NCBI GenBank assembly: GCA_016933335.1
Contig: JAFGBD010000018.1
Span: 3 to 64,002 of the forward strand
Length of the DNA stretch: 64,000 nt
Origin: Bacteroidales bacterium
Lineage (GTDB): Bacteria > Bacteroidota > Bacteroidia > Bacteroidales > UBA10428
Direction: 5' to 3'
In this document: positions 1-64,000 of the stretch, piece by piece
Layout: every line of letters begins with the position of its first letter
How positions within the stretch are numbered: the stretch's first letter is position 1
The notes under the pieces: generated by a model
Told to the model about the DNA's origin: nothing
The model's input: the letters and a program-made list of their open reading frames with translations, nothing else
Databases searched by the model: none
Made by a program: the position numbers and the translations under genes

Positions 1-807
1 CTTCAAACCAGTCCGACTGAAGAGCTTCTGCTCAGTGTCTGTTTTGTGAATGAGAACAAGGGATGGGCCGCTGGAGAGAATGGTACAATACTCAGGACCA
101 CGGATGGCGGTATTAACTGGATCCTGTTGGCCAGACAATTCTTCGATCTGAATGCTGTTTATTTCATTGATGAAAATACGGGGTGGATTGTGGGTGATTT
201 TATCATTCTCAGGACAACAGATGGCGGTGATAACTGGATTGACCAGACCGGAGACCTGAACAGGTCTTTCTATACGGTCTGTTTTGTGGATGAAAACACA
301 GGATGGGCAGCAGGTGAGCGCGGAACCATCGTCAGGACAATTGATGGCGGAGAGACCTGGAATGTTGAGCCTGTCAGGACACTGAATGGTATACATTCTG
401 TTTGTTTTACCGGTTCAGGTACCGGTTGGGCAGTCGGAGAAAAGGGAACCATCCTTAAAACTGCCAATGGAGGTGCAACCTCTGTAGCGGACATTTACCA
501 TTCTGATCCTGGCATGCCGGATCGTGAAATCCTGTTCCGGAATTACCCCAATCCGTTTAATTCATCGACCACGATCCGGTTTGAAATACCCGAATCCGGA
601 TTCGTCACGTTGAAAATATATGATCTTCTTGGTAGAGAAACTGAAACCCTGGTAAACGGGCCAAGATCTGCAGGAATACATGTTTTTCAATGGAATGCCG
701 GGAATTATTCAGAGGGAATATATTTTTGCAGGTTAATAGTGATGATGGCTTCCCAAAGTCCGGGTGAACAAATTATTATGACAAAGAAGTTACTTTTAAA
801 TAAGTAA
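1..807 (+). CDS. Secreted BNR/Ycf48-like beta-propeller repeat protein with T9SS C-terminal sorting domain (5' partial)
   Basis: Frame 1 is open from base 1. The GTG at 46 sits inside a repeat (LSVCFVNENKGWAAGENGTIL), so the gene starts upstream of the window. There are about 5 repeats of the form VxFxDENTGWxxGxxGTIxRTxDGGxxW. The last ~85 aa (NYPNPFNSSTTIRFEIPESGFVTLKIYDLLGRE...) is a typical type-A T9SS CTD. Confidence 0.8.
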   Translation, partial: LQTSPTEELLLSVCFVNENKGWAAGENGTILRTTDGGINWILLARQFFDLNAVYFIDENTGWIVGDFIILRTTDGGDNWIDQTGDLNRSFYTVCFVDENTGWAAGERGTIVRTIDGGETWNVEPVRTLNGIHSVCFTGSGTGWAVGEKGTILKTANGGATSVADIYHSDPGMPDREILFRNYPNPFNSSTTIRFEIPESGFVTLKIYDLLGRETETLVNGPRSAGIHVFQWNAGNYSEGIYFCRLIVMMASQSPGEQIIMTKKLLLNK

Positions 808-818
808 AAAGGACGGGT

Positions 819-2330
819 ATGGTGACTTTTACTCGAAAAGAAATATTTTTTGCTGGTGCACTTTCTTTCTTGTTAATGATCTGGAGTTGTGAGAAAGAAA
901 AACCGGACGAGCCACTCCCTCCTGAAACAACCGGCACAGTAAGCGGTAATGTAATCAATGCAGCCGATGGTTCTGCTGTCGGATCAGCCAATATAACCGC
1001 TGATCCGGGTGGTTATTGCGTGTATACCGATAATACAGGTTCTTATATGTTAGCTGATCTGCCTGGAGGACAGTACTTTGTCATTGCTTCCAAGGAAGGC
1101 TTTTGCAATGATAGTGCAGATGTATCTGTTGTGGCAGGTCAGACAGTGACTGCAGATTTTTTGCTGACACCAGAATTCAACATTATAAAGTGGCAATTAA
1201 TTACAGATAAACCAGTATATTATTCTACTCCCGCTATTGATGATGAAGGGATAATATATGTTGGGACCGGCATTTATCTGTGGACAACCTCGGGCAGTCT
1301 GTATGCCGTCAAACCCGACGGGACCTTAAAATGGAGGTACGATCTCGATAACAATGCAACATCACCTGTAATCGGGGAAGATGGCACGATCTATATCATG
1401 GATCGTAAAAATGTGCTTTATGCTTTGGACCGGGGTGGAATACTTAAATGGAGATACAACGGGTGGGATAACGATGATTTTGCGGAAGTGGGTCAGAGAA
1501 CCGTCGCCATAGGTTATGACAATACACTGTATGTATTTGTGGGCCTTGATTTGTATGCTGTTAATCCTGATGGATCACGCAAATGGAAATTTGATCCCGG
1601 CAGGGGAGGAACTCCCTGCGGCGCTTCGCCGGTTGTTGGTAGTGACAGCACTATTTATGCAATATTGGGAGGGGAGGTATTATACGCTGTCAGGCCGGAT
1701 GGAACCTTAAAATGGGAGTTTTATCTCGAAAAGTACGACGAACATTCCTTTACTTCTCCAACACTGGATGAAAACGACGTCATATATTTCGGGACGGAAA
1801 ATGGTGAAGGAGGTTATGTTTACGCTGTATATCCGAACGGCATATTAAAGTGGCGGATTTTGGCAGGCAGCCTGCGACCGGTCCGGGCATCTCCGGTAAT
1901 AGGAATGGACGGAACCGTATATGTTGCGACCAAAGCATACAGCCATCGCCAGCCTGCTGAAGTTCTTGCCGTCAGTCCTGACGGTAAGATAAAATGGAGA
2001 TATACTGTTGAATCGATACACTTCACACCGGATGATGTTTATTCGACGCCGGCTGTTGGAGCTGACAGCCTGATTTATTTTGCAGCAGAAACAGGCTTTA
2101 TCTATGCACTTAATCCTGACGGAACCCTGAACTGGAAGCAGGATCTGGAATGTGGAATTAACTGGTCTTCACCAACACTCATTGATGACGGTACCATTTA
2201 TATCGGCGGTCTGAAAAATGACGGAGGATCTCTTTTTGCACTGCAATCCGGTAGTCCCGGCCTTGCCCGTTCTCCCTGGCCAACATTCCGGCAGAATAAC
2301 AAGAATACAGGCCGATATGATGAATTTTAA
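819..2330 (+). CDS. Lipoprotein with carboxypeptidase-regulatory-like domain and PQQ-like/BamB-like beta-propeller repeats
   Basis: Lipoprotein-type signal (LSFLLMIWSCEKE). The segment GTVSGNVINAADGSAVGSANI...GGQYFVIASKEGF is CarboxypepD_reg-like. Many repeats of the form DGT(L/I)KWR(Y/F)...SP(V/A)IG.DGTIY are typical of PQQ-like propellers. Confidence 0.75.
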   Translation: MVTFTRKEIFFAGALSFLLMIWSCEKEKPDEPLPPETTGTVSGNVINAADGSAVGSANITADPGGYCVYTDNTGSYMLADLPGGQYFVIASKEGFCNDSADVSVVAGQTVTADFLLTPEFNIIKWQLITDKPVYYSTPAIDDEGIIYVGTGIYLWTTSGSLYAVKPDGTLKWRYDLDNNATSPVIGEDGTIYIMDRKNVLYALDRGGILKWRYNGWDNDDFAEVGQRTVAIGYDNTLYVFVGLDLYAVNPDGSRKWKFDPGRGGTPCGASPVVGSDSTIYAILGGEVLYAVRPDGTLKWEFYLEKYDEHSFTSPTLDENDVIYFGTENGEGGYVYAVYPNGILKWRILAGSLRPVRASPVIGMDGTVYVATKAYSHRQPAEVLAVSPDGKIKWRYTVESIHFTPDDVYSTPAVGADSLIYFAAETGFIYALNPDGTLNWKQDLECGINWSSPTLIDDGTIYIGGLKNDGGSLFALQSGSPGLARSPWPTFRQNNKNTGRYDEF

Positions 2331-2408
2331 GCAAAGAGAGACACGCTGTTCTTTTACTTAAGGATTTATCCCGGTATTACAACCCCTCCGCCGCTATATG
2401 CAAATACT

Positions 2409-2474
2409 TCACCTTTTTTGTGTATTAGAAATACCTGCTATACTCAGTAATGTAAACAGAAGTATTGTTTTCAT
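2409..2474 (-). pseudogene. Orphan signal-peptide fragment (21 codons then stop)
   Basis: Minus-strand translation gives MKTILLFTLLSIAGISNTQKR*. It looks like the N-terminus of a secreted protein truncated by a stop, and it lies in an otherwise ORF-free 730 bp region. Confidence 0.3.
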
Positions 2475-2496
2475 GTTCTGAGTTTTTACAATTTTT

Positions 2497-2586
2497 TTAT
2501 TCCTTAATAAGCTTTGTATAAAGTATTCTTTCAGTATCCTTAATCTGAATAATATAAATCCCTTTCTGCCAGTTTATAATATTCAT
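2497..2586 (-). pseudogene. Remnant of a T9SS C-terminal sorting domain (last ~29 codons only)
   Basis: Minus-strand translation gives MNIINWQKGIYIIQIKDTERILYTKLIKE*. This matches the canonical end of T9SS CTDs (..GIYxxxI......TxKLIK). An in-frame stop lies 8 codons upstream of the ATG, so no gene body is attached. Confidence 0.4.
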
Positions 2587-3059
2587 GATTCTTTGTTTAA
2601 GGTTGTTGTTTTAAGGATATAATTTTTAATCTTGCTGTTATATTTAAAGGCGCATCTTTTTACCAAAAGTTGCCGTTATCACCCTTATATTGGTGTAATA
2701 TACACAAACAGGGATTACTGGCGTCACTTTTGTTAATTATTCCTTCATATTATCAATTTTAAAACCTGTTTGTACTTTCCGTTCTGTTAACCTTCCCTTT
2801 TTCAGCCAATTATCTACCCAATTTACTCAAAATAAGGTAAATATTACACAGATAAGAAGTGATCAGACCTTAAAGCTGTTGACTTAGTAACTTAGATCAG
2901 TACATTTAAATAGTTATCTCTGATATAACAATATATTCAGAAATAATATATACATTAGTAATTACAGAAATATCTCCGACAGGATAATTCAAAATTTCTA
3001 TAAACATTTTTTTACATAATGATTTCTGCCACTCAACAGTATTTTTAATATCTGGCACC

Positions 3060-3446
3060 ATGAAAGAAAATACAAAAAAAGAACCTGAAAATTCCGAAAA
3101 TAAAGGAATAAAGGATAAAGCAAAAGAACTGTTAGATAAAGCCGAGGATTTTCTGGATGAAAAAATGGAGGAGGCTAAAAAAAGCAAAGCTTTTGAATCT
3201 ATTTCCGAAGCACTGGATAAAGCAGAAGACTTTATTGAAGATAAAATAGAAGACATTAAACAAAGCGGGGCAAAGGAGAAACTGGAGACTTTTGCAGACA
3301 AGACAGAAGATAAAGCAAAAGATACATTATCCAGGTTGAAGGATCTCGGCAGAAAACTGGCAGACAAAACTGCAGATAAGCTGGAAGACATTGCAGAGAA
3401 CATCAAAAAGAAAACCGGAGAGGAAGAAAAGCCCGGAAATAGTTAA
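3060..3446 (+). CDS. Small K/E/D-rich helical repeat protein (YtxH/LEA-like general-stress type), function unknown
   Basis: 128 aa with a repeated 'KAEDF(L/I)(D/E)(E/D)K' and 'ADKT(E/A)DK' pattern and no TM segments. It is followed by hairpins at about 3470-3530. Confidence 0.55.
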   Translation: MKENTKKEPENSENKGIKDKAKELLDKAEDFLDEKMEEAKKSKAFESISEALDKAEDFIEDKIEDIKQSGAKEKLETFADKTEDKAKDTLSRLKDLGRKLADKTADKLEDIAENIKKKTGEEEKPGNS

Positions 3447-3577
3447 GTATTTGATTATCTGACCACCCGGAGAGAAGTAACTGCCTCTCCCCGGACTTTC
3501 AGAAAGTAATTTTACCCCTTGCAAAAAGGGCTGAATGCTGTAAATCTTTTCCGGATAATGCAACTCAGCCCTTAAGG

Positions 3578-3781
3578 TCAGTTCATAACTTCAAATGAAA
3601 TCTTGACATTGACCCTGAATTCGGTTATGTTATTATCCTTAACCACTGCGCTCATATCCTGCACATAGGCTGACCGGATACCTTTAACTGTTTTTGCTGC
3701 AGTTTTAACAGCAGCACGTGCAGCATCTTCCCAGCTTTTTTCTGATGATGCCATAATTTCAATAACTTTTAACAAAGCCAT
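3578..3781 (-). CDS. Dodecin family flavin-binding protein
   Basis: 67 aa, (A)LLKVIEIMASSEKSWEDAARAAVKTAAKTVKGIRSAYVQDMSAVV.DNNITEFRVNVKISFEV. Length and pattern are those of bacterial dodecins (vyKvielvGsS..SwedA...A...A.kTlrn...aev.e....v.dgki..yrv.lkvsF.l). Confidence 0.8.
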   Translation of the reverse strand: MALLKVIEIMASSEKSWEDAARAAVKTAAKTVKGIRSAYVQDMSAVVKDNNITEFRVNVKISFEVMN

Positions 3782-4132
3782 AATCTTATAAGTTTTAGGT
3801 TAATAATTAAAATGTTATAATAAACATTGTTAACAAAATTCCCGGCTATTCTGATCGTTTAACAGATTTTACTGAATCATCTGAAAATCAATAAAAATGT
3901 GCCTGAGATCCGATTGCTCATCACAAAATCTTTTACTATCAGGCTATTTATTATGTAAGTTAGAAAAGATATCTCAGAATTAAAAGTGAATTCCATTAAT
4001 GGCTGGAAAATTTTTTTTTGGGATTTTATAAAGCTGTTGAAGATGCAACAGGACATAATGTGCCTGTCTCATTTGGATATTGCGTTTCCATTTACATTAA
4101 CAATCTTGAACAGCTGATTCGAGATACCAGGA

Positions 4133-4501
4133 TCAGCAGGAGCACCATTTCATGGCATCGGTAATTTCATGAAAGATTCTAATTGTCCAACCAGAATCCT
4201 GCATCACTGTTGTGTAAATATCTGCTAATTTCAGTGCTGTTTTATTTGTTATAACCAGGGCTCCTTTGATGTTTTTGTTCCACATGCTTGCACTTTTGTC
4301 CAAAGTCCCGATCATTATTACATCTTTCTCGTTGACATTGAATTTTTTAACCTTGCTGAAATCAAAAATCTGAAATTTCATATTATCGAACCTTGAATCT
4401 CCAATGATGATGGTATTTGCTTTATCGATAACATTAAAATCAACTTCACTTTTGAATGTGACTATGACATTGCTATTAATCCATTTAAGATCAAAGTTCA
4501 T
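4133..4501 (-). CDS. Hypothetical protein, possibly STAS/SpoIIAA-like fold
   Basis: 122-aa ORF with no TM segment or signal peptide. The alternating beta/alpha pattern resembles STAS-like sensory domains. The assignment is weak. Confidence 0.4.
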   Translation of the reverse strand: MNFDLKWINSNVIVTFKSEVDFNVIDKANTIIIGDSRFDNMKFQIFDFSKVKKFNVNEKDVIMIGTLDKSASMWNKNIKGALVITNKTALKLADIYTTVMQDSGWTIRIFHEITDAMKWCSC

Positions 4502-4673
4502 TTGTCAGTTATAAATATAACAATATAAAGGTAATAAAAATCAATTAGTTAATATGTTTTGCAGATAACTTTTTTACTGCCCTCAAAGCTTTGCTGTCAA
4601 ATTATGATACCATTGGCATATATCTGTAAAGTTTTTTGTAACTTTTGAGTATAAATAAAAAATAATAAAGAAG

Positions 4674-5243
4674 ATGAAACACATAGGTAAGCGTCATATG
4701 CGTCATGCATCGGGATTGATTTTTGTCCTGTTTATGCTGTCTTTCCAGATCCACGCCCAGACAGATAAAAATGAGGTAAAGCTCCAAAATCTGAAAAATA
4801 AAATTTTCCTGGCCGAGTCAAATGTGGCGGCTGCCGAATTGAAGTTAGCAAGGGCCGATTCACTTGTTTATGATGGTGATTTACGCATTGATAAAGCGGA
4901 AGAGGAATTTACCCGGATCAGTGAAGAACAGAAGAAACTTGAAAAGGAATACAGGACAAATATCAGGGCTTTAAATAAACTGGCTAAGTCGAAAGATGCA
5001 GAAATTGCAGAAAAAGCAGAAGATGATTTAAAGGCCATGGAAACCAGGTATAAAGAAGATTCAAAATCACAGTCCGTAAAAATCAAAATGCTTACAAGAG
5101 AGGCAACAAAAGCTGAATCAGACATTAAAAAAGGCCTGGATATGAAAAAAGCAGCAACCACAAAATTAAAAGATGCCCGGAAAAAACTTGAAATAGCCAG
5201 AAAGAATCATGAAGATTTCGTAAAAACCTTAGACAGCGACTAA
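4674..5243 (+). CDS. Secreted coiled-coil protein, function unknown
   Basis: Signal peptide (ASGLIFVLFMLSFQIHAQ) followed by a K/E/A-rich heptad-like sequence through to the C-terminus. Confidence 0.55.
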   Translation: MKHIGKRHMRHASGLIFVLFMLSFQIHAQTDKNEVKLQNLKNKIFLAESNVAAAELKLARADSLVYDGDLRIDKAEEEFTRISEEQKKLEKEYRTNIRALNKLAKSKDAEIAEKAEDDLKAMETRYKEDSKSQSVKIKMLTREATKAESDIKKGLDMKKAATTKLKDARKKLEIARKNHEDFVKTLDSD

Positions 5244-5449
5244 AACAGCCTTGTTACAATACCGAAGAGATATTCGTTTCCTTAGTTAAGTCAGCAAATC
5301 AGATTGCATCATGGTTTTCATGAAGCATTTTGGTTATTGAAATGAAATGAATGATGTCAATCCCTTTGGTTTCTTCCTGCAGGTATGAATTAAATTGGTC
5401 AGCAGCCGGATAGGGTTATATCGATATTATAAAAATTAACTGAAGAAGA

Positions 5450-6826
5450 ATGGAAAAAGAAGAAATTCAAACCGCACTTGAAAACCAGCGCAAATTTTTT
5501 ACTGCCGGAAAAACTTTCGATACCGGTTTCAGGATTGAAACACTCAGGAAACTTCGCTCAATGATCATTCAGCATGAACCTGAAATCAGGGATGCATTAT
5601 GGAAGGATTTTCATAAGCCTGAATTTGAAGTATTGGCAACAGAATCAAGGTTCATTCTCAAGGAACTGAACCTTGTCATCCGTAAGCTTAAAAGATGGTC
5701 ACGGTCAAAAATGGTATGGACTCCTCTTGTTCACTTTCTTTCATACAGTTATATCCTGCCGCAGCCATATGGTCAGGTGCTTGTGCTGTCACCCTGGAAC
5801 TACCCCTTTCAGCTGGCATTCCTGCCTATGATCGGGGCCCTGGCTGCGGGCAATTGTGTTGTTATGAAGGCTTCGCAACAGGTCCCTCATATTACCTCTG
5901 TGATGGAAAAAATCATTGCCTGTCTTCCGAAAGAGCTGGTTCTTATGATAAACGGAGACCATTCTGTGAGCAGGTACCTTCTGGACTATAAATTTGATTA
6001 TATCTTTTTTACCGGCAGCAGCAAGATAGGTAAATATGTGATGCAGAAGGCTTCTGAAAACTTAATACCCCTTTCGCTTGAACTCGGCGGTAAAAATCCG
6101 TGTGTGGTTACTGCTGATGCCAGGCTCGATTATGCCGCCAGAAGAATAGCCTGGGGAAAATTTATGAATGCCGGTCAGACCTGTATCTGTACCGATTATT
6201 TGCTGGTGGACAATAAGGTGAAAGACAGGTTCATGGAACTGATCTCAAATGAAATCAAGTCATTTTACGGAGAAAAACCGGAGAAGAGCAACGATTATGC
6301 GAGAATTATTAACCCTGATAACCTGAAGAGAGTTACATCATTTTTAAAGACCGGCCACATCGTTACCGGCGGAGCAATTGATACGCATACATGCTTTTTG
6401 GCTCCGACCATCATAAGGGATGTTACTCCTGATGATCTGATCATGCAGGAAGAGATATTCGGGCCTGTATTACCGGTGATCGGATATGATGACTTTGATG
6501 AGGTTTACGGGATAATTGAACGGAATCCCAAGCCGCTTGCTGCCTATATCTTTACCAGTGATAAAAGAATGGCCAGGGAATTTCTGTGTAAAACTCAAAG
6601 TGGTTCAGCTGCTGTCAATGATACAGTGATCCAGATTGCTTCACCATATCTGCCTTACGGAGGTATTGGTAACAGTGGTATAGGCAGGTATCACGGGAAA
6701 AAATCATTTGAAACATTTTCAAATATGCGATCTGTTCTTGTGAAATCGAATCTGCTGGATGTCCCGCTAAGGTATCCGCCTTACAGTAAACTTAAGATAA
6801 AAACCATAAAGCTTCTGATGAGATAA
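5450..6826 (+). CDS. NAD(P)-dependent aldehyde dehydrogenase (class-3-like ALDH)
   Basis: Catalytic Glu motif LELGGKNP, catalytic Cys motif GQTCICTDY and EEIFGPVLPV. The 458-aa length is typical of the ALDH3 type. Confidence 0.9.
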   Translation: MEKEEIQTALENQRKFFTAGKTFDTGFRIETLRKLRSMIIQHEPEIRDALWKDFHKPEFEVLATESRFILKELNLVIRKLKRWSRSKMVWTPLVHFLSYSYILPQPYGQVLVLSPWNYPFQLAFLPMIGALAAGNCVVMKASQQVPHITSVMEKIIACLPKELVLMINGDHSVSRYLLDYKFDYIFFTGSSKIGKYVMQKASENLIPLSLELGGKNPCVVTADARLDYAARRIAWGKFMNAGQTCICTDYLLVDNKVKDRFMELISNEIKSFYGEKPEKSNDYARIINPDNLKRVTSFLKTGHIVTGGAIDTHTCFLAPTIIRDVTPDDLIMQEEIFGPVLPVIGYDDFDEVYGIIERNPKPLAAYIFTSDKRMAREFLCKTQSGSAAVNDTVIQIASPYLPYGGIGNSGIGRYHGKKSFETFSNMRSVLVKSNLLDVPLRYPPYSKLKIKTIKLLMR

Positions 6827-6865
6827 GTCTGGTACAGAAAACCGGTTGAATGAGCGATTTGAAAC

Positions 6866-8869
6866 CTATAGTTTTTTAACTGCAAGTACGGGCTGATCTT
6901 TCGTTATGGCATCACCGTTCTTAACAAGCTTTTTAACAACTTTGCATTTAAATGGTGCCTTAATCTCATTAAAAAGCTTCATGGCTTCAAGAACAAAAAT
7001 GGTATCTCCTTTATTCACAACTGATCCTTCTTCAACAAGCGGGGGTTTGTCTATTCCGGTTGCATGATAAAATGTACCTGCCATAACCGCATTGATGGTA
7101 TCTTCAGATTCCGCAATGGTATCTCCAACTTCTTTTTTTACCAATTTTTCAGTCAGTGTTTCAGCTTTTTCCTGATCCTTTTTATCCGTTAAATTATCAG
7201 TGGCTTTATCAGTATCGTTATTTAATGTTTCTGCAGGATCTTTCTGTTCAGAGACAGTGCTTTGAGATTCTTTGCCTGATGAACCATTACCTCCTGATTT
7301 AAGGGCGAGATTGAAATCACCCTTTTTAATGATCAGCTCATTCAATTGCATGTTGGAGGCTTTTTCCAGGAGTGTCTTCAATCCTTTGAAATCATCGGGA
7401 TGAAGTATGGGGTCTATCAACTGCGACTGGGCAGCTTCAACAAGGAGCTTTTTCTTTGTTTCGGATACAGGGGGAATTGCCTCCAATTCAATATCAGCAG
7501 GCGTTTTTGGTCGCTTATCCGCAGAAAGTGCCCGCCATTTAAAATATTCCATGGATACTTCAGGAAATATACAGTAGGACAGGATATCTTCTTCGTTGGT
7601 TATCAGGTCCGGTTCTGAAATGTTGTCAGTTGCATGCGGAAGCATGTCTTCAAGGTCATCGGCCGGACGATGCTCGATCGGTTTTTCATCCCCGAGGATT
7701 TTTTTCATAAACTTAGGGTCAATTGGTCCCGGTGGACGTCCATATAATCCTTTGATGTAGTTTTTTACCTCCAGAGGAATAACTTTATATCTTTTTCCTA
7801 CCATTACATTCATAACTGCCTGGGCACCAACAATCTGACTTGTTGGTGTTACCAGGGGCGGATATCCCAGGTCTTTTCTGACCCTGGTTACTTCTTCAAG
7901 CACATCAGGAAGTTTTTCCAGTGCGTCCTGTTGAATCAGTTGCGACCGGAAATTTGAGATCATACCCCCGGGAATCTGGTGAATCAGAATTTCGGTGTCA
8001 ACAACAGGTTCAAATCCTTTCCCTTTTGTTCTTTTGAGCGTGAGATCTGCAAAGTATTTATTTATTTTTCTCAGAGCATCCAGGTCAATGTCAAGTTTAA
8101 AACTGGTTTCTCTGAAAACCGCCTCCATGGTTTCAACCGGGGGTTGAGAGGAATAACCTGCCATGGCAGCAATGGCACAATCAAAGGCTTCAGCCCCTGC
8201 TTTCACACCTTCAAGGTATGCCGGAATAGCCATACCGCTTGTAGCATGACAGTGGATCTGAATAGGAATATCCACCTCTTTTTTCAGAGCTGATACCAGT
8301 TCCTTTGCTTTGACGGGAGACAACAGACCGGCCATATCTTTTATACAAATTGAATCAACACCGAGGGCGGCCTGTTCCCTGGCATAACCCACATATTTTT
8401 TTACCGTATGAACCGGACTGATGGTATATGAAAGAGTACCCTGTGCATGGGCTCCGCATTTTTTAACAGCCTTGATTGCAGCCATCAGATTCCTTGTATC
8501 ATTCAGGGCATCGAATATTCTGAAAATATCAATACCATTGGCATGAGCCGTTTCAACAAACCTGTCAACAAGATCGTCGGGATAGTTCCTGTAACCGACA
8601 ATATTTTGTCCTCTTATTAACATCTGTAGCGGAGTCTTTTTTGCCTTTGCTTTAAGCATTTTAAGCCTTTCCCATGGATCTTCCCGTAAGAATCTTAAAC
8701 AGACGTCAAAGGTGGCACCACCCCATACTTCAAGAGAATAATATCCTACAGAATCAATGGCATCAATTATCCCCATCATGTCATCCGTCCTCATCCGGGT
8801 CGCCCATAAAGATTGGTGACCGTCTCTCAATGTGGTATCTGTAATTCTGACTTTGTTATTTTTTTTCAT
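6866..8869 (-). CDS. Oxaloacetate decarboxylase alpha / pyruvate carboxylase subunit B-type carboxyltransferase (5S-like) with C-terminal biotinyl domain
   Basis: N-terminal TIM-barrel carboxyltransferase motifs (ITDTTLRDGHQSLWATRM, HCHATSG). C-terminal biotin attachment motif VLEAMKLFNEIKAP. An unusually long (~80 aa) S/T/D/K/E-rich linker precedes the biotinyl domain. Confidence 0.85.
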   Translation of the reverse strand: MKKNNKVRITDTTLRDGHQSLWATRMRTDDMMGIIDAIDSVGYYSLEVWGGATFDVCLRFLREDPWERLKMLKAKAKKTPLQMLIRGQNIVGYRNYPDDLVDRFVETAHANGIDIFRIFDALNDTRNLMAAIKAVKKCGAHAQGTLSYTISPVHTVKKYVGYAREQAALGVDSICIKDMAGLLSPVKAKELVSALKKEVDIPIQIHCHATSGMAIPAYLEGVKAGAEAFDCAIAAMAGYSSQPPVETMEAVFRETSFKLDIDLDALRKINKYFADLTLKRTKGKGFEPVVDTEILIHQIPGGMISNFRSQLIQQDALEKLPDVLEEVTRVRKDLGYPPLVTPTSQIVGAQAVMNVMVGKRYKVIPLEVKNYIKGLYGRPPGPIDPKFMKKILGDEKPIEHRPADDLEDMLPHATDNISEPDLITNEEDILSYCIFPEVSMEYFKWRALSADKRPKTPADIELEAIPPVSETKKKLLVEAAQSQLIDPILHPDDFKGLKTLLEKASNMQLNELIIKKGDFNLALKSGGNGSSGKESQSTVSEQKDPAETLNNDTDKATDNLTDKKDQEKAETLTEKLVKKEVGDTIAESEDTINAVMAGTFYHATGIDKPPLVEEGSVVNKGDTIFVLEAMKLFNEIKAPFKCKVVKKLVKNGDAITKDQPVLAVKKL

Positions 8870-9042
8870 CTGGTTGTTTTTCGGTTTTAATGGTCAGATA
8901 AAACTGCAGATAAAGAACAATCATTCTTGTTTATCTATAAATGACGATCTTTTTTTGCTTGTTTCATATGGTATTAAGGTAAAATCAAGATACAGGATTG
9001 ATCTGCATGTGCCAGGTTTATATCAAATTTTTCAGACTCTGA

Positions 9043-9990
9043 TTAATCAGTTACCGAAAATTTTCCTATGCCGGAATATTTTTCAAACCTGCTTTGGATC
9101 AGCTCTTCAGAAGTTAGTTGTTTTAAGGTTCTAATGTTTTTGATGATCGATTTCTTCAATGCATTTGCAGCAAGTTGATAGTGTGCATGGGCTCCTTCAC
9201 CGGGTTCCCTGATTATTTCATCAATTACATTAAGTTTATAAAGCGAATCAGCAGTGAGGTTCAGGGCTTCAGCAGCATTTGGAGCATACTTGGAATCCCT
9301 CCAAAGAATAGATGCACATCCTTCAGGTGAAATAACCGAATAGATGGAATTTGATAACATCAAAATTCTGTCTCCGACACCTATTCCAAGTGCTCCGCCG
9401 CTTCCCCCTTCTCCAATTACCACCGAAATAATTGGCACTTCAATCGATATCATCTCTGTTATATTCTTTGCAATAGCTTCAGCCTGACCTCTTTCCTCTG
9501 CTTCTACTCCCGGGAAAGCTCCGGGTGTGTCTATGAAGGTTATAACAGGCACATTGAACTTTTCTGCCAGTTTCATTAATCTCAGGGCTTTTCTGTAACC
9601 TTCGGGCTTTACCATTCCAAAATTCCTTTCAAGATTCTCATCGGTATTCTTACCTTTATTATGACCAATCAACATTATTTTGTAATCACCGATCTCTGCA
9701 AATCCCCCGATCAAGGCTTTATCATCTCCATAATACCTGTCTCCATGCAATTCAATAAAATTTTTGAAAATCATTGTGAGATAATCCTGCATTATGGGTC
9801 TTTGCGGGTGTCTGCTTAATTTTACAATTTCCCATGGAGATAAATTGTAATAGAGGGATTGCATCAGATCTCTCAGCTTCTTTTCATATTCAACAATCTC
9901 AGTATCCAGGACTTCAGTGTTGCCTGTGTTTAAATCTTTAAGCTCTTTTATCTTCCCTTTTATTTCGATGATTGATTTTTCTTTATCCAT
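9043..9990 (-). CDS. accA: Acetyl-CoA carboxylase carboxyltransferase subunit alpha
   Basis: 315 aa with RHPQRP, ITFIDTPGA.PG..AEERGQ.EAIA and GEGGSGGALG motifs. Confidence 0.9.
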   Translation of the reverse strand: MDKEKSIIEIKGKIKELKDLNTGNTEVLDTEIVEYEKKLRDLMQSLYYNLSPWEIVKLSRHPQRPIMQDYLTMIFKNFIELHGDRYYGDDKALIGGFAEIGDYKIMLIGHNKGKNTDENLERNFGMVKPEGYRKALRLMKLAEKFNVPVITFIDTPGAFPGVEAEERGQAEAIAKNITEMISIEVPIISVVIGEGGSGGALGIGVGDRILMLSNSIYSVISPEGCASILWRDSKYAPNAAEALNLTADSLYKLNVIDEIIREPGEGAHAHYQLAANALKKSIIKNIRTLKQLTSEELIQSRFEKYSGIGKFSVTD

Positions 9991-10153
9991 ACTTTCATAT
10001 GTTTAATTAGTACTTAGGGTAGCTTTTAAACAGTAATATCGATTTTCAGGAAATTTAATCTTTATTTAATATGACAAATACAATCGACGATTTACTTACA
10101 TCCTTAAAAGCATCAATGTTCATGGTATTTGATTTTGAGATAATTAGTGATAA

Positions 10154-10978
10154 TTATTGATTATAGTAACTTAGAACATTACTTAAGTAGTCTTTCATGT
10201 CTTTCCTGTTTACAATTGAATCAATAAATCCATGATCGCATAGATATTCCGCAGTCTGAAAGTTGTCAGGAAGCTTTTCGCGAATCGTTTGTTCTATGAC
10301 TCTTCTTCCGGCAAAAGCAATCAATGCGCCCGGCTCAGATATATTTATATCTCCCATCATGGCAAAACTTGCAGATACTCCGCCGGATGTAGGGTCTGTT
10401 AAAACGGAGATGTATGGAATATTATTTTTAATAAGCCTGGATATGCCTGCACAGGTTTTGGCCATCTGCATTAACGAAAGCGTCCCTTCCTGCATTCTGG
10501 CTCCACCTGATGCTGAAAAAATAATATAAGGCAGATTGTTTTCAAAAGCATAGTTTGCAGCTTTCAGTATTCTTTCTCCGGTAGCACTGCCTAAACTGCC
10601 GCCCATAAACCTGAAATCCATTACAGCAATCACAACCTGTTTGTTATTTAATTTCCCCGTACCAGTTACCACAGCTTCAGAAATACCGGTTTTTTCTTTT
10701 GTTGCTTTAATGTTATCCCTGTAACTTCCTTTTATATCCTGAAAATTTAAAGAATCGACAGGAACAATGTTTGAAAAGAGTTCTTTAAAGGTATTTCTAT
10801 CAAACAGTTGCTGGATTCTTTCACAGGCTGTTATCTTTTCATGATAATTACACTTAGGGCAGACTTTCAGGTTTTTATTCCATTCATCAACAAAGACATG
10901 TGAGTTGCATTTTTTGCATTTAACCCATAACTCCTTCTTTGTATTGTTTCTTGATTTAGAGCTGCGAAACCAGGCCAT
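10154..10978 (-). CDS. accD: Acetyl-CoA carboxylase carboxyltransferase subunit beta
   Basis: N-terminal 4-Cys zinc ribbon (CKKCNSH...CPKCNYH), FMGGSLGS and SGGARMQEG motifs. 274 aa. Confidence 0.9.
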   Translation of the reverse strand: MAWFRSSKSRNNTKKELWVKCKKCNSHVFVDEWNKNLKVCPKCNYHEKITACERIQQLFDRNTFKELFSNIVPVDSLNFQDIKGSYRDNIKATKEKTGISEAVVTGTGKLNNKQVVIAVMDFRFMGGSLGSATGERILKAANYAFENNLPYIIFSASGGARMQEGTLSLMQMAKTCAGISRLIKNNIPYISVLTDPTSGGVSASFAMMGDINISEPGALIAFAGRRVIEQTIREKLPDNFQTAEYLCDHGFIDSIVNRKDMKDYLSNVLSYYNQ

Positions 10979-11491
10979 ACTTAATTCTCTCCAATGATTT
11001 GTTATACTCTAATTTAAAAATCGAAAGATCAACAGTCTTAAAAAAACGTAGCAAAAAAGCGCAGAAAAATACTCATTATTTGTCAGAATAAAAAAAATTT
11101 TACATGAAATATTGCTTCAATGCCCTTTTCTTTCGCTGTAAAGATTTGAAGCTCAATTGGTGAAGCCATCCATATCATTTCTAACTCAATTCCACAAAAG
11201 ATTCATTCCGGTGGTATTTTACTAAACTACTTTAAAAGAGATAATTAGGATCCAATCATGGCATAAGGATCGTTCTTTGTAAAGCCATGACACAACTTAT
11301 AAAGACGAAAAACAAACGTATAAGAGGATTAACTGAAGAGCCAGTCTTCTGCCTCTTTTACCGACCCGAAAAATCTGCTTTGTACTTTAACGGCTGAATC
11401 GGGATTTGGGTTACCTGGTAATCAGATATGCCATGGTTTGTTTCGGTGGGGGTGGTTGAAAGATAATTCGTTTTACCTTATTTCAGATAAT

Positions 11492-12178
11492 CTATAATTT
11501 GAGATTATATGATAGTCCTATTCCAAATACTTTGTTGACTTTTGGTTTCTTTTCACCGAATTCATCTTCGTACATGAAAAATGTTTCAAGATCGATATTG
11601 TCTGATAACCTCCAGTCCAAACCCACAATATACCTGCTGGCTGAGAACCTGTTAATATGGCTTAACTTGAAATAACTTTCATATTCAACAAACGGATCCA
11701 CAAGTTTCGAAAGGTTATAATCGGCGCTGAGCTTATTCCTGAAATAACTTTCTGATTCATGTGTATGCTCTTCAGTAAACCTTTGAAACCGTAACCGGTA
11801 TTTAAAATCCAGGGGGAAGTTTTTGATTGGCAGGTCATAAGAGAAATCACCGGAAATCCTGTAATAATTATGGGAATTTGGATCGAAAAAGTACCTGAAA
11901 GTGCTCTTAAAACTGGTCTTTTTGGTTAAATCGTATACTATGCTTCCTTCCGTTAGCGCGACATTCAGTTTCGAAATGTTTTTATTGTACCGTACCTGTT
12001 CTTCGATATCAAAGCGCAGTTTCCTGCTGATGCTTATCTTGAGAGTGGCCCCGCTCCAGAGTTGATTATCATGAATCTGACCGATTATACTCATCATGTT
12101 AAATATCAGGCAACCCGCCAATACTGAAATGTACTTATACTTTACTGTCATGTTCTGGATAACTGATCCCACACTCAT
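11492..12178 (-). CDS. Outer-membrane beta-barrel protein, DUF2490-like
   Basis: The likely signal peptide begins at the internal Met (MTVKYKYISVLAGCLIFNMMSIIGQ, start near 12151). Alternating amphipathic beta-strand pattern, aromatic C-terminus (GLSYNLKL), ~220 aa. The 5' end overlaps the upstream gene stop. Confidence 0.5.
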   Translation of the reverse strand: MSVGSVIQNMTVKYKYISVLAGCLIFNMMSIIGQIHDNQLWSGATLKISISRKLRFDIEEQVRYNKNISKLNVALTEGSIVYDLTKKTSFKSTFRYFFDPNSHNYYRISGDFSYDLPIKNFPLDFKYRLRFQRFTEEHTHESESYFRNKLSADYNLSKLVDPFVEYESYFKLSHINRFSASRYIVGLDWRLSDNIDLETFFMYEDEFGEKKPKVNKVFGIGLSYNLKL

Positions 12179-13127
12179 TTCTGATCCTGTCCAGGGTTTC
12201 CATCAGGAGGATGCTTTTTTCATGGTTCATGGAATGGCTCTCAGTGAGCCCTTTTTCAAGACACTCCATAGCTTCTGCAGCTTCGTAATTATATCCATTT
12301 CCAAAATATTCCGGTGTGATGTCCCTGATATTGTTATCAAAAACCAATGATACGCCGGAAGGCATAAAAAAGTTACTGTGAATGTGAATACTTCCTTTTT
12401 TACCTGTTATCATGGCATCAATGGCAGTTTTGGCAATAATTGAAGAGTAAAGACTGGCGATTTCACCCTCTTTATATTGAGATACAAAGCCGCAGTTTTC
12501 ATCGACTCCTGTGTGGCCTGTTGATGCCAGGGCTTTGATCGCATCAGGACGCCCCAGTATTTCCACGGCCAGATAGGCAGGATAAATACCCACATCCAGT
12601 AAAGAACCTCCTCCCAGGTCAGGATTAAACCATCTTTTTTTCGGATCGTTGTCTGCCCTGAACCCTAAATCTGCCCTGATAAATTCGACTTTTCCTATAA
12701 GGCCTTCGTTGATTACCTCTTTAATTCTTTTAACCGAAGGCAGAAAAGCGGTCCACATGGCTTCAATCAGTAATTTTTTCTTCTCCCTTGATTTTGCAAT
12801 CATTTTTTTTACCTCAGAAGAATTTACTGCAAATGGTTTCTCACAGAGGACATGGAAGCCGGCTTCGAGGCACATCAGTGTATTTTTGCAGTGAAACGTA
12901 TGGGGTGTGGCGATATAGATGATATCAATATCTTTATTCTCAAGCATCTCGGCATAGCTGCCGTATGCATGCGGCACATGATGGTGTTTTGCAAAATCAT
13001 TAGCTTTTTGTTGTGTCCTGGAAGCCACGGCAAATAATCGTGCTTCAGGCAAAACCTGAAGACCTTCGGCAAACTTTTCCGCGATTCCGCCCAATCCAAT
13101 AATTCCCCAGTTGTACTTTTTTTTCAT
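12135..13127 (-). CDS. Gfo/Idh/MocA family oxidoreductase
   Basis: N-terminal Rossmann motif WGIIGLGGIAEKF and the family EKP motif (VLCEKPFA). 330 aa. Confidence 0.85.
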   Translation of the reverse strand: MKKKYNWGIIGLGGIAEKFAEGLQVLPEARLFAVASRTQQKANDFAKHHHVPHAYGSYAEMLENKDIDIIYIATPHTFHCKNTLMCLEAGFHVLCEKPFAVNSSEVKKMIAKSREKKKLLIEAMWTAFLPSVKRIKEVINEGLIGKVEFIRADLGFRADNDPKKRWFNPDLGGGSLLDVGIYPAYLAVEILGRPDAIKALASTGHTGVDENCGFVSQYKEGEIASLYSSIIAKTAIDAMITGKKGSIHIHSNFFMPSGVSLVFDNNIRDITPEYFGNGYNYEAAEAMECLEKGLTESHSMNHEKSILLMETLDRIRNECGISYPEHDSKV

Positions 13128-13130
13128 GTG

Positions 13131-14123
13131 TTAACCGCTTAAGATCTGTTCAATATGCTGAAGTTCGGTCTTATCAAAACACAGGTTCTGCAATGCACCC
13201 AGATTATTTTGAAGCTGATCAACTTTGCTTGTACCAACCAGTACCGATGTAATTCTTTTATCTTTCAGGAGCCAGGCAATTGCCATCTGGGCAAGGGATT
13301 GGTTTCTTGCCGATGCTGTCTTATTAAGTTCCCTGACCTTATCCAGTTTTTCCGGTGTAATTTGTGACTTTTGAAGAAAGCCCCGGGGGTTTGATGCACG
13401 GGAATCCTCAGGGATACCGGAAAGGTACCGGTCAGTCAGAATTCCCTGTGCAAGCGGTGAAAAGACAATACAGCCGATCCCTTCTTTCTCCAGAACCTCA
13501 AGAAGATCCTGCTCCACCCATCTGTCAAACATCGAATATCGTGGCTGATGTATAAGGCAGGGTGTACCGAGTCTTCTTAATATATCAGCTGCAGTTTTGG
13601 TTTTTTCAGCCGGATAATTGGAAATTCCGGCATATAACGCTTTGCCTTGTTTTACTGCGGTATCAAGTGCTCCCATTGTTTCTTCAAGCGGAGTATCCGG
13701 ATCCGGCCGGTGGGAATAAAAAATATCGACATAATCCAGTTTCATCCTGCTAAGACTTTGATCCAGACTTGCAAGCAGGTATTTTCTGGATCCCCAGTCA
13801 CCATATGGTCCATCCCACATAAAATATCCCGCTTTTGTTGAAATGATCAGCTCATCCCGATGGGCACCAAGATCGTTTTTCAGTATGATGCCAAAGTTCT
13901 CTTCTGCTGATCCCGGAGGGGGTCCGTAATTGTTGGCAAGGTCGAAATGTGTAATGCCGGCGTCAAATGCAGTTCTGATCATTGATCTGCAGGTTTCAAA
14001 ATTGTCTGAGGCACCAAAATTATGCCACAGTCCAAGCGAGATGGCAGGCAATTTCAGGCCGCTTCTGCCGCAACGGTTATAAATCATTTCTGAATACCTT
14101 TTTGAAGATGGAAGATATGTCAT
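13131..14123 (-). CDS. Aldo/keto reductase (YghZ / L-glyceraldehyde-3-phosphate reductase-like)
   Basis: GLWHNFG, GITHFDLANNYGPPPGSAEE, ELIISTK and HRPD motifs. 330 aa. Confidence 0.85.
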   Translation of the reverse strand: MTYLPSSKRYSEMIYNRCGRSGLKLPAISLGLWHNFGASDNFETCRSMIRTAFDAGITHFDLANNYGPPPGSAEENFGIILKNDLGAHRDELIISTKAGYFMWDGPYGDWGSRKYLLASLDQSLSRMKLDYVDIFYSHRPDPDTPLEETMGALDTAVKQGKALYAGISNYPAEKTKTAADILRRLGTPCLIHQPRYSMFDRWVEQDLLEVLEKEGIGCIVFSPLAQGILTDRYLSGIPEDSRASNPRGFLQKSQITPEKLDKVRELNKTASARNQSLAQMAIAWLLKDKRITSVLVGTSKVDQLQNNLGALQNLCFDKTELQHIEQILSG

Positions 14124-14223
14124 CTTTTTCAGCTGCTGATAAGAATTTATAAATTATTTTTGGTTTAATAATATGATTTGGTAAATTTAATGCACAAATT
14201 CGTATATCTCAATACAATAATTT

Positions 14224-14598
14224 ATGGATATCCTGGATATTAAAGCCACAAATGATACACCCCGTGTTATCTTTGATCCTGAAAGCGATATATTTGAAAT
14301 TTCCGGTCGTTCATTACCTGAAGATGTAGTATCCTTTTATCAGCCGGTAATCGACTGGCTTGACGAATACAGCCGGTTACCAAATGAAAAGACTGAGTTT
14401 GTGTTTAAATATATTTACTTTAACACGGCAACATCAAAACTGATACAGGATATTTTAATCAGACTTGAACAGATTTATGAAACCGGTAATGATGTGGTTG
14501 TAATATGGTATTACGAGCAGGATGATGAAGATATGATGGATCTGGGAGAAGAGTTTAAAGAATATGTTGACATACCCTTTGAACTGGTACCCTTTTAA
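14224..14598 (+). CDS. DUF1987 (SiaC-family) protein
   Basis: 124 aa. The N-terminus (I.AT.DTPRVIFDPE...FEISGRSLPEDV..FY.PVIDWL.EY) is characteristic of DUF1987/SiaC partner-switch proteins. Confidence 0.7.
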   Translation: MDILDIKATNDTPRVIFDPESDIFEISGRSLPEDVVSFYQPVIDWLDEYSRLPNEKTEFVFKYIYFNTATSKLIQDILIRLEQIYETGNDVVVIWYYEQDDEDMMDLGEEFKEYVDIPFELVPF

Positions 14599-14668
14599 TT
14601 AAATATCTTTTAAACCCGGCAGGAAAACTTCCTCGTTTACCTGATATTTCAATTGTATAAAGAAATTT

Positions 14669-16501
14669 CTAGTTTGAAAGTCTGTCCCACCAGGTTTTTT
14701 TCAGTATTAAGCTGCATATCAAGACAATAATTGCTGTTATTATCCAGTAGGTGTGCTTCAAAAGAACAATATAAATAGGCAATGCCACCAGCGCAGTTTG
14801 CCAGATGATGCCTGTCAGTATGTTGAACATGTCACGCCTGAAACTGGTGTTCTTCTTAAAACCAGGATATAAACCGGCAATCCTTTCATGAATTGGTTTC
14901 CAAAATCCCCATGGCCGAACCGATTTATAAAAATCTATCAGTGTCTTTTCATCTGTGGCAGGTGACAAAAATGTGCCCAGAAGACTACCTGTAAGAGATA
15001 TTAACAGGATCACAGGAAACAGGTACAACATGTATTTGTCAGGAACAAATCTGGCAAAGATTATGGCAGGAACAAGACCTGCAACCATGCCCCAGAAATA
15101 GCCCTTTCCATTAAACCTCCACCAGTACCATTTCAATACGTTTGAAGCAATGTAGCTGGCCCAGAGTGCATTAACAATCCATTTCAGGATGCTGTCGATA
15201 TTTTTAATGGAGATTCCAATGAATATGCTGATTAACACAATGGTTATGCCTGTAAGGTAATTTACCATGCTGAGTTTTTTGCCTTTGGTCTCGGGTCTGA
15301 CATATTTCAGGTACAGATCATTTACAAGGTATGCCTGTGCCGCATTCAATGTACCGGCAAATGTAGACATAAAAGCAGCTGTAAGTCCGGCAAGCAATAA
15401 ACCAAGAAAGCCTGCAGGTACGAACTCACTCATGGCTGATGGTAAAATCTGTTCAAAATCAATTTTGCCTCCGACAAGTAAATCAAGTTTATCATAGTAT
15501 AATATTGCAAGAATCACAAATCCGGCGATCAGCAAGTATCTGAAGGGCATGAGAATGACTGATACCGAACCGCTCATTTTGGCAGCTTCCCTGGGTGACC
15601 TTGTGGCCAGTATTTTCTGCATATCATAATTGGGGGCAGGACCTGCAGCACTTACCAGTATACCCTTAAACAACATCATCATAAAAAATATTGAAAAAAG
15701 AGAATATCCGTCTTTCGATATGACATCATTCACTTCGCGGATGATATTTCCCCAGTCCATGTTGAGCCTGATTCCAAAGAAGGGACTCATCCATCCATCG
15801 GGTACAATAAGGTTCTGACTGCTTAATGTGACCATGGCAATAATTGCAATAACGATTGCAGAGATGGTCATAATGGAGTATTGAATAACATCTGCCCAGA
15901 CAATGCTGACCATTCCGCCAAGAATCGCATACAAAGTGGCAATTAATGTAAAAAAGGTACCGTAAATATGGGGTATATAGGCTGCCGGAATAAATGCAGG
16001 ATCAATGTTCAGAATGCCACAGACAAATTCCCAGGGAATGAATATCTCAACGAATTTTCCCAGGCCCACAAAACCATAAGCCAGGAAACCTAGGCATCCG
16101 ATGATTGCGTAAATCACCACAATATTGTGTGATAATCTGCCATCTTTCCCATTTCCAAACCTGGTTAAAATCCACTCGGCACCTGTTGTCACATTGGATC
16201 TTCTTAACCAGACCGACAAATAAACCATCAGAAATATCTGGTTAAAGACAGGCCAGAGCCAGGGTATCCAGATACTTTTAAGTCCGTATACAAAGGTGAT
16301 GGTGACAAGCCACATGGTACCGGAAATATCAAACATGCCGGAGGCATTGGATAGTCCCAGCATATACCAGGGCAGCTTATTTTCACCCAGCAGATATGAA
16401 GATTTGTTCTTCTGGGCTCGTTTCTTCAGATAGAATCCGATAAATACAATTGAAATGATATAAAGAAGAATGATCAGTAAATCATAAAAGGTAAGTTTCA
16501 T
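14669..16501 (-). CDS. Sodium:solute symporter (SSS) family transporter
   Basis: 610 aa with more than 12 predicted TM helices. N-terminal layout (..FIGFYLKKRA...SYLLGENKLPWY) and the GG/AD.IQY region are typical of the SSS family. Confidence 0.75.
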   Translation of the reverse strand: MKLTFYDLLIILLYIISIVFIGFYLKKRAQKNKSSYLLGENKLPWYMLGLSNASGMFDISGTMWLVTITFVYGLKSIWIPWLWPVFNQIFLMVYLSVWLRRSNVTTGAEWILTRFGNGKDGRLSHNIVVIYAIIGCLGFLAYGFVGLGKFVEIFIPWEFVCGILNIDPAFIPAAYIPHIYGTFFTLIATLYAILGGMVSIVWADVIQYSIMTISAIVIAIIAMVTLSSQNLIVPDGWMSPFFGIRLNMDWGNIIREVNDVISKDGYSLFSIFFMMMLFKGILVSAAGPAPNYDMQKILATRSPREAAKMSGSVSVILMPFRYLLIAGFVILAILYYDKLDLLVGGKIDFEQILPSAMSEFVPAGFLGLLLAGLTAAFMSTFAGTLNAAQAYLVNDLYLKYVRPETKGKKLSMVNYLTGITIVLISIFIGISIKNIDSILKWIVNALWASYIASNVLKWYWWRFNGKGYFWGMVAGLVPAIIFARFVPDKYMLYLFPVILLISLTGSLLGTFLSPATDEKTLIDFYKSVRPWGFWKPIHERIAGLYPGFKKNTSFRRDMFNILTGIIWQTALVALPIYIVLLKHTYWIITAIIVLICSLILKKTWWDRLSN

Positions 16502-16609
16502 TGGTGAGATATGAAATTAATAATAATTCTTTAAGGCCTAAAAATAGAAAAAAAAATATCAATTTAGAAAATATGCGGCAAGGAACAGTCCGCGAATGTG
16601 TTACAGATA

Positions 16610-19600
16610 TCATAGTAAGATTCCTCTGTTATTAACCGGAGGGTATATCAGAAGAATGAGATACAGCACAAATGCATATAACCAGATAAATGTGATATTG
16701 AACCATAAGGTATTCAATACTTCACCCCTGAATTTTTTCTCGGGTACAAACAGGATTTCTCTGCCAAATTCAGATGTTGGCTTCTGAAATATCGGATCGG
16801 ATAATTGATATATCCTGTCTTTATAAATTTTTAAAGACGATGGCTCACCCTGGTTCATAACCAGGCTGGCTAACCTGGTATTATGATTTTTGTTTTTCAG
16901 CTCGCTGAATGCTTTATGACCTAAAGAATCAGCCAGGAATCTCAAGAAATCATTCTTTTCAATCACTGCATTTTCATATGCATTATACGTGTTGATCTCC
17001 AGGTAGGTAAGATAATCTTTCGTTTCCAGTGCGACTTCATTGTTATAGTCTTTAATATTGAGTTTGTCCAGGTATTCATATTCAAAAAAATCAGGTTCGC
17101 TGCTGATCTTAGTGATACCATTGCTGATCAGGTTCAGGTAATATGCAACTGAATCACTGGCAAGGTTTTTTATCATGCTTTTTTCAAGGTATGATTGCAG
17201 TTGAGGCAACAAATCATACAGGTAATAGGTAAATATGCTCTGTTTTTGTTCGTACGGATAAAATAATTTTTCAAATTTGTTGTGTCTGAATTGCTCCACA
17301 ACCATTGCTTCATAGGCCCATCTTACTGTCATTAGTTCACCTGGTAACGGTACAAAGGGACTTCTGGTCATGTTCAGATTTTCGTACTTAATGATTCCCG
17401 AACCCAGAATTAATTGAAATGCCATAATGATGGGGATGGATTTTGCATATATTGAACGCAGGCTTTTATGGATCATAGAAAGGTTCAGTCCTAAAATGAT
17501 GCCAAAACAACAGGTGCTGAATAGAATCAGCCAGAATTGAAACAACATCCCGCGTATTCCCAGGATGAAGTTACCCGTAATTGTTAACAAGAAGGTTTGA
17601 ATGGCTGCGATCAGTATAAGATAAAGAGTTTTTGCATTGATGTAACTGAATTTGCTGAATTCCAGATATTCCTCCTTATTCAGCAGGTTTCTTTCTTTCA
17701 GAATTTCATCTGCGCTGATTATGAGCCCGAGAAATATTGCCACGACAGTACAGAGGAACATGTAAAGAGGAATGTTGGGATTGTTCATAAAAACATAACC
17801 TTTTCCCGGTGAATATCTGAGCAGGATGCCCATTAATAATGCGATCAGGGGTCCGGCAAGGAGGGTATAAATAATTTTCCACCTGTTTGAAAACTTAATT
17901 TTAAAGTTTCTGATATTAAATATCTTAAATTGGGTTTCCAGGTTGGGAAGTTTGATGATTCCGGTTGGCAACGGCGTCTTTTCAACCCGGAGGGGTTTTC
18001 TTTTATTTTCATGAATTGCTGTATAGTGTTCATACCATTCAGACGGAGTGATTTTTCTCTGTCTCCATTTTCCGGAGTAATCTGTAAGTCTGAAATCCAC
18101 TAATTCCAGAATGCTTTCAGGAGAGATCTCACCTGGATTTACTTCCAGTCCTGTTATATCGAGAATGGAATGAAAATAATCAGCAGCCTTATATGCATCA
18201 TCTGTGAAAATCGGGTATCCTGATTCATCAATAATCCAGAGTTTATCGAACATCTTGAAAGCCTGCGGATTGGTTTGGCTGATGGTAGTAATAACCAGGT
18301 TACCTTCAAATGTATAATCGTGAAGTAATTTTAAAATTCTTGAGGATTCGACATTGTTCAGTCCGTAATATGGATTATCAACAAGGAGAATTTTGGGTGT
18401 CCGCAATAGTTCAAGGGCTATATTTAACAGTCTGCGCTGGCCTGGCTGGAGGTTTTTAAGATATATTGATCCTACAATAACATTTTTATATTCAAGCAGA
18501 TCGAGCTTTTCAAGCAGCAGACTGATTTTTTTATCCAGTTCCTTTAAGGGTGTCTTACTGTAAAACAACCGGGCAGACAGCATCAGGTTATCATATACTG
18601 ACAGCTCATCGAGAAGCAGGTCATCCTCAGGAATATAACCAATAATGCTTTTTAACAGGTACCTGTTGGTTTTAAGGTTATAATTATTGATCTGAATTTT
18701 TCCTGTATCAGGAATTTTTTGTCCTGCCAGCAATTCCAGTAAAGTCGATTTACCAACACCTTCTTTTCCAAGAATTCCCACAAGCACTCCTGAAGTTTCG
18801 CTTACACTGAACGGCTTTATTCCCTTGCTCTTTTTTCTCTGCTTATAGGAGATATCTTCGGCATTCAGTATAATTCCGGTTAGTAACCGGTATTCCAGAT
18901 ACCTGTGTTTGATATCCGAATAACGGATAACAGACTGATCATTTATTTTGATGACAGAGCCGGGTTCAAGAATTATAAATTTGCATACGGTACTGATGCT
19001 TCCTTCAACCATTAATCCTTCATTTCCCAGGCATTTCAGGATAAATATCTTGTTTTTTTCAAGAAACAGTATGTTTATGGGATTTTTTAATGCTGCAATT
19101 TCGATCTCATTTTTTATTTTGTAATCAGCAGGCAGGTTGCTCTCAATCCAGCTTCCTTCAAGTTCTTCAGTCTTATCAGCTGAGGAGGGTTTACAAATAA
19201 GGAAATTGGATTCGGCGTCCTGTAAATCTTCTTCCAGTACGAACCGGCAAAGATCATTGAATTCGGATGTGGACATCCCCAGCCTGATACATGCAATCTC
19301 CAGATAGTCCAGATCTTCCCTTTTTTCAGATACAGCGGTATAAAAATAATCGATAAGCAGAAGCATCAATACTATTCTGTCATTAAAAGATACTGACTGA
19401 ATTGTTTCAAGGGTTATTTTATCAAACATCGAGTTAACAATGGTCACTGAAAAATCAGGTTCTTTAAAGAGGTTGTATTGTTCTGTATATGATTCATAAT
19501 TAAATATATAAAAGCTCTCCAGATCCGGTGATACAGGTAATCTGGTCTGTTTCTGAAGATATTGAATGAATTTATTGCCTGCTTCAGACGGATTTTCCTG

Positions 19601-19663
19601 TCTGAACATAGAAGATACAAGAGCACAATATTTTGCAAGGGTTTTAAGTACGGACTCTCTCAT
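16610..19663 (-). CDS. ABCG-type (NBD-TMD) ABC protein with N-terminal extension incl. FHA-like segment; catalytic motifs degenerate
   Basis: Walker A is intact (GILGKEGVGKSTLLELLAG). NBD order and spacing align with ABCG/White half-transporters, followed by an ABC-2-type TMD with a large loop before the last helix. Q-loop, signature, Walker B Glu, D-loop and switch His are all substituted (see finding). Confidence 0.8.
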   Translation of the reverse strand: MRESVLKTLAKYCALVSSMFRQENPSEAGNKFIQYLQKQTRLPVSPDLESFYIFNYESYTEQYNLFKEPDFSVTIVNSMFDKITLETIQSVSFNDRIVLMLLLIDYFYTAVSEKREDLDYLEIACIRLGMSTSEFNDLCRFVLEEDLQDAESNFLICKPSSADKTEELEGSWIESNLPADYKIKNEIEIAALKNPINILFLEKNKIFILKCLGNEGLMVEGSISTVCKFIILEPGSVIKINDQSVIRYSDIKHRYLEYRLLTGIILNAEDISYKQRKKSKGIKPFSVSETSGVLVGILGKEGVGKSTLLELLAGQKIPDTGKIQINNYNLKTNRYLLKSIIGYIPEDDLLLDELSVYDNLMLSARLFYSKTPLKELDKKISLLLEKLDLLEYKNVIVGSIYLKNLQPGQRRLLNIALELLRTPKILLVDNPYYGLNNVESSRILKLLHDYTFEGNLVITTISQTNPQAFKMFDKLWIIDESGYPIFTDDAYKAADYFHSILDITGLEVNPGEISPESILELVDFRLTDYSGKWRQRKITPSEWYEHYTAIHENKRKPLRVEKTPLPTGIIKLPNLETQFKIFNIRNFKIKFSNRWKIIYTLLAGPLIALLMGILLRYSPGKGYVFMNNPNIPLYMFLCTVVAIFLGLIISADEILKERNLLNKEEYLEFSKFSYINAKTLYLILIAAIQTFLLTITGNFILGIRGMLFQFWLILFSTCCFGIILGLNLSMIHKSLRSIYAKSIPIIMAFQLILGSGIIKYENLNMTRSPFVPLPGELMTVRWAYEAMVVEQFRHNKFEKLFYPYEQKQSIFTYYLYDLLPQLQSYLEKSMIKNLASDSVAYYLNLISNGITKISSEPDFFEYEYLDKLNIKDYNNEVALETKDYLTYLEINTYNAYENAVIEKNDFLRFLADSLGHKAFSELKNKNHNTRLASLVMNQGEPSSLKIYKDRIYQLSDPIFQKPTSEFGREILFVPEKKFRGEVLNTLWFNITFIWLYAFVLYLILLIYPPVNNRGILL

Positions 19664-19826
19664 ATCCTTTTTGTGACTGTTGAACAGTTTGAATCAATTG
19701 TAAAGAAAAGTCTGTTTGATTATCAGTTATTTAGTTGATCTGAATCTAATTTTCAATTGATTATGTAACAATTAATTTCCAATTTACGTAAATTTAAAAA
19801 AAGCAAATTAATTTTTCATAGTTTTA

Positions 19827-19893
19827 TTGATTTTGGGTTTATTAACAGGGTTAATGAAAGAGGCTGTCACTAAAGCGGGATGGCCTCTTTTTT
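19827..19893 (+). repeat. Degenerate copy of the TTGAT-GGGTTTA-TTA motif followed by a plus-strand intrinsic-terminator-like hairpin
   Basis: ttgattttgggtttattaac..., then the stem AAAGAGGC/GCCTCTTT (19857-19864 / 19883-19890) with an 18-nt loop, running into a T-tract. Confidence 0.35.
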
Positions 19894-20017
19894 AAGTGAT
19901 AAAAATCATCGGTTCCGGATAATGAATATCACTTTATTATCATGTGACTGAACCTGATAAATCATTAAATTTGAACTGTTAATTCTGATAAGGGTTATAT
20001 TAGGGTTAAATATTACA

Positions 20018-20091
20018 GGTGTAAGTTCTTTGTTTGATAGGGTTTAATTAGTTTTAGGTGTTTAATCCCGGTCTTGGCCGGGATTTTTTTT
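20018..20091 (+). repeat. Repeat unit A: conserved 46-nt core plus intrinsic terminator (candidate sRNA 3' end)
   Basis: The core is ggtgtaagtt-N5-tttgatagggtttaattagttttaggtgttt. It is followed by an 8-bp stem AATCCCGG/CCGGGATT with a 6-nt loop and a run of 8 T (the first 2 in the stem). Confidence 0.5.
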
Positions 20092-20271
20092 GATATCTGC
20101 CAGACAGTTACGATCAACTGTCAATTGACTGCAATGAAATTCCAGATGATCAATCTCACCCTTATCAGATAACAAAAATCATCTCAATTATTTAACCTTG
20201 AACGGCATTTTTTCGTATATATGGATGTACTCTGATTGAATCAGATTATTATTGTACTTTTTATAAGAAGC

Positions 20272-20348
20272 GGTGTAAGTTTTCATTTGATAGGGTTTAA
20301 TTAGTTTTAGGTGTTTGAATAACCCGGCAGCGTCCGGGTTATTCTTTT
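20272..20348 (+). repeat. Repeat unit B: conserved 45-nt core plus intrinsic terminator (candidate sRNA 3' end)
   Basis: Same core (the 31-nt stretch 20286-20316 is identical to 20033-20063). It is followed by an 11-bp stem GAATAACCCGG/CCGGGTTATTC with a 6-nt loop and TTTT. Confidence 0.5.
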
Positions 20349-20396
20349 GGATTCCCGGCAGGTTAATGATTGAATAAGCCTTTTGGCCTATTAAAA

Positions 20397-21101
20397 TCAC
20401 AATCCAAGAAAAATAATGGCAAATCCGCTCAGAAAAATAATGGCACCTGCTATTGCATGAGAATATTTTTCCAGCTTTCCGAAAGAGACCGGTTTCAAAA
20501 TATATGTTGTCAGCAATACGATGACCAGCATAGTCAGGATGGTAAAAACAGAAAAAACTGCTGCCACAATAATCAAACCTGATACATTTTTTCCTGCTGC
20601 AGGCACCAGTAATTGAGGAATAAGCAATTCGCAGGGGCCCAGAAAAAAAATAAGGAACAGTATCCAGGGAGTATAATTAAATGCTTTGTCTATTTTGTGC
20701 TCATGTTCATGGTCTTTAACATGAAGATGTTCATGGTCGTGTACAATACCATCTTTGTGGATGTGGATATGTTTATGAGCTTTATTTTGAATGGCGCGAC
20801 GGATACCCCACAACATATATAGAAAACCGAAGATAACAAGAATCCATGCCGCAATATTCCCTCTGATGCCTTCGATATGTTCCATTCCTATTCCCAGAGC
20901 TACTCCGGTCAATCCGATTAATACAGAGGTACCGACATGACCCAGTCCGCACAGGAATGTAATCCATGCCGTTCGTATCACAGACCATTGCCTTGCTTTG
21001 GCAAGGACGATAAAGGGCAAATAATGATCAGGCCCTGCAAGTGTATGGATAAAACCGGTAGATGCTGCAGTGACGGATAGTATAAGAATTTCGTTATTCA
21101 T
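20397..21101 (-). CDS. Six-TM metal (nickel/cobalt) permease with central His-rich loop (RcnA/NicO- or HupE/UreJ-like)
   Basis: TM1 motif HTLAGPDH follows the H-x3-G-x-DH pattern of HupE/UreJ-type Ni transporters. The central loop is HKHIHIHKDGIVHDHEHLHVKDHEHEHK. The layout is 3+3 TM, as in RcnA. Start moved to the ATG at 21101 (MNNEILIL...), 10 nt after the upstream stop; the longer ORF (to 21203) overlaps the upstream gene by 92 nt. Confidence 0.7.
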   Translation of the reverse strand: MNNEILILSVTAASTGFIHTLAGPDHYLPFIVLAKARQWSVIRTAWITFLCGLGHVGTSVLIGLTGVALGIGMEHIEGIRGNIAAWILVIFGFLYMLWGIRRAIQNKAHKHIHIHKDGIVHDHEHLHVKDHEHEHKIDKAFNYTPWILFLIFFLGPCELLIPQLLVPAAGKNVSGLIIVAAVFSVFTILTMLVIVLLTTYILKPVSFGKLEKYSHAIAGAIIFLSGFAIIFLGL

Positions 21102-21111
21102 GTTGGTATAT

Positions 21112-22572
21112 TTAGTAATAAGTGATATCAAAAATGTTATTTCTGTCCCATTCCAGCCAATATTTAAGGGCAGAACGACGGACAAGTTTCCAGTAACCGT
21201 CATCTGCCAGTCCGAATTTTATGATGCCTTCCTGGATATCTTTATTGATGATATTCAGATATTCTTCTTTAAGTCTGATCTTTACCGATTTCTCCCTATA
21301 GGTGAAGATTGCTTCAGGACGGTTCAGCGTATCATTTGCCAGTGATATGGTACCCTGACCCAGTGTTGCACCGGTGCTGACCTGGATACCGTCATTCAGG
21401 CAACTGTATGGAGGAATTGTTCCGGCACAGGATACAACAGTGAGATGATCGGGTTGCACATTAAATATTTCACGGGCTTTAATTCCCATTTTAGCCCCCA
21501 CAATGGAAAAAATTCCCAGGTGTCCGTGAAACTCATCTGTGATGACACAGGCTTTCCATTCATCATGCCCGTAACGGGCAATGGCTGAATCCATGATCTG
21601 CCTTACATCATAATTGTACATCTGCCGGTCAGCTGGAAATTCATTAAAAGCAACGTTTTTTTTGAACCGGTAAGTGCCTTTCACCAAATCGGTAATCACT
21701 TCCATGATGGCAGGCAGATGATAAGACTCAACAAACCTGATACGTATATCAGAAAGATTGATATTCATATCGAACAGTTCAGGATTCAGGATGTAAACAG
21801 CCACGAGTTCATCTTTCATGAAATCGTTTTTACAACGGCTATTCTTATTCATACCAGGCTGCTGATGAAACCTGCCGATGATATCTGACAGCCGGCTGTC
21901 ACTGTTATTTAGTACCTCCATGAATTTTTTATTAAATTCTTCTGTTTCTTTACGAAGGTTTGAAATGATATCAATCCTTATTTTATTGGATGACAGTACT
22001 TTATTAGCTTTTATGCTGTCGCAGTCATAATTGAAACCCTGAATGGGCCGGATTGAGCCTGCATACCATACAATCCGTTTGATCTGGCTTACATATTGTG
22101 GAAAGTTATCAAGCAGGTCATATGCTGTGGACAGAGATCCCAGGCAGATCAGTGAATAATCTCTCTTTTCTGTACCTTCAAAGAGGACCTTCAGAACCTG
22201 ATCATAATCATCACATTTCGCATCATTGTCTGAACGGCCCCATTTCAAAGGCTGGTTTAGCTTTCTCCAGGAAGGTACATAACTGATACGACTGGAATTG
22301 CAGATTACAGGAATGGAATCAATATTCCATTCTTTAAGCAGGGAATTGATCTTAACAACTCCGTCTTCAGGCTTCAGGGTTCCTTCAGATACAATGATAG
22401 CTGCAACTTTAATTGCCGGTTGTGATAAAAGGAAATTGACTGAATGAAAATCATCAATGGCACAGTCGGTATCAATGATAATTCTCTGAACAGGAAGTGG
22501 CTCGGAAGGGAAACAAGCCTTCCGTACCATCAGTGACAATAAGCATAAGCAGACTGTTTTCAGATGCTTCAT
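21112..22572 (-). CDS. Secreted fusion protein: inosine-uridine nucleoside-hydrolase-like domain + FmdE-like domain
   Basis: Signal peptide (MKHLKTVCLCLLSLMV). N-terminal IIIDTDCAIDD resembles the IUNH Asp cluster DTDPGIDD. The C-terminal DEFHGHLGIFSIVGAKMG ... SCLNDGIQVSTGATLGQGTISL matches the FmdE-family HGH and C..DGIQ..TG.T.G.G motifs. Confidence 0.7.
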   Translation of the reverse strand: MKHLKTVCLCLLSLMVRKACFPSEPLPVQRIIIDTDCAIDDFHSVNFLLSQPAIKVAAIIVSEGTLKPEDGVVKINSLLKEWNIDSIPVICNSSRISYVPSWRKLNQPLKWGRSDNDAKCDDYDQVLKVLFEGTEKRDYSLICLGSLSTAYDLLDNFPQYVSQIKRIVWYAGSIRPIQGFNYDCDSIKANKVLSSNKIRIDIISNLRKETEEFNKKFMEVLNNSDSRLSDIIGRFHQQPGMNKNSRCKNDFMKDELVAVYILNPELFDMNINLSDIRIRFVESYHLPAIMEVITDLVKGTYRFKKNVAFNEFPADRQMYNYDVRQIMDSAIARYGHDEWKACVITDEFHGHLGIFSIVGAKMGIKAREIFNVQPDHLTVVSCAGTIPPYSCLNDGIQVSTGATLGQGTISLANDTLNRPEAIFTYREKSVKIRLKEEYLNIINKDIQEGIIKFGLADDGYWKLVRRSALKYWLEWDRNNIFDITYY

Positions 22573-22717
22573 GTGGTTAAGTTTTATTCAGGTTATCGGG
22601 CAAATGAATCCCGAAGAATCTGCCCCGGTCTATCGGGAAGCGAAGAGAATAACCCGGCAGACCTAAACTTACCCTGCCTCTGATGGTTATTGAACATGAG
22701 ATTATCATATTATTTTT

Positions 22718-24682
22718 CTACTGTCTGAATTTCAGGGGAGCTTTGAAATCACTCCTGAAGTTCAGATTGAATCCTCCTGAAAAATTAATTCCCGGCATCG
22801 GATAGCCATTGTTTATATAATAAGTCTGATTCAGCAGATTATCAGCGTTAAAGAAAAGGTTGAAATACCTGGTAAGCCGGTATTTCATCATTGCACCAAC
22901 AACTGTATAGTTTTTTTCCAGGACCGCGGTCTCACCCCGGATATCGGCATACAGATCAGAGATATTCTGGACACTGATGTTGAGATTGATTTTCCTGAAA
23001 CGATAATTTGCGGATGCAAAGAGGTTATGTTGAGGGGTTCCCGGCAGCGGTGTTTCCATATGTATGAATGCATAATTGGCGTGAAACTTCAGGTTTCTGG
23101 TCAGGTTGACGGTACCTGAAAATTCGATTCCCATATTGCTGAATTCTCCTGTATTACGGTATATCGGCGGAGGAGGTGCAATAGCAGGTACCATTATAAT
23201 CCGGTTTTCACCTTTTACAAGGTAAGTTGTCAGTTCTGTTTTTATCCTGTTCTCATACCAGCTCTGTATCCAGCTGGCTTCATAATTCATCAGTTTTTCG
23301 GGTTGAAGGTTGTCGTTTGCCGGAGGGAAAAAATACAGTTCCCTGATTGAAGGAGGACGATAACCTTTGGATACTGAACCCTTGATGGTTGTATTTGAGG
23401 AAGCATGCCATGCAAAACCCGCCTGGGGTATCAGTTCGTTTGTATATGTTTTGTTAATTTCATAGCGGAGACCGGTATTGATTGAAAATATTCCCCGGAT
23501 CAGATGCTGATAGCTGATATAAAAGGCATGGTTCTGCATGTTTATCCATTTATTATCATATTCTGATGTGACGAACTGCGGGCCGGATGGACCAGGAATG
23601 ATCCTGCCGTCTTCATCCCTGATGACTGATACGATCGGACTGCCTGTTCCTCCAAAGTTCATATAGTCATACCCGGCAGTCAAGGTGCTGTTTGTCATCA
23701 GCTTTAATCCCTGGTAGAACATCATTCCGTACAGTACGTCATTTGAATGCCAGCCATCGGTAATATCGTGTTCACCAAAGTTGCAGAATATTTTTAAAGC
23801 TCCTTCAAGTGAATTGAAGTTATTCTCAACCGAAAGAGCAGTTTTTCCCCGAAGGATATCGATGCGTTCTCCTGCAATACTGGCTTCAAGCCCCGGATCT
23901 GAAGTTTCAAAATGTGCAAGGCTGAAATCGGCCATGGCCGACAGGTGTTTGTTCAGCTTATATCCGGTCTTAAAGTAAGCATTGGTAATGGCAAAATCGG
24001 ATGAATCCCGGTGCCCGTCAGTCTGATCATGGTTGACTGAAGCAAACAAATCAAGATTTTTCCTTCGCATACCACCACTGAGTGATAGTTTTCGTGTATC
24101 AAATGATCCGTATACAGCTTTGGCATTGACTGTATATCCATCAGAGTGTTGTTTTCGGGTGATGATGTTGATAACCCCGCCAAAAGCATTTGAACCGTAT
24201 AAAATGGATGCCGGTCCGCGTATGATTTCCACTTTTTCAGCGTCTGATGAGACATAAGCATCCGGCAGGTGATGCCCCATTGTTCCCATAAACTGCGGAT
24301 GGCCGTCTATCAATATCAGCACCTGTGTGGTCGGATTTCCTCCAAGTCCCCTGATATTAATCTGACCGGCAGCACCGTCTGCAACACCGAAACCTGTGAT
24401 GCCTCTTTCTGTGATGAAAACTCCCGGTACCTGCTGGCTGATAACAGGCAAGAGAGCGGATTCACCGGATTGTTCAATCTCTTCATGTGTAATGACAGAT
24501 ACGGTAAGCGGTACGTTTTTACGTGCCACTTCTATCTTGGTACCGGTTACAACCACTTCTTCAATTTCAATGGTGTCTGACAGTGACTGCTGCGCCGATA
24601 AGCTGCTATCTGTTAAAACTGATAGCAGGATGGAAAATATTGATAAGGAAGTGATTTTAAACTTAACTGAACAGGGTTTCAT
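22718..24682 (-). CDS. TonB-dependent outer-membrane receptor (small, BtuB/CirA-size)
   Basis: Signal peptide, TonB-box/plug region (DTIEIEEVVVTGTKIEV...PLTVSVIT.EEIEQSG, IRGLGGN, ILIDG). 654 aa. The C-terminus is typical of a beta-barrel, ending in aromatic residues. Confidence 0.9.
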   Translation of the reverse strand: MKPCSVKFKITSLSIFSILLSVLTDSSLSAQQSLSDTIEIEEVVVTGTKIEVARKNVPLTVSVITHEEIEQSGESALLPVISQQVPGVFITERGITGFGVADGAAGQINIRGLGGNPTTQVLILIDGHPQFMGTMGHHLPDAYVSSDAEKVEIIRGPASILYGSNAFGGVINIITRKQHSDGYTVNAKAVYGSFDTRKLSLSGGMRRKNLDLFASVNHDQTDGHRDSSDFAITNAYFKTGYKLNKHLSAMADFSLAHFETSDPGLEASIAGERIDILRGKTALSVENNFNSLEGALKIFCNFGEHDITDGWHSNDVLYGMMFYQGLKLMTNSTLTAGYDYMNFGGTGSPIVSVIRDEDGRIIPGPSGPQFVTSEYDNKWINMQNHAFYISYQHLIRGIFSINTGLRYEINKTYTNELIPQAGFAWHASSNTTIKGSVSKGYRPPSIRELYFFPPANDNLQPEKLMNYEASWIQSWYENRIKTELTTYLVKGENRIIMVPAIAPPPPIYRNTGEFSNMGIEFSGTVNLTRNLKFHANYAFIHMETPLPGTPQHNLFASANYRFRKINLNISVQNISDLYADIRGETAVLEKNYTVVGAMMKYRLTRYFNLFFNADNLLNQTYYINNGYPMPGINFSGGFNLNFRSDFKAPLKFRQ

Positions 24683-24718
24683 TTTATAAAGAATTTAAAT
24701 CTAAAATAATTATTAAAA

Positions 24719-25120
24719 TCAATTGGCTTTGCTCATTACAAGCTTTCCGTGCTGGATGCCCTTCAGTGCAATGATTTTATCGGCGAGTTCAGTCAATTCC
24801 TGGGCTTTGCCTTTAACAGCAATTGTTTCAAGGCAAAGATCATGGTTCAGGTGGATATGCTGTGTTGAAAGGATACAATGATGATAAGTGTGCTGTATTT
24901 CATTCGATTTGTTATTGATATCATATTTATGATGGTCAAAAACAATAACAATGGCACCGGCTACAATATTATTACACTTCCATTTTTTCTCAACGATGTT
25001 GTTTTCTATTAAGTGGCGGATTGCCTGGGATCGGTTGGGTAATTTATTGTCTGATGTGTAATTATCCAGTTTTTCCAGGGTTTCCTGTTCAAGTGAGACT
25101 CCAAATCTTATGACCGACAT
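24719..25120 (-). CDS. nikR: Nickel-responsive transcriptional regulator NikR
   Basis: N-terminal ribbon-helix-helix (IRFGVSLEQETLEKLD......NRSQAIRHLI). The C-terminal metal-binding domain has conserved His/Cys positions (VIVFDHH....QH..HH.I.ST.HIHLNHDLCLE..AVKG). 133 aa. Confidence 0.9.
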   Translation of the reverse strand: MSVIRFGVSLEQETLEKLDNYTSDNKLPNRSQAIRHLIENNIVEKKWKCNNIVAGAIVIVFDHHKYDINNKSNEIQHTYHHCILSTQHIHLNHDLCLETIAVKGKAQELTELADKIIALKGIQHGKLVMSKAN

Positions 25121-25149
25121 TGTGTTACGATTTTATAAAAAGTAACACA
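25121..25149. promoter_or_regulatory. Putative NikR operator: perfect inverted repeat TGTGTTAC-N13-GTAACACA
   Basis: Perfect 8-bp arms at 25121-25128 and 25142-25149 with an AT-rich 13-nt spacer, directly abutting the nikR start codon (25120). To my recollection this is the same half-site class (GTGTTAC/GTAACAC, N13-14) predicted for NikR regulons in comparative-genomic work. Confidence 0.6.
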
Positions 25150-25155
25150 AATGTA
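25148..25155 (-). promoter_or_regulatory. Bacteroidota-type -7 promoter box (TAnnTTTG) of the nikR operon
   Basis: The minus strand reads TACATTTG. It overlaps the distal operator half-site by 2 nt, so the transcription start would fall inside the palindrome. Confidence 0.45.
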
Positions 25156-25226
25156 GATTTTTTATTTCAAAACCATCATATAATGAGCAAAATATTTGGA
25201 TGATCTGAAATGAAACGGGTGTTTTT

Positions 25227-26291
25227 TTATACAAGCCTGAATATATCTCCTGTCCGGGGCACAGATATTCTGCTGTTCAATCCTTCCCTGGTGATTATCT
25301 GACTGGCCCATGATTCAAGCTCTTTGTCGTCAAGCACTTTTTCATTGTAACACTTTTCATCTTCATAACCACTGTAATGTATCAGCCTGGTATGCGGAAT
25401 TTCGGCTTTCTTCAGAAATTCCGAAACAGAGAAGGGTATTTTCTTGATATCTTTATTGTCTTTCAAAAATCCGCTGAAATAATTGTGGATTTCACTGTTA
25501 AAAGGCTGTTGAAGATGCGGTGCTGCCAGTTTTGAGAAACTCAGCTCTTCGAGCCAGCTGCCTAAGTATTTGCTTTTAGCCCCGGTTTTCGGATCAATTG
25601 TGGTAACGCTTCCATGATTTGATTCAGGGTATGAAAACCTGTTATTACAGTCAATATACATCACCCTGGCTTGAGCAATTTCCCTGAAATCCCTGTCCCT
25701 GAGTAACGGACAAAGCATATCGCCCGTAAAAACTGCCCTGACTGCATTTTTGTCCTGATTCCGGTACTCAAGAAGGAGCAGCGAAGCACCAAATCCACTG
25801 TCACCATGAAAAACAGGAAATGCTGTTACGTATATGTCATTGACTTCGTCTATTTTACATTGTATTCCCGGAATAAGCTCATGAAATTCAATGATCTTTT
25901 TCAGTTGCGGAAATGACTGTCTGACAAATTCCCAGCAGGGAAGTGTTGCATAAAGGGGATATTTTTTCCTGAATTCATGCCTGTGCGAAAAACTTTCTGC
26001 TATCCAGTCTATACCAACGGTATGATCCAGATGGGGATGCGTAAGAATAAGGGCTTCCGGTATCCGGTTTTCATGTCTGATAATGTAAGATGCGGTATTA
26101 TTACCGGCATCAACCAGTAACTCACATTCAATTTGCTGAAGATTCAAATCAGCACTTTTCGTTCCGATAATTGAATATGAAGCATTACCCAGACCATCAG
26201 GGTCATCCGGGGAATAAAACGGATGGCTGTTTCCTAAAAATACCGGCCATGCATTTGCCCGGCCGTTTAATCTTATGAATAGACGTTTCAT
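25227..26291 (-). CDS. MBL-fold metallo-hydrolase
   Basis: Metallo-beta-lactamase signature LILTHPHLDHTVG plus downstream His/Asp ligands (FPVFHGDSGFGA). 354 aa. Confidence 0.75.
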   Translation of the reverse strand: MKRLFIRLNGRANAWPVFLGNSHPFYSPDDPDGLGNASYSIIGTKSADLNLQQIECELLVDAGNNTASYIIRHENRIPEALILTHPHLDHTVGIDWIAESFSHRHEFRKKYPLYATLPCWEFVRQSFPQLKKIIEFHELIPGIQCKIDEVNDIYVTAFPVFHGDSGFGASLLLLEYRNQDKNAVRAVFTGDMLCPLLRDRDFREIAQARVMYIDCNNRFSYPESNHGSVTTIDPKTGAKSKYLGSWLEELSFSKLAAPHLQQPFNSEIHNYFSGFLKDNKDIKKIPFSVSEFLKKAEIPHTRLIHYSGYEDEKCYNEKVLDDKELESWASQIITREGLNSRISVPRTGDIFRLV

Positions 26292-26368
26292 TCTTCTATA
26301 TTTGTTTTATTCGTCTCGTTCCTGTATTCATTACCGTTTTTTTAATTGTAGTAACTATTGATATAAAA

Positions 26369-28525
26369 TCAGTCGATGATTGTCAGTTCGCCGATGATGT
26401 GATCAGCTCCGGCGTATTTTTCAATGATAAACAAGACATACCTGATATCAAGTGAAATATTTCTGCAAATATCGGGATCATACATGAAATCATTCATTGT
26501 ACCTTCCCAGTTACGATCAAAGTTAAGACCAACAAGATAACCGTCAGCATCCAAAACCGGACTGCCTGAATTTCCTCCAGAAGTATGATTGGATGCTATA
26601 AAACACACGGGCATTTTTCCGTTTGCACCGTAGCGGCCAAAATCTTTTTCTTCATAAAGGTTTTTCAGTTTCTCAGGTACAACATAATCATAAACCTCCG
26701 GATCTTCCTTTTCAATAATTCCCTTAAGCGTGGTATTATAACGGTATTCTACCGCATCTGCCGGTGAATAGCCCTCTGCTTTCCCATATGTCATACGCAT
26801 GGTGAAGTTGGCATCAGGATAAAACAGTTTATCAGGCTGCATCAGCATGAGGGCAGCCAGGTATTCAGGATAAAGATCATCTAACTGTTCTGTCAGTTTA
26901 TCGTATTGTGGAAAGATTTTGTTTCTGTAAACTTCTCCAAAGGATGAATAAATCCTGAATAGCGGATCAGAGATGATTTTTCTGACACTGGCATTTGAGT
27001 AATGATCCAGCAATTCCATGATTTGTTCCTTGTCTGTGAAAAAGCTCTTTTTATAAATCCTGTCTGCAAATTTGCGGTAATTGCCTCTAAATTTCTGATG
27101 GATCGTGTGATAGAAATCAGGAAGGAATTGCTGGCCGACATTTGCAGAATACAGCTCCAGTACTTTTATAAATATTTCTTTGTCAATTTCAACCTCATAA
27201 TTTTTAAAAAAATTTTCTGTTCTGCTTTTCAGCTTGTTAATGGTAGATTCAGGCTCTTCTTCCTGATTCTCTGACATCAGACTCAGCAGACTGGTAAATC
27301 CGGAAACATATTCAATCAGTTCAACGTGAAAGATGGCCTCACTTGCATAATCATTCACGAAATAATATGGTTCAAGCTCGCTGTAGGTTTTCGAAAATTC
27401 AGGTAACAGATAGGCGTATTTTTCCTGATTATCCGGATTTCGATTGAGCCATAACCGGAATTGCTCTTCAAAGGTTTCTTTTTTTCTGATGGTATTGTAT
27501 CTTTCAAATCCTTGTAACACGCCAATCCATTTTTTCCAGGCATTTGCCATACCTGCATATTTGCTGGCATATTTCAGCTTAATTTCCGGATTCCTGTCCA
27601 TGGCGTTTTTCATGATGTCCAAAATAGCATTACGAAGTTCAATTTTCCGGGGCAGGGTACTGTTACTGATGATCTTCAATTCATGTGACGTGAGATACTC
27701 ATTCGTTCTTGCCGGGTAACCAAGTATCATGGTAAAGTCATTTTCCCGGATCCCCTTGATGGATATTTTAAGATGATTTCCTGGTTTGTAAGGGATATTT
27801 GAGGGTGAATAATCAGCCGGAGAGTTAGTTGAATCAGCATATATCCTGAAAAGTGAAAAGTCTCCTGTATGTCTTGGCCAGATCCAGTTATCGGTGTCTC
27901 CTCCGAATTTTCCGATAGAGGCAGGCGGTGCTCCTACCAGCCTGATGTCTCTGAATGTCTGATAGACAAACATATAATACTCTTTTCCAAAATAAAAAGG
28001 CTTGATCTCGGCATTGTAACCGGTTCTATCTGTCGTAATTTTTATTAATTGATCAATACTGCGGTCAATATGCTTTTCTTTTTCTATGCGACCAGCAATA
28101 CTATCTGTACCCTGAAGAACCATTTGGGTAACATCCTCAATTCGTATAAGAAATGAAGCAGTTAATCCCGGATTTGGTAATTCTTCGGATCTTGTAAAGG
28201 CCCAGAAACCTTCATTCAGGTAATCCTTTTCCAAAGTACTGTGGGCCTGAATGCGGCTGTAACCACAATGATGATTTGTCAGCACGAGTCCGTCAGGAGA
28301 AATAACTTCACCGGTACAACCTCTTCCGAACAAGATCACCGCATCTGCCAGGCAGGCCTTATTGATGCTGTATATATCCTCAGCAGCCAGCCTGCAGCCT
28401 TTTTCCTGCATGTCTTTGATGTTGAACTTCTCGATTAACAAGGGTATCCACATACCCTCTACAGATAATCCTGTACGAATAATGATGTGCAAGAACAATG
28501 CGGATAAAAGCAAACTTTTTCTCAT
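26369..28525 (-). CDS. S46 family dipeptidyl-peptidase (DPP7/DPP11-like)
   Basis: Signal peptide then EGMWIP, catalytic TNHHCG, and C-terminal GGNSGSPVLD serine motif. The 718-aa length is typical of the S46 family. Confidence 0.9.
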   Translation of the reverse strand: MRKSLLLSALFLHIIIRTGLSVEGMWIPLLIEKFNIKDMQEKGCRLAAEDIYSINKACLADAVILFGRGCTGEVISPDGLVLTNHHCGYSRIQAHSTLEKDYLNEGFWAFTRSEELPNPGLTASFLIRIEDVTQMVLQGTDSIAGRIEKEKHIDRSIDQLIKITTDRTGYNAEIKPFYFGKEYYMFVYQTFRDIRLVGAPPASIGKFGGDTDNWIWPRHTGDFSLFRIYADSTNSPADYSPSNIPYKPGNHLKISIKGIRENDFTMILGYPARTNEYLTSHELKIISNSTLPRKIELRNAILDIMKNAMDRNPEIKLKYASKYAGMANAWKKWIGVLQGFERYNTIRKKETFEEQFRLWLNRNPDNQEKYAYLLPEFSKTYSELEPYYFVNDYASEAIFHVELIEYVSGFTSLLSLMSENQEEEPESTINKLKSRTENFFKNYEVEIDKEIFIKVLELYSANVGQQFLPDFYHTIHQKFRGNYRKFADRIYKKSFFTDKEQIMELLDHYSNASVRKIISDPLFRIYSSFGEVYRNKIFPQYDKLTEQLDDLYPEYLAALMLMQPDKLFYPDANFTMRMTYGKAEGYSPADAVEYRYNTTLKGIIEKEDPEVYDYVVPEKLKNLYEEKDFGRYGANGKMPVCFIASNHTSGGNSGSPVLDADGYLVGLNFDRNWEGTMNDFMYDPDICRNISLDIRYVLFIIEKYAGADHIIGELTIID

Positions 28526-28631
28526 GGCAATAAAAGAATTTCGACCGAAAAATCTCTGATATTATAGTTACAAAATACAGGCAGTCTGACAGTGTATGCA
28601 AATTTGATTTTAAAGTGTTTCTGATACTATT

Positions 28632-29258
28632 TTAATCTTCTGTGAACCTTATTAATTCAATAAACAGTCTCTCTGTGGGCAATCCCATAACATTGTAATA
28701 AGAACCTTCAATTTTCTCTATCCCGACATAGCCGATCCATTCCTGAATACCGTAAGCGCCTGCTTTATCATACGGTTTGTAATTACTGACGTAATAAGAG
28801 ATTTCATATGGGCTGAGATTCCGGAAACTGACATCAGAACATGAACAAAAAGCCGATTCTTTATCCGTTGATTTAATGCAAACGCCGGTAAGGACCTGGT
28901 GAGTCCTTCCGGACAGCCTTGACAGTATCTTTGTTGCATCTGCATAGTCTGCCGGTTTGCCCAGTACTTTATTATCAATATACACAATCGTATCGGCAGT
29001 TATCAGAATGGTATTGCTGTCCATATATTTAAGGTACTGTTTACTTTTCTGCCTGGCCAGAAAAACCGGAATTTCCTGCATGGCAAGATTCGGAGGATAG
29101 TATTCATCCTGTTCATCATGGGTGATAACCTCAAATCTGATGCCCAATCCGTCAAGAAGGTTCTTTCGTCTGGGAGACCGGGAGCCTAAAATAATTCTGT
29201 GCTGATTGATTTTATGAAGGACATCCACCTGAACTGAATTAAATGATGATTCTATCAT
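28632..29258 (-). CDS. maf: Maf family nucleoside triphosphate pyrophosphatase
   Basis: ILGSRSPRRKNLL, ADTIV and KAGAYGIQE motifs. 208 aa. Confidence 0.9.
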   Translation of the reverse strand: MIESSFNSVQVDVLHKINQHRIILGSRSPRRKNLLDGLGIRFEVITHDEQDEYYPPNLAMQEIPVFLARQKSKQYLKYMDSNTILITADTIVYIDNKVLGKPADYADATKILSRLSGRTHQVLTGVCIKSTDKESAFCSCSDVSFRNLSPYEISYYVSNYKPYDKAGAYGIQEWIGYVGIEKIEGSYYNVMGLPTERLFIELIRFTED

Positions 29259-29263
29259 AAATA

Positions 29264-30238
29264 TTAAATGATCAAATAATGATTGACGATGAAATGCCTG
29301 GCAATAAAAGCAAATAATATACCTGTCAGCATCATTATTTTCAGAATTGAACTGATATTCCGGTATTTTTTTCTGGAATCTGCCTTATAGAGTAAGAAGG
29401 CAATAACAATAAGGGGCAAGAGTTGAAATATGATCAGGTAAACGAGCGTAATACTGTAACGAAGATGAAAATAGTAGACGTAGATAAGACCAAATGCAAA
29501 AATGAGTATCAATCCGTAGAGAATAACCTTTGTCCATCTGGTTCCGACAACAATCGGAAGCGTTTGCATTCCGTATGCCTGATCACCTTCGAAATCCTGG
29601 GTATCCTTTACGATTTCCCTGATAAGGGATATCAGAAAGCCAAAAATTGCAAAACCGGCAATCCAGCCGGCCAACTGATTGGCATTAAGCCCCATGGCGT
29701 CGATGATACTGCCGTATTTGCTGCTTAATAGCGGCAGCTCAAATAACAGAACAAGAACAGGGACCATCCCTGTTGAAAATGAGACAATAAGATTACCAAA
29801 GATAAGCTGTTTTTTATAAGTGGTTGAATAGAACCATAATATACCGCTTCCCAGAATAAAAAGAATTCCCAGGTAAATGGCCTGAATTTTATATGCCAGG
29901 TATAACCCTGCAAGAATGCCAATACTGTTGAATACAATGTGAAATACCATTACCCATCTTCTTTTAATCAACAAACCTACGATAACCGTATCAGGACGGT
30001 TGATAAGATCGGCTTTCCGGTCGAAATAATCATTAATGACATAACCTCCTGCCGTAAGACATACAGTGGCAACCACAAGCAGGAAAAAATCGAAATTACT
30101 CATCTGCAGATCAAAACCGTTGGATTTCAACATGGGAGCAATGATGCAGTATCTCATCAGGCATTGTGTTGCAATAACCATCAGGATGTTTGGCGTTCTG
30201 ATCAGACGGAAGAATGCCCCTATATGTTTTGCCTTCAT
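29264..30238 (-). CDS. UbiA family prenyltransferase
   Basis: NDYFDRKADLIN (NDxxDxxxD) in the first cytoplasmic loop, a second D-rich motif (KDTQDFEGD), and about 8 TM helices. Start set to the ATG that overlaps the kdsC stop (TAATG, 1-nt overlap) rather than the longer ORF. Confidence 0.8.
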   Translation of the reverse strand: MKAKHIGAFFRLIRTPNILMVIATQCLMRYCIIAPMLKSNGFDLQMSNFDFFLLVVATVCLTAGGYVINDYFDRKADLINRPDTVIVGLLIKRRWVMVFHIVFNSIGILAGLYLAYKIQAIYLGILFILGSGILWFYSTTYKKQLIFGNLIVSFSTGMVPVLVLLFELPLLSSKYGSIIDAMGLNANQLAGWIAGFAIFGFLISLIREIVKDTQDFEGDQAYGMQTLPIVVGTRWTKVILYGLILIFAFGLIYVYYFHLRYSITLVYLIIFQLLPLIVIAFLLYKADSRKKYRNISSILKIMMLTGILFAFIARHFIVNHYLII

Positions 30239-30765
30239 TACCATAAAAATGCACCTTCTATCATCCATTTATTGTGCAAACGCAAGACTTGTTCAATTAC
30301 ATCCCTTACACATCCCTCACCACCGCTTTTATCTGAAATATACTTGGAAATTTCTTTAATCTCCTCGACTGCATCGGACGGACAGGTTGGTACCCCTGCT
30401 TTTTTCATGATCTCATAATCCGGCAGATCATCTCCCATATACAGGATATTGCTGTGCTCAAGATTGTATTTTATGCGAAAATGATCATAATCCTGATATT
30501 TATTGGATGATTTCAAATAAATGTCCCTGACCCCAAGATATTCAAACCTTTTTCTGATGATATCCGAATTTCCCCCTGTTATCACGGCAACGGGGTATCC
30601 CTGTTTGATACAATATTGTACAGCATAGCCATCCTTGATATTCATCACCCGTAAAAACTCACCCTTGGGATATAAGAATACCGTCCCGTTTGTAAAAACG
30701 CCATCTACATCAAATGCAAATGCTTTTACGTTCATCAGGTCCTGCTTAAAGTTCTTTAATTCCAT
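30238..30765 (-). CDS. kdsC: KDO 8-phosphate phosphatase (HAD-IIIA)
   Basis: HAD motif I FAFDVDGVFTNG, a GDDLPD motif and SGGEG.VRD. 175 aa. Confidence 0.85.
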   Translation of the reverse strand: MELKNFKQDLMNVKAFAFDVDGVFTNGTVFLYPKGEFLRVMNIKDGYAVQYCIKQGYPVAVITGGNSDIIRKRFEYLGVRDIYLKSSNKYQDYDHFRIKYNLEHSNILYMGDDLPDYEIMKKAGVPTCPSDAVEEIKEISKYISDKSGGEGCVRDVIEQVLRLHNKWMIEGAFLW

Positions 30766-30795
30766 TCTTCCAATAATTGCCGGCAGATTACAAAT

Positions 30796-31584
30796 TTATA
30801 ATTCATCTGTTAAATACTTCCGGATATTTTCAGATAAAATTTGATATATCTCTTTGATGGGCGGATTATGCTCAAGCATCTTTATATGCTTGTCCATCAG
30901 TATCCTGTTATTCCTTAGTGCAGGACCCGTCTGGGCTTCCCGGGGTTTCATGCAGGTTGCTTTTGTTGCTGTTTCAATAATCAATGAATGAAGGATTGAA
31001 TAATCCAGATTATGCTTGTTCAGTATCTGTTCTGCAATTGAATACATATGATTTGTAAAATTACAGGCAAAAACTGCAGACAAATGCAATGTTGCCCGTT
31101 GCTCTGAATTAACAGAAAAGACTTTGCCGGAAAGAAGTTCCGCCAGCCATATGAGTCTGTCGAGATTTTCCTGTTTATTTGCTTCGATGCAGAGTGGCAC
31201 ATCCTCAAAATGAATATCACGGCCTTTGGTGAAGGTTTGTAACGGGTACAATACTCCGTAATTTTCAAACTGTTCTTTAAATACCGACATTGGAACACTA
31301 CCGGCAGTATGAATAACCAGTTGGCTGCCCGGAGGAATTTTTCTCACCACTTCCCCGATTGCGTCATCTGTGACAGCGATGATATAGATATCGGCATTGA
31401 GAAGTATCGTTCCCGGATCCACTGTATAACCTGCTTTTAAGATTCCTGCCAGTTCCTCTGCCGGATCTGCTCTTCTTCCCAAAACCTGCAATATCCTGAT
31501 TTTTTTGGATTGCAGAGCCATTCCAAGGTGCCAGGCAACATTACCTGTACCGATAATTACTGCTGATTGAATGTGGTCCGGCAT
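30796..31584 (-). CDS. Rossmann-like / DUF2520 domain protein (ProC-like fold)
   Basis: N-terminal VIIGTGNVAWHLG dinucleotide-fold motif. 262 aa. It occupies the conserved Bacteroidota position upstream of kdsC-ubiA-maf. Confidence 0.65.
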   Translation of the reverse strand: MPDHIQSAVIIGTGNVAWHLGMALQSKKIRILQVLGRRADPAEELAGILKAGYTVDPGTILLNADIYIIAVTDDAIGEVVRKIPPGSQLVIHTAGSVPMSVFKEQFENYGVLYPLQTFTKGRDIHFEDVPLCIEANKQENLDRLIWLAELLSGKVFSVNSEQRATLHLSAVFACNFTNHMYSIAEQILNKHNLDYSILHSLIIETATKATCMKPREAQTGPALRNNRILMDKHIKMLEHNPPIKEIYQILSENIRKYLTDEL

Positions 31585-31594
31585 CTAGAAATCA

Positions 31595-33646
31595 TTATAA
31601 GCCTGCATTTTCATAGTTGATTTTTATCAGTTTGGCAGGCTCTTCATCTTCATTACCAATTTGCCTGACGACTGTGAACAGGTTAAAATACTTTAGCTCG
31701 ATATAATAAAGATATCTTCTGATTGTATTTACTGTCCGGTCGGTCTTCATCTTCGGGTTCATCCTCAGGCTGGCCATTATAACATAACTGACATTGTTTT
31801 TTTTCAGGTTGTTCAAAAGAGAATCGGGATATATGCCGTAACTCTGTTCGGTGCCATTACGAAGTACCTGCAGAAAGGTATCAGGTTCAAGGTAATAATG
31901 AATACCATAATGCCTGCATGCACTGACCAAAGGATTCTCTGCTGAATCATACAGTTGATGGACCCCGTAAAGATCCGAGGACTGACCGATCACAGCATCA
32001 GTTGATCTCCTGATTTGCATCTGTGTCATAACCGGCACTTTTTGCCTGCCCAGGTCACTCAAATTATATATGCAGATCTTTCTGTTCTCCCTTTTAAACC
32101 GGTTGATGATCGAATCACCGTTTTCAAGGGGTATTCTGTATATTCCATAAAACTCTTTGCCCTTGGAATAGATAAATGACATGGAGGGTTTCCGTGAAGC
32201 AACACCGGCATCATCAGGCAGGTTTTTACCCACCCATTCACTCATCTTTAGAAAATTGACCCAGTCAGGAGTAAATCCATAATACAGGTTGCCACTGATG
32301 TTTTTCTTCAGAATCTCATCATTATCCCTGGCTTTCTGAATGGATTGGCCCAAAGACTTGAAAAAGATAAAAATAAACAGAAACAGAAGAAGCGGATAAA
32401 GAATACCCAGTCTTTTGGTTTTAGAAAGTTCGTCGATGCCGGATGCAAGAAAAAGAATGATCAGCGGAACAAAAACCACAATCATCCTGAGCTGCCCCCA
32501 TGACTGGTTAAGTGTTATAAATGTGGTAAATACGGCTATCCCCAGATAGATACCGGTAAGCAGCATCGACTTGTTTTTTCTGAATGCAAAATAAAGGCCG
32601 GAAAAAAAAAGGATAATGAGAATGAGAGCCGGGAAAAAAGAAGCATCTGTTTTATCTGCACTTCTCAGCGCAATTGACGCAAAGAAATGACGTGACAGGT
32701 ACATCTTCATATTTGCAAAAAAGCGTGTTACCATACCTGCAAAATCTTCTTTTCCCAGGGCGGCATTATACGGATTCTTAAGAAGGATATAATCCGTTTG
32801 CTGTGCCAGCGCAGATTTATCAATATCCCAGGATACTCTCTTGTAAAACTCGAATGAATAAGTAAAAAACAGGTAGAGAATAACTACATAGATAATGGCA
32901 TAATATTTCCGGTCAAGTATCAGATAGGCTGCCAGGCTTAGCAGCATGGCCAGGCCGATATTTCTGGTTATTACGAGTAAGAATATCAGAAATGTTGAGG
33001 AGATCCACAACGGCCAAAGATGAAGGTTGTTCAGTTTGTTTTCCTTCAGTCTGTCCAGAAGTTTAAATACAAGAAAGAAACACAGCGATTGCAGAAACAT
33101 AAACATGGCTTCGCTGTATGTCTGGCTGCTGAAAAAGAGTATATTTGAACTCACCGAGATGATCAGCATGGTGAATACCAGCAACGTGGAACTGATCCGG
33201 TCTTTGAAGGTGAGATAGAAAAATATGAGATGCCCGAGAATAAACAGATAGGAAGTCAGCTTGAGAACAAACAGATTGATGCCGAAGATTGCCACCGGTA
33301 TCCCCAGGAATATGGAATAAAACTCTCCGTGGAAAGTAGGGAATGCTTTCCCTTTGATAAACCGGTGTGCCATCTCGATGTAACTTGAATCATCACCACC
33401 TTCATTAATTTTGATATCAAAAAGATATAGTCCAAGGATGGCTGTCAGAAGTAAAGATATGATAAAAAAAAGCGTTGATTTTTTTCTGAAATAATTCTCA
33501 ATGGTCAGTCTGAATCCTTTTTCACCGGATGATTCCCGCGAAGCTGATTTTGTATTTCCCGGAATGGCAGGTTCAGGTATCCGGTTGGTATTTTTCCTGG
33601 ATTGAGGTTTTTTCCACTTATTCGACTTTTTGGATGCCATCATCAT
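31595..33646 (-). CDS. GT-C fold glycosyltransferase (ArnT/PMT, GT39/83-like) integral membrane protein
   Basis: Basic cytoplasmic N-terminus, more than 10 TM helices, and an acidic first periplasmic loop motif (NEGGDDSSYIEMAHRF) comparable to the DE..Y motif of ArnT/PMT enzymes. There is a large soluble C-terminal domain. Confidence 0.65.
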   Translation of the reverse strand: MMMASKKSNKWKKPQSRKNTNRIPEPAIPGNTKSASRESSGEKGFRLTIENYFRKKSTLFFIISLLLTAILGLYLFDIKINEGGDDSSYIEMAHRFIKGKAFPTFHGEFYSIFLGIPVAIFGINLFVLKLTSYLFILGHLIFFYLTFKDRISSTLLVFTMLIISVSSNILFFSSQTYSEAMFMFLQSLCFFLVFKLLDRLKENKLNNLHLWPLWISSTFLIFLLVITRNIGLAMLLSLAAYLILDRKYYAIIYVVILYLFFTYSFEFYKRVSWDIDKSALAQQTDYILLKNPYNAALGKEDFAGMVTRFFANMKMYLSRHFFASIALRSADKTDASFFPALILIILFFSGLYFAFRKNKSMLLTGIYLGIAVFTTFITLNQSWGQLRMIVVFVPLIILFLASGIDELSKTKRLGILYPLLLFLFIFIFFKSLGQSIQKARDNDEILKKNISGNLYYGFTPDWVNFLKMSEWVGKNLPDDAGVASRKPSMSFIYSKGKEFYGIYRIPLENGDSIINRFKRENRKICIYNLSDLGRQKVPVMTQMQIRRSTDAVIGQSSDLYGVHQLYDSAENPLVSACRHYGIHYYLEPDTFLQVLRNGTEQSYGIYPDSLLNNLKKNNVSYVIMASLRMNPKMKTDRTVNTIRRYLYYIELKYFNLFTVVRQIGNEDEEPAKLIKINYENAGL

Positions 33647-33798
33647 AAAAATTAGGGTTTAGGCTATATTTTCTGCTAAAATAATCATTTTGAATGATAC
33701 CGTTACATATTATTGTATAACTGCAAAAGCCGATAGAAATAATTTAATTATATTTGAGGCCTTCAAAAAAATTCACATAATAACACATTTGTTTAAAA

Positions 33799-35235
33799 AT
33801 GTCTGCATTTGTTTCAGATCAGTTAAAATCTCATTATGACAGGCTTGCCGGGAAAAGAAAGAAGTACCTGAACCGTAACAGGTATTACCACCGTTCAATA
33901 TTGAAGTTTTTCAGGATGGTTATTCCAAAGGGAGCAAGCATACTGGAGCTGGGGTGTGCAACCGGTGATCTGATAGGAAAGCTGGAGCCTTCTCATGGTG
34001 TGGGTGTGGATATCAGCGGCGATATGATCAGGCTGGCAACAGAAAAATATCCTCATATCCGTTTTATTTGTGAAGATGCCGAAAGGTTCGATACGAAAGA
34101 GAAATTTGATTATATCATTGTTTCCGGTATCGTAGGTACCATCGGGAACATACAGGTACTCTTTGAGAGAATGCAGAACTGGGTAACGACAGACAGCCGT
34201 GTTTTTGTTGATTTTTATAATCCCTTATGGTATCCGTTGATCAGGATGGGAGAAAAGACAGGCCTGAAAATGCCTGAGAAGATAAGAAACTGGCTTTCTG
34301 TAGACGACATCGAAAACTTTCTGTACATCTCGGGATACCAGGTTATCAAGAGAAAGTACCTGATGTTTTTTCCCAAATTCATACCTGTCATCACCTATAT
34401 TCTTAATAAGTTTATTGGGAACCTTCCTGTCATAAGAAGGTTTTCACTTAACAGCGTCGTTATCGCGAGGCTTTTGAAAGCAAAGGAGAATGCGGGTGAG
34501 CGCTCATGTTCTGTTGTGATCACATGCCGCGATGAAGAGGGAAATATTGAAGGCCTTGTAACCAGGATGCCCAAAATGGGCAAGAACACCGAAATTATTT
34601 TCGTGGAAGGACATTCAAAGGACAATACGGTTGAAAGAATCAGGGAGATGATAAAAAAATATCCTGATAAAGACATCAGACTTTTAAAGCAAAAAGGAAT
34701 AGGACAGGGTGATGCATTCAGATACGGATATGATGAAGCCAGGGGGGATTTTGTTATCTGGCTGGAAGCAGACCTGACCACCCCGCCCGAGGAAGCTATC
34801 CATTTCTGGGAAGCGTATATCAACAACACAGGCGAATATGTAAACGGCAGCAGGTTCATATACAAAATGGAAAGAAGTGCCATGCCGTTATTTAATTTTC
34901 TTGGCAACCGTTTTTTCGGGATCTTATTTACCATCCTCCTGAAGCAGAGGTTTACAGATACATTATGTGGATTTAAGGGGATTTCCAAGAAAAACTATAT
35001 TAAAATAAGAGAACAGATCGACTACTTCGGTGATTTTGATCCGTTTGGCGATTTTGAACTGATATTTGGTTCCATCAGGAATAACCTGAAGGTAGCAGAG
35101 CTACCGGTTCACTATCAGCCGAGGCAATATGGCGAGTCAAAAGCTTACGGACAGTCTTTCTTCAGCTTCATGAAGCATGCCTGGCTGCTTTTCAGGATGA
35201 GTTTTATTGCATTTAGAAAATTCATTATATCATAA
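33799..35235 (+). CDS. Bifunctional class I SAM methyltransferase / GT2 polyprenyl-phosphate glycosyltransferase-like protein
   Basis: N-terminal SAM motif I (ILELGCATGDL). The C-terminal GT2 region has SVVITCRDEEGNI, IIFVEGHSKDNT and a WLEADL (DxD-like) motif. The stop overlaps the next start (TAATG). Confidence 0.8.
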   Translation: MSAFVSDQLKSHYDRLAGKRKKYLNRNRYYHRSILKFFRMVIPKGASILELGCATGDLIGKLEPSHGVGVDISGDMIRLATEKYPHIRFICEDAERFDTKEKFDYIIVSGIVGTIGNIQVLFERMQNWVTTDSRVFVDFYNPLWYPLIRMGEKTGLKMPEKIRNWLSVDDIENFLYISGYQVIKRKYLMFFPKFIPVITYILNKFIGNLPVIRRFSLNSVVIARLLKAKENAGERSCSVVITCRDEEGNIEGLVTRMPKMGKNTEIIFVEGHSKDNTVERIREMIKKYPDKDIRLLKQKGIGQGDAFRYGYDEARGDFVIWLEADLTTPPEEAIHFWEAYINNTGEYVNGSRFIYKMERSAMPLFNFLGNRFFGILFTILLKQRFTDTLCGFKGISKKNYIKIREQIDYFGDFDPFGDFELIFGSIRNNLKVAELPVHYQPRQYGESKAYGQSFFSFMKHAWLLFRMSFIAFRKFIIS

Positions 35236-35987
35236 TGGATAAATCCGTATTTGAAAAGATACATCAGCTGCAGATAAACGGATTCTGGTTTGGTGCCGGA
35301 CGAAACAGGATGACCTTGTCACTGCTTGAGAAACATGATCAGGAACTCGGGTCTCATATGATCCTTGATATCGGTTCCAGTGAGGGCGCTTTTCTTGATT
35401 ACCTGAACAACCATCATCTTAAATTCAAAGGCATTGATATCGACGAAAATGCGCTTGAATTTTGCAGGGAAAGAGGATATGGCGATCGTATTCAGTATGG
35501 TGATATCAGGGAGATCCCTTTTCAGGAGAATTCATTTGATGTCGCGACAGCTCTTGATATTGTCGAACATGTTGATGACGATCAGAAAGCCATGAAAGAA
35601 ATATCAAGGGTGCTCGTGAAAGGAGGCATTGCCCTTGTTATCGTTCCTGCATATCAATGGTTGTGGAGCAGGAATGATGAATTATACCATCATCAGCGAA
35701 GATACAGCAAAAAGGCCTTTGTGATGCTATCATCGAACAGTGGTTTTGAAACAGGACAGTGGAGCCATTTTAATTTTTTTCTGTTCCCGCTGTTTGTCCT
35801 TGCAACCATATTTTCCAAATTGTTCCCCGGTCGTATCAAAAATTCAACAGTGTTAAAGCCCCTGCCCAAACCTGTTAATTATCTGCTGAAACAAATTATG
35901 TACCTTGAATCCTGGATGATATCCAGGCTTGGGATCAGGTTTCCTTTTGGTTCGTCCATGATTTTTGTCTTAAAAAAAATCAAATAG
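35235..35987 (+). CDS. Class I SAM-dependent methyltransferase
   Basis: Motif I ILDIGSSEGAF, motif post-I GIDIDE, and DVATALDIVEHV. 250 aa. Confidence 0.85.
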   Translation: MDKSVFEKIHQLQINGFWFGAGRNRMTLSLLEKHDQELGSHMILDIGSSEGAFLDYLNNHHLKFKGIDIDENALEFCRERGYGDRIQYGDIREIPFQENSFDVATALDIVEHVDDDQKAMKEISRVLVKGGIALVIVPAYQWLWSRNDELYHHQRRYSKKAFVMLSSNSGFETGQWSHFNFFLFPLFVLATIFSKLFPGRIKNSTVLKPLPKPVNYLLKQIMYLESWMISRLGIRFPFGSSMIFVLKKIK

Positions 35988-35988
35988 T

Positions 35989-37089
35989 ATGTCATATAAA
36001 ATATTCCAGATACAACCTTATTTTGATCATTCGGAGATAAAAAACCTTAAAAAGGCCATTAAAACAGGATGGGTCACTGAAGGCCCTTTCTCAGGCGAAT
36101 TTCTTGATATGCTTAAAACATTCACAGGTGCAAAATATGCAGTACTGGCCAACAACGGTACACTGGCCCTGTTCCTTTCGCTGCTGGCCATTGATGTGAA
36201 AGAGGGTGACGAGGTGATCGTGCCTGATTTCACTTTTAATGCATCCGCTGCTTCCATTGCCTTTACAGGTGCAAAACCTGTTTTTGTTGATATCAGTCCG
36301 GATGATCTGCAGATAGATACAACAAAAATTGAAAATGCCATTACTGAAAACACCAGGGCCATTATGCCGGTCCATATTTATGGACAGTCGTGTGATATGG
36401 ATCCCGTCATGGAGATTGCCGGTAAGCACCATCTGAAAGTGGTGGAGGATGCCGCACAGGGTTTTGGCGTGTTTTATAAAGGCAGGCATACCGGCACCAT
36501 TGGAGATGTGGGAATGATTTCTTTCTTTGCCGATAAAACCATTACTACAGGAGAGGGTGCTGTTGTCTTAACCGACAATGAGGACATTTTCAATAAGCTG
36601 AAGATGCTCAGAAACCAGGGTCGTCCAAGCAGCGGAACATTTATTCATCCCGAGCTGGGAATGAATTTCCGGATGACCGATCTTCAATGTGCGGTTGGGG
36701 TTGCCCAGACTAAAAAATTTAAGACCATTGAAAAGATCAAAGCCAGGAATCACCGGCTTTATGAAGAATACCTGAAAGAGTTACCTGAAATCGAATTCAT
36801 CAAAATAAATGATTTTTCCACTTTCGTGCCTTTCAGGGTAAATGTGAAAGTACCCGGACTCGAAGAACTTATAGATTATCTGGAAAAACAGGGTATTCAG
36901 ACACGACGGATGTTTTACCCCTTGCACCGGCAACCGTGTTTCAGCCATCTGAATTATAAGGAGGATGATTTTCCGGTTGCCCGGGAGGCTTATCAGAAGG
37001 GGATGTCATTGCCTATTCATTGCGGATTAAGGAAGGATGATATTAGGTATATATGTTCTTCGATCAAGGACTTTTATGCAAAAAAGTAA
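35989..37089 (+). CDS. DegT/DnrJ/EryC1/StrS family sugar aminotransferase (PLP-dependent)
   Basis: ANNGTLAL, VEDAAQGFG and SFFADKTITTGEGA (the PLP lysine). 366 aa. Confidence 0.9.
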   Translation: MSYKIFQIQPYFDHSEIKNLKKAIKTGWVTEGPFSGEFLDMLKTFTGAKYAVLANNGTLALFLSLLAIDVKEGDEVIVPDFTFNASAASIAFTGAKPVFVDISPDDLQIDTTKIENAITENTRAIMPVHIYGQSCDMDPVMEIAGKHHLKVVEDAAQGFGVFYKGRHTGTIGDVGMISFFADKTITTGEGAVVLTDNEDIFNKLKMLRNQGRPSSGTFIHPELGMNFRMTDLQCAVGVAQTKKFKTIEKIKARNHRLYEEYLKELPEIEFIKINDFSTFVPFRVNVKVPGLEELIDYLEKQGIQTRRMFYPLHRQPCFSHLNYKEDDFPVAREAYQKGMSLPIHCGLRKDDIRYICSSIKDFYAKK

Positions 37090-37675
37090 AGGACATAGTA
37101 TCGTCAGAATCACAGACATTAAATTTCTTGATGAAATAGTGACCCTTCATCTAAATGCATTTCGCAGCGTTCTATCCGGACAGACAGGCAAACATTTCCT
37201 GAAATGCTATTATAAAAACATCCTGAAAAAGGGATTTGTTTTTGTAAAGATCACGGATGGCAGATTATCAGGATTTATTGCCGGTATTGAGGATGATGAT
37301 TTACTTTACAATATAAAATATTACTTTTGGGCAGGATTTGGAATATTCACACATATCTGGTCCCCGGCATTAATAAGAAGTCTGTTCAGACATATCAAAC
37401 GGCAGCGGGCATTCAGAGACATCACGATAAAGCCTGAGCTTCTTTCAATTGCTGTCAGGGATGATATGAGGGGCAAAGGAATCGGCACTTCCCTGGTAGA
37501 TGCCCTGGAAAAATATTTCACAGAAAAACATGTACAGGTTTATAAAGTTTATACCGATATGCAATACAGCAAAGGTTCGCAATTATATGAAAAACTTGGC
37601 TTTGAGTTTCTCAGAGAAGTGGATCTTTTCGGATTGCCATTCAGACTCTATGTTAGAAACTTAAATTATAAATAA
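37076..37675 (+). CDS. GNAT family N-acetyltransferase
   Basis: Acetyl-CoA binding motif RGKGIGTSLV followed by YEKLGFEF. Start set to the ATG at 37076, overlapping the upstream stop by 14 nt; the longer ORF begins at 37037. Confidence 0.75.
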   Translation: MQKSKGHSIVRITDIKFLDEIVTLHLNAFRSVLSGQTGKHFLKCYYKNILKKGFVFVKITDGRLSGFIAGIEDDDLLYNIKYYFWAGFGIFTHIWSPALIRSLFRHIKRQRAFRDITIKPELLSIAVRDDMRGKGIGTSLVDALEKYFTEKHVQVYKVYTDMQYSKGSQLYEKLGFEFLREVDLFGLPFRLYVRNLNYK

Positions 37676-37697
37676 TTATTTCAAAACTGATATAAAT

Positions 37698-38612
37698 ATG
37701 AAGATCTTAGTTACAGGTGGAGCCGGATATAAAGGAATTGTCCTGACATCAAAACTTTTGGAGAAGGGTTATAAAGTTACCATTCTCGATAATTTTATGT
37801 ATGGTTATGAGCCCGTACTGCACCTTGTTAATAACAGGAATCTGAGCATCATTAAGGCTGATATAAGAAATAAGATCGATCATCTTTCCAGGTACGATGT
37901 GATTTTTCATCTTGCCGCGATCAGCGGTTATCCTGCCTGTGCGGCAAATCCTCATTCGGCGCATTTGATCAATGTACAGGCAACAAGAAATATCTTAAGA
38001 AACCTGGGTAAAAACCAGTTCATCATTTATGCTTCAACAACCTCGTTTTATGGCCGCTCAGGCAAGCCCTGCAATGAGAAGACACCAATCAATCCCTTTA
38101 GCGTTTATGCCAACACAAAGTACATGGCTGAACAGATAATCCTTGAGAAGGAAAATTCAGTGGCCCTGAGGTTTGCAACCATTTTCGGCTTCAGTCCCAA
38201 AATGCGTATTGACCTGATGGTTAATGATTTTGCTTACAAGGCGGCTAAGGAGGGCGTACTTGTGCTTTTCGACAGTTTTGCCAAAAGAACTTTTATGCAC
38301 ATTACGGATGCAGCCAGGGCTTACATCTTTACACTGGATAATCTTGAAAAAATGAAAGGAGGCATATACAATGCCGGGGGAAACCATCTCAACTATTCAA
38401 AACTTGAGATTGCCAGCATGATAAAGGAAAGGGTGGATTATAATATCATCGATTCACAGGTTCAGGACAAGGATTTGCGGCATTTCATCGTTAACTATGA
38501 CAAGATCGAAAAGCTTGGATTTAAGCCAAAGATCTCGGTTGAAGAAGGAATTGACGAGCTGTTGAAGGTTTACAAATTCTATGAATACTACTCGCATTTT
38601 AAGACGATATAG
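37698..38612 (+). CDS. NAD-dependent sugar epimerase/dehydratase (SDR)
   Basis: VTGGAGYKG glycine-rich motif and catalytic YANTK (YxxxK). 304 aa. Confidence 0.9.
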   Translation: MKILVTGGAGYKGIVLTSKLLEKGYKVTILDNFMYGYEPVLHLVNNRNLSIIKADIRNKIDHLSRYDVIFHLAAISGYPACAANPHSAHLINVQATRNILRNLGKNQFIIYASTTSFYGRSGKPCNEKTPINPFSVYANTKYMAEQIILEKENSVALRFATIFGFSPKMRIDLMVNDFAYKAAKEGVLVLFDSFAKRTFMHITDAARAYIFTLDNLEKMKGGIYNAGGNHLNYSKLEIASMIKERVDYNIIDSQVQDKDLRHFIVNYDKIEKLGFKPKISVEEGIDELLKVYKFYEYYSHFKTI

Positions 38613-38620
38613 TTGATATA

Positions 38621-39826
38621 ATGATACCTTTCCTGAAAACCAAGACTGGTCACTTGCTTTTTCACCCGAGAACAGTTCTGATACTTTACATTGTTTTTAC
38701 TGTTGCAGCAAGCACCCAGGTAGTCCTGCTGGGTAAAAAGACTTTCACCGAAGGGGGCCGGGAATATACCCATTATAATAACTATGTAATATTCAAAAAC
38801 TCATTTCATCACCTTATACAGGATAAAGATCTTTACATTCATTACCCCGGGGAATATCACGACCTTTTTAAATACAGTCCCTCCTTTGCCCTTATATTCG
38901 GGGCCCTTGCTTTTTTACCCGATTTTGCCGGTATTGTGTTATGGAATCTTATCAATGCGCTGATGCTTTATTTTGCCATGTTTTCTTTGCCCGGTTTCAC
39001 CGGCAGGACAAAGGCTTATATGTTGCTGCTTGTCATTATCGAGCTGATGACTTCGATGCAAAATACCCAAAGCAATGCATTGATTGCAGGACTGATCATA
39101 CTGGCATTTGTCCTTCTTGAGCATGAAAAGCCGTTGTTTGCAGCCCTTTGCATTGTTTCTACTGTTTTTATTAAAATCTTTGGTATTGTAGCATTGGCAT
39201 TGTTTATATTCTATCCAGGGAAAGTCAGACTTGTTTTATACTCTTTATTCTGGTCTGCTGTTTTCATATTTCTTCCTTTACCGGTGGTCGGTTTCTCACA
39301 GCTAAAATTTCTTTATTCGGGCTGGTTCAGCCTGCTTGTAAATGATCATTCCATATCCGAAGGTATCTCAGTTATCGGATGGCTTTATTCATGGTTTAAT
39401 ATGGATGTTCCCAAAGGATTGACTGTGATTATCGGTATTGTTGTATTTTTAATGCCATTGATCAGAGTGAAACAGTACAGCAATTATTCATTCAGACTGC
39501 TTACTTTGTCATCGGTGTTGATATGGATGATTATCTTTAACCATAAAGCAGAGTCGGCAACATTTATCATTGCCATAAGCGGTGTGGTAATCTGGTATTT
39601 TTCACAGGAAAGAAAAGCCCCGGATCATGTTTTACTAATCCTGGCTTTTATTTTTACTTCTCTGTCTCCCACTGACATTTTCCCTAAAACATTACGCATA
39701 AACTTTTTTCAGCGTTATAAACTGAAAGCTGTTCCGTGCATTGCTGTCTGGCTTAAGATTTGCTATGAACTGATATTTAAAAGGTATCAACGAAAACAGG
39801 TACCTGATATCCCTGAACATGTGTAA
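38621..39826 (+). CDS. GT-C type membrane glycosyltransferase, DUF2029/GT87-like
   Basis: About 10 TM helices. The N-terminal loop (..YPGEYHDLFKYSPSFALIFGALAFLP) is typical of the DUF2029 family. 401 aa. Confidence 0.6.
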   Translation: MIPFLKTKTGHLLFHPRTVLILYIVFTVAASTQVVLLGKKTFTEGGREYTHYNNYVIFKNSFHHLIQDKDLYIHYPGEYHDLFKYSPSFALIFGALAFLPDFAGIVLWNLINALMLYFAMFSLPGFTGRTKAYMLLLVIIELMTSMQNTQSNALIAGLIILAFVLLEHEKPLFAALCIVSTVFIKIFGIVALALFIFYPGKVRLVLYSLFWSAVFIFLPLPVVGFSQLKFLYSGWFSLLVNDHSISEGISVIGWLYSWFNMDVPKGLTVIIGIVVFLMPLIRVKQYSNYSFRLLTLSSVLIWMIIFNHKAESATFIIAISGVVIWYFSQERKAPDHVLLILAFIFTSLSPTDIFPKTLRINFFQRYKLKAVPCIAVWLKICYELIFKRYQRKQVPDIPEHV

Positions 39827-40051
39827 CATCTCATCCCTTCATCGCCGCGAATTTTCAGTTGTGCAGGATTTGCCGATCCTTAATAACAAATCATCCGATT
39901 TAAAGTCCGGATGAGCAAATGATGATGTCAAAACCCAATATGCAATCCGGGGGTAGAGCCATTTCTTTCAATGTACATCAAACTTCAATTTATACGAACC
40001 ACTGATTGGCATTAAATATCCTTATATTTGTCTTTCCGATTCAATGATACA

Positions 40052-40921
40052 ATGAGCAATAAGGTTAAAGTGGGATATGTTCAGATGCCGTGTGTTGAGG
40101 ATAAGGCTGTCAACATACTCAGGGTGGAGGATCATTTATTAACACTGGTCAGGAAGGGGGCCCGGATCATCTGTCTTCAGGAACTTTTCAGCACCCTTTA
40201 TTTCTGTAACAGCGAAGACCATGATAATTTTTTACTGGCAGAACCATTACCGGGCAACACAACGGAGCATTTTGGACGCATAGCCAGAGAGCACGACATC
40301 GTAATCATACTCTCCCTTTTTGAAAAACGCGCAACAGGACTTTATCACAATACGGCAGCAATTATTGATACGGATGGTTCTTTGTTGGGAATATACAGGA
40401 AAAGCCATATTCCGGATGATCCCGGATTTCATGAAAAATTTTATTTTTCCCCGGGAGATACAGGCTACAAGGTATTCAAAACAAAATATGCCAGTATCGG
40501 TATATTGATATGCTGGGATCAATGGTTTCCTGAAGCAGCAAGGATAACAAGCCTGATGGGAGCTGAAATAATATTCTATCCTGCAGCCATTGGGTGGGAT
40601 ATGAACGAAAAGAATGCAAAACTGAATGAAGAACAACTACGGGCATGGAAGATCATTCAGCAATCACATGCCATAGCCAACGGGATACATGTTGTGGCAG
40701 TAAACAGGACCGGTATTGAAGCCCGGACAAATTTCTGGGGCAGTTCATTCGCCTGTAATCCGTTTGGTACTCCGGTTTACGAATCTCCTGCTGATAAAGA
40801 GGATTACCCGGTTTTTGAGCTGGATCTGTCACTTACCGGGTATTACCGGACTACCTGGCCTTTTTTACGCGACAGGAGAATTGATACCTACGAAACGGTA
40901 TTAAAACGTTTCCACGACTGA
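40052..40921 (+). CDS. aguB: N-carbamoylputrescine amidase (carbon-nitrogen hydrolase)
   Basis: Nitrilase-superfamily catalytic Cys context (IGILICWDQWFPE) and E/K motifs. The stop overlaps the aguA start (TGATG). Start set to the ATG at 40052 (MSNKVKVGYVQ); the ORF track begins at a TTG at 40028. Confidence 0.85.
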   Translation: MSNKVKVGYVQMPCVEDKAVNILRVEDHLLTLVRKGARIICLQELFSTLYFCNSEDHDNFLLAEPLPGNTTEHFGRIAREHDIVIILSLFEKRATGLYHNTAAIIDTDGSLLGIYRKSHIPDDPGFHEKFYFSPGDTGYKVFKTKYASIGILICWDQWFPEAARITSLMGAEIIFYPAAIGWDMNEKNAKLNEEQLRAWKIIQQSHAIANGIHVVAVNRTGIEARTNFWGSSFACNPFGTPVYESPADKEDYPVFELDLSLTGYYRTTWPFLRDRRIDTYETVLKRFHD

Positions 40922-41967
40922 TGTCCATGGTCATTCCTAAATCATTGGGTTACTTTTTTCCTGCCGAATGGGAAAGACATGAAGCCACATGGCTGACATT
41001 CCCGTTTCACGAAGGTTCATTTCCAGGTAAAATGAACGACATCCTTCCCTCATATATGACTTTACTGAAAACCATTTCAATGGGTGAAAAAATCAGGTTG
41101 ATTGTCCAGGATGAACAGACAGAACAGAAAGTCATCCGTCTTTTATATGAACATGGCATTGATCAAAACCAAACCGAGCTTTTTATCCATCCGAGCGATG
41201 ACGTATGGTGCAGGGATCACGGCCCTTCATTCCTTATCAATCCAGACAGCAGCGATCACAAAAAAGCGATCGTCAACTGGGAGTTTAATGCATGGGGTGG
41301 CAAATATCCTTATAAACACGACAATGCCATAACAGGATTCATTGCAGAGAAACTCGGATTGAAGATTTTCAATACGGGTATCATTCTGGAAGGGGGCAGT
41401 GTCGAACTGAACGGAGAAGGTACCCTCGTCACCTCTGAAACATGCCTTCTGCATCGTAACCGGAATCCCCGTCTGGATCGTCAGAAGATCGAAAAGTACC
41501 TGGCGGGTTATTTCGGTGTAGAACAGGTGTTATGGCTTTCGGAAGGTATTGCGGGAGATGATACGGACGGCCATATTGACAATGTGGTGAGATTTGTGAA
41601 TGAGGATACGGTTATCACCATGATTGAACCGGATAAGGGTGATGTGAATCACGGGCCTCTTGCGAGAAACCTGAAGCTGTTGAAAACTTTCCGGCTGCAG
41701 AATGGAAAACCGCTTCAGATCGTGGAAGTTCCGATGCCGTCTGCGGTTCATTATGAAGGGAAAAGACTTCCGGCTTCATATGCCAATTTTTATATATGCA
41801 ACCATGCCGTTATAGTCCCTACTTTCAGATGCCGCAACGATAAAACAGCCCTCGATATATTTGAAAAGCTTTTTACCGAAAGGAAAGTTACAGGCATAGA
41901 TTCAACAGACATTGTCTGGGGGTTTGGCAGTTTTCACTGCCTGACCCAGCAGGAACCTTTCGTATGA
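40921..41967 (+). CDS. aguA: Agmatine deiminase
   Basis: FPAEWE, WCRDHGP, DGHIDN and C-terminal catalytic Cys GSFHCLTQQEP. 348 aa. Confidence 0.9.
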   Translation: MSMVIPKSLGYFFPAEWERHEATWLTFPFHEGSFPGKMNDILPSYMTLLKTISMGEKIRLIVQDEQTEQKVIRLLYEHGIDQNQTELFIHPSDDVWCRDHGPSFLINPDSSDHKKAIVNWEFNAWGGKYPYKHDNAITGFIAEKLGLKIFNTGIILEGGSVELNGEGTLVTSETCLLHRNRNPRLDRQKIEKYLAGYFGVEQVLWLSEGIAGDDTDGHIDNVVRFVNEDTVITMIEPDKGDVNHGPLARNLKLLKTFRLQNGKPLQIVEVPMPSAVHYEGKRLPASYANFYICNHAVIVPTFRCRNDKTALDIFEKLFTERKVTGIDSTDIVWGFGSFHCLTQQEPFV

Positions 41968-42159
41968 GAGGACTTGGAAACAAAGGAATACAAATACTGC
42001 GATACTGATAAACCGGGAGAGCACCACCCGGAGATTTTCTGACAAAGAGCCTGTTCAGCATCATAAGGAGGAGTGTCTGACGGACTTACGGAAAAGACAA
42101 AGATGCCGGGTGAGGAAGAGCCGGTGTACCCGGGCGAAGAAGTAATAAAATGATGCAGT

Positions 42160-43617
42160 CTATTTTTTGTCATTCGTTCTCCTGATTTTATAATTAAGGT
42201 AGGCAATGGCAACAGACACTACAGGATTAATCAGGTTAAAAAAGCAGTAGGGCAGGTAGGTTACCGTAGCCACTCCCAAAACCTTTGCCTGTGCGGCGCC
42301 ACAGGTATTCCATGGCACCAGCACCGATGTCAGCGTACCGGCATCCTCAAGCGTTCTGCTGAGAACCTCCGGTTTCAATCCCCTTTCACTGAATGTTTTG
42401 GCATACATCCTGCCCGGGACAACGATAGAGATATACTGATCGGAAGCGGTAAGGTTAAAAAAGATGCATGTGGCAATGGTTGAAGCAATAAGCGAGCCGG
42501 TCGAATGAGCAAAGCTCACAACGGAATGGGAGATGCGTGTCAGAAGCCCGGCTGATTCCATTGCTCCGCCAAAGACCATGGCTGAGATGATAAGCCAGAC
42601 GGTATTGAGCATTCCTGCCATTCCGCCGGTGGAGAAAAGTTTGTTCATCGATTCGTTGTCGGTCGCAATAGAGATATCACCAAACATAGCCTGTAAAATA
42701 ACCTGGTAGGATGACTGGAATTTGCTCAATCCTTCCCTGCCCAGCTGATCCAGTATATGAGGCTGAAAAATCAATGCAGCCATTGCACCAAGCAGTGTCC
42801 CGATCAGCAATGCCGGCAGGGCAGGTACTTTCTTTATAATGACTATGATCAGTATAACCGGAACAAGCATAAGAAAAGGACTCAGGTGAAAGCTTTTTTG
42901 CATTGATGAAATGACTGCATTCACATTGTCTTCAATTGTTGCATATTCCGAGCTGAATCCAATAACCGAAAATATGATTGCTGCCAGGACAATACTCGGG
43001 GTTGTTGTGATTACCATGTACCGGATATGTGTGAACAGATCTGTACCTGCAACTGCCGGTGCCAGGTTGGTGGTATCGGAAAGAGGAGACATCTTGTCAC
43101 CGAAATACGATCCTGATATAATGGCTCCGGCAACAAGCCCATCATGTATTCCCATTGTCCTGCCAATTCCAAGAAGCGCAACTCCTATCGTGGCTATGGT
43201 AGACCATGAGCTGCCTGTTACAAGACTGACCAGACAGGATACCACCAGTGCAGTCAGTAAAAAAACCGAGGGATGTATGATCTTTAACCCGTAATAGATC
43301 ATGACCGGAACAATACCGCTGATAAGCCATGTACCTGCAAGTGAGCCTATGATCAGAAGTATGAGAATGGATGGCATGGCAGTGTTGATGCTGTTTGTGA
43401 TTGAATTGCGGATTTTTGTCCATGAGACTCTGAACCTTAAAGCAATCAGTCCTGCGATGCTTGCGGCAAGCAGCAAAATAATCTGGTTAGAACCTTCAAG
43501 GGTCTCGCTTTTAAAGATAATGACATTTATAGAAAGAAAGACAATCAGGAAAAGGATGGGTATAAGGGCATGAATAATACCGGGGGTTTTATTGTATTCC
43601 ATTTTATCAGCACTCAT
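42160..43617 (-). CDS. nhaC: Na+/H+ antiporter NhaC family
   Basis: 485 aa with about 11-12 TM helices. Sequence character (SGSYFGDKMSPLSDTTNLA, WNTCGA) is typical of NhaC. Confidence 0.8.
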   Translation of the reverse strand: MSADKMEYNKTPGIIHALIPILFLIVFLSINVIIFKSETLEGSNQIILLLAASIAGLIALRFRVSWTKIRNSITNSINTAMPSILILLIIGSLAGTWLISGIVPVMIYYGLKIIHPSVFLLTALVVSCLVSLVTGSSWSTIATIGVALLGIGRTMGIHDGLVAGAIISGSYFGDKMSPLSDTTNLAPAVAGTDLFTHIRYMVITTTPSIVLAAIIFSVIGFSSEYATIEDNVNAVISSMQKSFHLSPFLMLVPVILIIVIIKKVPALPALLIGTLLGAMAALIFQPHILDQLGREGLSKFQSSYQVILQAMFGDISIATDNESMNKLFSTGGMAGMLNTVWLIISAMVFGGAMESAGLLTRISHSVVSFAHSTGSLIASTIATCIFFNLTASDQYISIVVPGRMYAKTFSERGLKPEVLSRTLEDAGTLTSVLVPWNTCGAAQAKVLGVATVTYLPYCFFNLINPVVSVAIAYLNYKIRRTNDKK

Positions 43618-43909
43618 GAAGGCACAATATACAGATTTTTTTTTGTCATTTTTGAATAATCAGCAAATGTTTTGCCATAAGCATATTCTGGTTAATTCTC
43701 TCCAATACAATGATTTTTTCATACTTTCCGGCTGTAATTATTGCAGTTGCACTTAATGAACCGGTCGGGAAATGATCAGAACAAAGACCAGGTCCGGGAA
43801 AACTTACGGGATGAGTGATATATTTTGGTTATGACAAGTATTTACATGATGAATAATCATAATAATTGACTTCTTAAAGCATTTTATACAGATTTATTAT
43901 AAATTTGTT

Positions 43910-44518
43910 TTGACTGATCAGCATAAAGCCATGGATCTCGATTATAATTTTTTTGATCCGGAAAACACGATCCCGCCATCCAAGGGAAAAATATTAATTT
44001 CTGAACCCTTTTTGCAGGATAATTATTTTAAAAGATCTATTGTCTTTCTGACTGAACATTCAGATGAAGGCACTGTTGGTTTTGTATTGAATAAACCGGT
44101 AAATCTACATGTAAATGAGGTTATTGCTGATTTTCCAAAAACAGATGCACTTATCTCACTTGGAGGACCGGTTAATACAAATACGCTGCATTATATTCAC
44201 ACGCTTGGTGACATTGTGCCAAATAGTGTAAAAGTGATTGAAAACATATACTGGGGAGGAGATTTTGAGGTAGTGAAGAAACTGATACGATCCAAAAACC
44301 TGACCAGGGAAAACATCAGGTTTTTTCTGGGTTATTCCGGATGGCATGCCAATCAGCTGAATGATGAGCTTGCAGAAAATGCCTGGATCGTTGCCGAGAT
44401 GGATCCGATGGAAATAATGTCTCCCATGAATAAGCATTTCTGGAAAAATACACTTAAAAAAATGGGAAAGAAATTTGAGATGTGGTCAAATTTCCCTGAA
44501 AATCCGCAGATGAACTAG
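43910..44518 (+). CDS. YqgE/AlgH family protein (UPF0301)
   Basis: GKILISEP.L.D..F.RSIVFL.EH...G..GFVLNKP, GGPV and FLGYSGW. The track start is a TTG; an in-frame ATG lies at 43931. Confidence 0.85.
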   Translation: MTDQHKAMDLDYNFFDPENTIPPSKGKILISEPFLQDNYFKRSIVFLTEHSDEGTVGFVLNKPVNLHVNEVIADFPKTDALISLGGPVNTNTLHYIHTLGDIVPNSVKVIENIYWGGDFEVVKKLIRSKNLTRENIRFFLGYSGWHANQLNDELAENAWIVAEMDPMEIMSPMNKHFWKNTLKKMGKKFEMWSNFPENPQMN

Positions 44519-45369
44519 ATGCCGAAGGCCTTCTCATTCAGCATTTTAATCAGGAATTTTGATGATTTATTGAAGTACCGCTTTTGTCTGAAAGCAACAA
44601 CCCATCTGATTCCGGAAATTGAATTGGTCAGAAAGATTTCATCCGAGTTGAACAAATCTTCCACGGTTAGTGAGCAATCGTCATTAAGATACAGGCTTTC
44701 CTTTCTGATCATTCCAATGATAACCTGTCTCATGATTCCCGGCAGGCAGCCTTCTTTCAGAGAAGGTGTGTAATACTTGTTTCCTTTGACTAAAAAGAGA
44801 TTTGAGCTGAGCGATTCACAAATTCTGTTGTTTTGATTCAGCAGGAGGCAATCATCCAGCATTTTTTCAGTCCTGAAAACACCTGCAAGCACAAGCAAAA
44901 GGGCGCTTGTCGTTTTTATCCCTGACAGGGGATGAATTGGTTTGGTCATATCCTCAAATACATCAACCCGGTAGCCTTTCTGATTCAGTTGGTAAGTAGC
45001 GCTGTCAAGCGGTGAGCTTTCGATGACAAAAGAAGCCTCGTTAACTTCCGGAGCATATCGTCCGCCACCATTACGGAATACGGTAATACGGATCCTGGCC
45101 CCCTGGAATTGCTTGTTCCTTGTAAGCACACCCTTTATGTGGCTGGTGAAATATTCAGTGGTAAAAAAATCAGGTATAACCATCTTAAGTATTCTCATGC
45201 TGCCAAGCATCCTGTTCAGATGTCTTTCGATAAACTGGGGTTCGGTGCCGTTGGCATGAATGGTCTCGAAAATACCGTCACCATAAAGAAAGCTTCTGTT
45301 CTGTATTTCCAGCAGAGGCTTATCAACCTTAACATAGGAGCCATTCAGACATATGTATTTTTCTGCCAT
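44515..45369 (-). CDS. Aminotransferase class IV (aminodeoxychorismate lyase / BCAT-like)
   Basis: Fold-type IV pattern (YGDGIFETI, ...N.F.V....YTP.....LPGI.R). 284 aa. Its 3' end overlaps the convergent gene by 4 nt. Confidence 0.75.
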   Translation of the reverse strand: MAEKYICLNGSYVKVDKPLLEIQNRSFLYGDGIFETIHANGTEPQFIERHLNRMLGSMRILKMVIPDFFTTEYFTSHIKGVLTRNKQFQGARIRITVFRNGGGRYAPEVNEASFVIESSPLDSATYQLNQKGYRVDVFEDMTKPIHPLSGIKTTSALLLVLAGVFRTEKMLDDCLLLNQNNRICESLSSNLFLVKGNKYYTPSLKEGCLPGIMRQVIIGMIRKESLYLNDDCSLTVEDLFNSDEIFLTNSISGIRWVVAFRQKRYFNKSSKFLIKMLNEKAFGI

Positions 45370-45411
45370 AGACGGTATGCTATTCCAAAACTGGATTACA
45401 TGCGCAACAGT

Positions 45412-45777
45412 TCATGTGTAAAATGATTGATTAATCTGATGTGTATCTTCTTTATGCCTGAACAAACTTGCCAGGGAGGCAAGAATAATGGCCACAAGAT
45501 AAAACAGGATAAAAACCAGTCTGTGATATCTGATCACATCACTTGATTCCAGAACCTGTAACCATTGTTCAGCTGCAGTTCCAAACATAAACAACACCAG
45601 CATGTTCACGATCAGGTGCGTATAGTTGGCATGGAGAAATTCGTGGGTTAAAAGCCTGTCCCATTCTTTATGATGGTATATCCGGTAAGCATTGAACTGG
45701 AATCTGGCAAACAGCTGCTGGTGGCTGAAAGCAATGATTGAAAACAAAACAGTTATTCCAATAATGATAATGGTCAT
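45412..45777 (-). CDS. Rhomboid-family N-terminal fragment (3 TM; lacks catalytic GxSG and His) - possible pseudogene
   Basis: Contains the TM2 motif RLLTHEFLHANYTHLIVNMLVLFMFG but terminates (..SLFRHKEDTHQINQSFYT*) exactly where GxSG normally follows. Only 42 nt separate the stop from the next gene. Confidence 0.5.
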   Translation of the reverse strand: MTIIIIGITVLFSIIAFSHQQLFARFQFNAYRIYHHKEWDRLLTHEFLHANYTHLIVNMLVLFMFGTAAEQWLQVLESSDVIRYHRLVFILFYLVAIILASLASLFRHKEDTHQINQSFYT

Positions 45778-45817
45778 GCAAACAGGATTTTACAATTTTA
45801 AAAAAGCAATATCATAT

Positions 45818-46825
45818 TCAAATATGAAGGATTTTATATATCAGTTCTTTCAGCAATTCACCGTCAGTATTAGATACGTTGCCGACCCCTTTTGATTTCA
45901 GATCGTATTCCCTTAACAGTGATATGATTTGTTTGATCTTTAAGAAAGAATAGCTTTTTGCGGCACGCTGATAATCCTGAACAAAATAGGGTTTGATTTT
46001 TAAGGCAGCCGCTACACTGCCTCTGGATTTATCTGCAAGTTTGTGGTAAATCAGAACCCGGCTGAAGAAGAAATAAAGTGTTACAAGGGTAAGCACCATG
46101 GGATAGTTCCTTGGATTCTTACCGAAATAACTGATAATCCTGTTTGCCTTCAGCACATCTCTGCTGATCAGGGCATTTTGCAGTTCAAAATTATTGTAAT
46201 CCTTGCTGATCCCGATGTTTTTCTCAATATGCAGGGTATTGATTACTTTCTCATTGCCGGCGACTGAGATCTTTAGTTTCTCAAGCTCGCTGACGATTTT
46301 ACCAAGATCATTGCCGAGGTGCTCTGAAAGCAAAACAGCTGCTTTAGGCTGAATTTCCATTCCTGCTTGTTTCAGAAATCCTGTTATCCAGTCTGGTATC
46401 TGGCTGTCATATAGTTTATTGGACTCAAAAATAACAGCATTTTTGTTAAGGGCAGCAAAGAGTTTTTTTCTTTTATCAAGTTTCCTGTATTTATAATTGA
46501 TAACAAGGACAGTGGATTTAAGGGGAGCTTCAGCATAATAAACCAGGTTATCGATATCCTGGATATTTTGTGCTTCTTTTACGATAACTACCTGGTATTC
46601 AGACATCATAGGGTATCTTTTGGCTATATTAATCACATTATCAATGTCTGTATCCAGTCCGTATAACACCGTCAGGTTGAACGGTTTTTCTGTTTCGTCC
46701 AGCACATTTTTTTCGATGTGATCGGAAATTTTATCAATAAAGTAGGGCTCTTCGCCCGTCAGAAAATAGACTGGACTGAAGATCCTTTTCTGCAGGTCAA
46801 TCATTATTTTTTCAAAGTCATTCAT
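45818..46825 (-). CDS. holA: DNA polymerase III subunit delta
   Basis: 335 aa with N-terminal PVYFLTGEEPYFID and a layout typical of HolA. Confidence 0.8.
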   Translation of the reverse strand: MNDFEKIMIDLQKRIFSPVYFLTGEEPYFIDKISDHIEKNVLDETEKPFNLTVLYGLDTDIDNVINIAKRYPMMSEYQVVIVKEAQNIQDIDNLVYYAEAPLKSTVLVINYKYRKLDKRKKLFAALNKNAVIFESNKLYDSQIPDWITGFLKQAGMEIQPKAAVLLSEHLGNDLGKIVSELEKLKISVAGNEKVINTLHIEKNIGISKDYNNFELQNALISRDVLKANRIISYFGKNPRNYPMVLTLVTLYFFFSRVLIYHKLADKSRGSVAAALKIKPYFVQDYQRAAKSYSFLKIKQIISLLREYDLKSKGVGNVSNTDGELLKELIYKILHI

Positions 46826-46987
46826 TCCTGAGGTTTGTTATACAAAGAAAATAAATTTTAACCTGTATTATTTATTAATTTCATAAATTATGGGCATTAA
46901 ACAATTTTGTTGGACTTGTGATTTATGCATCGAAAATTGTTTGAAAAGAATAACTGAGATTATCTTTGTTGTCTTACCGGTTCTTAA

Positions 46988-47440
46988 ATGAGACTTTTGA
47001 ATCTGCCTTCATATAATTTTAATTTCAAGATCATCAGGGATAAACAATATATTTTTGACGAGATAAGGAAGAAGTATGTTGCAAATACACCGGAAGAATG
47101 GGTCCGGCAGAACTTCATCAGGTATCTCATTGCCGGGAGAAATTATCCGCAGGCCCTGATCAGCGTCGAGCATGTGATTTCACTTAACAGGCTGTCTAAA
47201 AGATGTGATGCCGTTGTACATTCAAAATCAGGAAATCCGTTGATGATTCTCGAGTTTAAGGCACCGGATATATCTGTCGGTCAGAAGGTATTTGATCAGA
47301 TAGTCCGGTATAATCTGGTGTTAAAGGTAAACTTTTTATTGGTGACAAACGGATTGAAACATTACTGCTGCAAAATAAATTTTCAGAATAAAGACTATAA
47401 TTTTCTGAATGAAATACCTGGTTATGAGGATTTGACCTGA
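46988..47440 (+). CDS. HsdR N-terminal (PD-(D/E)xK-like) domain protein, stand-alone
   Basis: EEWVRQ.F..YL, CDAVV and ILEFKAP motifs typical of the type I restriction enzyme R N-terminal domain family. 150 aa. No HsdM/HsdS gene is nearby. Confidence 0.7.
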   Translation: MRLLNLPSYNFNFKIIRDKQYIFDEIRKKYVANTPEEWVRQNFIRYLIAGRNYPQALISVEHVISLNRLSKRCDAVVHSKSGNPLMILEFKAPDISVGQKVFDQIVRYNLVLKVNFLLVTNGLKHYCCKINFQNKDYNFLNEIPGYEDLT

Positions 47441-47486
47441 AAGACTATGATTACGAACTGCAGCAGAAATATTCGGGTTGGTGATA

Positions 47487-49907
47487 TTAATTCCTGTTAA
47501 AGATATCTGTAAGCTTATCCTTCAGGGTCTTCCTGGTATCACCATGTCCATAACCATAACCGTAGCCATATCCGTAACCGTAACCATAGCCATATCCGTT
47601 CTTTGATATTTTTACATCATTCACAACAAGGTTCAGGTTTTTCAGGTTACGGTTTTCAATATCATCGATTATGTTGGAAAACAAAGATTTAGGTGTAAAG
47701 TTGTGTCTGAGGACAAATATATTGACATCGGTATTCCTGACAATCAGCAAAGCGTCAGAAACCAGCCCGACAGGCGGTGAGTCAATGATGATATAGTCAT
47801 AATTACTTTTAAGCTTTTTGAAAAGATCGGTTGTCTTTGTTGATGCAATCAACTCTGTCGGATTTGGCGGCACCGGTCCTGACAGAATGACATCCAGGTT
47901 TTCAATGCCGGAAGGAAGAATTATATCCTCAAGCCTGGCATTGCCGCTTAAGAAGGTGCTTATTCCGTCTTCAAATTGTATATTCAGGTACTGTTTCAGT
48001 TTTGATTTCCTGAGATCGAAATCAAGGAGTATCACCTTTTTCTGATTTTGTGAAAATACTCCTGCAAGATTTATTGCCACATAACTTTTTCCTTCACCCG
48101 TGACAACTGATGTAATAAGAACAACGTTTGACCTGCCTGCATCTCCGACAAACTGGAAATTGGTTCTTAAAGACCGGAAGGATTCGGTAACAAGTGATTT
48201 TGGAAATTCATGAACGACATTGTTGATTTTATGCTTATTATGAATGATTTGTCCGATCACAGGGATTTTTGTTATACGCTGGATATCGTTTTTATCGATG
48301 ATTTTATCTTTAAAGAGGTCTCTGACATACAGCATTCCGGCAGGCACAAACAATCCGAGCAGGAGAGCGATGATGTAATTCATTTTTTTGTTTGGTTTAA
48401 CCGGTATGCTGTCTTCAACTGAAGCGATGTCAAGAACCTCATTTGAAGGAAGGTTTGAAGCTTTTGAGATCTGCATTTCGCTTCTTTTTGTTAACAGAAA
48501 TGTGTAAAGTGCATCATTCAGTTTGAATTTCCTCTCATAACCGAGAAGCCTTCGCTGGCTTTCAGGAAGTTTACTGACACGTCCTTCAAATTCGCTGATA
48601 CGCGATTCAAGCTCAGTCAGTGATATATCGGTGATTTTTATGATATTTTCAATGTTTTCGAGGAGCTTGGCCTTTGTATCTTTGATCCTTGATTCCAGAG
48701 CAATAATACCGGGATTGTCTTTTATGGCGTTAAATGAATACTCGGTCCGTTCTGAATAATACTGTGTTAATTCAATAATAAGACTGTTCAGCAGCGGATC
48801 ATTGATATCCATTGACGAGGGTGCGATTAAATCACTGACATCATTATTCTGCGAGAGATATTCTTTAAGATAATTGTAATATTTTAATTTGATAAGCAGT
48901 TCAGCTCTTCTTGATTGCAGGTCTTCAAGTTTTTCCCATACCTGCTGTGCCTGATAATCCAGGTCCATAAGCTGGTGAGCGGATTTGAACTGCTCCAGTT
49001 TATCTTCTGAATACCGAAGGGAATCTGAAATACCTTTCAGCTGGCTGTCTATGAATTCGATGGTTTTTCCGGCAATCCGGTCTTCCCGCTCAATTCCTTT
49101 CTGAAGGTATATTCTTGTGAGATTATTAAGGAAAACCACTGCTTTTTCAATATTTGCAGTTTTGAGAGTTAATACCAGTATGGATGAATTTTTTGAGGAT
49201 TCAATATCAAAACCGCGATATCTGGCAATTAGTTGTTTCTGACTGCTCATACGGAAAGCATATCTTTTGTGATTGATGCCTTCCTGCAGTAAACTGAAAT
49301 TCGGAATGATCGTGAACCTGCAGAAATTATTGCCGGTGAGTTCTCCAAACGGAACGGTATCTGTAAATTCGAAATAATCCAGGATTCTTGTGTCCAACTG
49401 GTTTTTAAAATGATGCAATAACACATATTCGCCGCTGGCTGTGATCTCCAGAAGAGAATCATTCAGGAATTTCACTGCAAAGTTCACGCCGAGTGGTTGT
49501 TCATGCAGGGTGTCAATTTCAACATAAAAGGGAGAGTTCCTGTAAATTTCACTGGACAGGAATTTTTCTTCGCGGTAATATGAGACTTCAAAATCCAGGT
49601 TCTGTAACGCACGTTTAGTCAGATCCTTTGATTTGAGGATCCCGATCTCGTTTTCCAGCTTATAGGGATTTCCATATAATGATGTTCCTGCAAAACTCCG
49701 GGGAACAAGGGGATTTTCTTCATCCCTTATCAGGATCCAGGTAGATACTTTGTATATTGGTGTTGAAAACTTATTAATTAAAGTGGCTATGAAAATGGCA
49801 ATTACCAGGAAAAGAACATAAAGATACCAATACCTGAGGTTCTTAAGAATAAAAGCCCTGATATCAATTGATTCTTCCTCCTCAATATACGGATATTTTT
49901 CTTCCAT
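47487..49907 (-). CDS. Polysaccharide co-polymerase / tyrosine autokinase (Wzc/GumC-like BY-kinase)
   Basis: N-terminal Wzz-like TM plus a periplasmic coiled-coil and a second TM. The C-terminal P-loop kinase has Walker A ITSVVTGEGKS, A' VILLDFDLRK and Walker B IIIDSPP. The C-terminal Tyr cluster is NGYGYGYGYGYGYGYGYGHG. Confidence 0.9.
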   Translation of the reverse strand: MEEKYPYIEEEESIDIRAFILKNLRYWYLYVLFLVIAIFIATLINKFSTPIYKVSTWILIRDEENPLVPRSFAGTSLYGNPYKLENEIGILKSKDLTKRALQNLDFEVSYYREEKFLSSEIYRNSPFYVEIDTLHEQPLGVNFAVKFLNDSLLEITASGEYVLLHHFKNQLDTRILDYFEFTDTVPFGELTGNNFCRFTIIPNFSLLQEGINHKRYAFRMSSQKQLIARYRGFDIESSKNSSILVLTLKTANIEKAVVFLNNLTRIYLQKGIEREDRIAGKTIEFIDSQLKGISDSLRYSEDKLEQFKSAHQLMDLDYQAQQVWEKLEDLQSRRAELLIKLKYYNYLKEYLSQNNDVSDLIAPSSMDINDPLLNSLIIELTQYYSERTEYSFNAIKDNPGIIALESRIKDTKAKLLENIENIIKITDISLTELESRISEFEGRVSKLPESQRRLLGYERKFKLNDALYTFLLTKRSEMQISKASNLPSNEVLDIASVEDSIPVKPNKKMNYIIALLLGLFVPAGMLYVRDLFKDKIIDKNDIQRITKIPVIGQIIHNKHKINNVVHEFPKSLVTESFRSLRTNFQFVGDAGRSNVVLITSVVTGEGKSYVAINLAGVFSQNQKKVILLDFDLRKSKLKQYLNIQFEDGISTFLSGNARLEDIILPSGIENLDVILSGPVPPNPTELIASTKTTDLFKKLKSNYDYIIIDSPPVGLVSDALLIVRNTDVNIFVLRHNFTPKSLFSNIIDDIENRNLKNLNLVVNDVKISKNGYGYGYGYGYGYGYGYGHGDTRKTLKDKLTDIFNRN

Positions 49908-49974
49908 CTCGTACCTTCTGGTTCAATTCCTTTCATCGACCTGATACTAAAAGTAAAATTAGAAAATTAAACCA

Positions 49975-50766
49975 TTAATAAAAATGAGTGAGATAAATAT
50001 TCGTACCCACCAGTATTGTCGACAATGCCACAAGGATCACACTGTAAGGGAACGTGGTGTAGGCAGCAGATTTGCTGTTCATGGGTTCGATGTATATAAC
50101 ATCGTTTGGCATCAGGTAAAAGTATGGCGATTCCAGAATTTTATTATCTGTCAGATCAAGGTTATACATATTTGAACCGGTTTGTGTTTGTCTTACAAGC
50201 TTAACATTTTTAACATTTCCGAATTCCTTTATACCACCTGCCTGGCCAATTGCCTGAAAAAGGTTTACGTAGTCCCTGTATATTTTAAAACTTCCGGGAC
50301 TGTTAACCTCTCCCAGCACAGTTACTTCAAAGTTAGACAGTTTCACGACCACGGTGGCTTCCTTGAAGTACTCATTCAATGTTTTTTGTATGAGATCCTT
50401 CACTTCCACAAGGGTTAATCCTTTGACATAAAGCTTGTCAACAAACGAAAAATTAATAAATCCGAACTCATCAACCGCATAGCTGTTCAAATAAAGATAG
50501 GTCGGATTCATCAGGTTTGGAAAATCGGTCTGGAAAAACTTGCTGGTTTTCGGATCAACGCTGTATATTTTCACATAGAGCTGATCTCCGTTCTGAATCC
50601 TGTAGGTTATGTTTTTCGGATTTTCAAACTGTTCGGCAGGAACCTTGGCTCTTCTTTCCTGCAGCAATTTGACTTTGTTCTGGGAGATGCAGGAAGAAAA
50701 TAATATGCTTGCAGCGATTATTACTGCAAAACTCAATTGGACGGTTGATTTAATTCTCAATTTCAT
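49975..50766 (-). CDS. Polysaccharide export protein (Wza-like, Poly_export + SLBB)
   Basis: Lipoprotein-like signal (ILFSSCIS), Y.I..GD.L.V and V.VLGEVN.PG motifs. 263 aa. Confidence 0.85.
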   Translation of the reverse strand: MKLRIKSTVQLSFAVIIAASILFSSCISQNKVKLLQERRAKVPAEQFENPKNITYRIQNGDQLYVKIYSVDPKTSKFFQTDFPNLMNPTYLYLNSYAVDEFGFINFSFVDKLYVKGLTLVEVKDLIQKTLNEYFKEATVVVKLSNFEVTVLGEVNSPGSFKIYRDYVNLFQAIGQAGGIKEFGNVKNVKLVRQTQTGSNMYNLDLTDNKILESPYFYLMPNDVIYIEPMNSKSAAYTTFPYSVILVALSTILVGTNIYLTHFY

Positions 50767-50784
50767 AGCCTGTATTTTTATTAT

Positions 50785-52779
50785 TTAGTTAAATTGTCTG
50801 TATTTATCAATGACCTTGTTCAGGGGTGTTTTAACTGCACGATCGTATGCTGTGATAAAAGCTTTTTCAACACCACAATCCTGCTTTATTCTTTTGGCCT
50901 CTTCATAGGAAGATCCCGCTTTGATACGGTATTTATACCATCCTTCTTCGAAAATGAGTATTGTTTTATAACTGCCTGGATAGATTTGCATTAACTCATC
51001 AACACGGAGGGGAACTTTGGATGCAGCAACCTGAACATGGAATTCAACATCCCTGATCCTTCCTCTTCTTCCGTATGTCTGGACTTCCTTTTCAAGCTTT
51101 CTTGACTGCTTTACCGCTTCCAGCAGATTTATCTTGTTGTTGTTGTCATAAGCTACAATAAATGAACCTTTAACCTTAACATCTCTGATAATCCTGAGTG
51201 CATCGGAAAACAGCCTGACACCCAATATCTGATATTTATACCATCCTTCCTCTTCGACCATTTCAACAGGATATGGCCCGCCGTAAATGGAGGCCAGTTG
51301 TTCTTTGTTCAATCTGATACGGCTGGCAGCAATCTGAACCCTGAACAAGAGGCCTTCCATATCAGGGGACACAGCATATTCGGTGGCTGCCGGAGCAGCT
51401 ATCTCATCTGCTTCAGACGGTGTCATAAACCGTGTGCCTTTCCTGTAAGCAACGATAAATGCATTCTCAACACCGCACTGGCTCCTGAATTTGTCCGCAC
51501 TTTTGTAATCAGGGAAATCGCCAATCGAATATTTAAACCAGTCGTCTTCCAGAATCATTTCAATCTGTTTGTTACCATAATAGATACTTTGGAGCGCCCT
51601 TTGGGTAAGCTGCGATTTGTTTGCTGCCAGCTGAACCCTGAATATCAGGTTTTCGTCTGCCGGAAGCAGCTTAACCTTGTCTTCTTCACCTTTATGTATC
51701 TCAGCAAGTTTCAGTTCCGTCTGAGCCGCATGTCTTGCTTCTTCAGCCTTTTCCTGCACCGACATATCCTGGTATTCCTGGTATTGTTGAGCTGACAGGT
51801 CTTCAGGCATCGAGTCTGTAACCTGTGGTGCTTGTTCGGCAAGCAATTGTTCGGCGTATTCAGGGGAATACGGGGAGCCATAGGCATAATTGTACCAGAT
51901 GTTAAGTATCTGGTCAGCATTAAAAGAACCAATTCTTGCCAGCAATTCAGGTGTCAGGAAAGAATCTCCTTTAGACAAGGTATCATTCAGATATCTGTTA
52001 TATATCTCCAGAACTTCCCTGTTGACCTGCACATTGCCTGAAACCGGCTGAACCGTTCCGGGTGTGGCAGATACAGGTTCAGTTACAGAAGGCGTTACAG
52101 ATTCCGGATATTCGGTAGTCTGAGCTTTCCGGTATTCCGGCTCCTGTGGTTGCGTGGTTGTCAGCTGCGGAGGTGCGGTTTCAATTGAGTAATAATATCC
52201 CAGTGCAGTGATCTGTTTTTCAAGTGCTCTGATCTGCAGATCATTGGCATCATTCAGTTTTTGAATCTTATCCTTGCTGTCCCTGGCTTTACCGGCTTCA
52301 TTCCTGGTAACTACGGACTGGTAGAAATAATCGTTAGACTGCTCCTCAATAAGTCTGGCATTAACATATTCAGCTTCGTTACCACTGTATCCTGACCAGA
52401 ATTCTTCGATGTATTTTTTATAGATTTCATACTTCTGCTGGTTGCACTTGTTGTAAAGCTCAAGTGCTTCAAATTGTTTTTTCTGGGCATTGGATTCAAG
52501 CTTTTCAACTTCCTTTTTTATCTTCTTTTCATCCAGCTGAACATCAGCCTGTACAGCAAAGGTTTCCATGTAAAGCTGATTGGCCTCCTCAATAAGTGCG
52601 TCACCCTGGTTTTTATACTCACTGGCCTTATCAAGTTTGCTTTTGTCAGAACTGGTGAAAATCTGTTGAATAGCATCGTCTGACTGTCCCTGTAGTTTTT
52701 CTGCCGGTATTGCCACAAGCAGAACAGCCATGAGAATGATATGGACAATACTTACTGGATTACTGTGCAGTCGGATCAA
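50785..52779 (-). CDS. Secreted coiled-coil protein with three C-terminal SPOR-like repeats
   Basis: Three ~75-aa repeats start F(R/H)VQ(L/I/V)AA(N/S)(K/R) and continue ...(W)(F/Y)KY.I........A......(V/C)......F(I)(V/T)AY. The N-terminal half is coiled-coil plus a P/T/E/Q-rich linker. Confidence 0.7.
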   Translation of the reverse strand: MIRLHSNPVSIVHIILMAVLLVAIPAEKLQGQSDDAIQQIFTSSDKSKLDKASEYKNQGDALIEEANQLYMETFAVQADVQLDEKKIKKEVEKLESNAQKKQFEALELYNKCNQQKYEIYKKYIEEFWSGYSGNEAEYVNARLIEEQSNDYFYQSVVTRNEAGKARDSKDKIQKLNDANDLQIRALEKQITALGYYYSIETAPPQLTTTQPQEPEYRKAQTTEYPESVTPSVTEPVSATPGTVQPVSGNVQVNREVLEIYNRYLNDTLSKGDSFLTPELLARIGSFNADQILNIWYNYAYGSPYSPEYAEQLLAEQAPQVTDSMPEDLSAQQYQEYQDMSVQEKAEEARHAAQTELKLAEIHKGEEDKVKLLPADENLIFRVQLAANKSQLTQRALQSIYYGNKQIEMILEDDWFKYSIGDFPDYKSADKFRSQCGVENAFIVAYRKGTRFMTPSEADEIAAPAATEYAVSPDMEGLLFRVQIAASRIRLNKEQLASIYGGPYPVEMVEEEGWYKYQILGVRLFSDALRIIRDVKVKGSFIVAYDNNNKINLLEAVKQSRKLEKEVQTYGRRGRIRDVEFHVQVAASKVPLRVDELMQIYPGSYKTILIFEEGWYKYRIKAGSSYEEAKRIKQDCGVEKAFITAYDRAVKTPLNKVIDKYRQFN

Positions 52780-52962
52780 GGTGCTTTTTTTATTATTAAG
52801 ATAATAAATAATTTAAAATATCTGTACAAATATGTGTTTAAATATCAATTAAATGTAGCTCCAAATATCCCTTTTTTTTAAACTATTTTTCAACATTCAA
52901 GGGCTTAATCCCGTAATAAACTGAAATCCAGAGGTATACAAATCTATACAGAATGATTCTAA

Positions 52963-53508
52963 TTAATCATTATGATTGATGATCTGGAGGATATATTCAT
53001 CCTTATAGCCGTTTTTTGTTTTCAGCCATTCCTTTTTTGTGCCGGTGACCTGAAATCCCTTTTTTTTAAAAAGCTTCAGGCTTTCTGTATTTTCTTCGGA
53101 TATATTGCAGAACAGCTGATGAAGCTGCAGGATTTCAAAAGCATAAAAGATGATCTTGTCCAGTACCATTGAAGCATATCCTTTTTTTCGTTCATCAGTT
53201 TCTCCGATCAGTATGCCCACACCGGCTCTGTTATGGAAAGGATCAAATTCAAAAAGATCCACCGTGCCTATGGTCTTTGGTTGCTTTATATCTTCATTGA
53301 CAACATCTATCATTAGCCGGAGCTGTTTGGATTCGTAAAGATCGAGATGGGCATTTTCAATATATTTGGCAAGAATGTGTTTTGAAAAAGGGGTGATAAT
53401 GTTACTGACTTTCCAGATTTCCTCATTGTTTTCCCATTTGTACAGAATATCCACATCACCGGGTTCAGGTGCTCTCAGCAGAATTGTATTATGATCTTGT
53501 TTGTGCAT
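52963..53508 (-). CDS. GNAT family N-acetyltransferase (RimJ/RimL-like)
   Basis: RAPEPGD, ..AGVGILIGE...RKKGYAS and FKKKGF motifs. 181 aa. Confidence 0.8.
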   Translation of the reverse strand: MHKQDHNTILLRAPEPGDVDILYKWENNEEIWKVSNIITPFSKHILAKYIENAHLDLYESKQLRLMIDVVNEDIKQPKTIGTVDLFEFDPFHNRAGVGILIGETDERKKGYASMVLDKIIFYAFEILQLHQLFCNISEENTESLKLFKKKGFQVTGTKKEWLKTKNGYKDEYILQIINHND

Positions 53509-53564
53509 TTGATTTCACTGATGCTTTAAATTGTTCTTCAGGATCCGGACAGTATATGTGATTT

Positions 53565-54863
53565 TTAGAAGTCCGGTAAATTCGATCTGATTTCAAGCCT
53601 GCAGATGTCTTCACTTCCTCCGTCTGCACCAAATTTTGAAATATATCCTGTTTTTCCGTTACCTATGGGGTAATAGAACAAATTGTCACCGGTATTGTTG
53701 ATGGGAGATCCCAGATTTACCGGTGTAGTCCACTTTTTATTTTCAAGCATTGAATAAAAAATATCAAAGCCTCCCATGTTAAAGTGTCCCTTTGAACTGA
53801 AGAAAAGCACGCTGCCATTTTTAATTGATACCGGTGAACCTTCATCAAAGGGGGTATTGATGATTTTGCCCAGGTTCTTTAATTTGCCCCAGTTACCCCT
53901 TTCATCTTTTTTTGATACATACAGATCAAAGCCTCCCTTGCTGCAACTGCGGTCGCTGGATACAAACAGGAGCCTTCCGTCATCTGATATGGCTGCTGCA
54001 TTTTCATTGCCGGAGGAATTTATGTTCCTGCCCAGTTTTATAGCTTTTGACCACTGGTCGTTTTTATAAAAACTCAGGTAGATATCGGAACCCTGTTCCG
54101 AGCGTCTTACAAGGTATAATTCGTTACCATCCGCAGAAAGTGAAGTGGGGTAGAACTCACCGTCAGAGCCAATGTAAGGTGTGATGTTTATTGGATCTGA
54201 CCAGCCATCAACCTCAAATGTGCTGTAATATAAAGCATCATAGAATTTCAGCCTTCTGATAAATACCAGTTTCCGTTCATCTCCCGAAACAACAGGATAT
54301 AGCTCGGAAGCTGAGGTATTGATATTATCAGGAAGAGGGATTTCGGTAAAAATAACCGGATTATCCTCGATGATTTTGGCTCTCTCACATGATTTAATCT
54401 CGTTTTCAACAATGGTGGCATTGTAGTTACCGGCATAGAAGGGTGAGAGAACGAAAGTGTTATATGCTTCCAGTGCTTTATCAAGCTGATTATTGATACG
54501 GTAGGCGTTTCCGAGATAGAAATAAGCATGCAGCGGCGCCCGGGTTTCATCAAACGATCTTTTTTTATATTCTTTCTTATCGGTGATGTTTTTCACTGCT
54601 TTTTCAAAATATGGAACAGCCATGGTTTCTTTTCCCTGGATATTCAGGTAACATTCGCCTATTTTAAAATTATAACTGGCATTGTCCGGCTGGTAATTCA
54701 TCAGTTTTAAATAATAATATAAAGCTTCCTGGTATTCGCCCCTGTTGAAAAAGTATTCACCTTCATTGAAAAACTCCCTGTAATCGGCTTCTTTATCTTC
54801 CTGGGGTAATACAGGCATTATCGTCGGAAGAATTGCCAGGATAAAAGAGGTTAAATATTTCAT
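53565..54863 (-). CDS. TPR + PD40 (TolB-like beta-propeller) protein, paralogue 4 (no anchoring domain)
   Basis: Signal peptide, then a TPR block homologous to the three upstream paralogues (..Y.IG.CYLNI.GK(Q)E..(A/I).(P)YF(L)...AP..AY.YLGNAYR(I/V)NN.LDKA). PD40 repeats follow (S.DG..L(Y/F)..S.R....GG.D(I/L)Y). It ends after the propeller. Confidence 0.75.
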   Translation of the reverse strand: MKYLTSFILAILPTIMPVLPQEDKEADYREFFNEGEYFFNRGEYQEALYYYLKLMNYQPDNASYNFKIGECYLNIQGKETMAVPYFEKAVKNITDKKEYKKRSFDETRAPLHAYFYLGNAYRINNQLDKALEAYNTFVLSPFYAGNYNATIVENEIKSCERAKIIEDNPVIFTEIPLPDNINTSASELYPVVSGDERKLVFIRRLKFYDALYYSTFEVDGWSDPINITPYIGSDGEFYPTSLSADGNELYLVRRSEQGSDIYLSFYKNDQWSKAIKLGRNINSSGNENAAAISDDGRLLFVSSDRSCSKGGFDLYVSKKDERGNWGKLKNLGKIINTPFDEGSPVSIKNGSVLFFSSKGHFNMGGFDIFYSMLENKKWTTPVNLGSPINNTGDNLFYYPIGNGKTGYISKFGADGGSEDICRLEIRSNLPDF

Positions 54864-54985
54864 GATGAAAAGGTTTGAATGAACTCAAATTTAAAAAAAC
54901 TATTCCAAAAATGAAATTCGCGTCCGGATTAAAAAACCCAGCCGCAAAAAGACTGGGTTTCGATGTTAAACAGAATATCATAATA

Positions 54986-56950
54986 TTATTTGATCCGTAA
55001 ATGTCCGGGTATTTCAATACGCTTTATGGTTATTTTTTCAGGATCTCCTCCTTTAATTTCAAATTCAACCCTCCGGTTGTATTTTCTGCCTTCGGGACAG
55101 TCGGTACCATCAGGATTGATGTTGACCGCTGCAAAACGCGTTTCTCCATAACCCACTGCAACCATTCTTCCCTGACCGACTCCTGATTTAAGAAGATAAT
55201 TCTTTACTGCATTGGCACGTCTTTCAGATAACAGTTTATTATATGAGGCAGGACCAATGGCATCAGTAAATCCGAATAATTCAAAGTACAGGTCCGGAAA
55301 TTCTTTGGCCAGCAGCGCGATCTTGTCGAGTTTTGCTTTGCTTTCCGGTGTAAGGTCATGACGGTCAAATCCGAAATAAACAGGAATTAATATAACTTCT
55401 TTGATTTCTCCGATGTGCTCTGCTTCAGCCGGTTTTTCCACGGCCTCCTCTGCTTCAGCCGGTTTTTCCACGGCTTCCTCTGCTTCAGCCGGTTCCTCAC
55501 CGATTTCTTCAGGCATTCCGGCAGGTTCTTCGGATTTAATAATTTCCTCTTTTCCCGGTTCAACGATCTTTTCCGTTATTTCCCCCTCCTCTGCTACTGG
55601 CTGCCGTACCATTTCCTCTTCTTCAACATCCTTCTTAACCATTTCCGCAACCTCTTCCTCCAATAATTCCGGAGTGACAATCTGGATTTCAAAGATGTCT
55701 TCCTTGCCTAAGCCGGTGGGATCATAAATTGACATATAAGCTGACTTTCCGTTATTAAACGGGTAATAAAACAAATCATCATCGGTGCTGTTAACAGGGT
55801 AACCCAGATTCTCAGGATTACTCCATTGACCTTTTTCATCAAGCCTTGATCTGAAAATGTCATATCCTCCCATGTTCTGATGGCCCTGTGAACTGAAATA
55901 CAATTGTTTCATGTTTTCAGTAATGAACGGGGTGTCTTCATTCAGTGGAGTATTAATAACAGGTCCCAGATTTTCAGGTTCACTCCATTCGCCGCTTTCA
56001 TCGAGAAAGCTTCTGAAAATGTCAGTTCCTCCAAATCCGTCTTTACGATTGCTGGCCAGGTATAGTGTTTTGCCATCACTGGAGATACTGGCATGTGATT
56101 CCCAGTATTTGGTATTGATTTTCTTTGAGACAGGCTCTGATTTCTGCCATAAACTGTCTTTGAGATAACTGTAATAGATATCACTGTTGAAATTGTCTTC
56201 TTTGGTCAGGTAAAGAATTGTCCCGTCATATGATACCGATGTAACATACTGGTCTCCGTCTGATTGAATCTGAGGTGTGATGTTCACAGGTTCAGTCCAG
56301 ATGCCATCTTTGAGAACAGAATAATATACTGCGTTATAAAAAGGCAGTTCATTCATATAAAGCATGGTCTTCCCATCACCTGAAATAACAGCTTTGAAAT
56401 TGGATGAATTTCCGTTTATGGGTTCTCCCAGGTTGGTTTTTCTGATTTCAACAGGATTATTCATAAAACTCTTGGCTGCATTGCAGGCTTCAATTTCATT
56501 ATTTACATAAATAAGGCCGGCTTTATCAGATGACGGGAGCAATTCTTTATATTTGCCGTAGATTTCTATTGCTTTATCAAGCATGTTATTGACCCTGTAA
56601 GCATTACCCAGATAAAGATATGCATCCATCGGGGCTTTTTCTTCCCTGAATTCGCTTTCACGATTGTTGTTCTTAATGTTTTTGATGCTTTTGAGCAAAT
56701 AGGGAATTGATTTTTCTTTCTGACCCGGAATATTAAGGTAACAGATACCGATTCTGTAATTAATATTGGCATTGTCCTGATAGCCCTGATTGTAAAGTTC
56801 CATGTAATCGTAAAGGGCATCGATGTATTGTTCCTGGGCAAAGAAAAATTCAGCATCCAGAAAGTATTCTTTCAGGTTATCATCTTTTTTTTGAGCCCAG
56901 CTGATAAATGATGTTGCGCAAAGTAAAGACAGGATTAAAACTTGTCTCAT
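54986..56950 (-). CDS. TPR + PD40 beta-propeller + acidic linker + OmpA_C-like domain protein, paralogue 3
   Basis: Same TPR/PD40 layout, then a ~100-aa E-rich linker with the repeat EEAVEKPAEA. The C-terminal OmpA-like domain reads VYFGFDRHDL...GFTDAIGPASYNKLLSERRANAV..YL......GYGE......NRRVEFEI. Confidence 0.85.
   Translation of the reverse strand: MRQVLILSLLCATSFISWAQKKDDNLKEYFLDAEFFFAQEQYIDALYDYMELYNQGYQDNANINYRIGICYLNIPGQKEKSIPYLLKSIKNIKNNNRESEFREEKAPMDAYLYLGNAYRVNNMLDKAIEIYGKYKELLPSSDKAGLIYVNNEIEACNAAKSFMNNPVEIRKTNLGEPINGNSSNFKAVISGDGKTMLYMNELPFYNAVYYSVLKDGIWTEPVNITPQIQSDGDQYVTSVSYDGTILYLTKEDNFNSDIYYSYLKDSLWQKSEPVSKKINTKYWESHASISSDGKTLYLASNRKDGFGGTDIFRSFLDESGEWSEPENLGPVINTPLNEDTPFITENMKQLYFSSQGHQNMGGYDIFRSRLDEKGQWSNPENLGYPVNSTDDDLFYYPFNNGKSAYMSIYDPTGLGKEDIFEIQIVTPELLEEEVAEMVKKDVEEEEMVRQPVAEEGEITEKIVEPGKEEIIKSEEPAGMPEEIGEEPAEAEEAVEKPAEAEEAVEKPAEAEHIGEIKEVILIPVYFGFDRHDLTPESKAKLDKIALLAKEFPDLYFELFGFTDAIGPASYNKLLSERRANAVKNYLLKSGVGQGRMVAVGYGETRFAAVNINPDGTDCPEGRKYNRRVEFEIKGGDPEKITIKRIEIPGHLRIK
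55418..55494. repeat. 30-nt in-frame tandem repeat, about 2.6 copies
   Basis: ctctgcttcagccggtttttccacggc(c/t)tc occurs at 55418-55447 and 55448-55477, with a partial third copy to about 55494. It encodes (E)EAVEKPAEA in the acidic linker of paralogue 3. Confidence 0.9.
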
Positions 56951-57189
56951 GGGTATTGGTTTGATGTTTATAACAAAGTTATAATAATTGAGGTTAGTTT
57001 ATTAAAATTATTTTCTTAAATATTAACCGTTTAAGACTACTTAATAAAATTAGTAAAATTTAGCAGAATCCGGCTATATAATTGTCCGGTTTTAGTAATC
57101 AGCCGTTACTTTTCCGCAAGACAATCCATATGTTAAAAACAAAGTCTGTCTGTTTCATGATTATTCATTAGTGACTTCAGGCTAATGAC

Positions 57190-59256
57190 TCATTTCACCC
57201 TTAGTTGATCAGGAATATCAACCTGTCTCATAATAAAAAGATCATCAGGAATCTGATCTAAAGATATTTCGGCCCTCCTGTTATATCTTCTTCCTTCCGG
57301 ATTATCAGAGCCGTCTTTATTCCGGTTAATCGCAACCGGCATTTCTTCTCCGTGTCCTTTTATACTGATCCTGCTTTTACTGATATTTAAGGATATTAAA
57401 TAACCGGCAACCTCGCTGGCCCTTTTAACAGACAGTACCTTATTATAACTTTCTCTTCCGATTGCATCAGTATGTCCGTCAATACTGACAGTTATATCAG
57501 GATATTTTTGAAGCAGTTGAGCAAGTTCATCAAGGTAGCATAACTGGGCTTTTGAAACAATATATCTGTCAAAACCGAATAAAACATGCTGAATGATAAA
57601 AGTATCGCTGACCTGTGCATATCCTGGCTTCTCAGGCAGGGTTGTTTCTTTCGTTACAAAGGTATCAATTGATGCGGCTGGTTTATATTCCAGAACCGGG
57701 TTGACTATCAGCTCCTCAATGTTAAGATACTGGGGCAGGGATATACTTTTTCTGTCAAGAAATGCCTGGTCAGTTGAAAAATACAGTTCGTATTCCCCTG
57801 AAGGAAGAGTGTAATGATATCTTCCGTCCTTTTTTGCTTTGCCGCTGCTTATGGTGTCACCTGAACTCCTGTCTGTCAGAGTAATATTGATTTCCTCAAA
57901 AGGTATGGTGCTCCGCGGAGGAAGTGATATCTGACCTTTTATGGTAAAACGCGCAGGATTTGGAACGGAAAAAATTTCATACCTGTAAATATCCAGATTT
58001 CCATCAAGGTTATCGGTAAATTTTGCATGGTATCCTTGTTTGCCGTCTTTCAAGGGGAAATAGAAAAGATCATTATCAGTTGTGTTAAGCGGAAATCCTA
58101 TATTCAGGGGATTTTGTAATTCTCCGTCCGTTACTGTTGAAACAAAAATGTCGAATCCTCCCATGTTATAATGGCCCTGGGAACTGAAAAATAATGATTG
58201 ATTATTTTCGCACATAAAAGGTGATTCTTCATCCAGTGAGGTATTGATAACCGGTCCCAGGTTTGATGCAGATCCCCAGTCTCCGCCTGAATCCAGGTCA
58301 GACCTGTAAATATCAAGTCCTCCGTAACCTCCTGTCCTGTTACTTGTAAAATATAAGGTCTTGCCTTTATTGGCAAAACTTGCATGGGTTTCATTAAAAC
58401 GGGTGTTAATGTTTGCATTCAGTTTTCTGATGACGTCCCATTTGCCGTTCTTTTTTTCACACATATAGATGTCTCCTTTTGTGTACGCATCATTCAGTCT
58501 TAAAAGCAGAATATTTCCGTCTTCAGTAATGTCTGTTATTATATAATCCCCGTCTGATTTGATCTTAGGGGTTATGTTATCCGGTTTCTTCCATCTTTCC
58601 CCGGATTTTTCCGATTGCATAACTGCATCATAGAATTTCAGGGCATCCATATAAAAAATCAATGACTCATCATTATTAACCACAGGATTGTAATTGGAGA
58701 AAATCGTATTGATGCGGTCCTCCAGTTTCACCGACTGAAGACTGATCTCGTTCCTGATAAGTTCATTTGCATTCCTGCAAATTTTCAATTGCTCCTTCAC
58801 TTTGAACATTTCAGAAGTATCGTTTTTCAGAGAATCTGTTAAAGAAGCAAATATTTTTTCACTTTTTCCCAGTTGATTGTTGATTCTGTATGCCATGCCA
58901 AGAAGGTACAATGCATCCAGGGGAGCCCTGTCTTCATCCGGAGACCGGCCTGTAAAATTATGTGATGCTTTTTTTACGGCTGTTTCAAGATACTGAATTG
59001 ATTTTTCTTTCTGCCCGGGAATAAAAAGATAACATTGTCCTGTCTGATAATGGATACTGGCATTATGATATCCCTTTTCCAGCAATTGTAAAAAATACGG
59101 CAGTGCCTCTTCGAATTCTTCTGCGATGATAAATTCGGTGCCTTCCTCATACAGTTCATCCGGAGTTAAGAAAAACTGGGAGAATGAAACAGCTGTATAA
59201 AGATTTAAAATCAGTAAAAAACAAATATATTCAGGTTTAATGAAAGGGTTTGACAT
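57190..59256 (-). CDS. PorE-like protein: TPR + PD40 beta-propeller + carboxypeptidase-regulatory-like domain + OmpA_C-like domain, paralogue 2
   Basis: All four domains are recognisable in the PorE (T9SS) order. The CRD-like segment is FTIKGQISL...DGRYHYTLPSGEYELYFS. The OmpA-like segment is VLFGFDRYIV...DGHTDAIGRESYNKVLSVKRASEVAGYL...GHGE..P......NRRAEISL. 688 aa. Confidence 0.8.
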   Translation of the reverse strand: MSNPFIKPEYICFLLILNLYTAVSFSQFFLTPDELYEEGTEFIIAEEFEEALPYFLQLLEKGYHNASIHYQTGQCYLFIPGQKEKSIQYLETAVKKASHNFTGRSPDEDRAPLDALYLLGMAYRINNQLGKSEKIFASLTDSLKNDTSEMFKVKEQLKICRNANELIRNEISLQSVKLEDRINTIFSNYNPVVNNDESLIFYMDALKFYDAVMQSEKSGERWKKPDNITPKIKSDGDYIITDITEDGNILLLRLNDAYTKGDIYMCEKKNGKWDVIRKLNANINTRFNETHASFANKGKTLYFTSNRTGGYGGLDIYRSDLDSGGDWGSASNLGPVINTSLDEESPFMCENNQSLFFSSQGHYNMGGFDIFVSTVTDGELQNPLNIGFPLNTTDNDLFYFPLKDGKQGYHAKFTDNLDGNLDIYRYEIFSVPNPARFTIKGQISLPPRSTIPFEEINITLTDRSSGDTISSGKAKKDGRYHYTLPSGEYELYFSTDQAFLDRKSISLPQYLNIEELIVNPVLEYKPAASIDTFVTKETTLPEKPGYAQVSDTFIIQHVLFGFDRYIVSKAQLCYLDELAQLLQKYPDITVSIDGHTDAIGRESYNKVLSVKRASEVAGYLISLNISKSRISIKGHGEEMPVAINRNKDGSDNPEGRRYNRRAEISLDQIPDDLFIMRQVDIPDQLRVK

Positions 59257-59265
59257 ATTATTTAT

Positions 59266-62200
59266 TTATGTACCGGTTGATTTCTTTTTTTTTCTTCTTA
59301 AGAAAAACAGGATGATTATCAAAATTAAGATGCCGTTTGCTATCAGAAGAGGAATTAAAAGCTTTCTTTGTTTCAGTTTGTCCGGGGTTGGAACCTCAGC
59401 CTTGTCTTTATCCAGATCAAAGCCTTTTTCCAGAACAAGTTTTAAGAGAAGATTTAAAATATCCTGTTCGGTATAAGCATATTTATCAGTGTAACCAACC
59501 AGGTACTGGATGAGTTCATAAGGCGTTGAGAATCGATGGAGGTCAATACTTTCAATTGCCTGGATGATTTCAGGGCAGCCATGCTTTTTAAGCAATTTTA
59601 CGAATTCATCCATATTGTTAATATATATGATATCCAAAAGCAGCTTATATACTGTTTCCCTGTTGTAATCCTGGAACTTTGAATTGTTTATGAGATAGTT
59701 TAATAAATCAGCAAATGTTGAAATATTTTTTTGTTTCAGGTTAAGCGACTGGATAACAGCTTTCAGGTTTCCTGAAGCATGCTTTGCCAGTTGTTGCCTG
59801 AATATTTCGAGGTTTCTGTCAGAATTGGTCTTAATATGGTCAATAAGATCTATGACCTCACTAACATTGTATCCGTAATCCGGGGCATTTATCCATAAAT
59901 GTTGCAGGAGTTCCCTGGAAGTTCTGATGTTTTTTTCACTGAGATTAAGATCCGCAAGGGTTTGTCTGAGATTGCCTTTTGCTGCAAATAACATGCTTTG
60001 GTGAAGGAAGTTGATATCATAATTAACAGACGATTCTTTCATCATATCCTGGATGTCACCGCCATTATATTTATCTTCTCCAACATTCGAACGCAAATAT
60101 TTCGTGATCTGGAAAGGTTCCGAAAAACTGCCGATGTTTGATTCCAGTCTTCGCAAAGCAAAACTCATATTCTGGTTTGAATTTGCATTCAGTATATCCA
60201 GAAAATCTTTGATGCTTCCTGTATTTTTTGAAGCAATATTCGTAAGGGAATAATCCAGATCATCGATTGTAAATGGCTTTTTTTCAATATCTGTTCCGAG
60301 AAAATCAACAAGGTTTTCGGGGAATACTATATTAGCCGAATCCAGATTGGTATAACTGAGGAACTCTTTTATTTTATCAGTTGAAGCATAACCAAGTTCG
60401 TTTACGAATGCATCAAGGGGTTTCTGGGAGAGATAGCTGATAAAGAGTTCATCAATCTCGGCCAGTGAATAGGTATTGCCCGGCATTTCGCGCACAAGAT
60501 ATTCATATAATCCGGATGCAGAATTGATATTGTTTTTTTCAAAATCAAGTTTTTCAAGATATTCTTTAAGATTACCACTGCTGATATTGGAAAGATTTTT
60601 TAATTCCTCCTTTGTTTTCGCCGTTTCCTCCGGAATCTGTTCTGCTGTAAGTGGCTGTTGTTCGGTAATATATTCCACAGATACGGATTTGGTCACCATG
60701 TTACCGTCTTTATCATGAAGAGTGAATTGCAAAAGGTTTAAACCTGCCAGTGGTTTATAGAAATAAATAAATCTTTTTCTGTTAATATTAAACTGCTCTT
60801 TTTTCAGGAGCGAATCATTATTGAATATTTCCAGTTCCAGAAGGGTATTTTTTTCAAGGTTAAGCCTGATCGCAATTTGTTCATCATTGATTACATGATA
60901 GTATTCTTTTTCAATTTCCAGGTTTGGGATCTGTTTTGCAGGTTCTGTCTTTTGATAATCTGCAGCGGCTGTAACTTCTGATGCTGTCAGTTCGGATTTA
61001 AATTCAAAAACATCAGAAGGATGGGCGACTGGTATTTCAAGTGCCACACGGCTTTCATCAATACCTTTTCCGTCAATGACCAGCTCGAAGCTTCCTGATT
61101 GGGCATCAAGATTATATGTTCCGTCGGGATTGACTTTTGTTTCACTGAAGGTTTTATTGGTCTTTTTATCGATCAGCTTTGCCATGATGTTTTCATAACT
61201 GATATCCAGATCAGCATCTTTGGTTGCCAGTCCCTTTAAGATGAATTTTCTCGGATGAAGATCAGAAAAAATCTCAAAGCGGTAAATATCATCAAGACCA
61301 TACCCCTGTTTTGAATCAAAGATAGAGTAATAGGCATACTCGCCGTTTTTGACAGGAACGAAGAAAAGATCATCGTCAGTTGAGTTAACCGGATATCCGG
61401 CATTTAACGGTTTCGCCCACTGATTGTCTGAAAGCAGGGTGGTGTAAAAAATATCGTATCCTCCCATGTTATAATGGCCCAGTGAACTAAAATAAAGGGT
61501 TTTGCCATCTCCTGTGATAAAAGGAGTATCCTCGTTATATTTTGAATTAACGACCGGACCAAGATTTACCGGGATTCCCCAGTCGGTTTTTCCGGAGCGC
61601 TTTGACTGGTAAATATCCAGTCCTCCATATCCACCCTTACGATTGCTGGTGAAATAGAGCGTCTTACCATCAGGTGATAAAGAAGCATGTGATTCCCAGT
61701 ACTTGGTGTTGATGTTATCGTTCAGTTTATCGAGTTTAGCCCATTTATCATCTGTTCTTGAACTATAATATAAATTTCCGTCAAATCCGTCACTCCGGTA
61801 AACAAAAAGCTCTGTCCCGTCCCAAGAGAGACCTGTGCAATAAGAATTTCCGTCAAGCTCAAATGAAGGGGTGAGATTAACAGGATAAGACCATCTGCCA
61901 TTTTCTTTTCTGGAATAAAAAACAGCATCGTAGAATTGAAGTTTCTTGGTAAAAACCAGCGTGCTTTCATCTCCTGATACAAGCGGATTAATCTCAGCAA
62001 ATCTGGAATTTATTTCTTCACCAAGATTTTCTTTAATGATATAATTTGGGTTGGCTTCCAGGCGAAGAGCTATCCGGCATGATTGTATTTGTTTATCCAC
62101 CAGCTCTGAGTCATAAATTTCAGGATCCAGGATTTCTTTAAACCTTCTGTATGTTCTGATTGCATCATCCAGCCGGTTATTAACCCTGTATGCATCTCCC

Positions 62201-62580
62201 AGATAATAAAAGGCTTCAGGTGGTGCCTGCTTTTCCCTGAAAGAATTTTCATTGTAATTTGCTGTGGTATTTTCAGTGGCTTTCTCAAGGAATCGGATTG
62301 ATTTTTCCTTTTGATAGGGATCTTTCAGATAGCAAATGCCAATTTTGTAGGTAATGTGATGGTTATCAGGATCAGCCATAAGAATTTTCTGATATAGTGG
62401 TAAGGCATCCTTGTATTCCTCAAAAAGGAAAAATGACTCAGCTTCAAGAAAAATATCTTTCAGTTCACTTTGGGTCTGTGCAATGACAGGGGTGAATGAT
62501 AAAAATGCAAGAATATTCAGGAAAATATTCATTCTGGTAATGCTGTTTCCTTTCATATAACAAACTTTGGTGTGAAACAA
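59266..62580 (-). CDS. TPR + PD40 beta-propeller + CRD-like domain + six novel helical repeats + C-terminal TM anchor, paralogue 1
   Basis: The likely true start is the internal Met at about 62532 (MNIFLNILAFLSFTPVIAQ signal). The N-terminal ~480 aa are paralogous to the three downstream genes. The C-terminal ~400 aa are repeats of a ~65-aa module. The protein ends LLIPLLIANGILILIIILFFLRRKKKKSTGT (TM plus basic tail). Confidence 0.8.
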   Translation of the reverse strand: MFHTKVCYMKGNSITRMNIFLNILAFLSFTPVIAQTQSELKDIFLEAESFFLFEEYKDALPLYQKILMADPDNHHITYKIGICYLKDPYQKEKSIRFLEKATENTTANYNENSFREKQAPPEAFYYLGDAYRVNNRLDDAIRTYRRFKEILDPEIYDSELVDKQIQSCRIALRLEANPNYIIKENLGEEINSRFAEINPLVSGDESTLVFTKKLQFYDAVFYSRKENGRWSYPVNLTPSFELDGNSYCTGLSWDGTELFVYRSDGFDGNLYYSSRTDDKWAKLDKLNDNINTKYWESHASLSPDGKTLYFTSNRKGGYGGLDIYQSKRSGKTDWGIPVNLGPVVNSKYNEDTPFITGDGKTLYFSSLGHYNMGGYDIFYTTLLSDNQWAKPLNAGYPVNSTDDDLFFVPVKNGEYAYYSIFDSKQGYGLDDIYRFEIFSDLHPRKFILKGLATKDADLDISYENIMAKLIDKKTNKTFSETKVNPDGTYNLDAQSGSFELVIDGKGIDESRVALEIPVAHPSDVFEFKSELTASEVTAAADYQKTEPAKQIPNLEIEKEYYHVINDEQIAIRLNLEKNTLLELEIFNNDSLLKKEQFNINRKRFIYFYKPLAGLNLLQFTLHDKDGNMVTKSVSVEYITEQQPLTAEQIPEETAKTKEELKNLSNISSGNLKEYLEKLDFEKNNINSASGLYEYLVREMPGNTYSLAEIDELFISYLSQKPLDAFVNELGYASTDKIKEFLSYTNLDSANIVFPENLVDFLGTDIEKKPFTIDDLDYSLTNIASKNTGSIKDFLDILNANSNQNMSFALRRLESNIGSFSEPFQITKYLRSNVGEDKYNGGDIQDMMKESSVNYDINFLHQSMLFAAKGNLRQTLADLNLSEKNIRTSRELLQHLWINAPDYGYNVSEVIDLIDHIKTNSDRNLEIFRQQLAKHASGNLKAVIQSLNLKQKNISTFADLLNYLINNSKFQDYNRETVYKLLLDIIYINNMDEFVKLLKKHGCPEIIQAIESIDLHRFSTPYELIQYLVGYTDKYAYTEQDILNLLLKLVLEKGFDLDKDKAEVPTPDKLKQRKLLIPLLIANGILILIIILFFLRRKKKKSTGT

Positions 62581-62658
62581 ATTTAATAATAAAAATCAAA
62601 TAGTTATGAAAATGTTATAAAAGGCAATATTGAAGGAAGTTAGAACTTAAATCCGGCT

Positions 62659-64000
62659 TTAACAATCAACTTTTCTTCCCAGGTTTTTAAAGCCTTTAAA
62701 AAGGATATTAAAATCATTAATCACCCTGTAATCCTTTGCGTAAAGCAGATTTACCTTTTCAATGATTTCTTTTTCCGGAGCATCATGTCTGAAGGTATCC
62801 ACAGGATTTAAAATACCTTTTTTCAGAAAAGGCAGGCTATCATCTTCTTTACCTGTTTTACCATGATATCCGATAAGTGTATATTTTCCTGAAAAGACAA
62901 GAACCAGGTTCTTGATCATTGTTACAGGATTCTTAATGAAAAATACCAGAACCGGACTTAACAGAATCAATATCAGAGATATGCAGGCATCCAGGAATCT
63001 TTTTCTTCTCTGGTTTATGCTTCTTGAAATGCTGTTCAGATTCAGTACATAAAGTTCACCAGCCGTATTGATGGAATTGCTTCCTATAATTGAGAGACTT
63101 TCAGGAGGTGCAATTTTAAAGTCTACGTCTGTATTTGTAAAATGGAGCATTGTTTTAATGATCTCCTGGGAGCTGATATTTTTTGAGCAGAAAATAATTT
63201 CATCTGCATTGTTTATGGCGACAATCTCTTCAATCTGTGAGATATTACCAATAAAACCTCCATTCGGTTCTTTGATATCCGGATACACTTTTCCAACCAG
63301 TTCAGGTTTGATATTCGATTGTTCAAGAATTGAAAAGACCCTTTTGCTTTCGCTCTTATCCCCGACAATGATGATTCTCTTCTTTTCCCTGATAATTTCA
63401 ATTTTAAAGTTTTCTTTATTGATAATATTCAGAAACCACCGGATCAGAAATGATGAAAATAAGGTCCAGACTGTACCAATAATGATAAGTGCCCTTGAAA
63501 ACCTGAAATGCTCAGGCAGTAAAGCATATATTACCAAAATGACAAGTGTGCCGGATAACACACCCTGAAGGATGTTTCCCGGCTTAATATGTTTTTCATA
63601 TCCGCCCGAGAGGTAAATTGAAATAATCCAGATGAGAATATATGATGGTACTATTAATAGTAAATATTCATCAGGGTAGGTCCCGCTGTTTTGAAAAACA
63701 TACTTTTCCCAGAAGGGAAGGATGAAATAATAACCGGCATAAATCAATAAAACATTAAGTACGGGGTTGATGGTATTGATTATGAAGCGTCTTAATATTG
63801 AAGCGGCAGCTCTTACGTAAATAGCAATATTGATCAGGAAGCTGATATAATTTGCATTGTTTTTTGTCAGGTGCTTTCTTGCAAAGATGATCATTGCCCT
63901 GTAAAATACCATTACATAATTAATGCTGCCTTTTTTGGTGCTTTCTCCTTTATAATGAATGATGGTTGTTTCGGGGTAATAATAGTTTTTATATCCTGCC
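62659..64000 (-). CDS. GT2-like glycosyltransferase fused to multi-TM / WbaP-WcaJ-like polyprenyl-phosphate sugar-transferase-like region (5' partial)
   Basis: The reading frame stays open upstream of the ATG at 63912 to the window edge (AGYKNYYYPETTIIHYKGESTKKGSINYV-MVFY...), which resembles a GT2 C-terminal segment. Next come 4-5 TM helices, a Rossmann-like segment (IIIVGDKSESKRVF...), then KRFLDACISLILILLSPVLV typical of the start of bacterial sugar transferases. The usual catalytic remainder is short and divergent. Confidence 0.6.
   Translation of the reverse strand, partial: AGYKNYYYPETTIIHYKGESTKKGSINYVMVFYRAMIIFARKHLTKNNANYISFLINIAIYVRAAASILRRFIINTINPVLNVLLIYAGYYFILPFWEKYVFQNSGTYPDEYLLLIVPSYILIWIISIYLSGGYEKHIKPGNILQGVLSGTLVILVIYALLPEHFRFSRALIIIGTVWTLFSSFLIRWFLNIINKENFKIEIIREKKRIIIVGDKSESKRVFSILEQSNIKPELVGKVYPDIKEPNGGFIGNISQIEEIVAINNADEIIFCSKNISSQEIIKTMLHFTNTDVDFKIAPPESLSIIGSNSINTAGELYVLNLNSISRSINQRRKRFLDACISLILILLSPVLVFFIKNPVTMIKNLVLVFSGKYTLIGYHGKTGKEDDSLPFLKKGILNPVDTFRHDAPEKEIIEKVNLLYAKDYRVINDFNILFKGFKNLGRKVDC

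Follow-up and report, generated by a model that had tools for sequence, protein, structure and literature searches.

A predicted NikR-repressed nickel-acquisition operon in a Bacteroidales bacterium, with a secreted nucleoside-hydrolase/FmdE fusion

Genes and operator of the locus

The window, a 64-kb stretch of a contig from an uncultured Bacteroidales bacterium, contains four consecutive genes on the minus strand: nikR (24719-25120), encoding a 133-aa ribbon-helix-helix protein predicted to be an autoregulated, nickel-responsive repressor; a gene for a 654-aa TonB-dependent outer-membrane transporter (TBDT, 22718-24682); a gene for a 486-aa secreted fusion of a nucleoside-hydrolase fold with an FmdE domain (21112-22572, hereafter FUS); and a gene for a 234-aa six-helix, His-rich permease (20397-21101). 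The intergenic gaps measure 36, 145 and 10 nt, respectively. The 145-nt spacer between the TBDT and FUS genes (22573-22717, minus strand) matches no RNA family and has no significant fold (z = -1.4); its counterpart spans 18-30 nt in two related loci, L001 and L002. Inside it, at 22647-22660, lies a short repeat, GAATAACCCGGCAG, that also forms a hairpin 3' of the permease gene. The G+C-rich hairpin at 20317-20344, 53 nt past the permease stop codon, possibly marks the end of the operon; it is followed by a T-run on the plus strand only. No gene for CbiM, CbiN/PDGLE, CbiQ or CbiO was found in the operon or among the other annotated genes of the window, which likewise include no lar gene and no nickel-dependent enzyme.

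The identity of the first gene product as NikR emerges from profile, equivalog and structure-sequence comparisons. Profile search detects NikR_C at 100.8 bits (GA 22; 5e-29) and, marginally, RHH_1 at 20.0 bits (GA 20.5). On the NCBIfam NikR equivalog model NF003381 (cutoff 105) it scores 141.2 bits, and the protein aligns over its full length with P. horikoshii NikR (2BJ1; E 7.6e-30). Its Ni-site segment, IQH...QHIHLNHDLC, matches column by column IQH...THIHMDEHNC of HpNikR and LQH...LHVHMDEHNC of PhNikR. The Ni ligands, which we take from NikR structures to be a His of the neighbouring subunit, the His-x-His pair and the Cys, are present. The RHH and NikR_C domains and the Ni-site ligands of a NikR are found together with a dyad operator, its half-sites set apart as in NikR target promoters (about 13-16 nt), to which binding is predicted.

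A single nucleotide separates this predicted operator (25122-25148) from the nikR ATG. It is a perfect inverted repeat, GTGTTAC-N13-GTAACAC, and the sole perfect copy within the 64 kb, where chance alone would yield ~5e-4 of them. On the minus strand, TAcaTTTG at 25148-25155 reads as a -7 promoter box of the Bacteroidetes type; we assume TAnnTTTG to be the -7 consensus, as in Bacteroides promoters. The final G of the box is the first base of the operator, and the same 1-nt overlap of TAnnTTTG with the left half-site occurs in 15 of 22 related loci besides the window. Since the operator covers part of the -7 box as well as the beginning of a short leader, binding of Ni-NikR would block transcription: the geometry is that expected of a repressor.

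The repeat matches exactly the consensus that has been predicted for NikR operators (PMC545781). Related loci totalling 1.01 Mb contain 19 sites that deviate from it by no more than one mismatch, where ~0.3 would be expected; 17 of these immediately precede nikR, the TBDT gene or the FUS gene. The operator stays in front of whichever gene comes first, be it nikR or, failing that, the TBDT, FUS or CbiM gene. The first-pass annotation had described four same-strand genes with these gaps, headed by nikR and served by a single promoter with a NikR-type palindrome; each of these points is borne out.

Membrane transporters and their exchange among related loci

The TBDT matches Plug (75.9 bits) and TonB_dep_Rec_b-barrel (120.9 bits), with a barrel of the 22-strand type; its N-terminus carries a signal-like sequence and then EEVVVTG, a TonB-box-like motif judged by eye. 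Signal peptide, TonB box, plug and C-terminal β-barrel are hence all in place. None of the NCBIfam equivalog cutoffs is reached (TonB-siderophor, 134 bits of 223.5; TonB-B12, 126 of 599.7; BtuB, 87.6 of 836), and the likeness to CirA and BtuB is confined to the plug region. FUS comes after close homologues of the TBDT in three of four cases, a NikR box with at most one mismatch lies upstream of them in two of the three loci having DNA, and such boxes precede members of the TBDT clade in many loci. By these scores the protein is not a BtuB or siderophore-receptor equivalog, which agrees with the first reading.

We compared 79 related Bacteroidales loci that encode FUS. FUS adjoins NikR, the TBDT clade, the permease or NikMNQO (CbiM/PDGLE/CbiQ/CbiO) in 46 of them, with NikMNQO at the equivalent position in 22. 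The four-gene order, whose conservation the first reading proposed to test, recurs in three Bacteroidales MAGs (L001, L002 and L004); in L084 the four genes are rearranged into a divergent layout. Where nikR is missing, its box is kept before TBDT-FUS-permease (L044, L057), FUS-NikMNQO (L015, L062) or FUS-permease (L040, L041). NikR, TBDT, NikMNQO and FUS all occur together in L037 and L076. In L086 the box is followed by TBDT-FUS-Nramp, while L079 reads NikR-TBDT-FUS-TBDT-PBP2-FecCD-ATPase and L022 similarly pairs FUS with a PBP2/FecCD importer of the chelate type. Finally, in L069 and L075, both from Paludibacteraceae, TBDT-FUS faces away from a permease-LarB-LarC-LarE-NikR unit, in which the permease gene is co-operonic with larBCE, genes for biosynthesis of the nickel-pincer cofactor. 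TBDT-FUS is the conserved core; at the inner membrane its partner varies among the permease, NikMNQO, Nramp and an ABC importer of the FecCD type, which can replace one another.

The metal specificity of the TBDT is unreadable from its sequence. Its cargo might be cobalt, a corrinoid or Ni-tetrapyrrole such as F430, zinc or iron, with the link to NikR secondary: the best sub-threshold matches include BtuB, siderophore or heme receptors, and JGI labels several homologues 'cobalamin receptor'. Some systems of the CbiMNQO type are specific for Co, FmdE sites bind Zn in crystals, and the usual cargo of Nramp, present in L086, is Mn or Fe. Against this stand the intact Ni ligands of NikR and the canonical Ni operator in dozens of loci, the failure to reach any TBDT equivalog cutoff, the nickel-specific larBCE linkage and the lack of any Rfam match, B12 riboswitch included, in or near the operon. 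We consider such a cargo very improbable.

The permease has six hydrophobic segments in a 3+3 arrangement, with HTLAGPDH at residues 19-26 in TM1, GPCE in TM4 and a central loop (residues 109-135) of 27 aa, 11 of them His; H19, D25, H26, H55, C157 and E158 are invariant. A longer reading frame to 21203 is an artefact, as 22 of 22 aligned homologues begin at MxxE(I/L), matching the ATG at 21101. Against DsbD_2 (PF13386) the window protein scores 24.2 bits, just under the GA of 24.9; 21 of the 22 homologues match at E ≤ 0.1 (best 2e-9), and precomputed PF13386 annotation is found on most of them. By sequence, then, the permease belongs to Pfam DsbD_2, presumably the family labelled UreH-like transmembrane domain in InterPro. 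Neither HupE_UreJ (PF04955; searched at E up to 0.1) nor NicO (PF03824) gave a Pfam match in the 22 homologues, which rejects membership in either family; of the HupE/UreJ signature in TM1, HPxxGxDH, only the H-x3-G-x-DH pattern is shared. The first-pass annotation was correct on the six helices and this motif, as well as on the absence of CbiMNQO and NicO-type importers from the locus; its His-rich loop of 28 residues has 27, and the HupE-type motif does not make the permease a HupE/UreJ member, its family being DsbD_2.

The sole named remote similarity, to the RcnA subfamily, covers TM2-TM3, and the 3+3 helices around a central His-rich loop form an RcnA-like layout. Homologues bear database labels such as 'TauE/SafE sulfite exporter' and, in some cases, 'nickel/cobalt exporter'. 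Read in this way, the permease would expel Ni/Co and the cluster would serve detoxification or mixed homeostasis, NikR being an activator or the genes being loosely linked. The RcnA model, however, gives 19.7 bits where 195 would be needed, the operator over the -7 box and leader has repressor geometry, and the permease gene is predicted to be co-transcribed with a TonB-dependent importer. Because the importers NikMNQO and Nramp displace the permease from its operon position in sister loci, and because it shares an operon with larBCE in Paludibacteraceae, import of Ni(II) by the permease is more likely than export; a cluster built around export seems to us very improbable.

A secreted nucleoside-hydrolase/FmdE fusion

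FUS is a new element of the system, a widespread uncharacterised family that usually adjoins nickel transporters; we found no literature describing a nucleoside-hydrolase/FmdE fusion of this type. We collected 942 homologues, and 277 loci from GTDB species representatives; clustered at 50% identity, the family comprises 190 groups or more. The signal-peptide-bearing fusion proposed at first is confirmed in both its domains: behind the signal peptide (Sec-type across the family), the window protein matches IU_nuc_hydro over residues 31-270 (67.2 bits, GA 34.2) and FmdE (PF02663) over residues 348-481 (55.2 bits, GA 22.9; 1e-14). The domains themselves span residues ~29-300 and, for the FmdE core, ~320-486.

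The first domain has the full nucleoside-hydrolase fold (Foldseek E ~1e-12, TM ~0.7-0.75 to RihA/YeiK). D34, D36 and D41 of its DxDxxxDD fingerprint are invariant, as are N181 and D254, and D40 is conserved in at least 90% of sequences; these residues presumably have the Ca2+/ribose-binding roles of their IU-NH counterparts. The canonical acid-catalyst His is absent, with K, C, N or S at the position preceding D254, and the Glu of the E-F-N motif (Glu166 equivalent) is replaced by G179. Fold and fingerprint are therefore there, without the complete IU-NH catalytic set, and the RihA/RihC equivalogs are far from reached (37 bits against 382 for RihC).

In solved structures the FmdE metal site consists of His-x-His-x-Cys plus a Cys; in 2GLZ it is occupied by a mixture of Zn and Ni (PMC2954224). 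FUS retains three of the four ligands, H349, H351 and C391, which are invariant together with D394; the remaining one (Cys20 equivalent) is lost to G353. The FmdE part aligns to 2GVI at 2.4e-5, with the motifs EFHGH and C(L/F)NDG(I/A)Q matched, and lacks the C-terminal zinc finger, as does 2GLZ. The AF2 model is poor (pLDDT <50) over residues 304-352, which include the HxH motif. With one metal ligand lost and the hydrolase catalytic residues replaced, a binding role and an enzymatic role are both insecure for FUS.

A TBDT usually takes up chelates. The transporters that follow it (NikM, Nramp, the secondary permease) move the bare ion, so that logic demands a release step in between. FUS may be the protein that strips a nickel chelate in the periplasm. 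If it is an enzyme, the TBDT would import an organic nickel compound that contains a ribosyl bond or another glycosidic one, for instance a nucleotide-type Ni cofactor such as the Ni-pincer nucleotide, or a novel nickelophore; the hydrolase domain would cleave it in the periplasm, and FmdE would capture the nickel for the ion transporters. The complete fold, the retained Asp, Asn and Asp residues and the need for release are in line with such chemistry, as are the chelate-type importer beside FUS in L022 and L079, the larBCE neighbours in L069 and L075 and an unidentified ligand 1.8 Å from the conserved Cys in 2GVI. Opposed to it are the catalytic His and Glu166 equivalents, which are not conserved, the lack of a known candidate substrate and the absence from the loci of biosynthetic genes for one. 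We know of no N-ribosyl bond in the established nickelophores, namely His and opines of the staphylopine or pseudopaline type, and in 29 loci FUS accompanies an inner-membrane nickel transporter without an adjacent small TBDT. We hold the enzymatic reading to be unlikely. It is a sub-variant of nickel acquisition through the operon, differing in the role given to FUS.

In a broader and similarly unlikely proposal, FUS would found a class of periplasmic proteins that process metallophores: taking the nickel complex delivered by the TBDT, it would cleave or open the ligand with its hydrolase domain and pass the freed Ni(II), by way of the His-x-His/Cys site of FmdE, to the resident ion transporter, whether six-helix permease, NikMNQO or Nramp. 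If this holds, the FmdE domain, long an orphan, would for the first time have a defined function in biochemical terms, that of a Ni(II) transfer module. No nickel gene is adjacent to FUS in 33 of the 79 loci, a recognisable NikR box is found in none of the 22 inspected among these, and 15 of the 33 have only DUF6702 neighbours; FUS may therefore not be strictly dedicated to nickel.

Predicted nickel route and the closest known systems

Taken together, the cluster is probably a NikR-repressed, autoregulated operon for nickel acquisition from the outer membrane through the periplasm to the inner membrane. When Ni(II) is sufficient, Ni-NikR would bind GTGTTAC-N13-GTAACAC and silence nikR-TBDT-FUS-permease. 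When nickel is scarce, the TonB-energised TBDT would carry it, probably in complexed form, through the outer membrane. In the periplasm FUS would take over the metal, probably via its FmdE His-x-His/Cys site, and its hydrolase-fold domain may act on the ligand to make Ni(II) available as a free ion, which the His-rich permease, judged by gene displacement and context, would move into the cytoplasm. A route of this kind had been suggested at first from gene order; operator, recurring order, TBDT clade and permease context now support it. No literature describing a Bacteroidota equivalent was found, in agreement with the earlier statement. NikR-regulated TBDTs beside nickel importers have been predicted in other phyla by comparative genomics (PMC5317091; PMC11247825), so the general NikR-TBDT scheme is not new.

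Helicobacter pylori, with FrpB4/FecA3 and NixA, shares the logic of nickel-dependent repression, NikR over an outer-membrane TBDT and a secondary inner-membrane nickel permease. No orthology of the window TBDT with FrpB4/FecA3 was detected beyond the generic plug and barrel, the comparison having covered curated equivalog profiles and receptors such as CirA and BtuB. Unlike in H. pylori, nikR and the transport genes form one operon in the window; NixA is a NiCoT, whereas the window permease is of the DsbD_2 type. The window has in addition a dedicated periplasmic nucleoside-hydrolase/FmdE protein, of which we know no Helicobacter counterpart.

Delta-proteobacterial NikR regulons place nikMNQO or nikKMLQO under a GTGTTAC-N13/14-GTAACAC operator (PMC545781), and Caldithrix abyssi has loci with a NikR-box TBDT and nikMNQO (PMC5317091). 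They share with the window the operator consensus, NikR beside its target transporter and TBDTs predicted to be nickel-regulated, and their NikM-NikN(PDGLE)-NikQ-NikO also occurs in sister Bacteroidales loci. In contrast, the window, from the phylum Bacteroidota, has the His-rich six-helix permease in place of NikMNQO, and its accessory periplasmic component is the fusion rather than NikK/NikL.

FUS resembles the FmdE family (2GLZ, 2GVI, 3D00) in Pfam match, motifs and three of four metal ligands, the 2GLZ site having held Ni and Zn. It differs in being secreted, in following a nucleoside-hydrolase domain and in having Gly for the third ligand, Cys; it has neither the C-terminal treble-clef zinc finger nor a link to formylmethanofuran dehydrogenase. 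With nucleoside hydrolases (PF01156; RihA/RihB/RihC, IU-NH) it shares the whole fold, DxDxxxDD and the Asn and Asp of the Ca2+/ribose site. Those enzymes are cytoplasmic; FUS is predicted to be periplasmic, is fused to FmdE, lies in metal-transport operons and does not conserve the catalytic His or the ribose-binding Glu.

Like UreH, HupE/UreJ and NicO (NiCoT, RcnA) transporters, the permease is small and polytopic, with a His/Asp signature in its first helix and a nickel context. Its H-x3-G-x-DH is that of HupE/UreJ and its central His-rich loop that of RcnA; kinship to Bacillus UreH may be suggested by the UreH-like label of the DsbD_2 family. The lar operon of Lactobacillus plantarum (larA-E with Lar(MN)QO) is matched in L069 and L075 by a nickel transporter gene with larB, larC and larE, beside nikR; the transporter is an ECF system in L. 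plantarum and the six-helix permease in these two loci.

The NikR-headed operon and its operator

Four consecutive ORFs on the minus strand encode NikR (24719-25120, 133 aa), a TonB-dependent transporter (TBDT; 22718-24682, 654 aa), a secreted nucleoside-hydrolase/FmdE fusion (FUS; 21112-22572, 486 aa) and a permease (20397-21101, 234 aa). The gaps between them are 36, 145 and 10 nt, in agreement with the first-pass annotation, and its domain calls for the first three proteins were confirmed by profile search. NikR matches NikR_C (5e-29) and RHH_1, and reaches 141 bits with the NCBIfam equivalog NF003381 (cutoff 105). It aligns over its full length to the P. horikoshii and H. pylori NikR and keeps the residues of the high-affinity nickel site, His...His-x-His...Cys. 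TBDT matches Plug (4e-21) and the TonB barrel (2e-34); FUS matches IU_nuc_hydro over residues 31-270 (2e-18) and FmdE over residues 348-481 (1e-14). Both have signal-peptide-like N-termini. The permease begins at the ATG at 21101, whose equivalent, MxxE(I/L), opens all 22 aligned homologues; a longer ORF reaching 21203 overlaps FUS and was discarded as spurious. No nickel enzyme occurs among the annotated genes of the window.

The minus-strand sequence leading into nikR is TAcaTTTGTGTTAC-N13-GTAACACaATG. The inverted repeat GTGTTAC-N13-GTAACAC, at 25122-25148, is perfect and has no second perfect copy in the window. It is identical in every letter to the NikR signal, GTGTTAC-[N13/14]-GTAACAC, derived by Rodionov and colleagues for the nikMNQO operons of delta-proteobacteria (PMC545781). 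In the NikR-headed operons of relatives the site ends, as here, 1 nt before the nikR ATG. A TAnnTTTG motif at 25148-25155, which we take to be the Bacteroidetes -7 promoter element, ends on the first base of the operator; among 22 loci inspected, 15 show this overlap of the -7 box with the left half-site. Because of it, a bound NikR tetramer would cover the promoter and the transcription start, an arrangement typical of repressors. A generic sigma-70 scan was uninformative for Bacteroidota promoters.

We compared the window with related loci from other genomes, mostly MAGs (handles L001 to L087). In 1.01 Mb of these loci, 19 sites have at most one half-site mismatch, against about 0.3 expected, and 17 of them lie directly upstream of nikR, TBDT or FUS. 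Perfect or near-perfect sites are also present in loci without nikR: before TBDT-FUS-permease (L044, L057, L054), before FUS and the ECF nickel importer NikMNQO (L015, L062, L013, L017) and before FUS-permease (L040, L041). Judged from these sequences, the operator travels with the transport genes. Where FUS stands alone or only with DUF6702 genes, most loci have no NikR box upstream of FUS at up to three mismatches, and none was recognised in 22 inspected loci that lack nickel neighbours, so NikR control of FUS is unsupported as a universal rule. The half-sites are rearranged in two loci: about 60 nt upstream of FUS in L070 they stand in reversed order (GTAACAC-N13-GTGTcgC), and at L087:4950-5000 they form a direct repeat (GTGTCAC-N13-GTGTTAC). 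A reversed half-site orientation has also been reported in Desulfotalea (PMC545781).

The fold of the 145-nt TBDT-FUS spacer is insignificant (z = -1.4), and an Rfam E-value scan of 19500-26500 returned no relevant riboswitch (B12, NiCo) in the spacer or the leader. At 22634-22660 the spacer carries a short repeat, GAATAACCCGGCAG, found again at 20317-20357 (a 24-nt inverted match at 88%), where it forms a hairpin just after the permease, and with two mismatches at 41500-41513. The repeat looks like a small REP/MITE-like element and probably explains why the spacer is 145 nt long, compared with 18-30 nt in relatives.

Past the permease, 733 nt (19664-20396) without a convincing ORF lead to a minus-strand gene (16610-19663) for a 1017-aa ABC_tran and ABC2_membrane protein that has a long extension at its N-terminus. 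This gap contains two terminator-like hairpins, 20064-20085 and 20317-20344, with T-runs on the plus strand, and its single Rfam match, anti-hemB, is at chance level (E 0.42); the corresponding gap measures 350-625 nt in L001, L002 and L004. On the other side lie genes for an MBL-fold hydrolase (25227-26291) and an S46 (Dpp7-like) dipeptidyl-peptidase (26369-28525), both on the minus strand. Synteny is conserved: all three neighbours also surround the operon in L002 and L004, and of the three L001 lacks only the MBL gene. The MBL gene was considered as an operon member and rejected, as it sits upstream of the operator and is missing in L001. The regulated unit appears to include none of the three, since MBL and S46 lie upstream of the operator and the 733-nt gap sets the ABC gene apart.

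The secreted nucleoside-hydrolase/FmdE protein

In an AF2 model of FUS (pLDDT 77), the N-terminal two thirds adopt a full nucleoside-hydrolase fold, with Foldseek TM scores of about 0.7-0.75 to RihA, YeiK and IU-NH; around the HxH motif its confidence is low. Little or no variation is seen at the DxDxxxDD fingerprint (D34, D36, D40, D41), N181 and D254, whose equivalents in known nucleoside hydrolases bind Ca2+ and the ribose. FUS has other residues in place of the acid-catalyst histidine and one glutamate of these enzymes.

An FmdE core domain makes up the C-terminal third. In the FmdE structures 2GLZ and 2GVI, a metal is bound by His-x-His-x-Cys and a distant Cys, and the 2GLZ site contained Zn and also Ni (PMC2954224). 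The EFHGH and C-L-N-D-G-I-Q motifs of FUS align with the corresponding motifs of 2GVI. Residues H349, H351, C391 and D394 are invariant across 18 diverse members, with Gly in the position of the third ligand.

FUS homologues number 942, the best 120 all being two-domain proteins. With the FmdE part as query, exhaustive HMMER searching yielded 191 clusters (50% identity) at E ≤1e-30. Stand-alone secreted FmdE relatives were not seen among the best 150 matches, all of which are of fusion length or shorter; the shorter ones are presumably gene fragments. By its sequences, FUS is a large, coherent and uncharacterised family, which databases name 'nucleoside hydrolase'. A full-text search for literature combining FmdE, nickel and nucleoside hydrolase found nothing. 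Another idea considered was that FUS is a lipoprotein on the cell surface that works with TBDT, in the manner of BtuG or SusD. As a general case this was rejected, since most members have a Sec-type signal with no lipobox Cys; the window subclade has a Cys near the cleavage site, outside any canonical lipobox.

Gene layouts, receptor and permease

Scanning GTDB with a sequence pattern, one genome for each species, we located 277 FUS loci. The MAG matches include Paludibacteraceae, Prolixibacteraceae and Mangrovibacterium. We retrieved 80, with titles almost all of Bacteroidales or other Bacteroidota MAGs, called and clustered their ORFs, annotated the recurrent clusters and counted neighbours over 79 loci. 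NikR, a small TBDT, the permease or NikMNQO lies within a few genes of FUS in 46 of the 79. Only DUF6702 genes stand beside it in 15, with no recognisable nickel gene or NikR box, and none of these partners in 18, several on short contigs. FUS loci without nickel neighbours make up one third or more. One or two DUF6702 genes (about 159 aa, Pfam 9e-14; e.g. L033:8952-9431) flank FUS in 22 of the 79 loci, including L007, L012, L021, L033, L077 and about 17 others. Most commonly, one follows FUS directly on the same strand and a second lies beyond it on the opposite strand; no DUF6702 gene occurs in the window.

The four-gene order, whose conservation the first-pass annotation had left to be checked, recurs in L001, L002 and L004, which are the nearest relatives. 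In 12 NikR-headed loci the layout is NikR-CbiM-PDGLE-CbiQ-CbiO-FUS, a NikMNQO-type importer followed by FUS, and further such loci have no adjacent nikR. L037 reads NikR-TBDT-NikMNQO-FUS and L076 NikR-TBDT-FUS-NikMNQO; in L084, a further MAG, NikR-TBDT-FUS diverges from the permease. TBDT-FUS-permease, FUS-permease and FUS-NikMNQO also occur with no nikR in the locus. In two Paludibacteraceae, permease-LarB-LarC-LarE-NikR (L069:979-4904, L075:910-4787) forms an operon divergent from TBDT-FUS; larB, larC and larE serve nickel-pincer cofactor synthesis. L022 and L079 combine FUS and a second TBDT with a chelate-type ABC importer (Peripla_BP_2/FecCD/ATPase), NikR-headed at L079:4513-13422, which hints that some relatives import a nickel chelate through the inner membrane.

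A receptor falling among the BtuB or siderophore receptors, with a different regulator, would have refuted the first-pass reading, and this is not what is seen. Scores for the curated TBDT equivalogs (BtuB, CirA, FepA, FhuA, heme and others) all stay far below their cutoffs, and NikR boxes accompany two relatives: a perfect one lies upstream of the solitary TBDT of L085, and one with a single mismatch upstream of TBDT at L086:5001-9772, where a gene for an Nramp-family transporter comes after TBDT-FUS. The L086 arrangement suggests a possibly nickel-regulated Nramp. The window TBDT matches solved structures in the plug only. Its relatives run to thousands; the best 120 listed have at least 52% identity and are mostly 630-645 aa long. 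On the contigs of four close relatives, FUS is the next gene in three.

The permease has six helices in a 3+3 layout (hydropathy scan) and a loop, 109-135, with 11 His among 27 residues. The first-pass annotation had described its H-x3-G-x-DH motif as HupE-type. That motif, HTLAGPDH, is present in helix 1; HupE_UreJ or NicO is matched by none of 22 diverse members, 21 of which match Pfam DsbD_2 at E up to 0.1. The window protein matches only DsbD_2 (24.2 bits, GA 24.9) and, very weakly, RcnA (19.7 bits against 195). From the InterPro naming of DsbD_2, we presume a relationship to UreH. H19, D25, H26, H55, C157 and E158 are invariant. The LarBCE-linked copies (L069, L075) have lost most loop histidines, so the His-rich loop is probably not essential for transport.

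Annotations of the 5263 detectable homologues, which come from several phyla, disagree with one another: TauE/SafE sulfite exporter, Ni/Co exporter or NicO. The sequence itself gives no direction, and the genomic context favours an importer over an exporter: the permease is co-transcribed with a TonB-dependent importer under a nickel-repressor operator, NikMNQO or Nramp importers take its place elsewhere, it is co-operonic with larBCE, and no RcnR- or CzcD-type efflux regulator is paired with it in the examined loci. Relatives in Zixibacteria (L081) and Acidobacteria (L082) are stand-alone genes without a NikR box, an uninformative context, and a tblastn search for plasmid relatives gave two weak hypothetical matches only.

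A proposed nickel route and known systems

The sequences show the genes and their order, the domains, the operator with its conservation and the conserved ligands; NikR binding and repression, the substrate, the transport direction and the part played by FUS are predictions. From sequence and genomic context in MAGs, we infer the following route. At low nickel, apo-NikR would be off the operator and one promoter would transcribe all four genes. TBDT would carry nickel, probably as a complex, into the periplasm, where FUS would take it over, possibly process the ligand and present Ni(II); the permease would then bring the ion in. As cytoplasmic nickel rises, loaded NikR would shut off the operon, nikR included.

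To our knowledge, how nickel passes through the outer membrane and the periplasm has been worked out for a few proteobacteria only, and the FmdE domain has had no known role since its 2010 structures. The literature searched yielded no characterised nickel outer-membrane/periplasm route in Bacteroidota and no description of a NikR and TonB system in Bacteroidetes or Bacteroides. The window locus and roughly 280 relatives (GTDB species representatives) define a candidate modular route, in which a NikR box, TBDT and FUS are combined with one of several interchangeable transporters of the inner membrane. The comparison nominates FUS, an abundant unannotated secreted family, as a nickel-trafficking component, and offers the FmdE domain a concrete, testable function. 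It also suggests that the large 'sulfite exporter TauE/SafE' or 'Ni/Co exporter' permease family includes nickel importers.

Helicobacter offers an established case of NikR-repressed, TonB-dependent nickel uptake. For proteobacteria and Caldithrix, NikR-box TBDTs and nikMNQO are on record as predictions (PMC11247825; PMC5317091). The overall kind of system is therefore already known. The window operon differs from these systems in its phylum, in forming one operon headed by nikR, and in an inner-membrane step assigned to a DsbD_2-type His-rich permease. The main difference is the nucleoside-hydrolase/FmdE periplasmic protein, which is a conserved partner both of TBDT and of inner-membrane metal transporters of several unrelated kinds.

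Follow-up and report, generated by a model that had tools for sequence, protein, structure and literature searches.

In the 64,000-nucleotide stretch of Bacteroidales DNA that we analyzed (the window), an open reading frame on the reverse strand (59266..62580) encodes a protein in which a PorE-like head is followed by six helical repeats, a hydrophobic C-terminal helix and a basic tail. With a probability of about one half, we regard this protein as a variant of the PorE/TolB-CpoB-like envelope proteins that is anchored in the inner membrane and carried on a stalk. The repeats, their class of fold, the conserved termini, the distribution of the gene and its synteny are computed results.

Domain layout and likeness to PorE

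The whole open reading frame starts with a TTG and comprises 1104 aa. Most homologues begin at a methionine that is equivalent to residue 9 in the alignment, and family members measure 1087–1162 aa, with a length of exactly 1096 aa in ten of them. On account of these lengths, the ATG at window position 62556, which corresponds to residue 9 and yields a protein of 1096 aa, is probably the true start. Residues 9–34 (62479..62556; this and all features named below lie on the reverse strand) form a predicted type I signal peptide, as read from the sequence. The head extends over residues 36–496 (61093..62475) and consists of TPR repeats, a PD40 β-propeller and the start of a CRD-like part: Pfam recognizes PD40 (E 1.4e-18) as well as TPR families, while NCBIfam returns CHU_0125_OmpA (NF053607) with 149.4 bits against a cut-off of 620, over residues 36–496 only, and T9SS_PorE (NF052230) with 138.5 bits against a cut-off of 600. 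The middle region (residues 497–662; 60595..61092) includes a linker and what remains of the CRD-like part, and no Pfam or NCBIfam family matched it. It is conserved within the family: a 'mid' HMM of this region matches all 56 full-length representatives, which had been chosen by that very match.

PorE is described as an outer-membrane lipoprotein in PMC7192894, and PMC12204202 presents it as a CpoB-TolB-CP-Pal fusion and putative outer-membrane-to-peptidoglycan tether, with PorE-type proteins perhaps serving as a compact stand-in for Tol-Pal. The protein studied here resembles PorE (PG1058) and CHU_0125 in its succession of TPR, PD40 and CRD-like start, residues 36–496 falling on profile positions ~19–473 (19–469 for the PorE profile), in its predicted periplasmic location and in the presence of several paralogous copies per genome. 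It lacks both the OmpA_C domain and the lipobox cysteine of PorE; its C-terminal part is formed instead by the six helical repeats, the membrane helix and the basic tail. The proposal of the initial annotation that the repeats replace the OmpA domain holds: PF00691 (OmpA) finds no match in the protein, and the repeats occupy the position that OmpA_C takes in two downstream paralogues. We also considered identity with PorE itself and rejected it, given the score of 138.5 bits and the location of the true PorE (670 bits) on another contig. A search of the literature outside subscription journals found no description of a PorE-like protein with a C-terminal membrane anchor, and no membrane-anchored PorE-like form turned up in PMC9143113.

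The repeat array and its fold

The six copies of a repeat that had been noticed in the sequence of this protein are significant against shuffles and controls and occupy residues 663–1056 in units of about 66 residues. The best ungapped 25-residue self-matches score 60, 49, 43 and 40, and 30 shuffles of the sequence gave a mean of 30.2 (SD 4.0) and a maximum of 38. For a profile-profile comparison, six sub-alignments, one for each unit, were taken from 32 homologues: all 15 unit pairs matched with probabilities of 78.9–98.5% and E-values of 1.6e-5 to 4.1e-15. The controls stayed at or below 6.3%, this value being the maximum among reversed targets (n = 15; minimum E 0.0059), followed by 1.5% among column-shuffled profiles (n = 15) and 0.45% among TPR segments of the same protein (n = 12).

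A unit profile run against the genome found five of the six units again: repeat 1 at residues 663–728 (60397..60594; E 2.4e-20), repeat 2 at 729–782 (60235..60396; E 2.4e-13), repeat 4 at 863–930 (59791..59994; E 4.8e-20), repeat 5 at 931–998 (59587..59790; E 6.7e-22) and repeat 6 at 999–1056 (59413..59586; E 2.0e-16). Repeat 3, at residues 783–862 (59995..60234), is the most diverged of the six, with one more helix inserted between A and B; the unit profile missed it in the genome search at E ≤ 0.001, and its assignment comes from profile-profile probabilities of 79–97% to the other units. Repeats 2 and 6 are degenerate as well, the former being shorter and devoid of the fourth helix, the latter having a degenerate loop, and repeat 5 is the most canonical unit. 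A consensus of 556 units from 150 proteins agrees with the motif given in the initial annotation and reads G7, L9, K10, L13, L16, D/N17, L18, G/N22, I23 and T/S25 in its first part and E/D28, L29, Y32, L33, Y/F42, T/S43, D/E46, V47, L50 and L51 in its second.

The unit is an unnamed repeat/domain family, in line with the earlier statement that it could not be assigned: neither Pfam, NCBIfam and PDB sequence searches nor a search by fold put a name to it. Residues 640–1104 yield nothing over cut-off in Pfam or NCBIfam. A profile search of PDB sequences returned no match at E ≤ 10 for the whole repeat region and nothing better than E 0.063 for a single-unit profile. By fold, Foldseek against the PDB gave nothing at E ≤ 0.001 for the whole C-terminal model, the best matches being designed PPR/ARM solenoids at E 0.19 and TM 0.14–0.16, and the fold searches overall produced no significant match to the module.

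For the last 464 residues, AlphaFold2 gives a confident model (pLDDT 86.7, pTM 0.82) in which each repeat contributes about four helices to an all-alpha array; repeat 5 modeled alone reaches a pLDDT of 89.4. The array is followed in the model by a flexible linker, with pLDDT below 50 at model residues 417–435, and by a long terminal helix at model residues 426–461. The conserved polar positions D/E/S/T6, T/S25-x-x-E/D28 and T/S43-x-x-D/E46 directly precede model helices A, B and C, and such a pattern of polar residues just before helices is that of helix N-capping boxes. A two-copy complex prediction over residues 20–464 of the C-terminal alignment scored 0.12 against a mark of 0.42, a value that speaks neither for nor against dimerization.

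Between 2 and 12 units per protein were detected among the 56 full-length representatives. Such a range would fit poorly with a fixed periplasmic width, should the stalk span the periplasm. Among 1.84 billion proteins, the unit is found in 201 representative clusters. Nine proteins of at least 600 aa, some of them with lectin-like or GT2 domains, bear the repeat but have neither the PorE-like head nor the anchor, so the unit is not tied to the role of an anchored stalk.

Termini, distribution and gene neighborhood

Behind the array, a flexible linker of low pLDDT and variable alignment (residues 1057–1073; 59362..59412) leads to the C-terminal hydrophobic helix, which was delimited from sequence and alignment (residues 1074–1094; 59299..59361), and to a Lys/Arg-rich tail that is predicted to be cytoplasmic by the positive-inside rule (residues 1095–1104; 59269..59298). 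Both ends of the protein are conserved. A basic n-region, a hydrophobic core and a small residue followed by glutamine are present in 21 of 22 aligned homologues, the exception (P0022) being apparently truncated at its N-terminus. In the window protein, the residue after the likely cleavage site is likewise glutamine, with no lipobox cysteine, and no lipobox-like cysteine occurs at the end of the signal peptide in any of the 22. All 22 of these full-length homologues have the C-terminal hydrophobic helix and basic tail; the same combination of helix and basic cluster closes 52 of the 56 full-length representatives, and among 22 order-level genomes it ends the longest frame of the locus in 19. 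The helix in the window contains Asn-Gly, whose asparagine (N442) is invariant among 32 aligned sequences. More generally, glycine is found in the helix core of 78 and N/E/Q/D in 31 of 93 family helices, and these conserved glycine and polar residues hint at a partner.

The signal peptide, the single C-terminal helix and the positive charge after it correspond to the type I (N-out/C-in) arrangement, and we infer from these sequence features that the protein is a bitopic type I inner-membrane protein. For the earlier claim of a periplasmic body with a tail anchor in the cytoplasmic membrane, this means that its first part stands as a prediction from the conserved termini, while the term tail anchor was wrong: with a cleavable signal peptide, the helix would be a type I stop-transfer anchor rather than a tail anchor in the strict sense.

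The family is narrow and confined to part of one order. Within its own family the gene is single-copy and nearly universal, a genome search having found it in 74 of 77 genomes; at the level of the order it was present in 22 of 301 genomes, and a sample of 400 further genomes from the rest of the phylum had none. A search for related loci on genome contigs with the C-terminal 464 aa found no relative. Three PorE-like paralogues lie downstream in the window: one of 688 aa with TPR, PD40 and OmpA_C (57190..59256; Pfam OmpA E 9.4e-17), one of 654 aa in which an acidic linker separates TPR and PD40 from OmpA_C (54986..56950; OmpA E 8e-20), and one of 432 aa with TPR and PD40, in which no anchoring module was found (53565..54863). 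Among 17 related loci, 14 have a PorE-like paralogue directly downstream, the 688-aa one in 8 of them, and 3 have no adjoining paralogue. The upstream gene (62659..63999) is cut by the end of the window and represents the C-terminal multi-helix part of a GT2-family glycosyltransferase fusion of ~655 aa; the part at hand gives a weak CoA_binding_3 match, and a full-length relative in locus L059 matches Glycos_transf_2 with E 2.3e-26. Such a GT2 fusion gene stands at most two genes upstream in 15 of the 17 loci across the order, and in most relatives a housekeeping-type 2-oxoacid dehydrogenase E2 gene is inserted between it and the gene studied here.

Proposed role and competing explanations

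The spacer role and the tether function that we propose would arise from this layout as follows: The signal peptide would send the N-terminus across the cytoplasmic membrane and thereby place the PorE/TolB-CpoB-like head, that is, TPR, PD40 β-propeller and CRD-like plus middle region, in the periplasm. A rigid all-alpha stalk of six units would link this head, via the linker of ~17 residues, to the stop-transfer helix, and the Lys/Arg tail would remain in the cytoplasm. The repeat itself would be a structural spacer of variable length, with 2–12 units in orthologues, and not a ligand-binding site; a spacer is the most likely role because the conserved repeat positions are hydrophobic core residues and helix N-caps. 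Together with the two peptidoglycan-binding OmpA_C paralogues and the anchorless one downstream, the protein may form a set of envelope tethers in which it would provide the point of attachment to the inner membrane. In this arrangement the protein would keep the TolB/CpoB-like head a fixed way off the membrane, similar to what the helical domain of TolA does in Tol-Pal. The likeness to TolA, an inner-membrane anchor combined with a long alpha-helical periplasmic part, serves as a working analogy only: TolA carries at its N-terminus the membrane helix, which acts together with TolQR, its helical domain has no four-helix repeats, and it is absent from the PDB sequence and fold search matches of the repeat region. 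The likeness to Tol-Pal further comprises a TolB-like propeller and CpoB-like TPR, which are here united on one polypeptide.

The repeats might instead be binding modules rather than a passive stalk, either EF-hand-like binders of cations or glycans or EAD8-like homotypic adaptors that recruit the neighboring paralogues or other envelope proteins; we hold this to be doubtful. The notion of an EF-hand originates from the top PDB sequence matches of the unit profile, which are calmodulin and centrin EF-hands (E 0.063–1.2): helix A, a 12-residue loop and helix B of the unit align weakly to their EF loop, and loop positions 1, 6, 9 and 12 read D/N, G/N, S/T and E/D in the consensus. Yet the hydrophobic residue of the unit sits at loop position 7, not 8, and no EF-hand chain is among its top fold matches. 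Oxygen ligands at loop positions 1, 3, 5, 9 and 12 occur in only 56 of the 556 units, a single one of which fits the EF-hand pattern PS00018, and units 4 and 5 of the window have lysine at loop position 5, with serine (unit 4) or again lysine (unit 5) at position 3. Even a score over threshold, 46.3 bits on Pfam EF-hand_9 (cut-off 37) for a 2108-aa protein with 19 detected units (20 stretches in a separate search), is a sum of weak stretches, none of which passes singly, and unrelated families score likewise. As regards EAD8 (PF19961), which is also helical and of similar size, hits at E ≤ 1 come from 7 of the 32 family members (the best with E 1e-5) and reflect a weak similarity over profile positions 6–76 of 96, but the window protein reaches only 18.8 bits (E 0.0027) against a cut-off of 27. 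PF19961 has 0 matches in 401 Bacteroidota genomes, a result of little weight since the positive control was silent too. PMC7159879 describes EADs as homotypic adaptors, and according to PMC8195603 and PMC7159879 EAD8 works in the cytoplasm, where it is present in single copy as an adaptor of NTPase conflict systems, as opposed to the periplasmic tandem array predicted here. The company of lectin-like domains in a few other proteins would suit a binding function as well; in sequence, the module resembles EAD8 and EF-hands only weakly, at scores under threshold.

Two further explanations concern the C-terminus and the neighborhood, respectively. That the helix and basic tail constitute a processing or sorting signal (PEP-CTERM, GlyGly-CTERM or LPXTG-type) or mark a rhomboid substrate, with the mature protein released into the periplasm or moved elsewhere, strikes us as quite improbable. 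The tripartite layout of such signals is indeed matched by a hydrophobic helix and a Lys/Arg cluster at the extreme C-terminus, and helix-destabilizing Pro, Asn-Gly or Gly are common in the outer half of the helix. What separates the family from these signals is the lack of their signature motif and of an exosortase: the 93 family C-termini have no common motif before the helix, only Gly and polar residues inside it, and the genome (93.5% complete) has no exosortase over cut-off, the best PF09721 match reaching 16.8 bits against 25.7. Library searches give faint matches without significance: GG_III-CTERM at E 0.52, and the C-terminus of EssA at E 0.14 in NCBIfam and E 0.0035 in Pfam. Of the 17 related loci, 8 have a rhomboid gene in this syntenic block if a weak match in L070 is counted, and the genome of the window has 4 full rhomboid matches; the rhomboid adjoining in the window breaks off short of the region with the catalytic serine, although the helix has been kept in the window protein. 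The protein could also be an accessory of the adjacent glycosyltransferase and of Wza/Wzc export, serving not as an envelope tether but as a scaffold in the periplasm along which a glycan is led from the inner membrane toward the wall or outer membrane. This, too, we deem improbable. The recurrent GT2 fusion upstream speaks for it, as do Wza-like, Wzc-like and SPOR-domain genes downstream in the window and in L064 and one distant repeat-bearing protein with a GT2 domain, but apart from the window itself, L064 alone among the 17 related loci has Wza/Wzc next to the cluster, and Pfam finds no carbohydrate-binding family in the protein. Moreover, with the E2 gene lying between glycosyltransferase and target, the adjacency may be plain conserved gene order.

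Returning to the anchored, stalk-borne envelope protein, a more far-reaching version seems unlikely at present but is worth stating: the paralogues might make up a compact trans-envelope system specific to Bacteroidales, with this protein as its arm at the inner membrane; the number of four-helix units would set the distance between inner membrane and wall, and the conserved Asn/Glu-Gly of the helix would couple the stalk to a membrane partner or motor. The gene studied here would contribute a TolB/CpoB-like head with a TolA-like stalk of its own, the two OmpA_C paralogues would be bound to peptidoglycan, and the third paralogue would be free.

What emerges is a conserved paralogue with a predicted inner-membrane anchor on a helical stalk in place of the wall-binding end, and a repeat unit that could be entered in domain libraries. 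The immediate reach of the finding is modest, as the family is narrow and the role putative; the protein would nonetheless be a natural handle on the connection between inner membrane and envelope in Bacteroidota.

A PorE-like paralogue and its gene neighbourhood

The target ORF (59266..62580, minus strand) comprises 1104 aa counted from TTG, with the repeats and the terminal helix lying in its C-terminal 40%; since aligned homologues begin at a methionine corresponding to target residue 9, translation probably starts from the ATG at 62556. Homologues are 1087–1162 aa long, ten of them exactly 1096 aa. Target residues 1 to ~430 match TPR and PD40 β-propeller repeats in Pfam, and residues 36–496 align to the NCBIfam models of PorE and CHU_0125 with 138.5 and 149.4 bits, below the respective cut-offs of 600 and 620 bits. 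We rejected an assignment as PorE itself: Since a separate, true PorE (670 bits) is encoded on another contig of the same genome, sequence comparison places the target as a paralogue within the wider PorE family. In PMC12204202, PorE is portrayed as combining CpoB-, TolB-, Ig-like, and Pal-like parts in one fused protein that putatively tethers the outer membrane to peptidoglycan.

Three paralogues lie directly downstream on the same strand: a 688-aa protein with TPR, PD40, and OmpA_C (57190..59256), a 654-aa protein with the same domains and an acidic linker (54986..56950), and a 432-aa protein with TPR and PD40 only (53565..54863). In the 654-aa paralogue, the CRD-like part is replaced by a linker of low complexity (residues ~430–510) that is rich in Glu, Pro, and Ala and contains short tandem repeats. 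Gene order is conserved over 17 related loci (seven from the same family, ten from other families of the order), 14 of which have a PorE-like paralogue immediately downstream of the target; farther along follow GNAT, SPOR, HSDR_N, holA, and rhomboid genes. The upstream gene in the window (62659..63999, minus strand) is the counterpart of the fusion at L059:4093-6060, a locus from another genome. This conserved gene encodes ~655 aa in which an N-terminal GT2 glycosyltransferase precedes a multi-helix membrane part, an unusual architecture; the latter part matches CoA_binding_3 weakly, and no Bac_transf match was found in the fusion. An ORF of ~430–470 aa separates this gene from the target in 14/17 loci, and its L059 representative (L059:6079-7404) is a lipoyl-bearing 2-oxoacid dehydrogenase E2 acyltransferase according to Pfam. 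As the window's gap from 62580 to 62659 measures just 78 bases, the E2 gene is absent here; it is absent from locus L065, too.

The repeat array and its predicted fold

The six repeats are real, as the initial annotation had proposed: In a self dot-plot of target residues 601–1104, the four best ungapped 25-residue self-matches scored 60, 49, 43, and 40, compared with a mean of 30.2 (SD 4.0) and a maximum of 38 for thirty shuffles. We further aligned the last 464 residues of the target with 31 homologues, taken as DNA references from related genomes, divided this alignment into six units, and compared the units profile against profile. All 15 pairs matched at 78.9–98.5% probability (E 1.6e-5 to 4.1e-15), whereas the same tool gave at most 6.3% for reversed targets (n=15, minimum E 0.0059), 1.5% for column-shuffled targets (n=15), and 0.45% for TPR segments from the target itself (n=12). 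Units 1 (residues 663–728), 4 (863–930), and 5 (931–998) are canonical, while unit 2 (729–782) is short, unit 3 (783–862) carries an insertion, and unit 6 (999–1056) has a degenerate loop. The instances and closing motif read from the sequence initially agree with the consensus of 556 units in 150 proteins.

The AlphaFold2 model computed from the 464-residue alignment is all-alpha (mean pLDDT 86.7, pTM 0.82); in each full unit, the short helix A is followed by a loop of ~10 residues and then by helices B, C, and D. Confidence is low at model residues 417–435 (protein 1057–1075), and a long helix (model residues 426–461) spans the C-terminal hydrophobic segment and tail. Unit 5, modelled alone on a 70-row single-unit alignment, reached a pLDDT of 89.4, with helices C and D fused into one. 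Polar residues conserved across units (D/E/S/T at 6; T/S25-x-x-E/D28; T/S43-x-x-D/E46) directly precede helices A, B, and C in both models, an arrangement that corresponds to helix N-capping boxes. Because the remaining conserved positions are all hydrophobic or Gly, conservation of the unit looks structural in these models, with no binding site indicated.

Family relationships and distribution of the module

Target residues 640–1104 gave no match over cut-off in Pfam or NCBIfam, and the whole-region profile retrieved no PDB sequence at E<=10. The unit profile found only the EF-hands of calmodulin and centrin among PDB sequences (E 0.063–1.2); Foldseek searches of the PDB yielded a best E of only 0.19 for the long model and E>=3.3 for every match of the single-unit model. 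We therefore treat the module, for which the initial annotation likewise named no family, as an unnamed one present in no library searched. Searches of the literature outside subscription journals yielded no description of a membrane-anchored PorE-like protein or of this ~66-residue repeat.

Within the window's own family, 74/77 genomes contain a match to the C-terminal part, as one ORF of ~1100 aa; order-wide, 22 of 301 sampled genomes have one, in ORFs that reach 1490 aa and are mostly no shorter than 909 aa. The unit profile matched none of 400 other genomes sampled phylum-wide and, in the window's own genome, the target ORF alone (5/6 units recovered). Among 1.84 billion representative proteins it matched 201 at E<=0.001, of which 142 reached E<=1e-10 and 57 reached E<=1e-30. 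Within the best 150 of these 201, the full architecture of TPR, propeller, and middle part occurs in 56, with 2–12 detected units (mode 4); the other 94 are mostly fragments, 68 sharing the target-type C-terminal end and nine, of at least 600 aa, having neither PorE-like head nor anchor. Such headless, anchorless repeat proteins carry Laminin_G_3 (lectin-like) in two cases, GT2 in one, and 19 units in one; the representatives P0026, P0142, P0149, and P0160 are very large. The target family is limited to part of one order, and the source labels of two homologues read Bacteroidales. Orthologues in other families of this order are longer, with 1250 aa (L068, contig G116:C9) and 1489 aa (L067, contig G046:C47), and match the target repeat region more than once, which shows that the array has expanded.

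Predicted membrane topology and proposed role

In the target N-terminus, a basic n-region and hydrophobic core lead to a small residue and then Gln, and Cys is absent; 21/22 aligned homologues share this signal-peptide-like pattern, and Gln at +1 is typical for signal peptidase I substrates of Bacteroidota. At the C-terminus, a 21-residue hydrophobic segment (1074–1094) precedes a Lys/Arg run, an arrangement kept in 22/22 close homologues and 52/56 full-length representatives. The longest frame at the fetched locus ends likewise in 19 of the 22 matching order-level genomes, the remaining three being one contig-edge fragment and two marginal matches (E ~9e-4). The Asn of an Asn-Gly pair within the helix is invariant in the 464-residue alignment; across the family, the helix core contains Gly in 78/93 and N/E/Q/D in 31/93 C-terminal helices. 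Of the tail-anchored periplasmic body proposed initially, the signal peptide, helix, and basic tail are thus conserved; with a signal peptide predicted to be cleavable, the topology would be type I stop-transfer, with periplasmic body and cytoplasmic tail, rather than a strict tail anchor.

The PorE/TolB-CpoB-like head would accordingly reside in the periplasm, the array would serve as a stalk or spacer keeping it at a distance from the inner membrane, and a flexible linker would join the array to the conserved helix with its positive tail. We infer this anchored stalk from the combination of head, helical array, structural conservation, linker, membrane helix, and positive tail, and from the varying unit number and the co-located peptidoglycan-binding paralogues. 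The array's role would be comparable to that of the helical domain of TolA; the sequences are not comparable.

Instead, the repeats could be EF-hand-like or EAD8-like modules with a binding or adaptor function, which we consider unlikely. The unit loop resembles an EF-hand in its consensus (D/N at loop position 1, G/N at 6, S/T at 9, and E/D at 12); the PS00018 pattern fits only 1/556 units, and only 56/556 have oxygen ligands at all five ligand positions (1, 3, 5, 9, and 12). A 2108-aa protein with 19 detected units (or 20 stretches) passes EF-hand_9 (46.3 bits, Pfam cut-off 37) solely as a sum of weak stretches, and unrelated families score likewise. EAD8 (PF19961), according to PMC8195603 and PMC7159879 a cytoplasmic adaptor in conflict systems, is matched by 7/32 family members (best E 1e-5); the window's protein stays below threshold (18.8 bits vs 27). 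Both are faint leads.

That the target serves as an accessory to the adjacent glycosyltransferase and to the genes for polysaccharide export is quite improbable. The GT2 fusion lies at most two genes upstream in 15/17 related loci. The Wzc-like (Wzz/GNVR/AAA_31), Wza-like (Poly_export/SLBB), and 664-aa SPOR-domain proteins lie downstream of the window's paralogue cluster (47487..52779, minus strand); among the 17 related loci, Wza and Wzc adjoin the cluster in L064 only. About as improbable is a C-terminal helix acting as cleavable sorting signal or rhomboid substrate. The window's genome contains no exosortase over cut-off, no signature motif was found ahead of the helix, and the adjacent rhomboid ORF (45412..45777, minus strand; 121 aa, Pfam match over profile positions 2–65 of 143) looks truncated, as it stops before the expected region of the catalytic serine motif, while syntenic genes of relatives encode 205–216 aa; four other full rhomboid matches occur in this genome.

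To the anchored stalk as a whole we assign a probability of about one half, and we place far more confidence in the architecture and predicted topology than in the tether function. We file the protein as a known PorE-like head joined to a new stalk-and-anchor end; it would be the inner-membrane-anchored member of a paralogue set with peptidoglycan-binding relatives.
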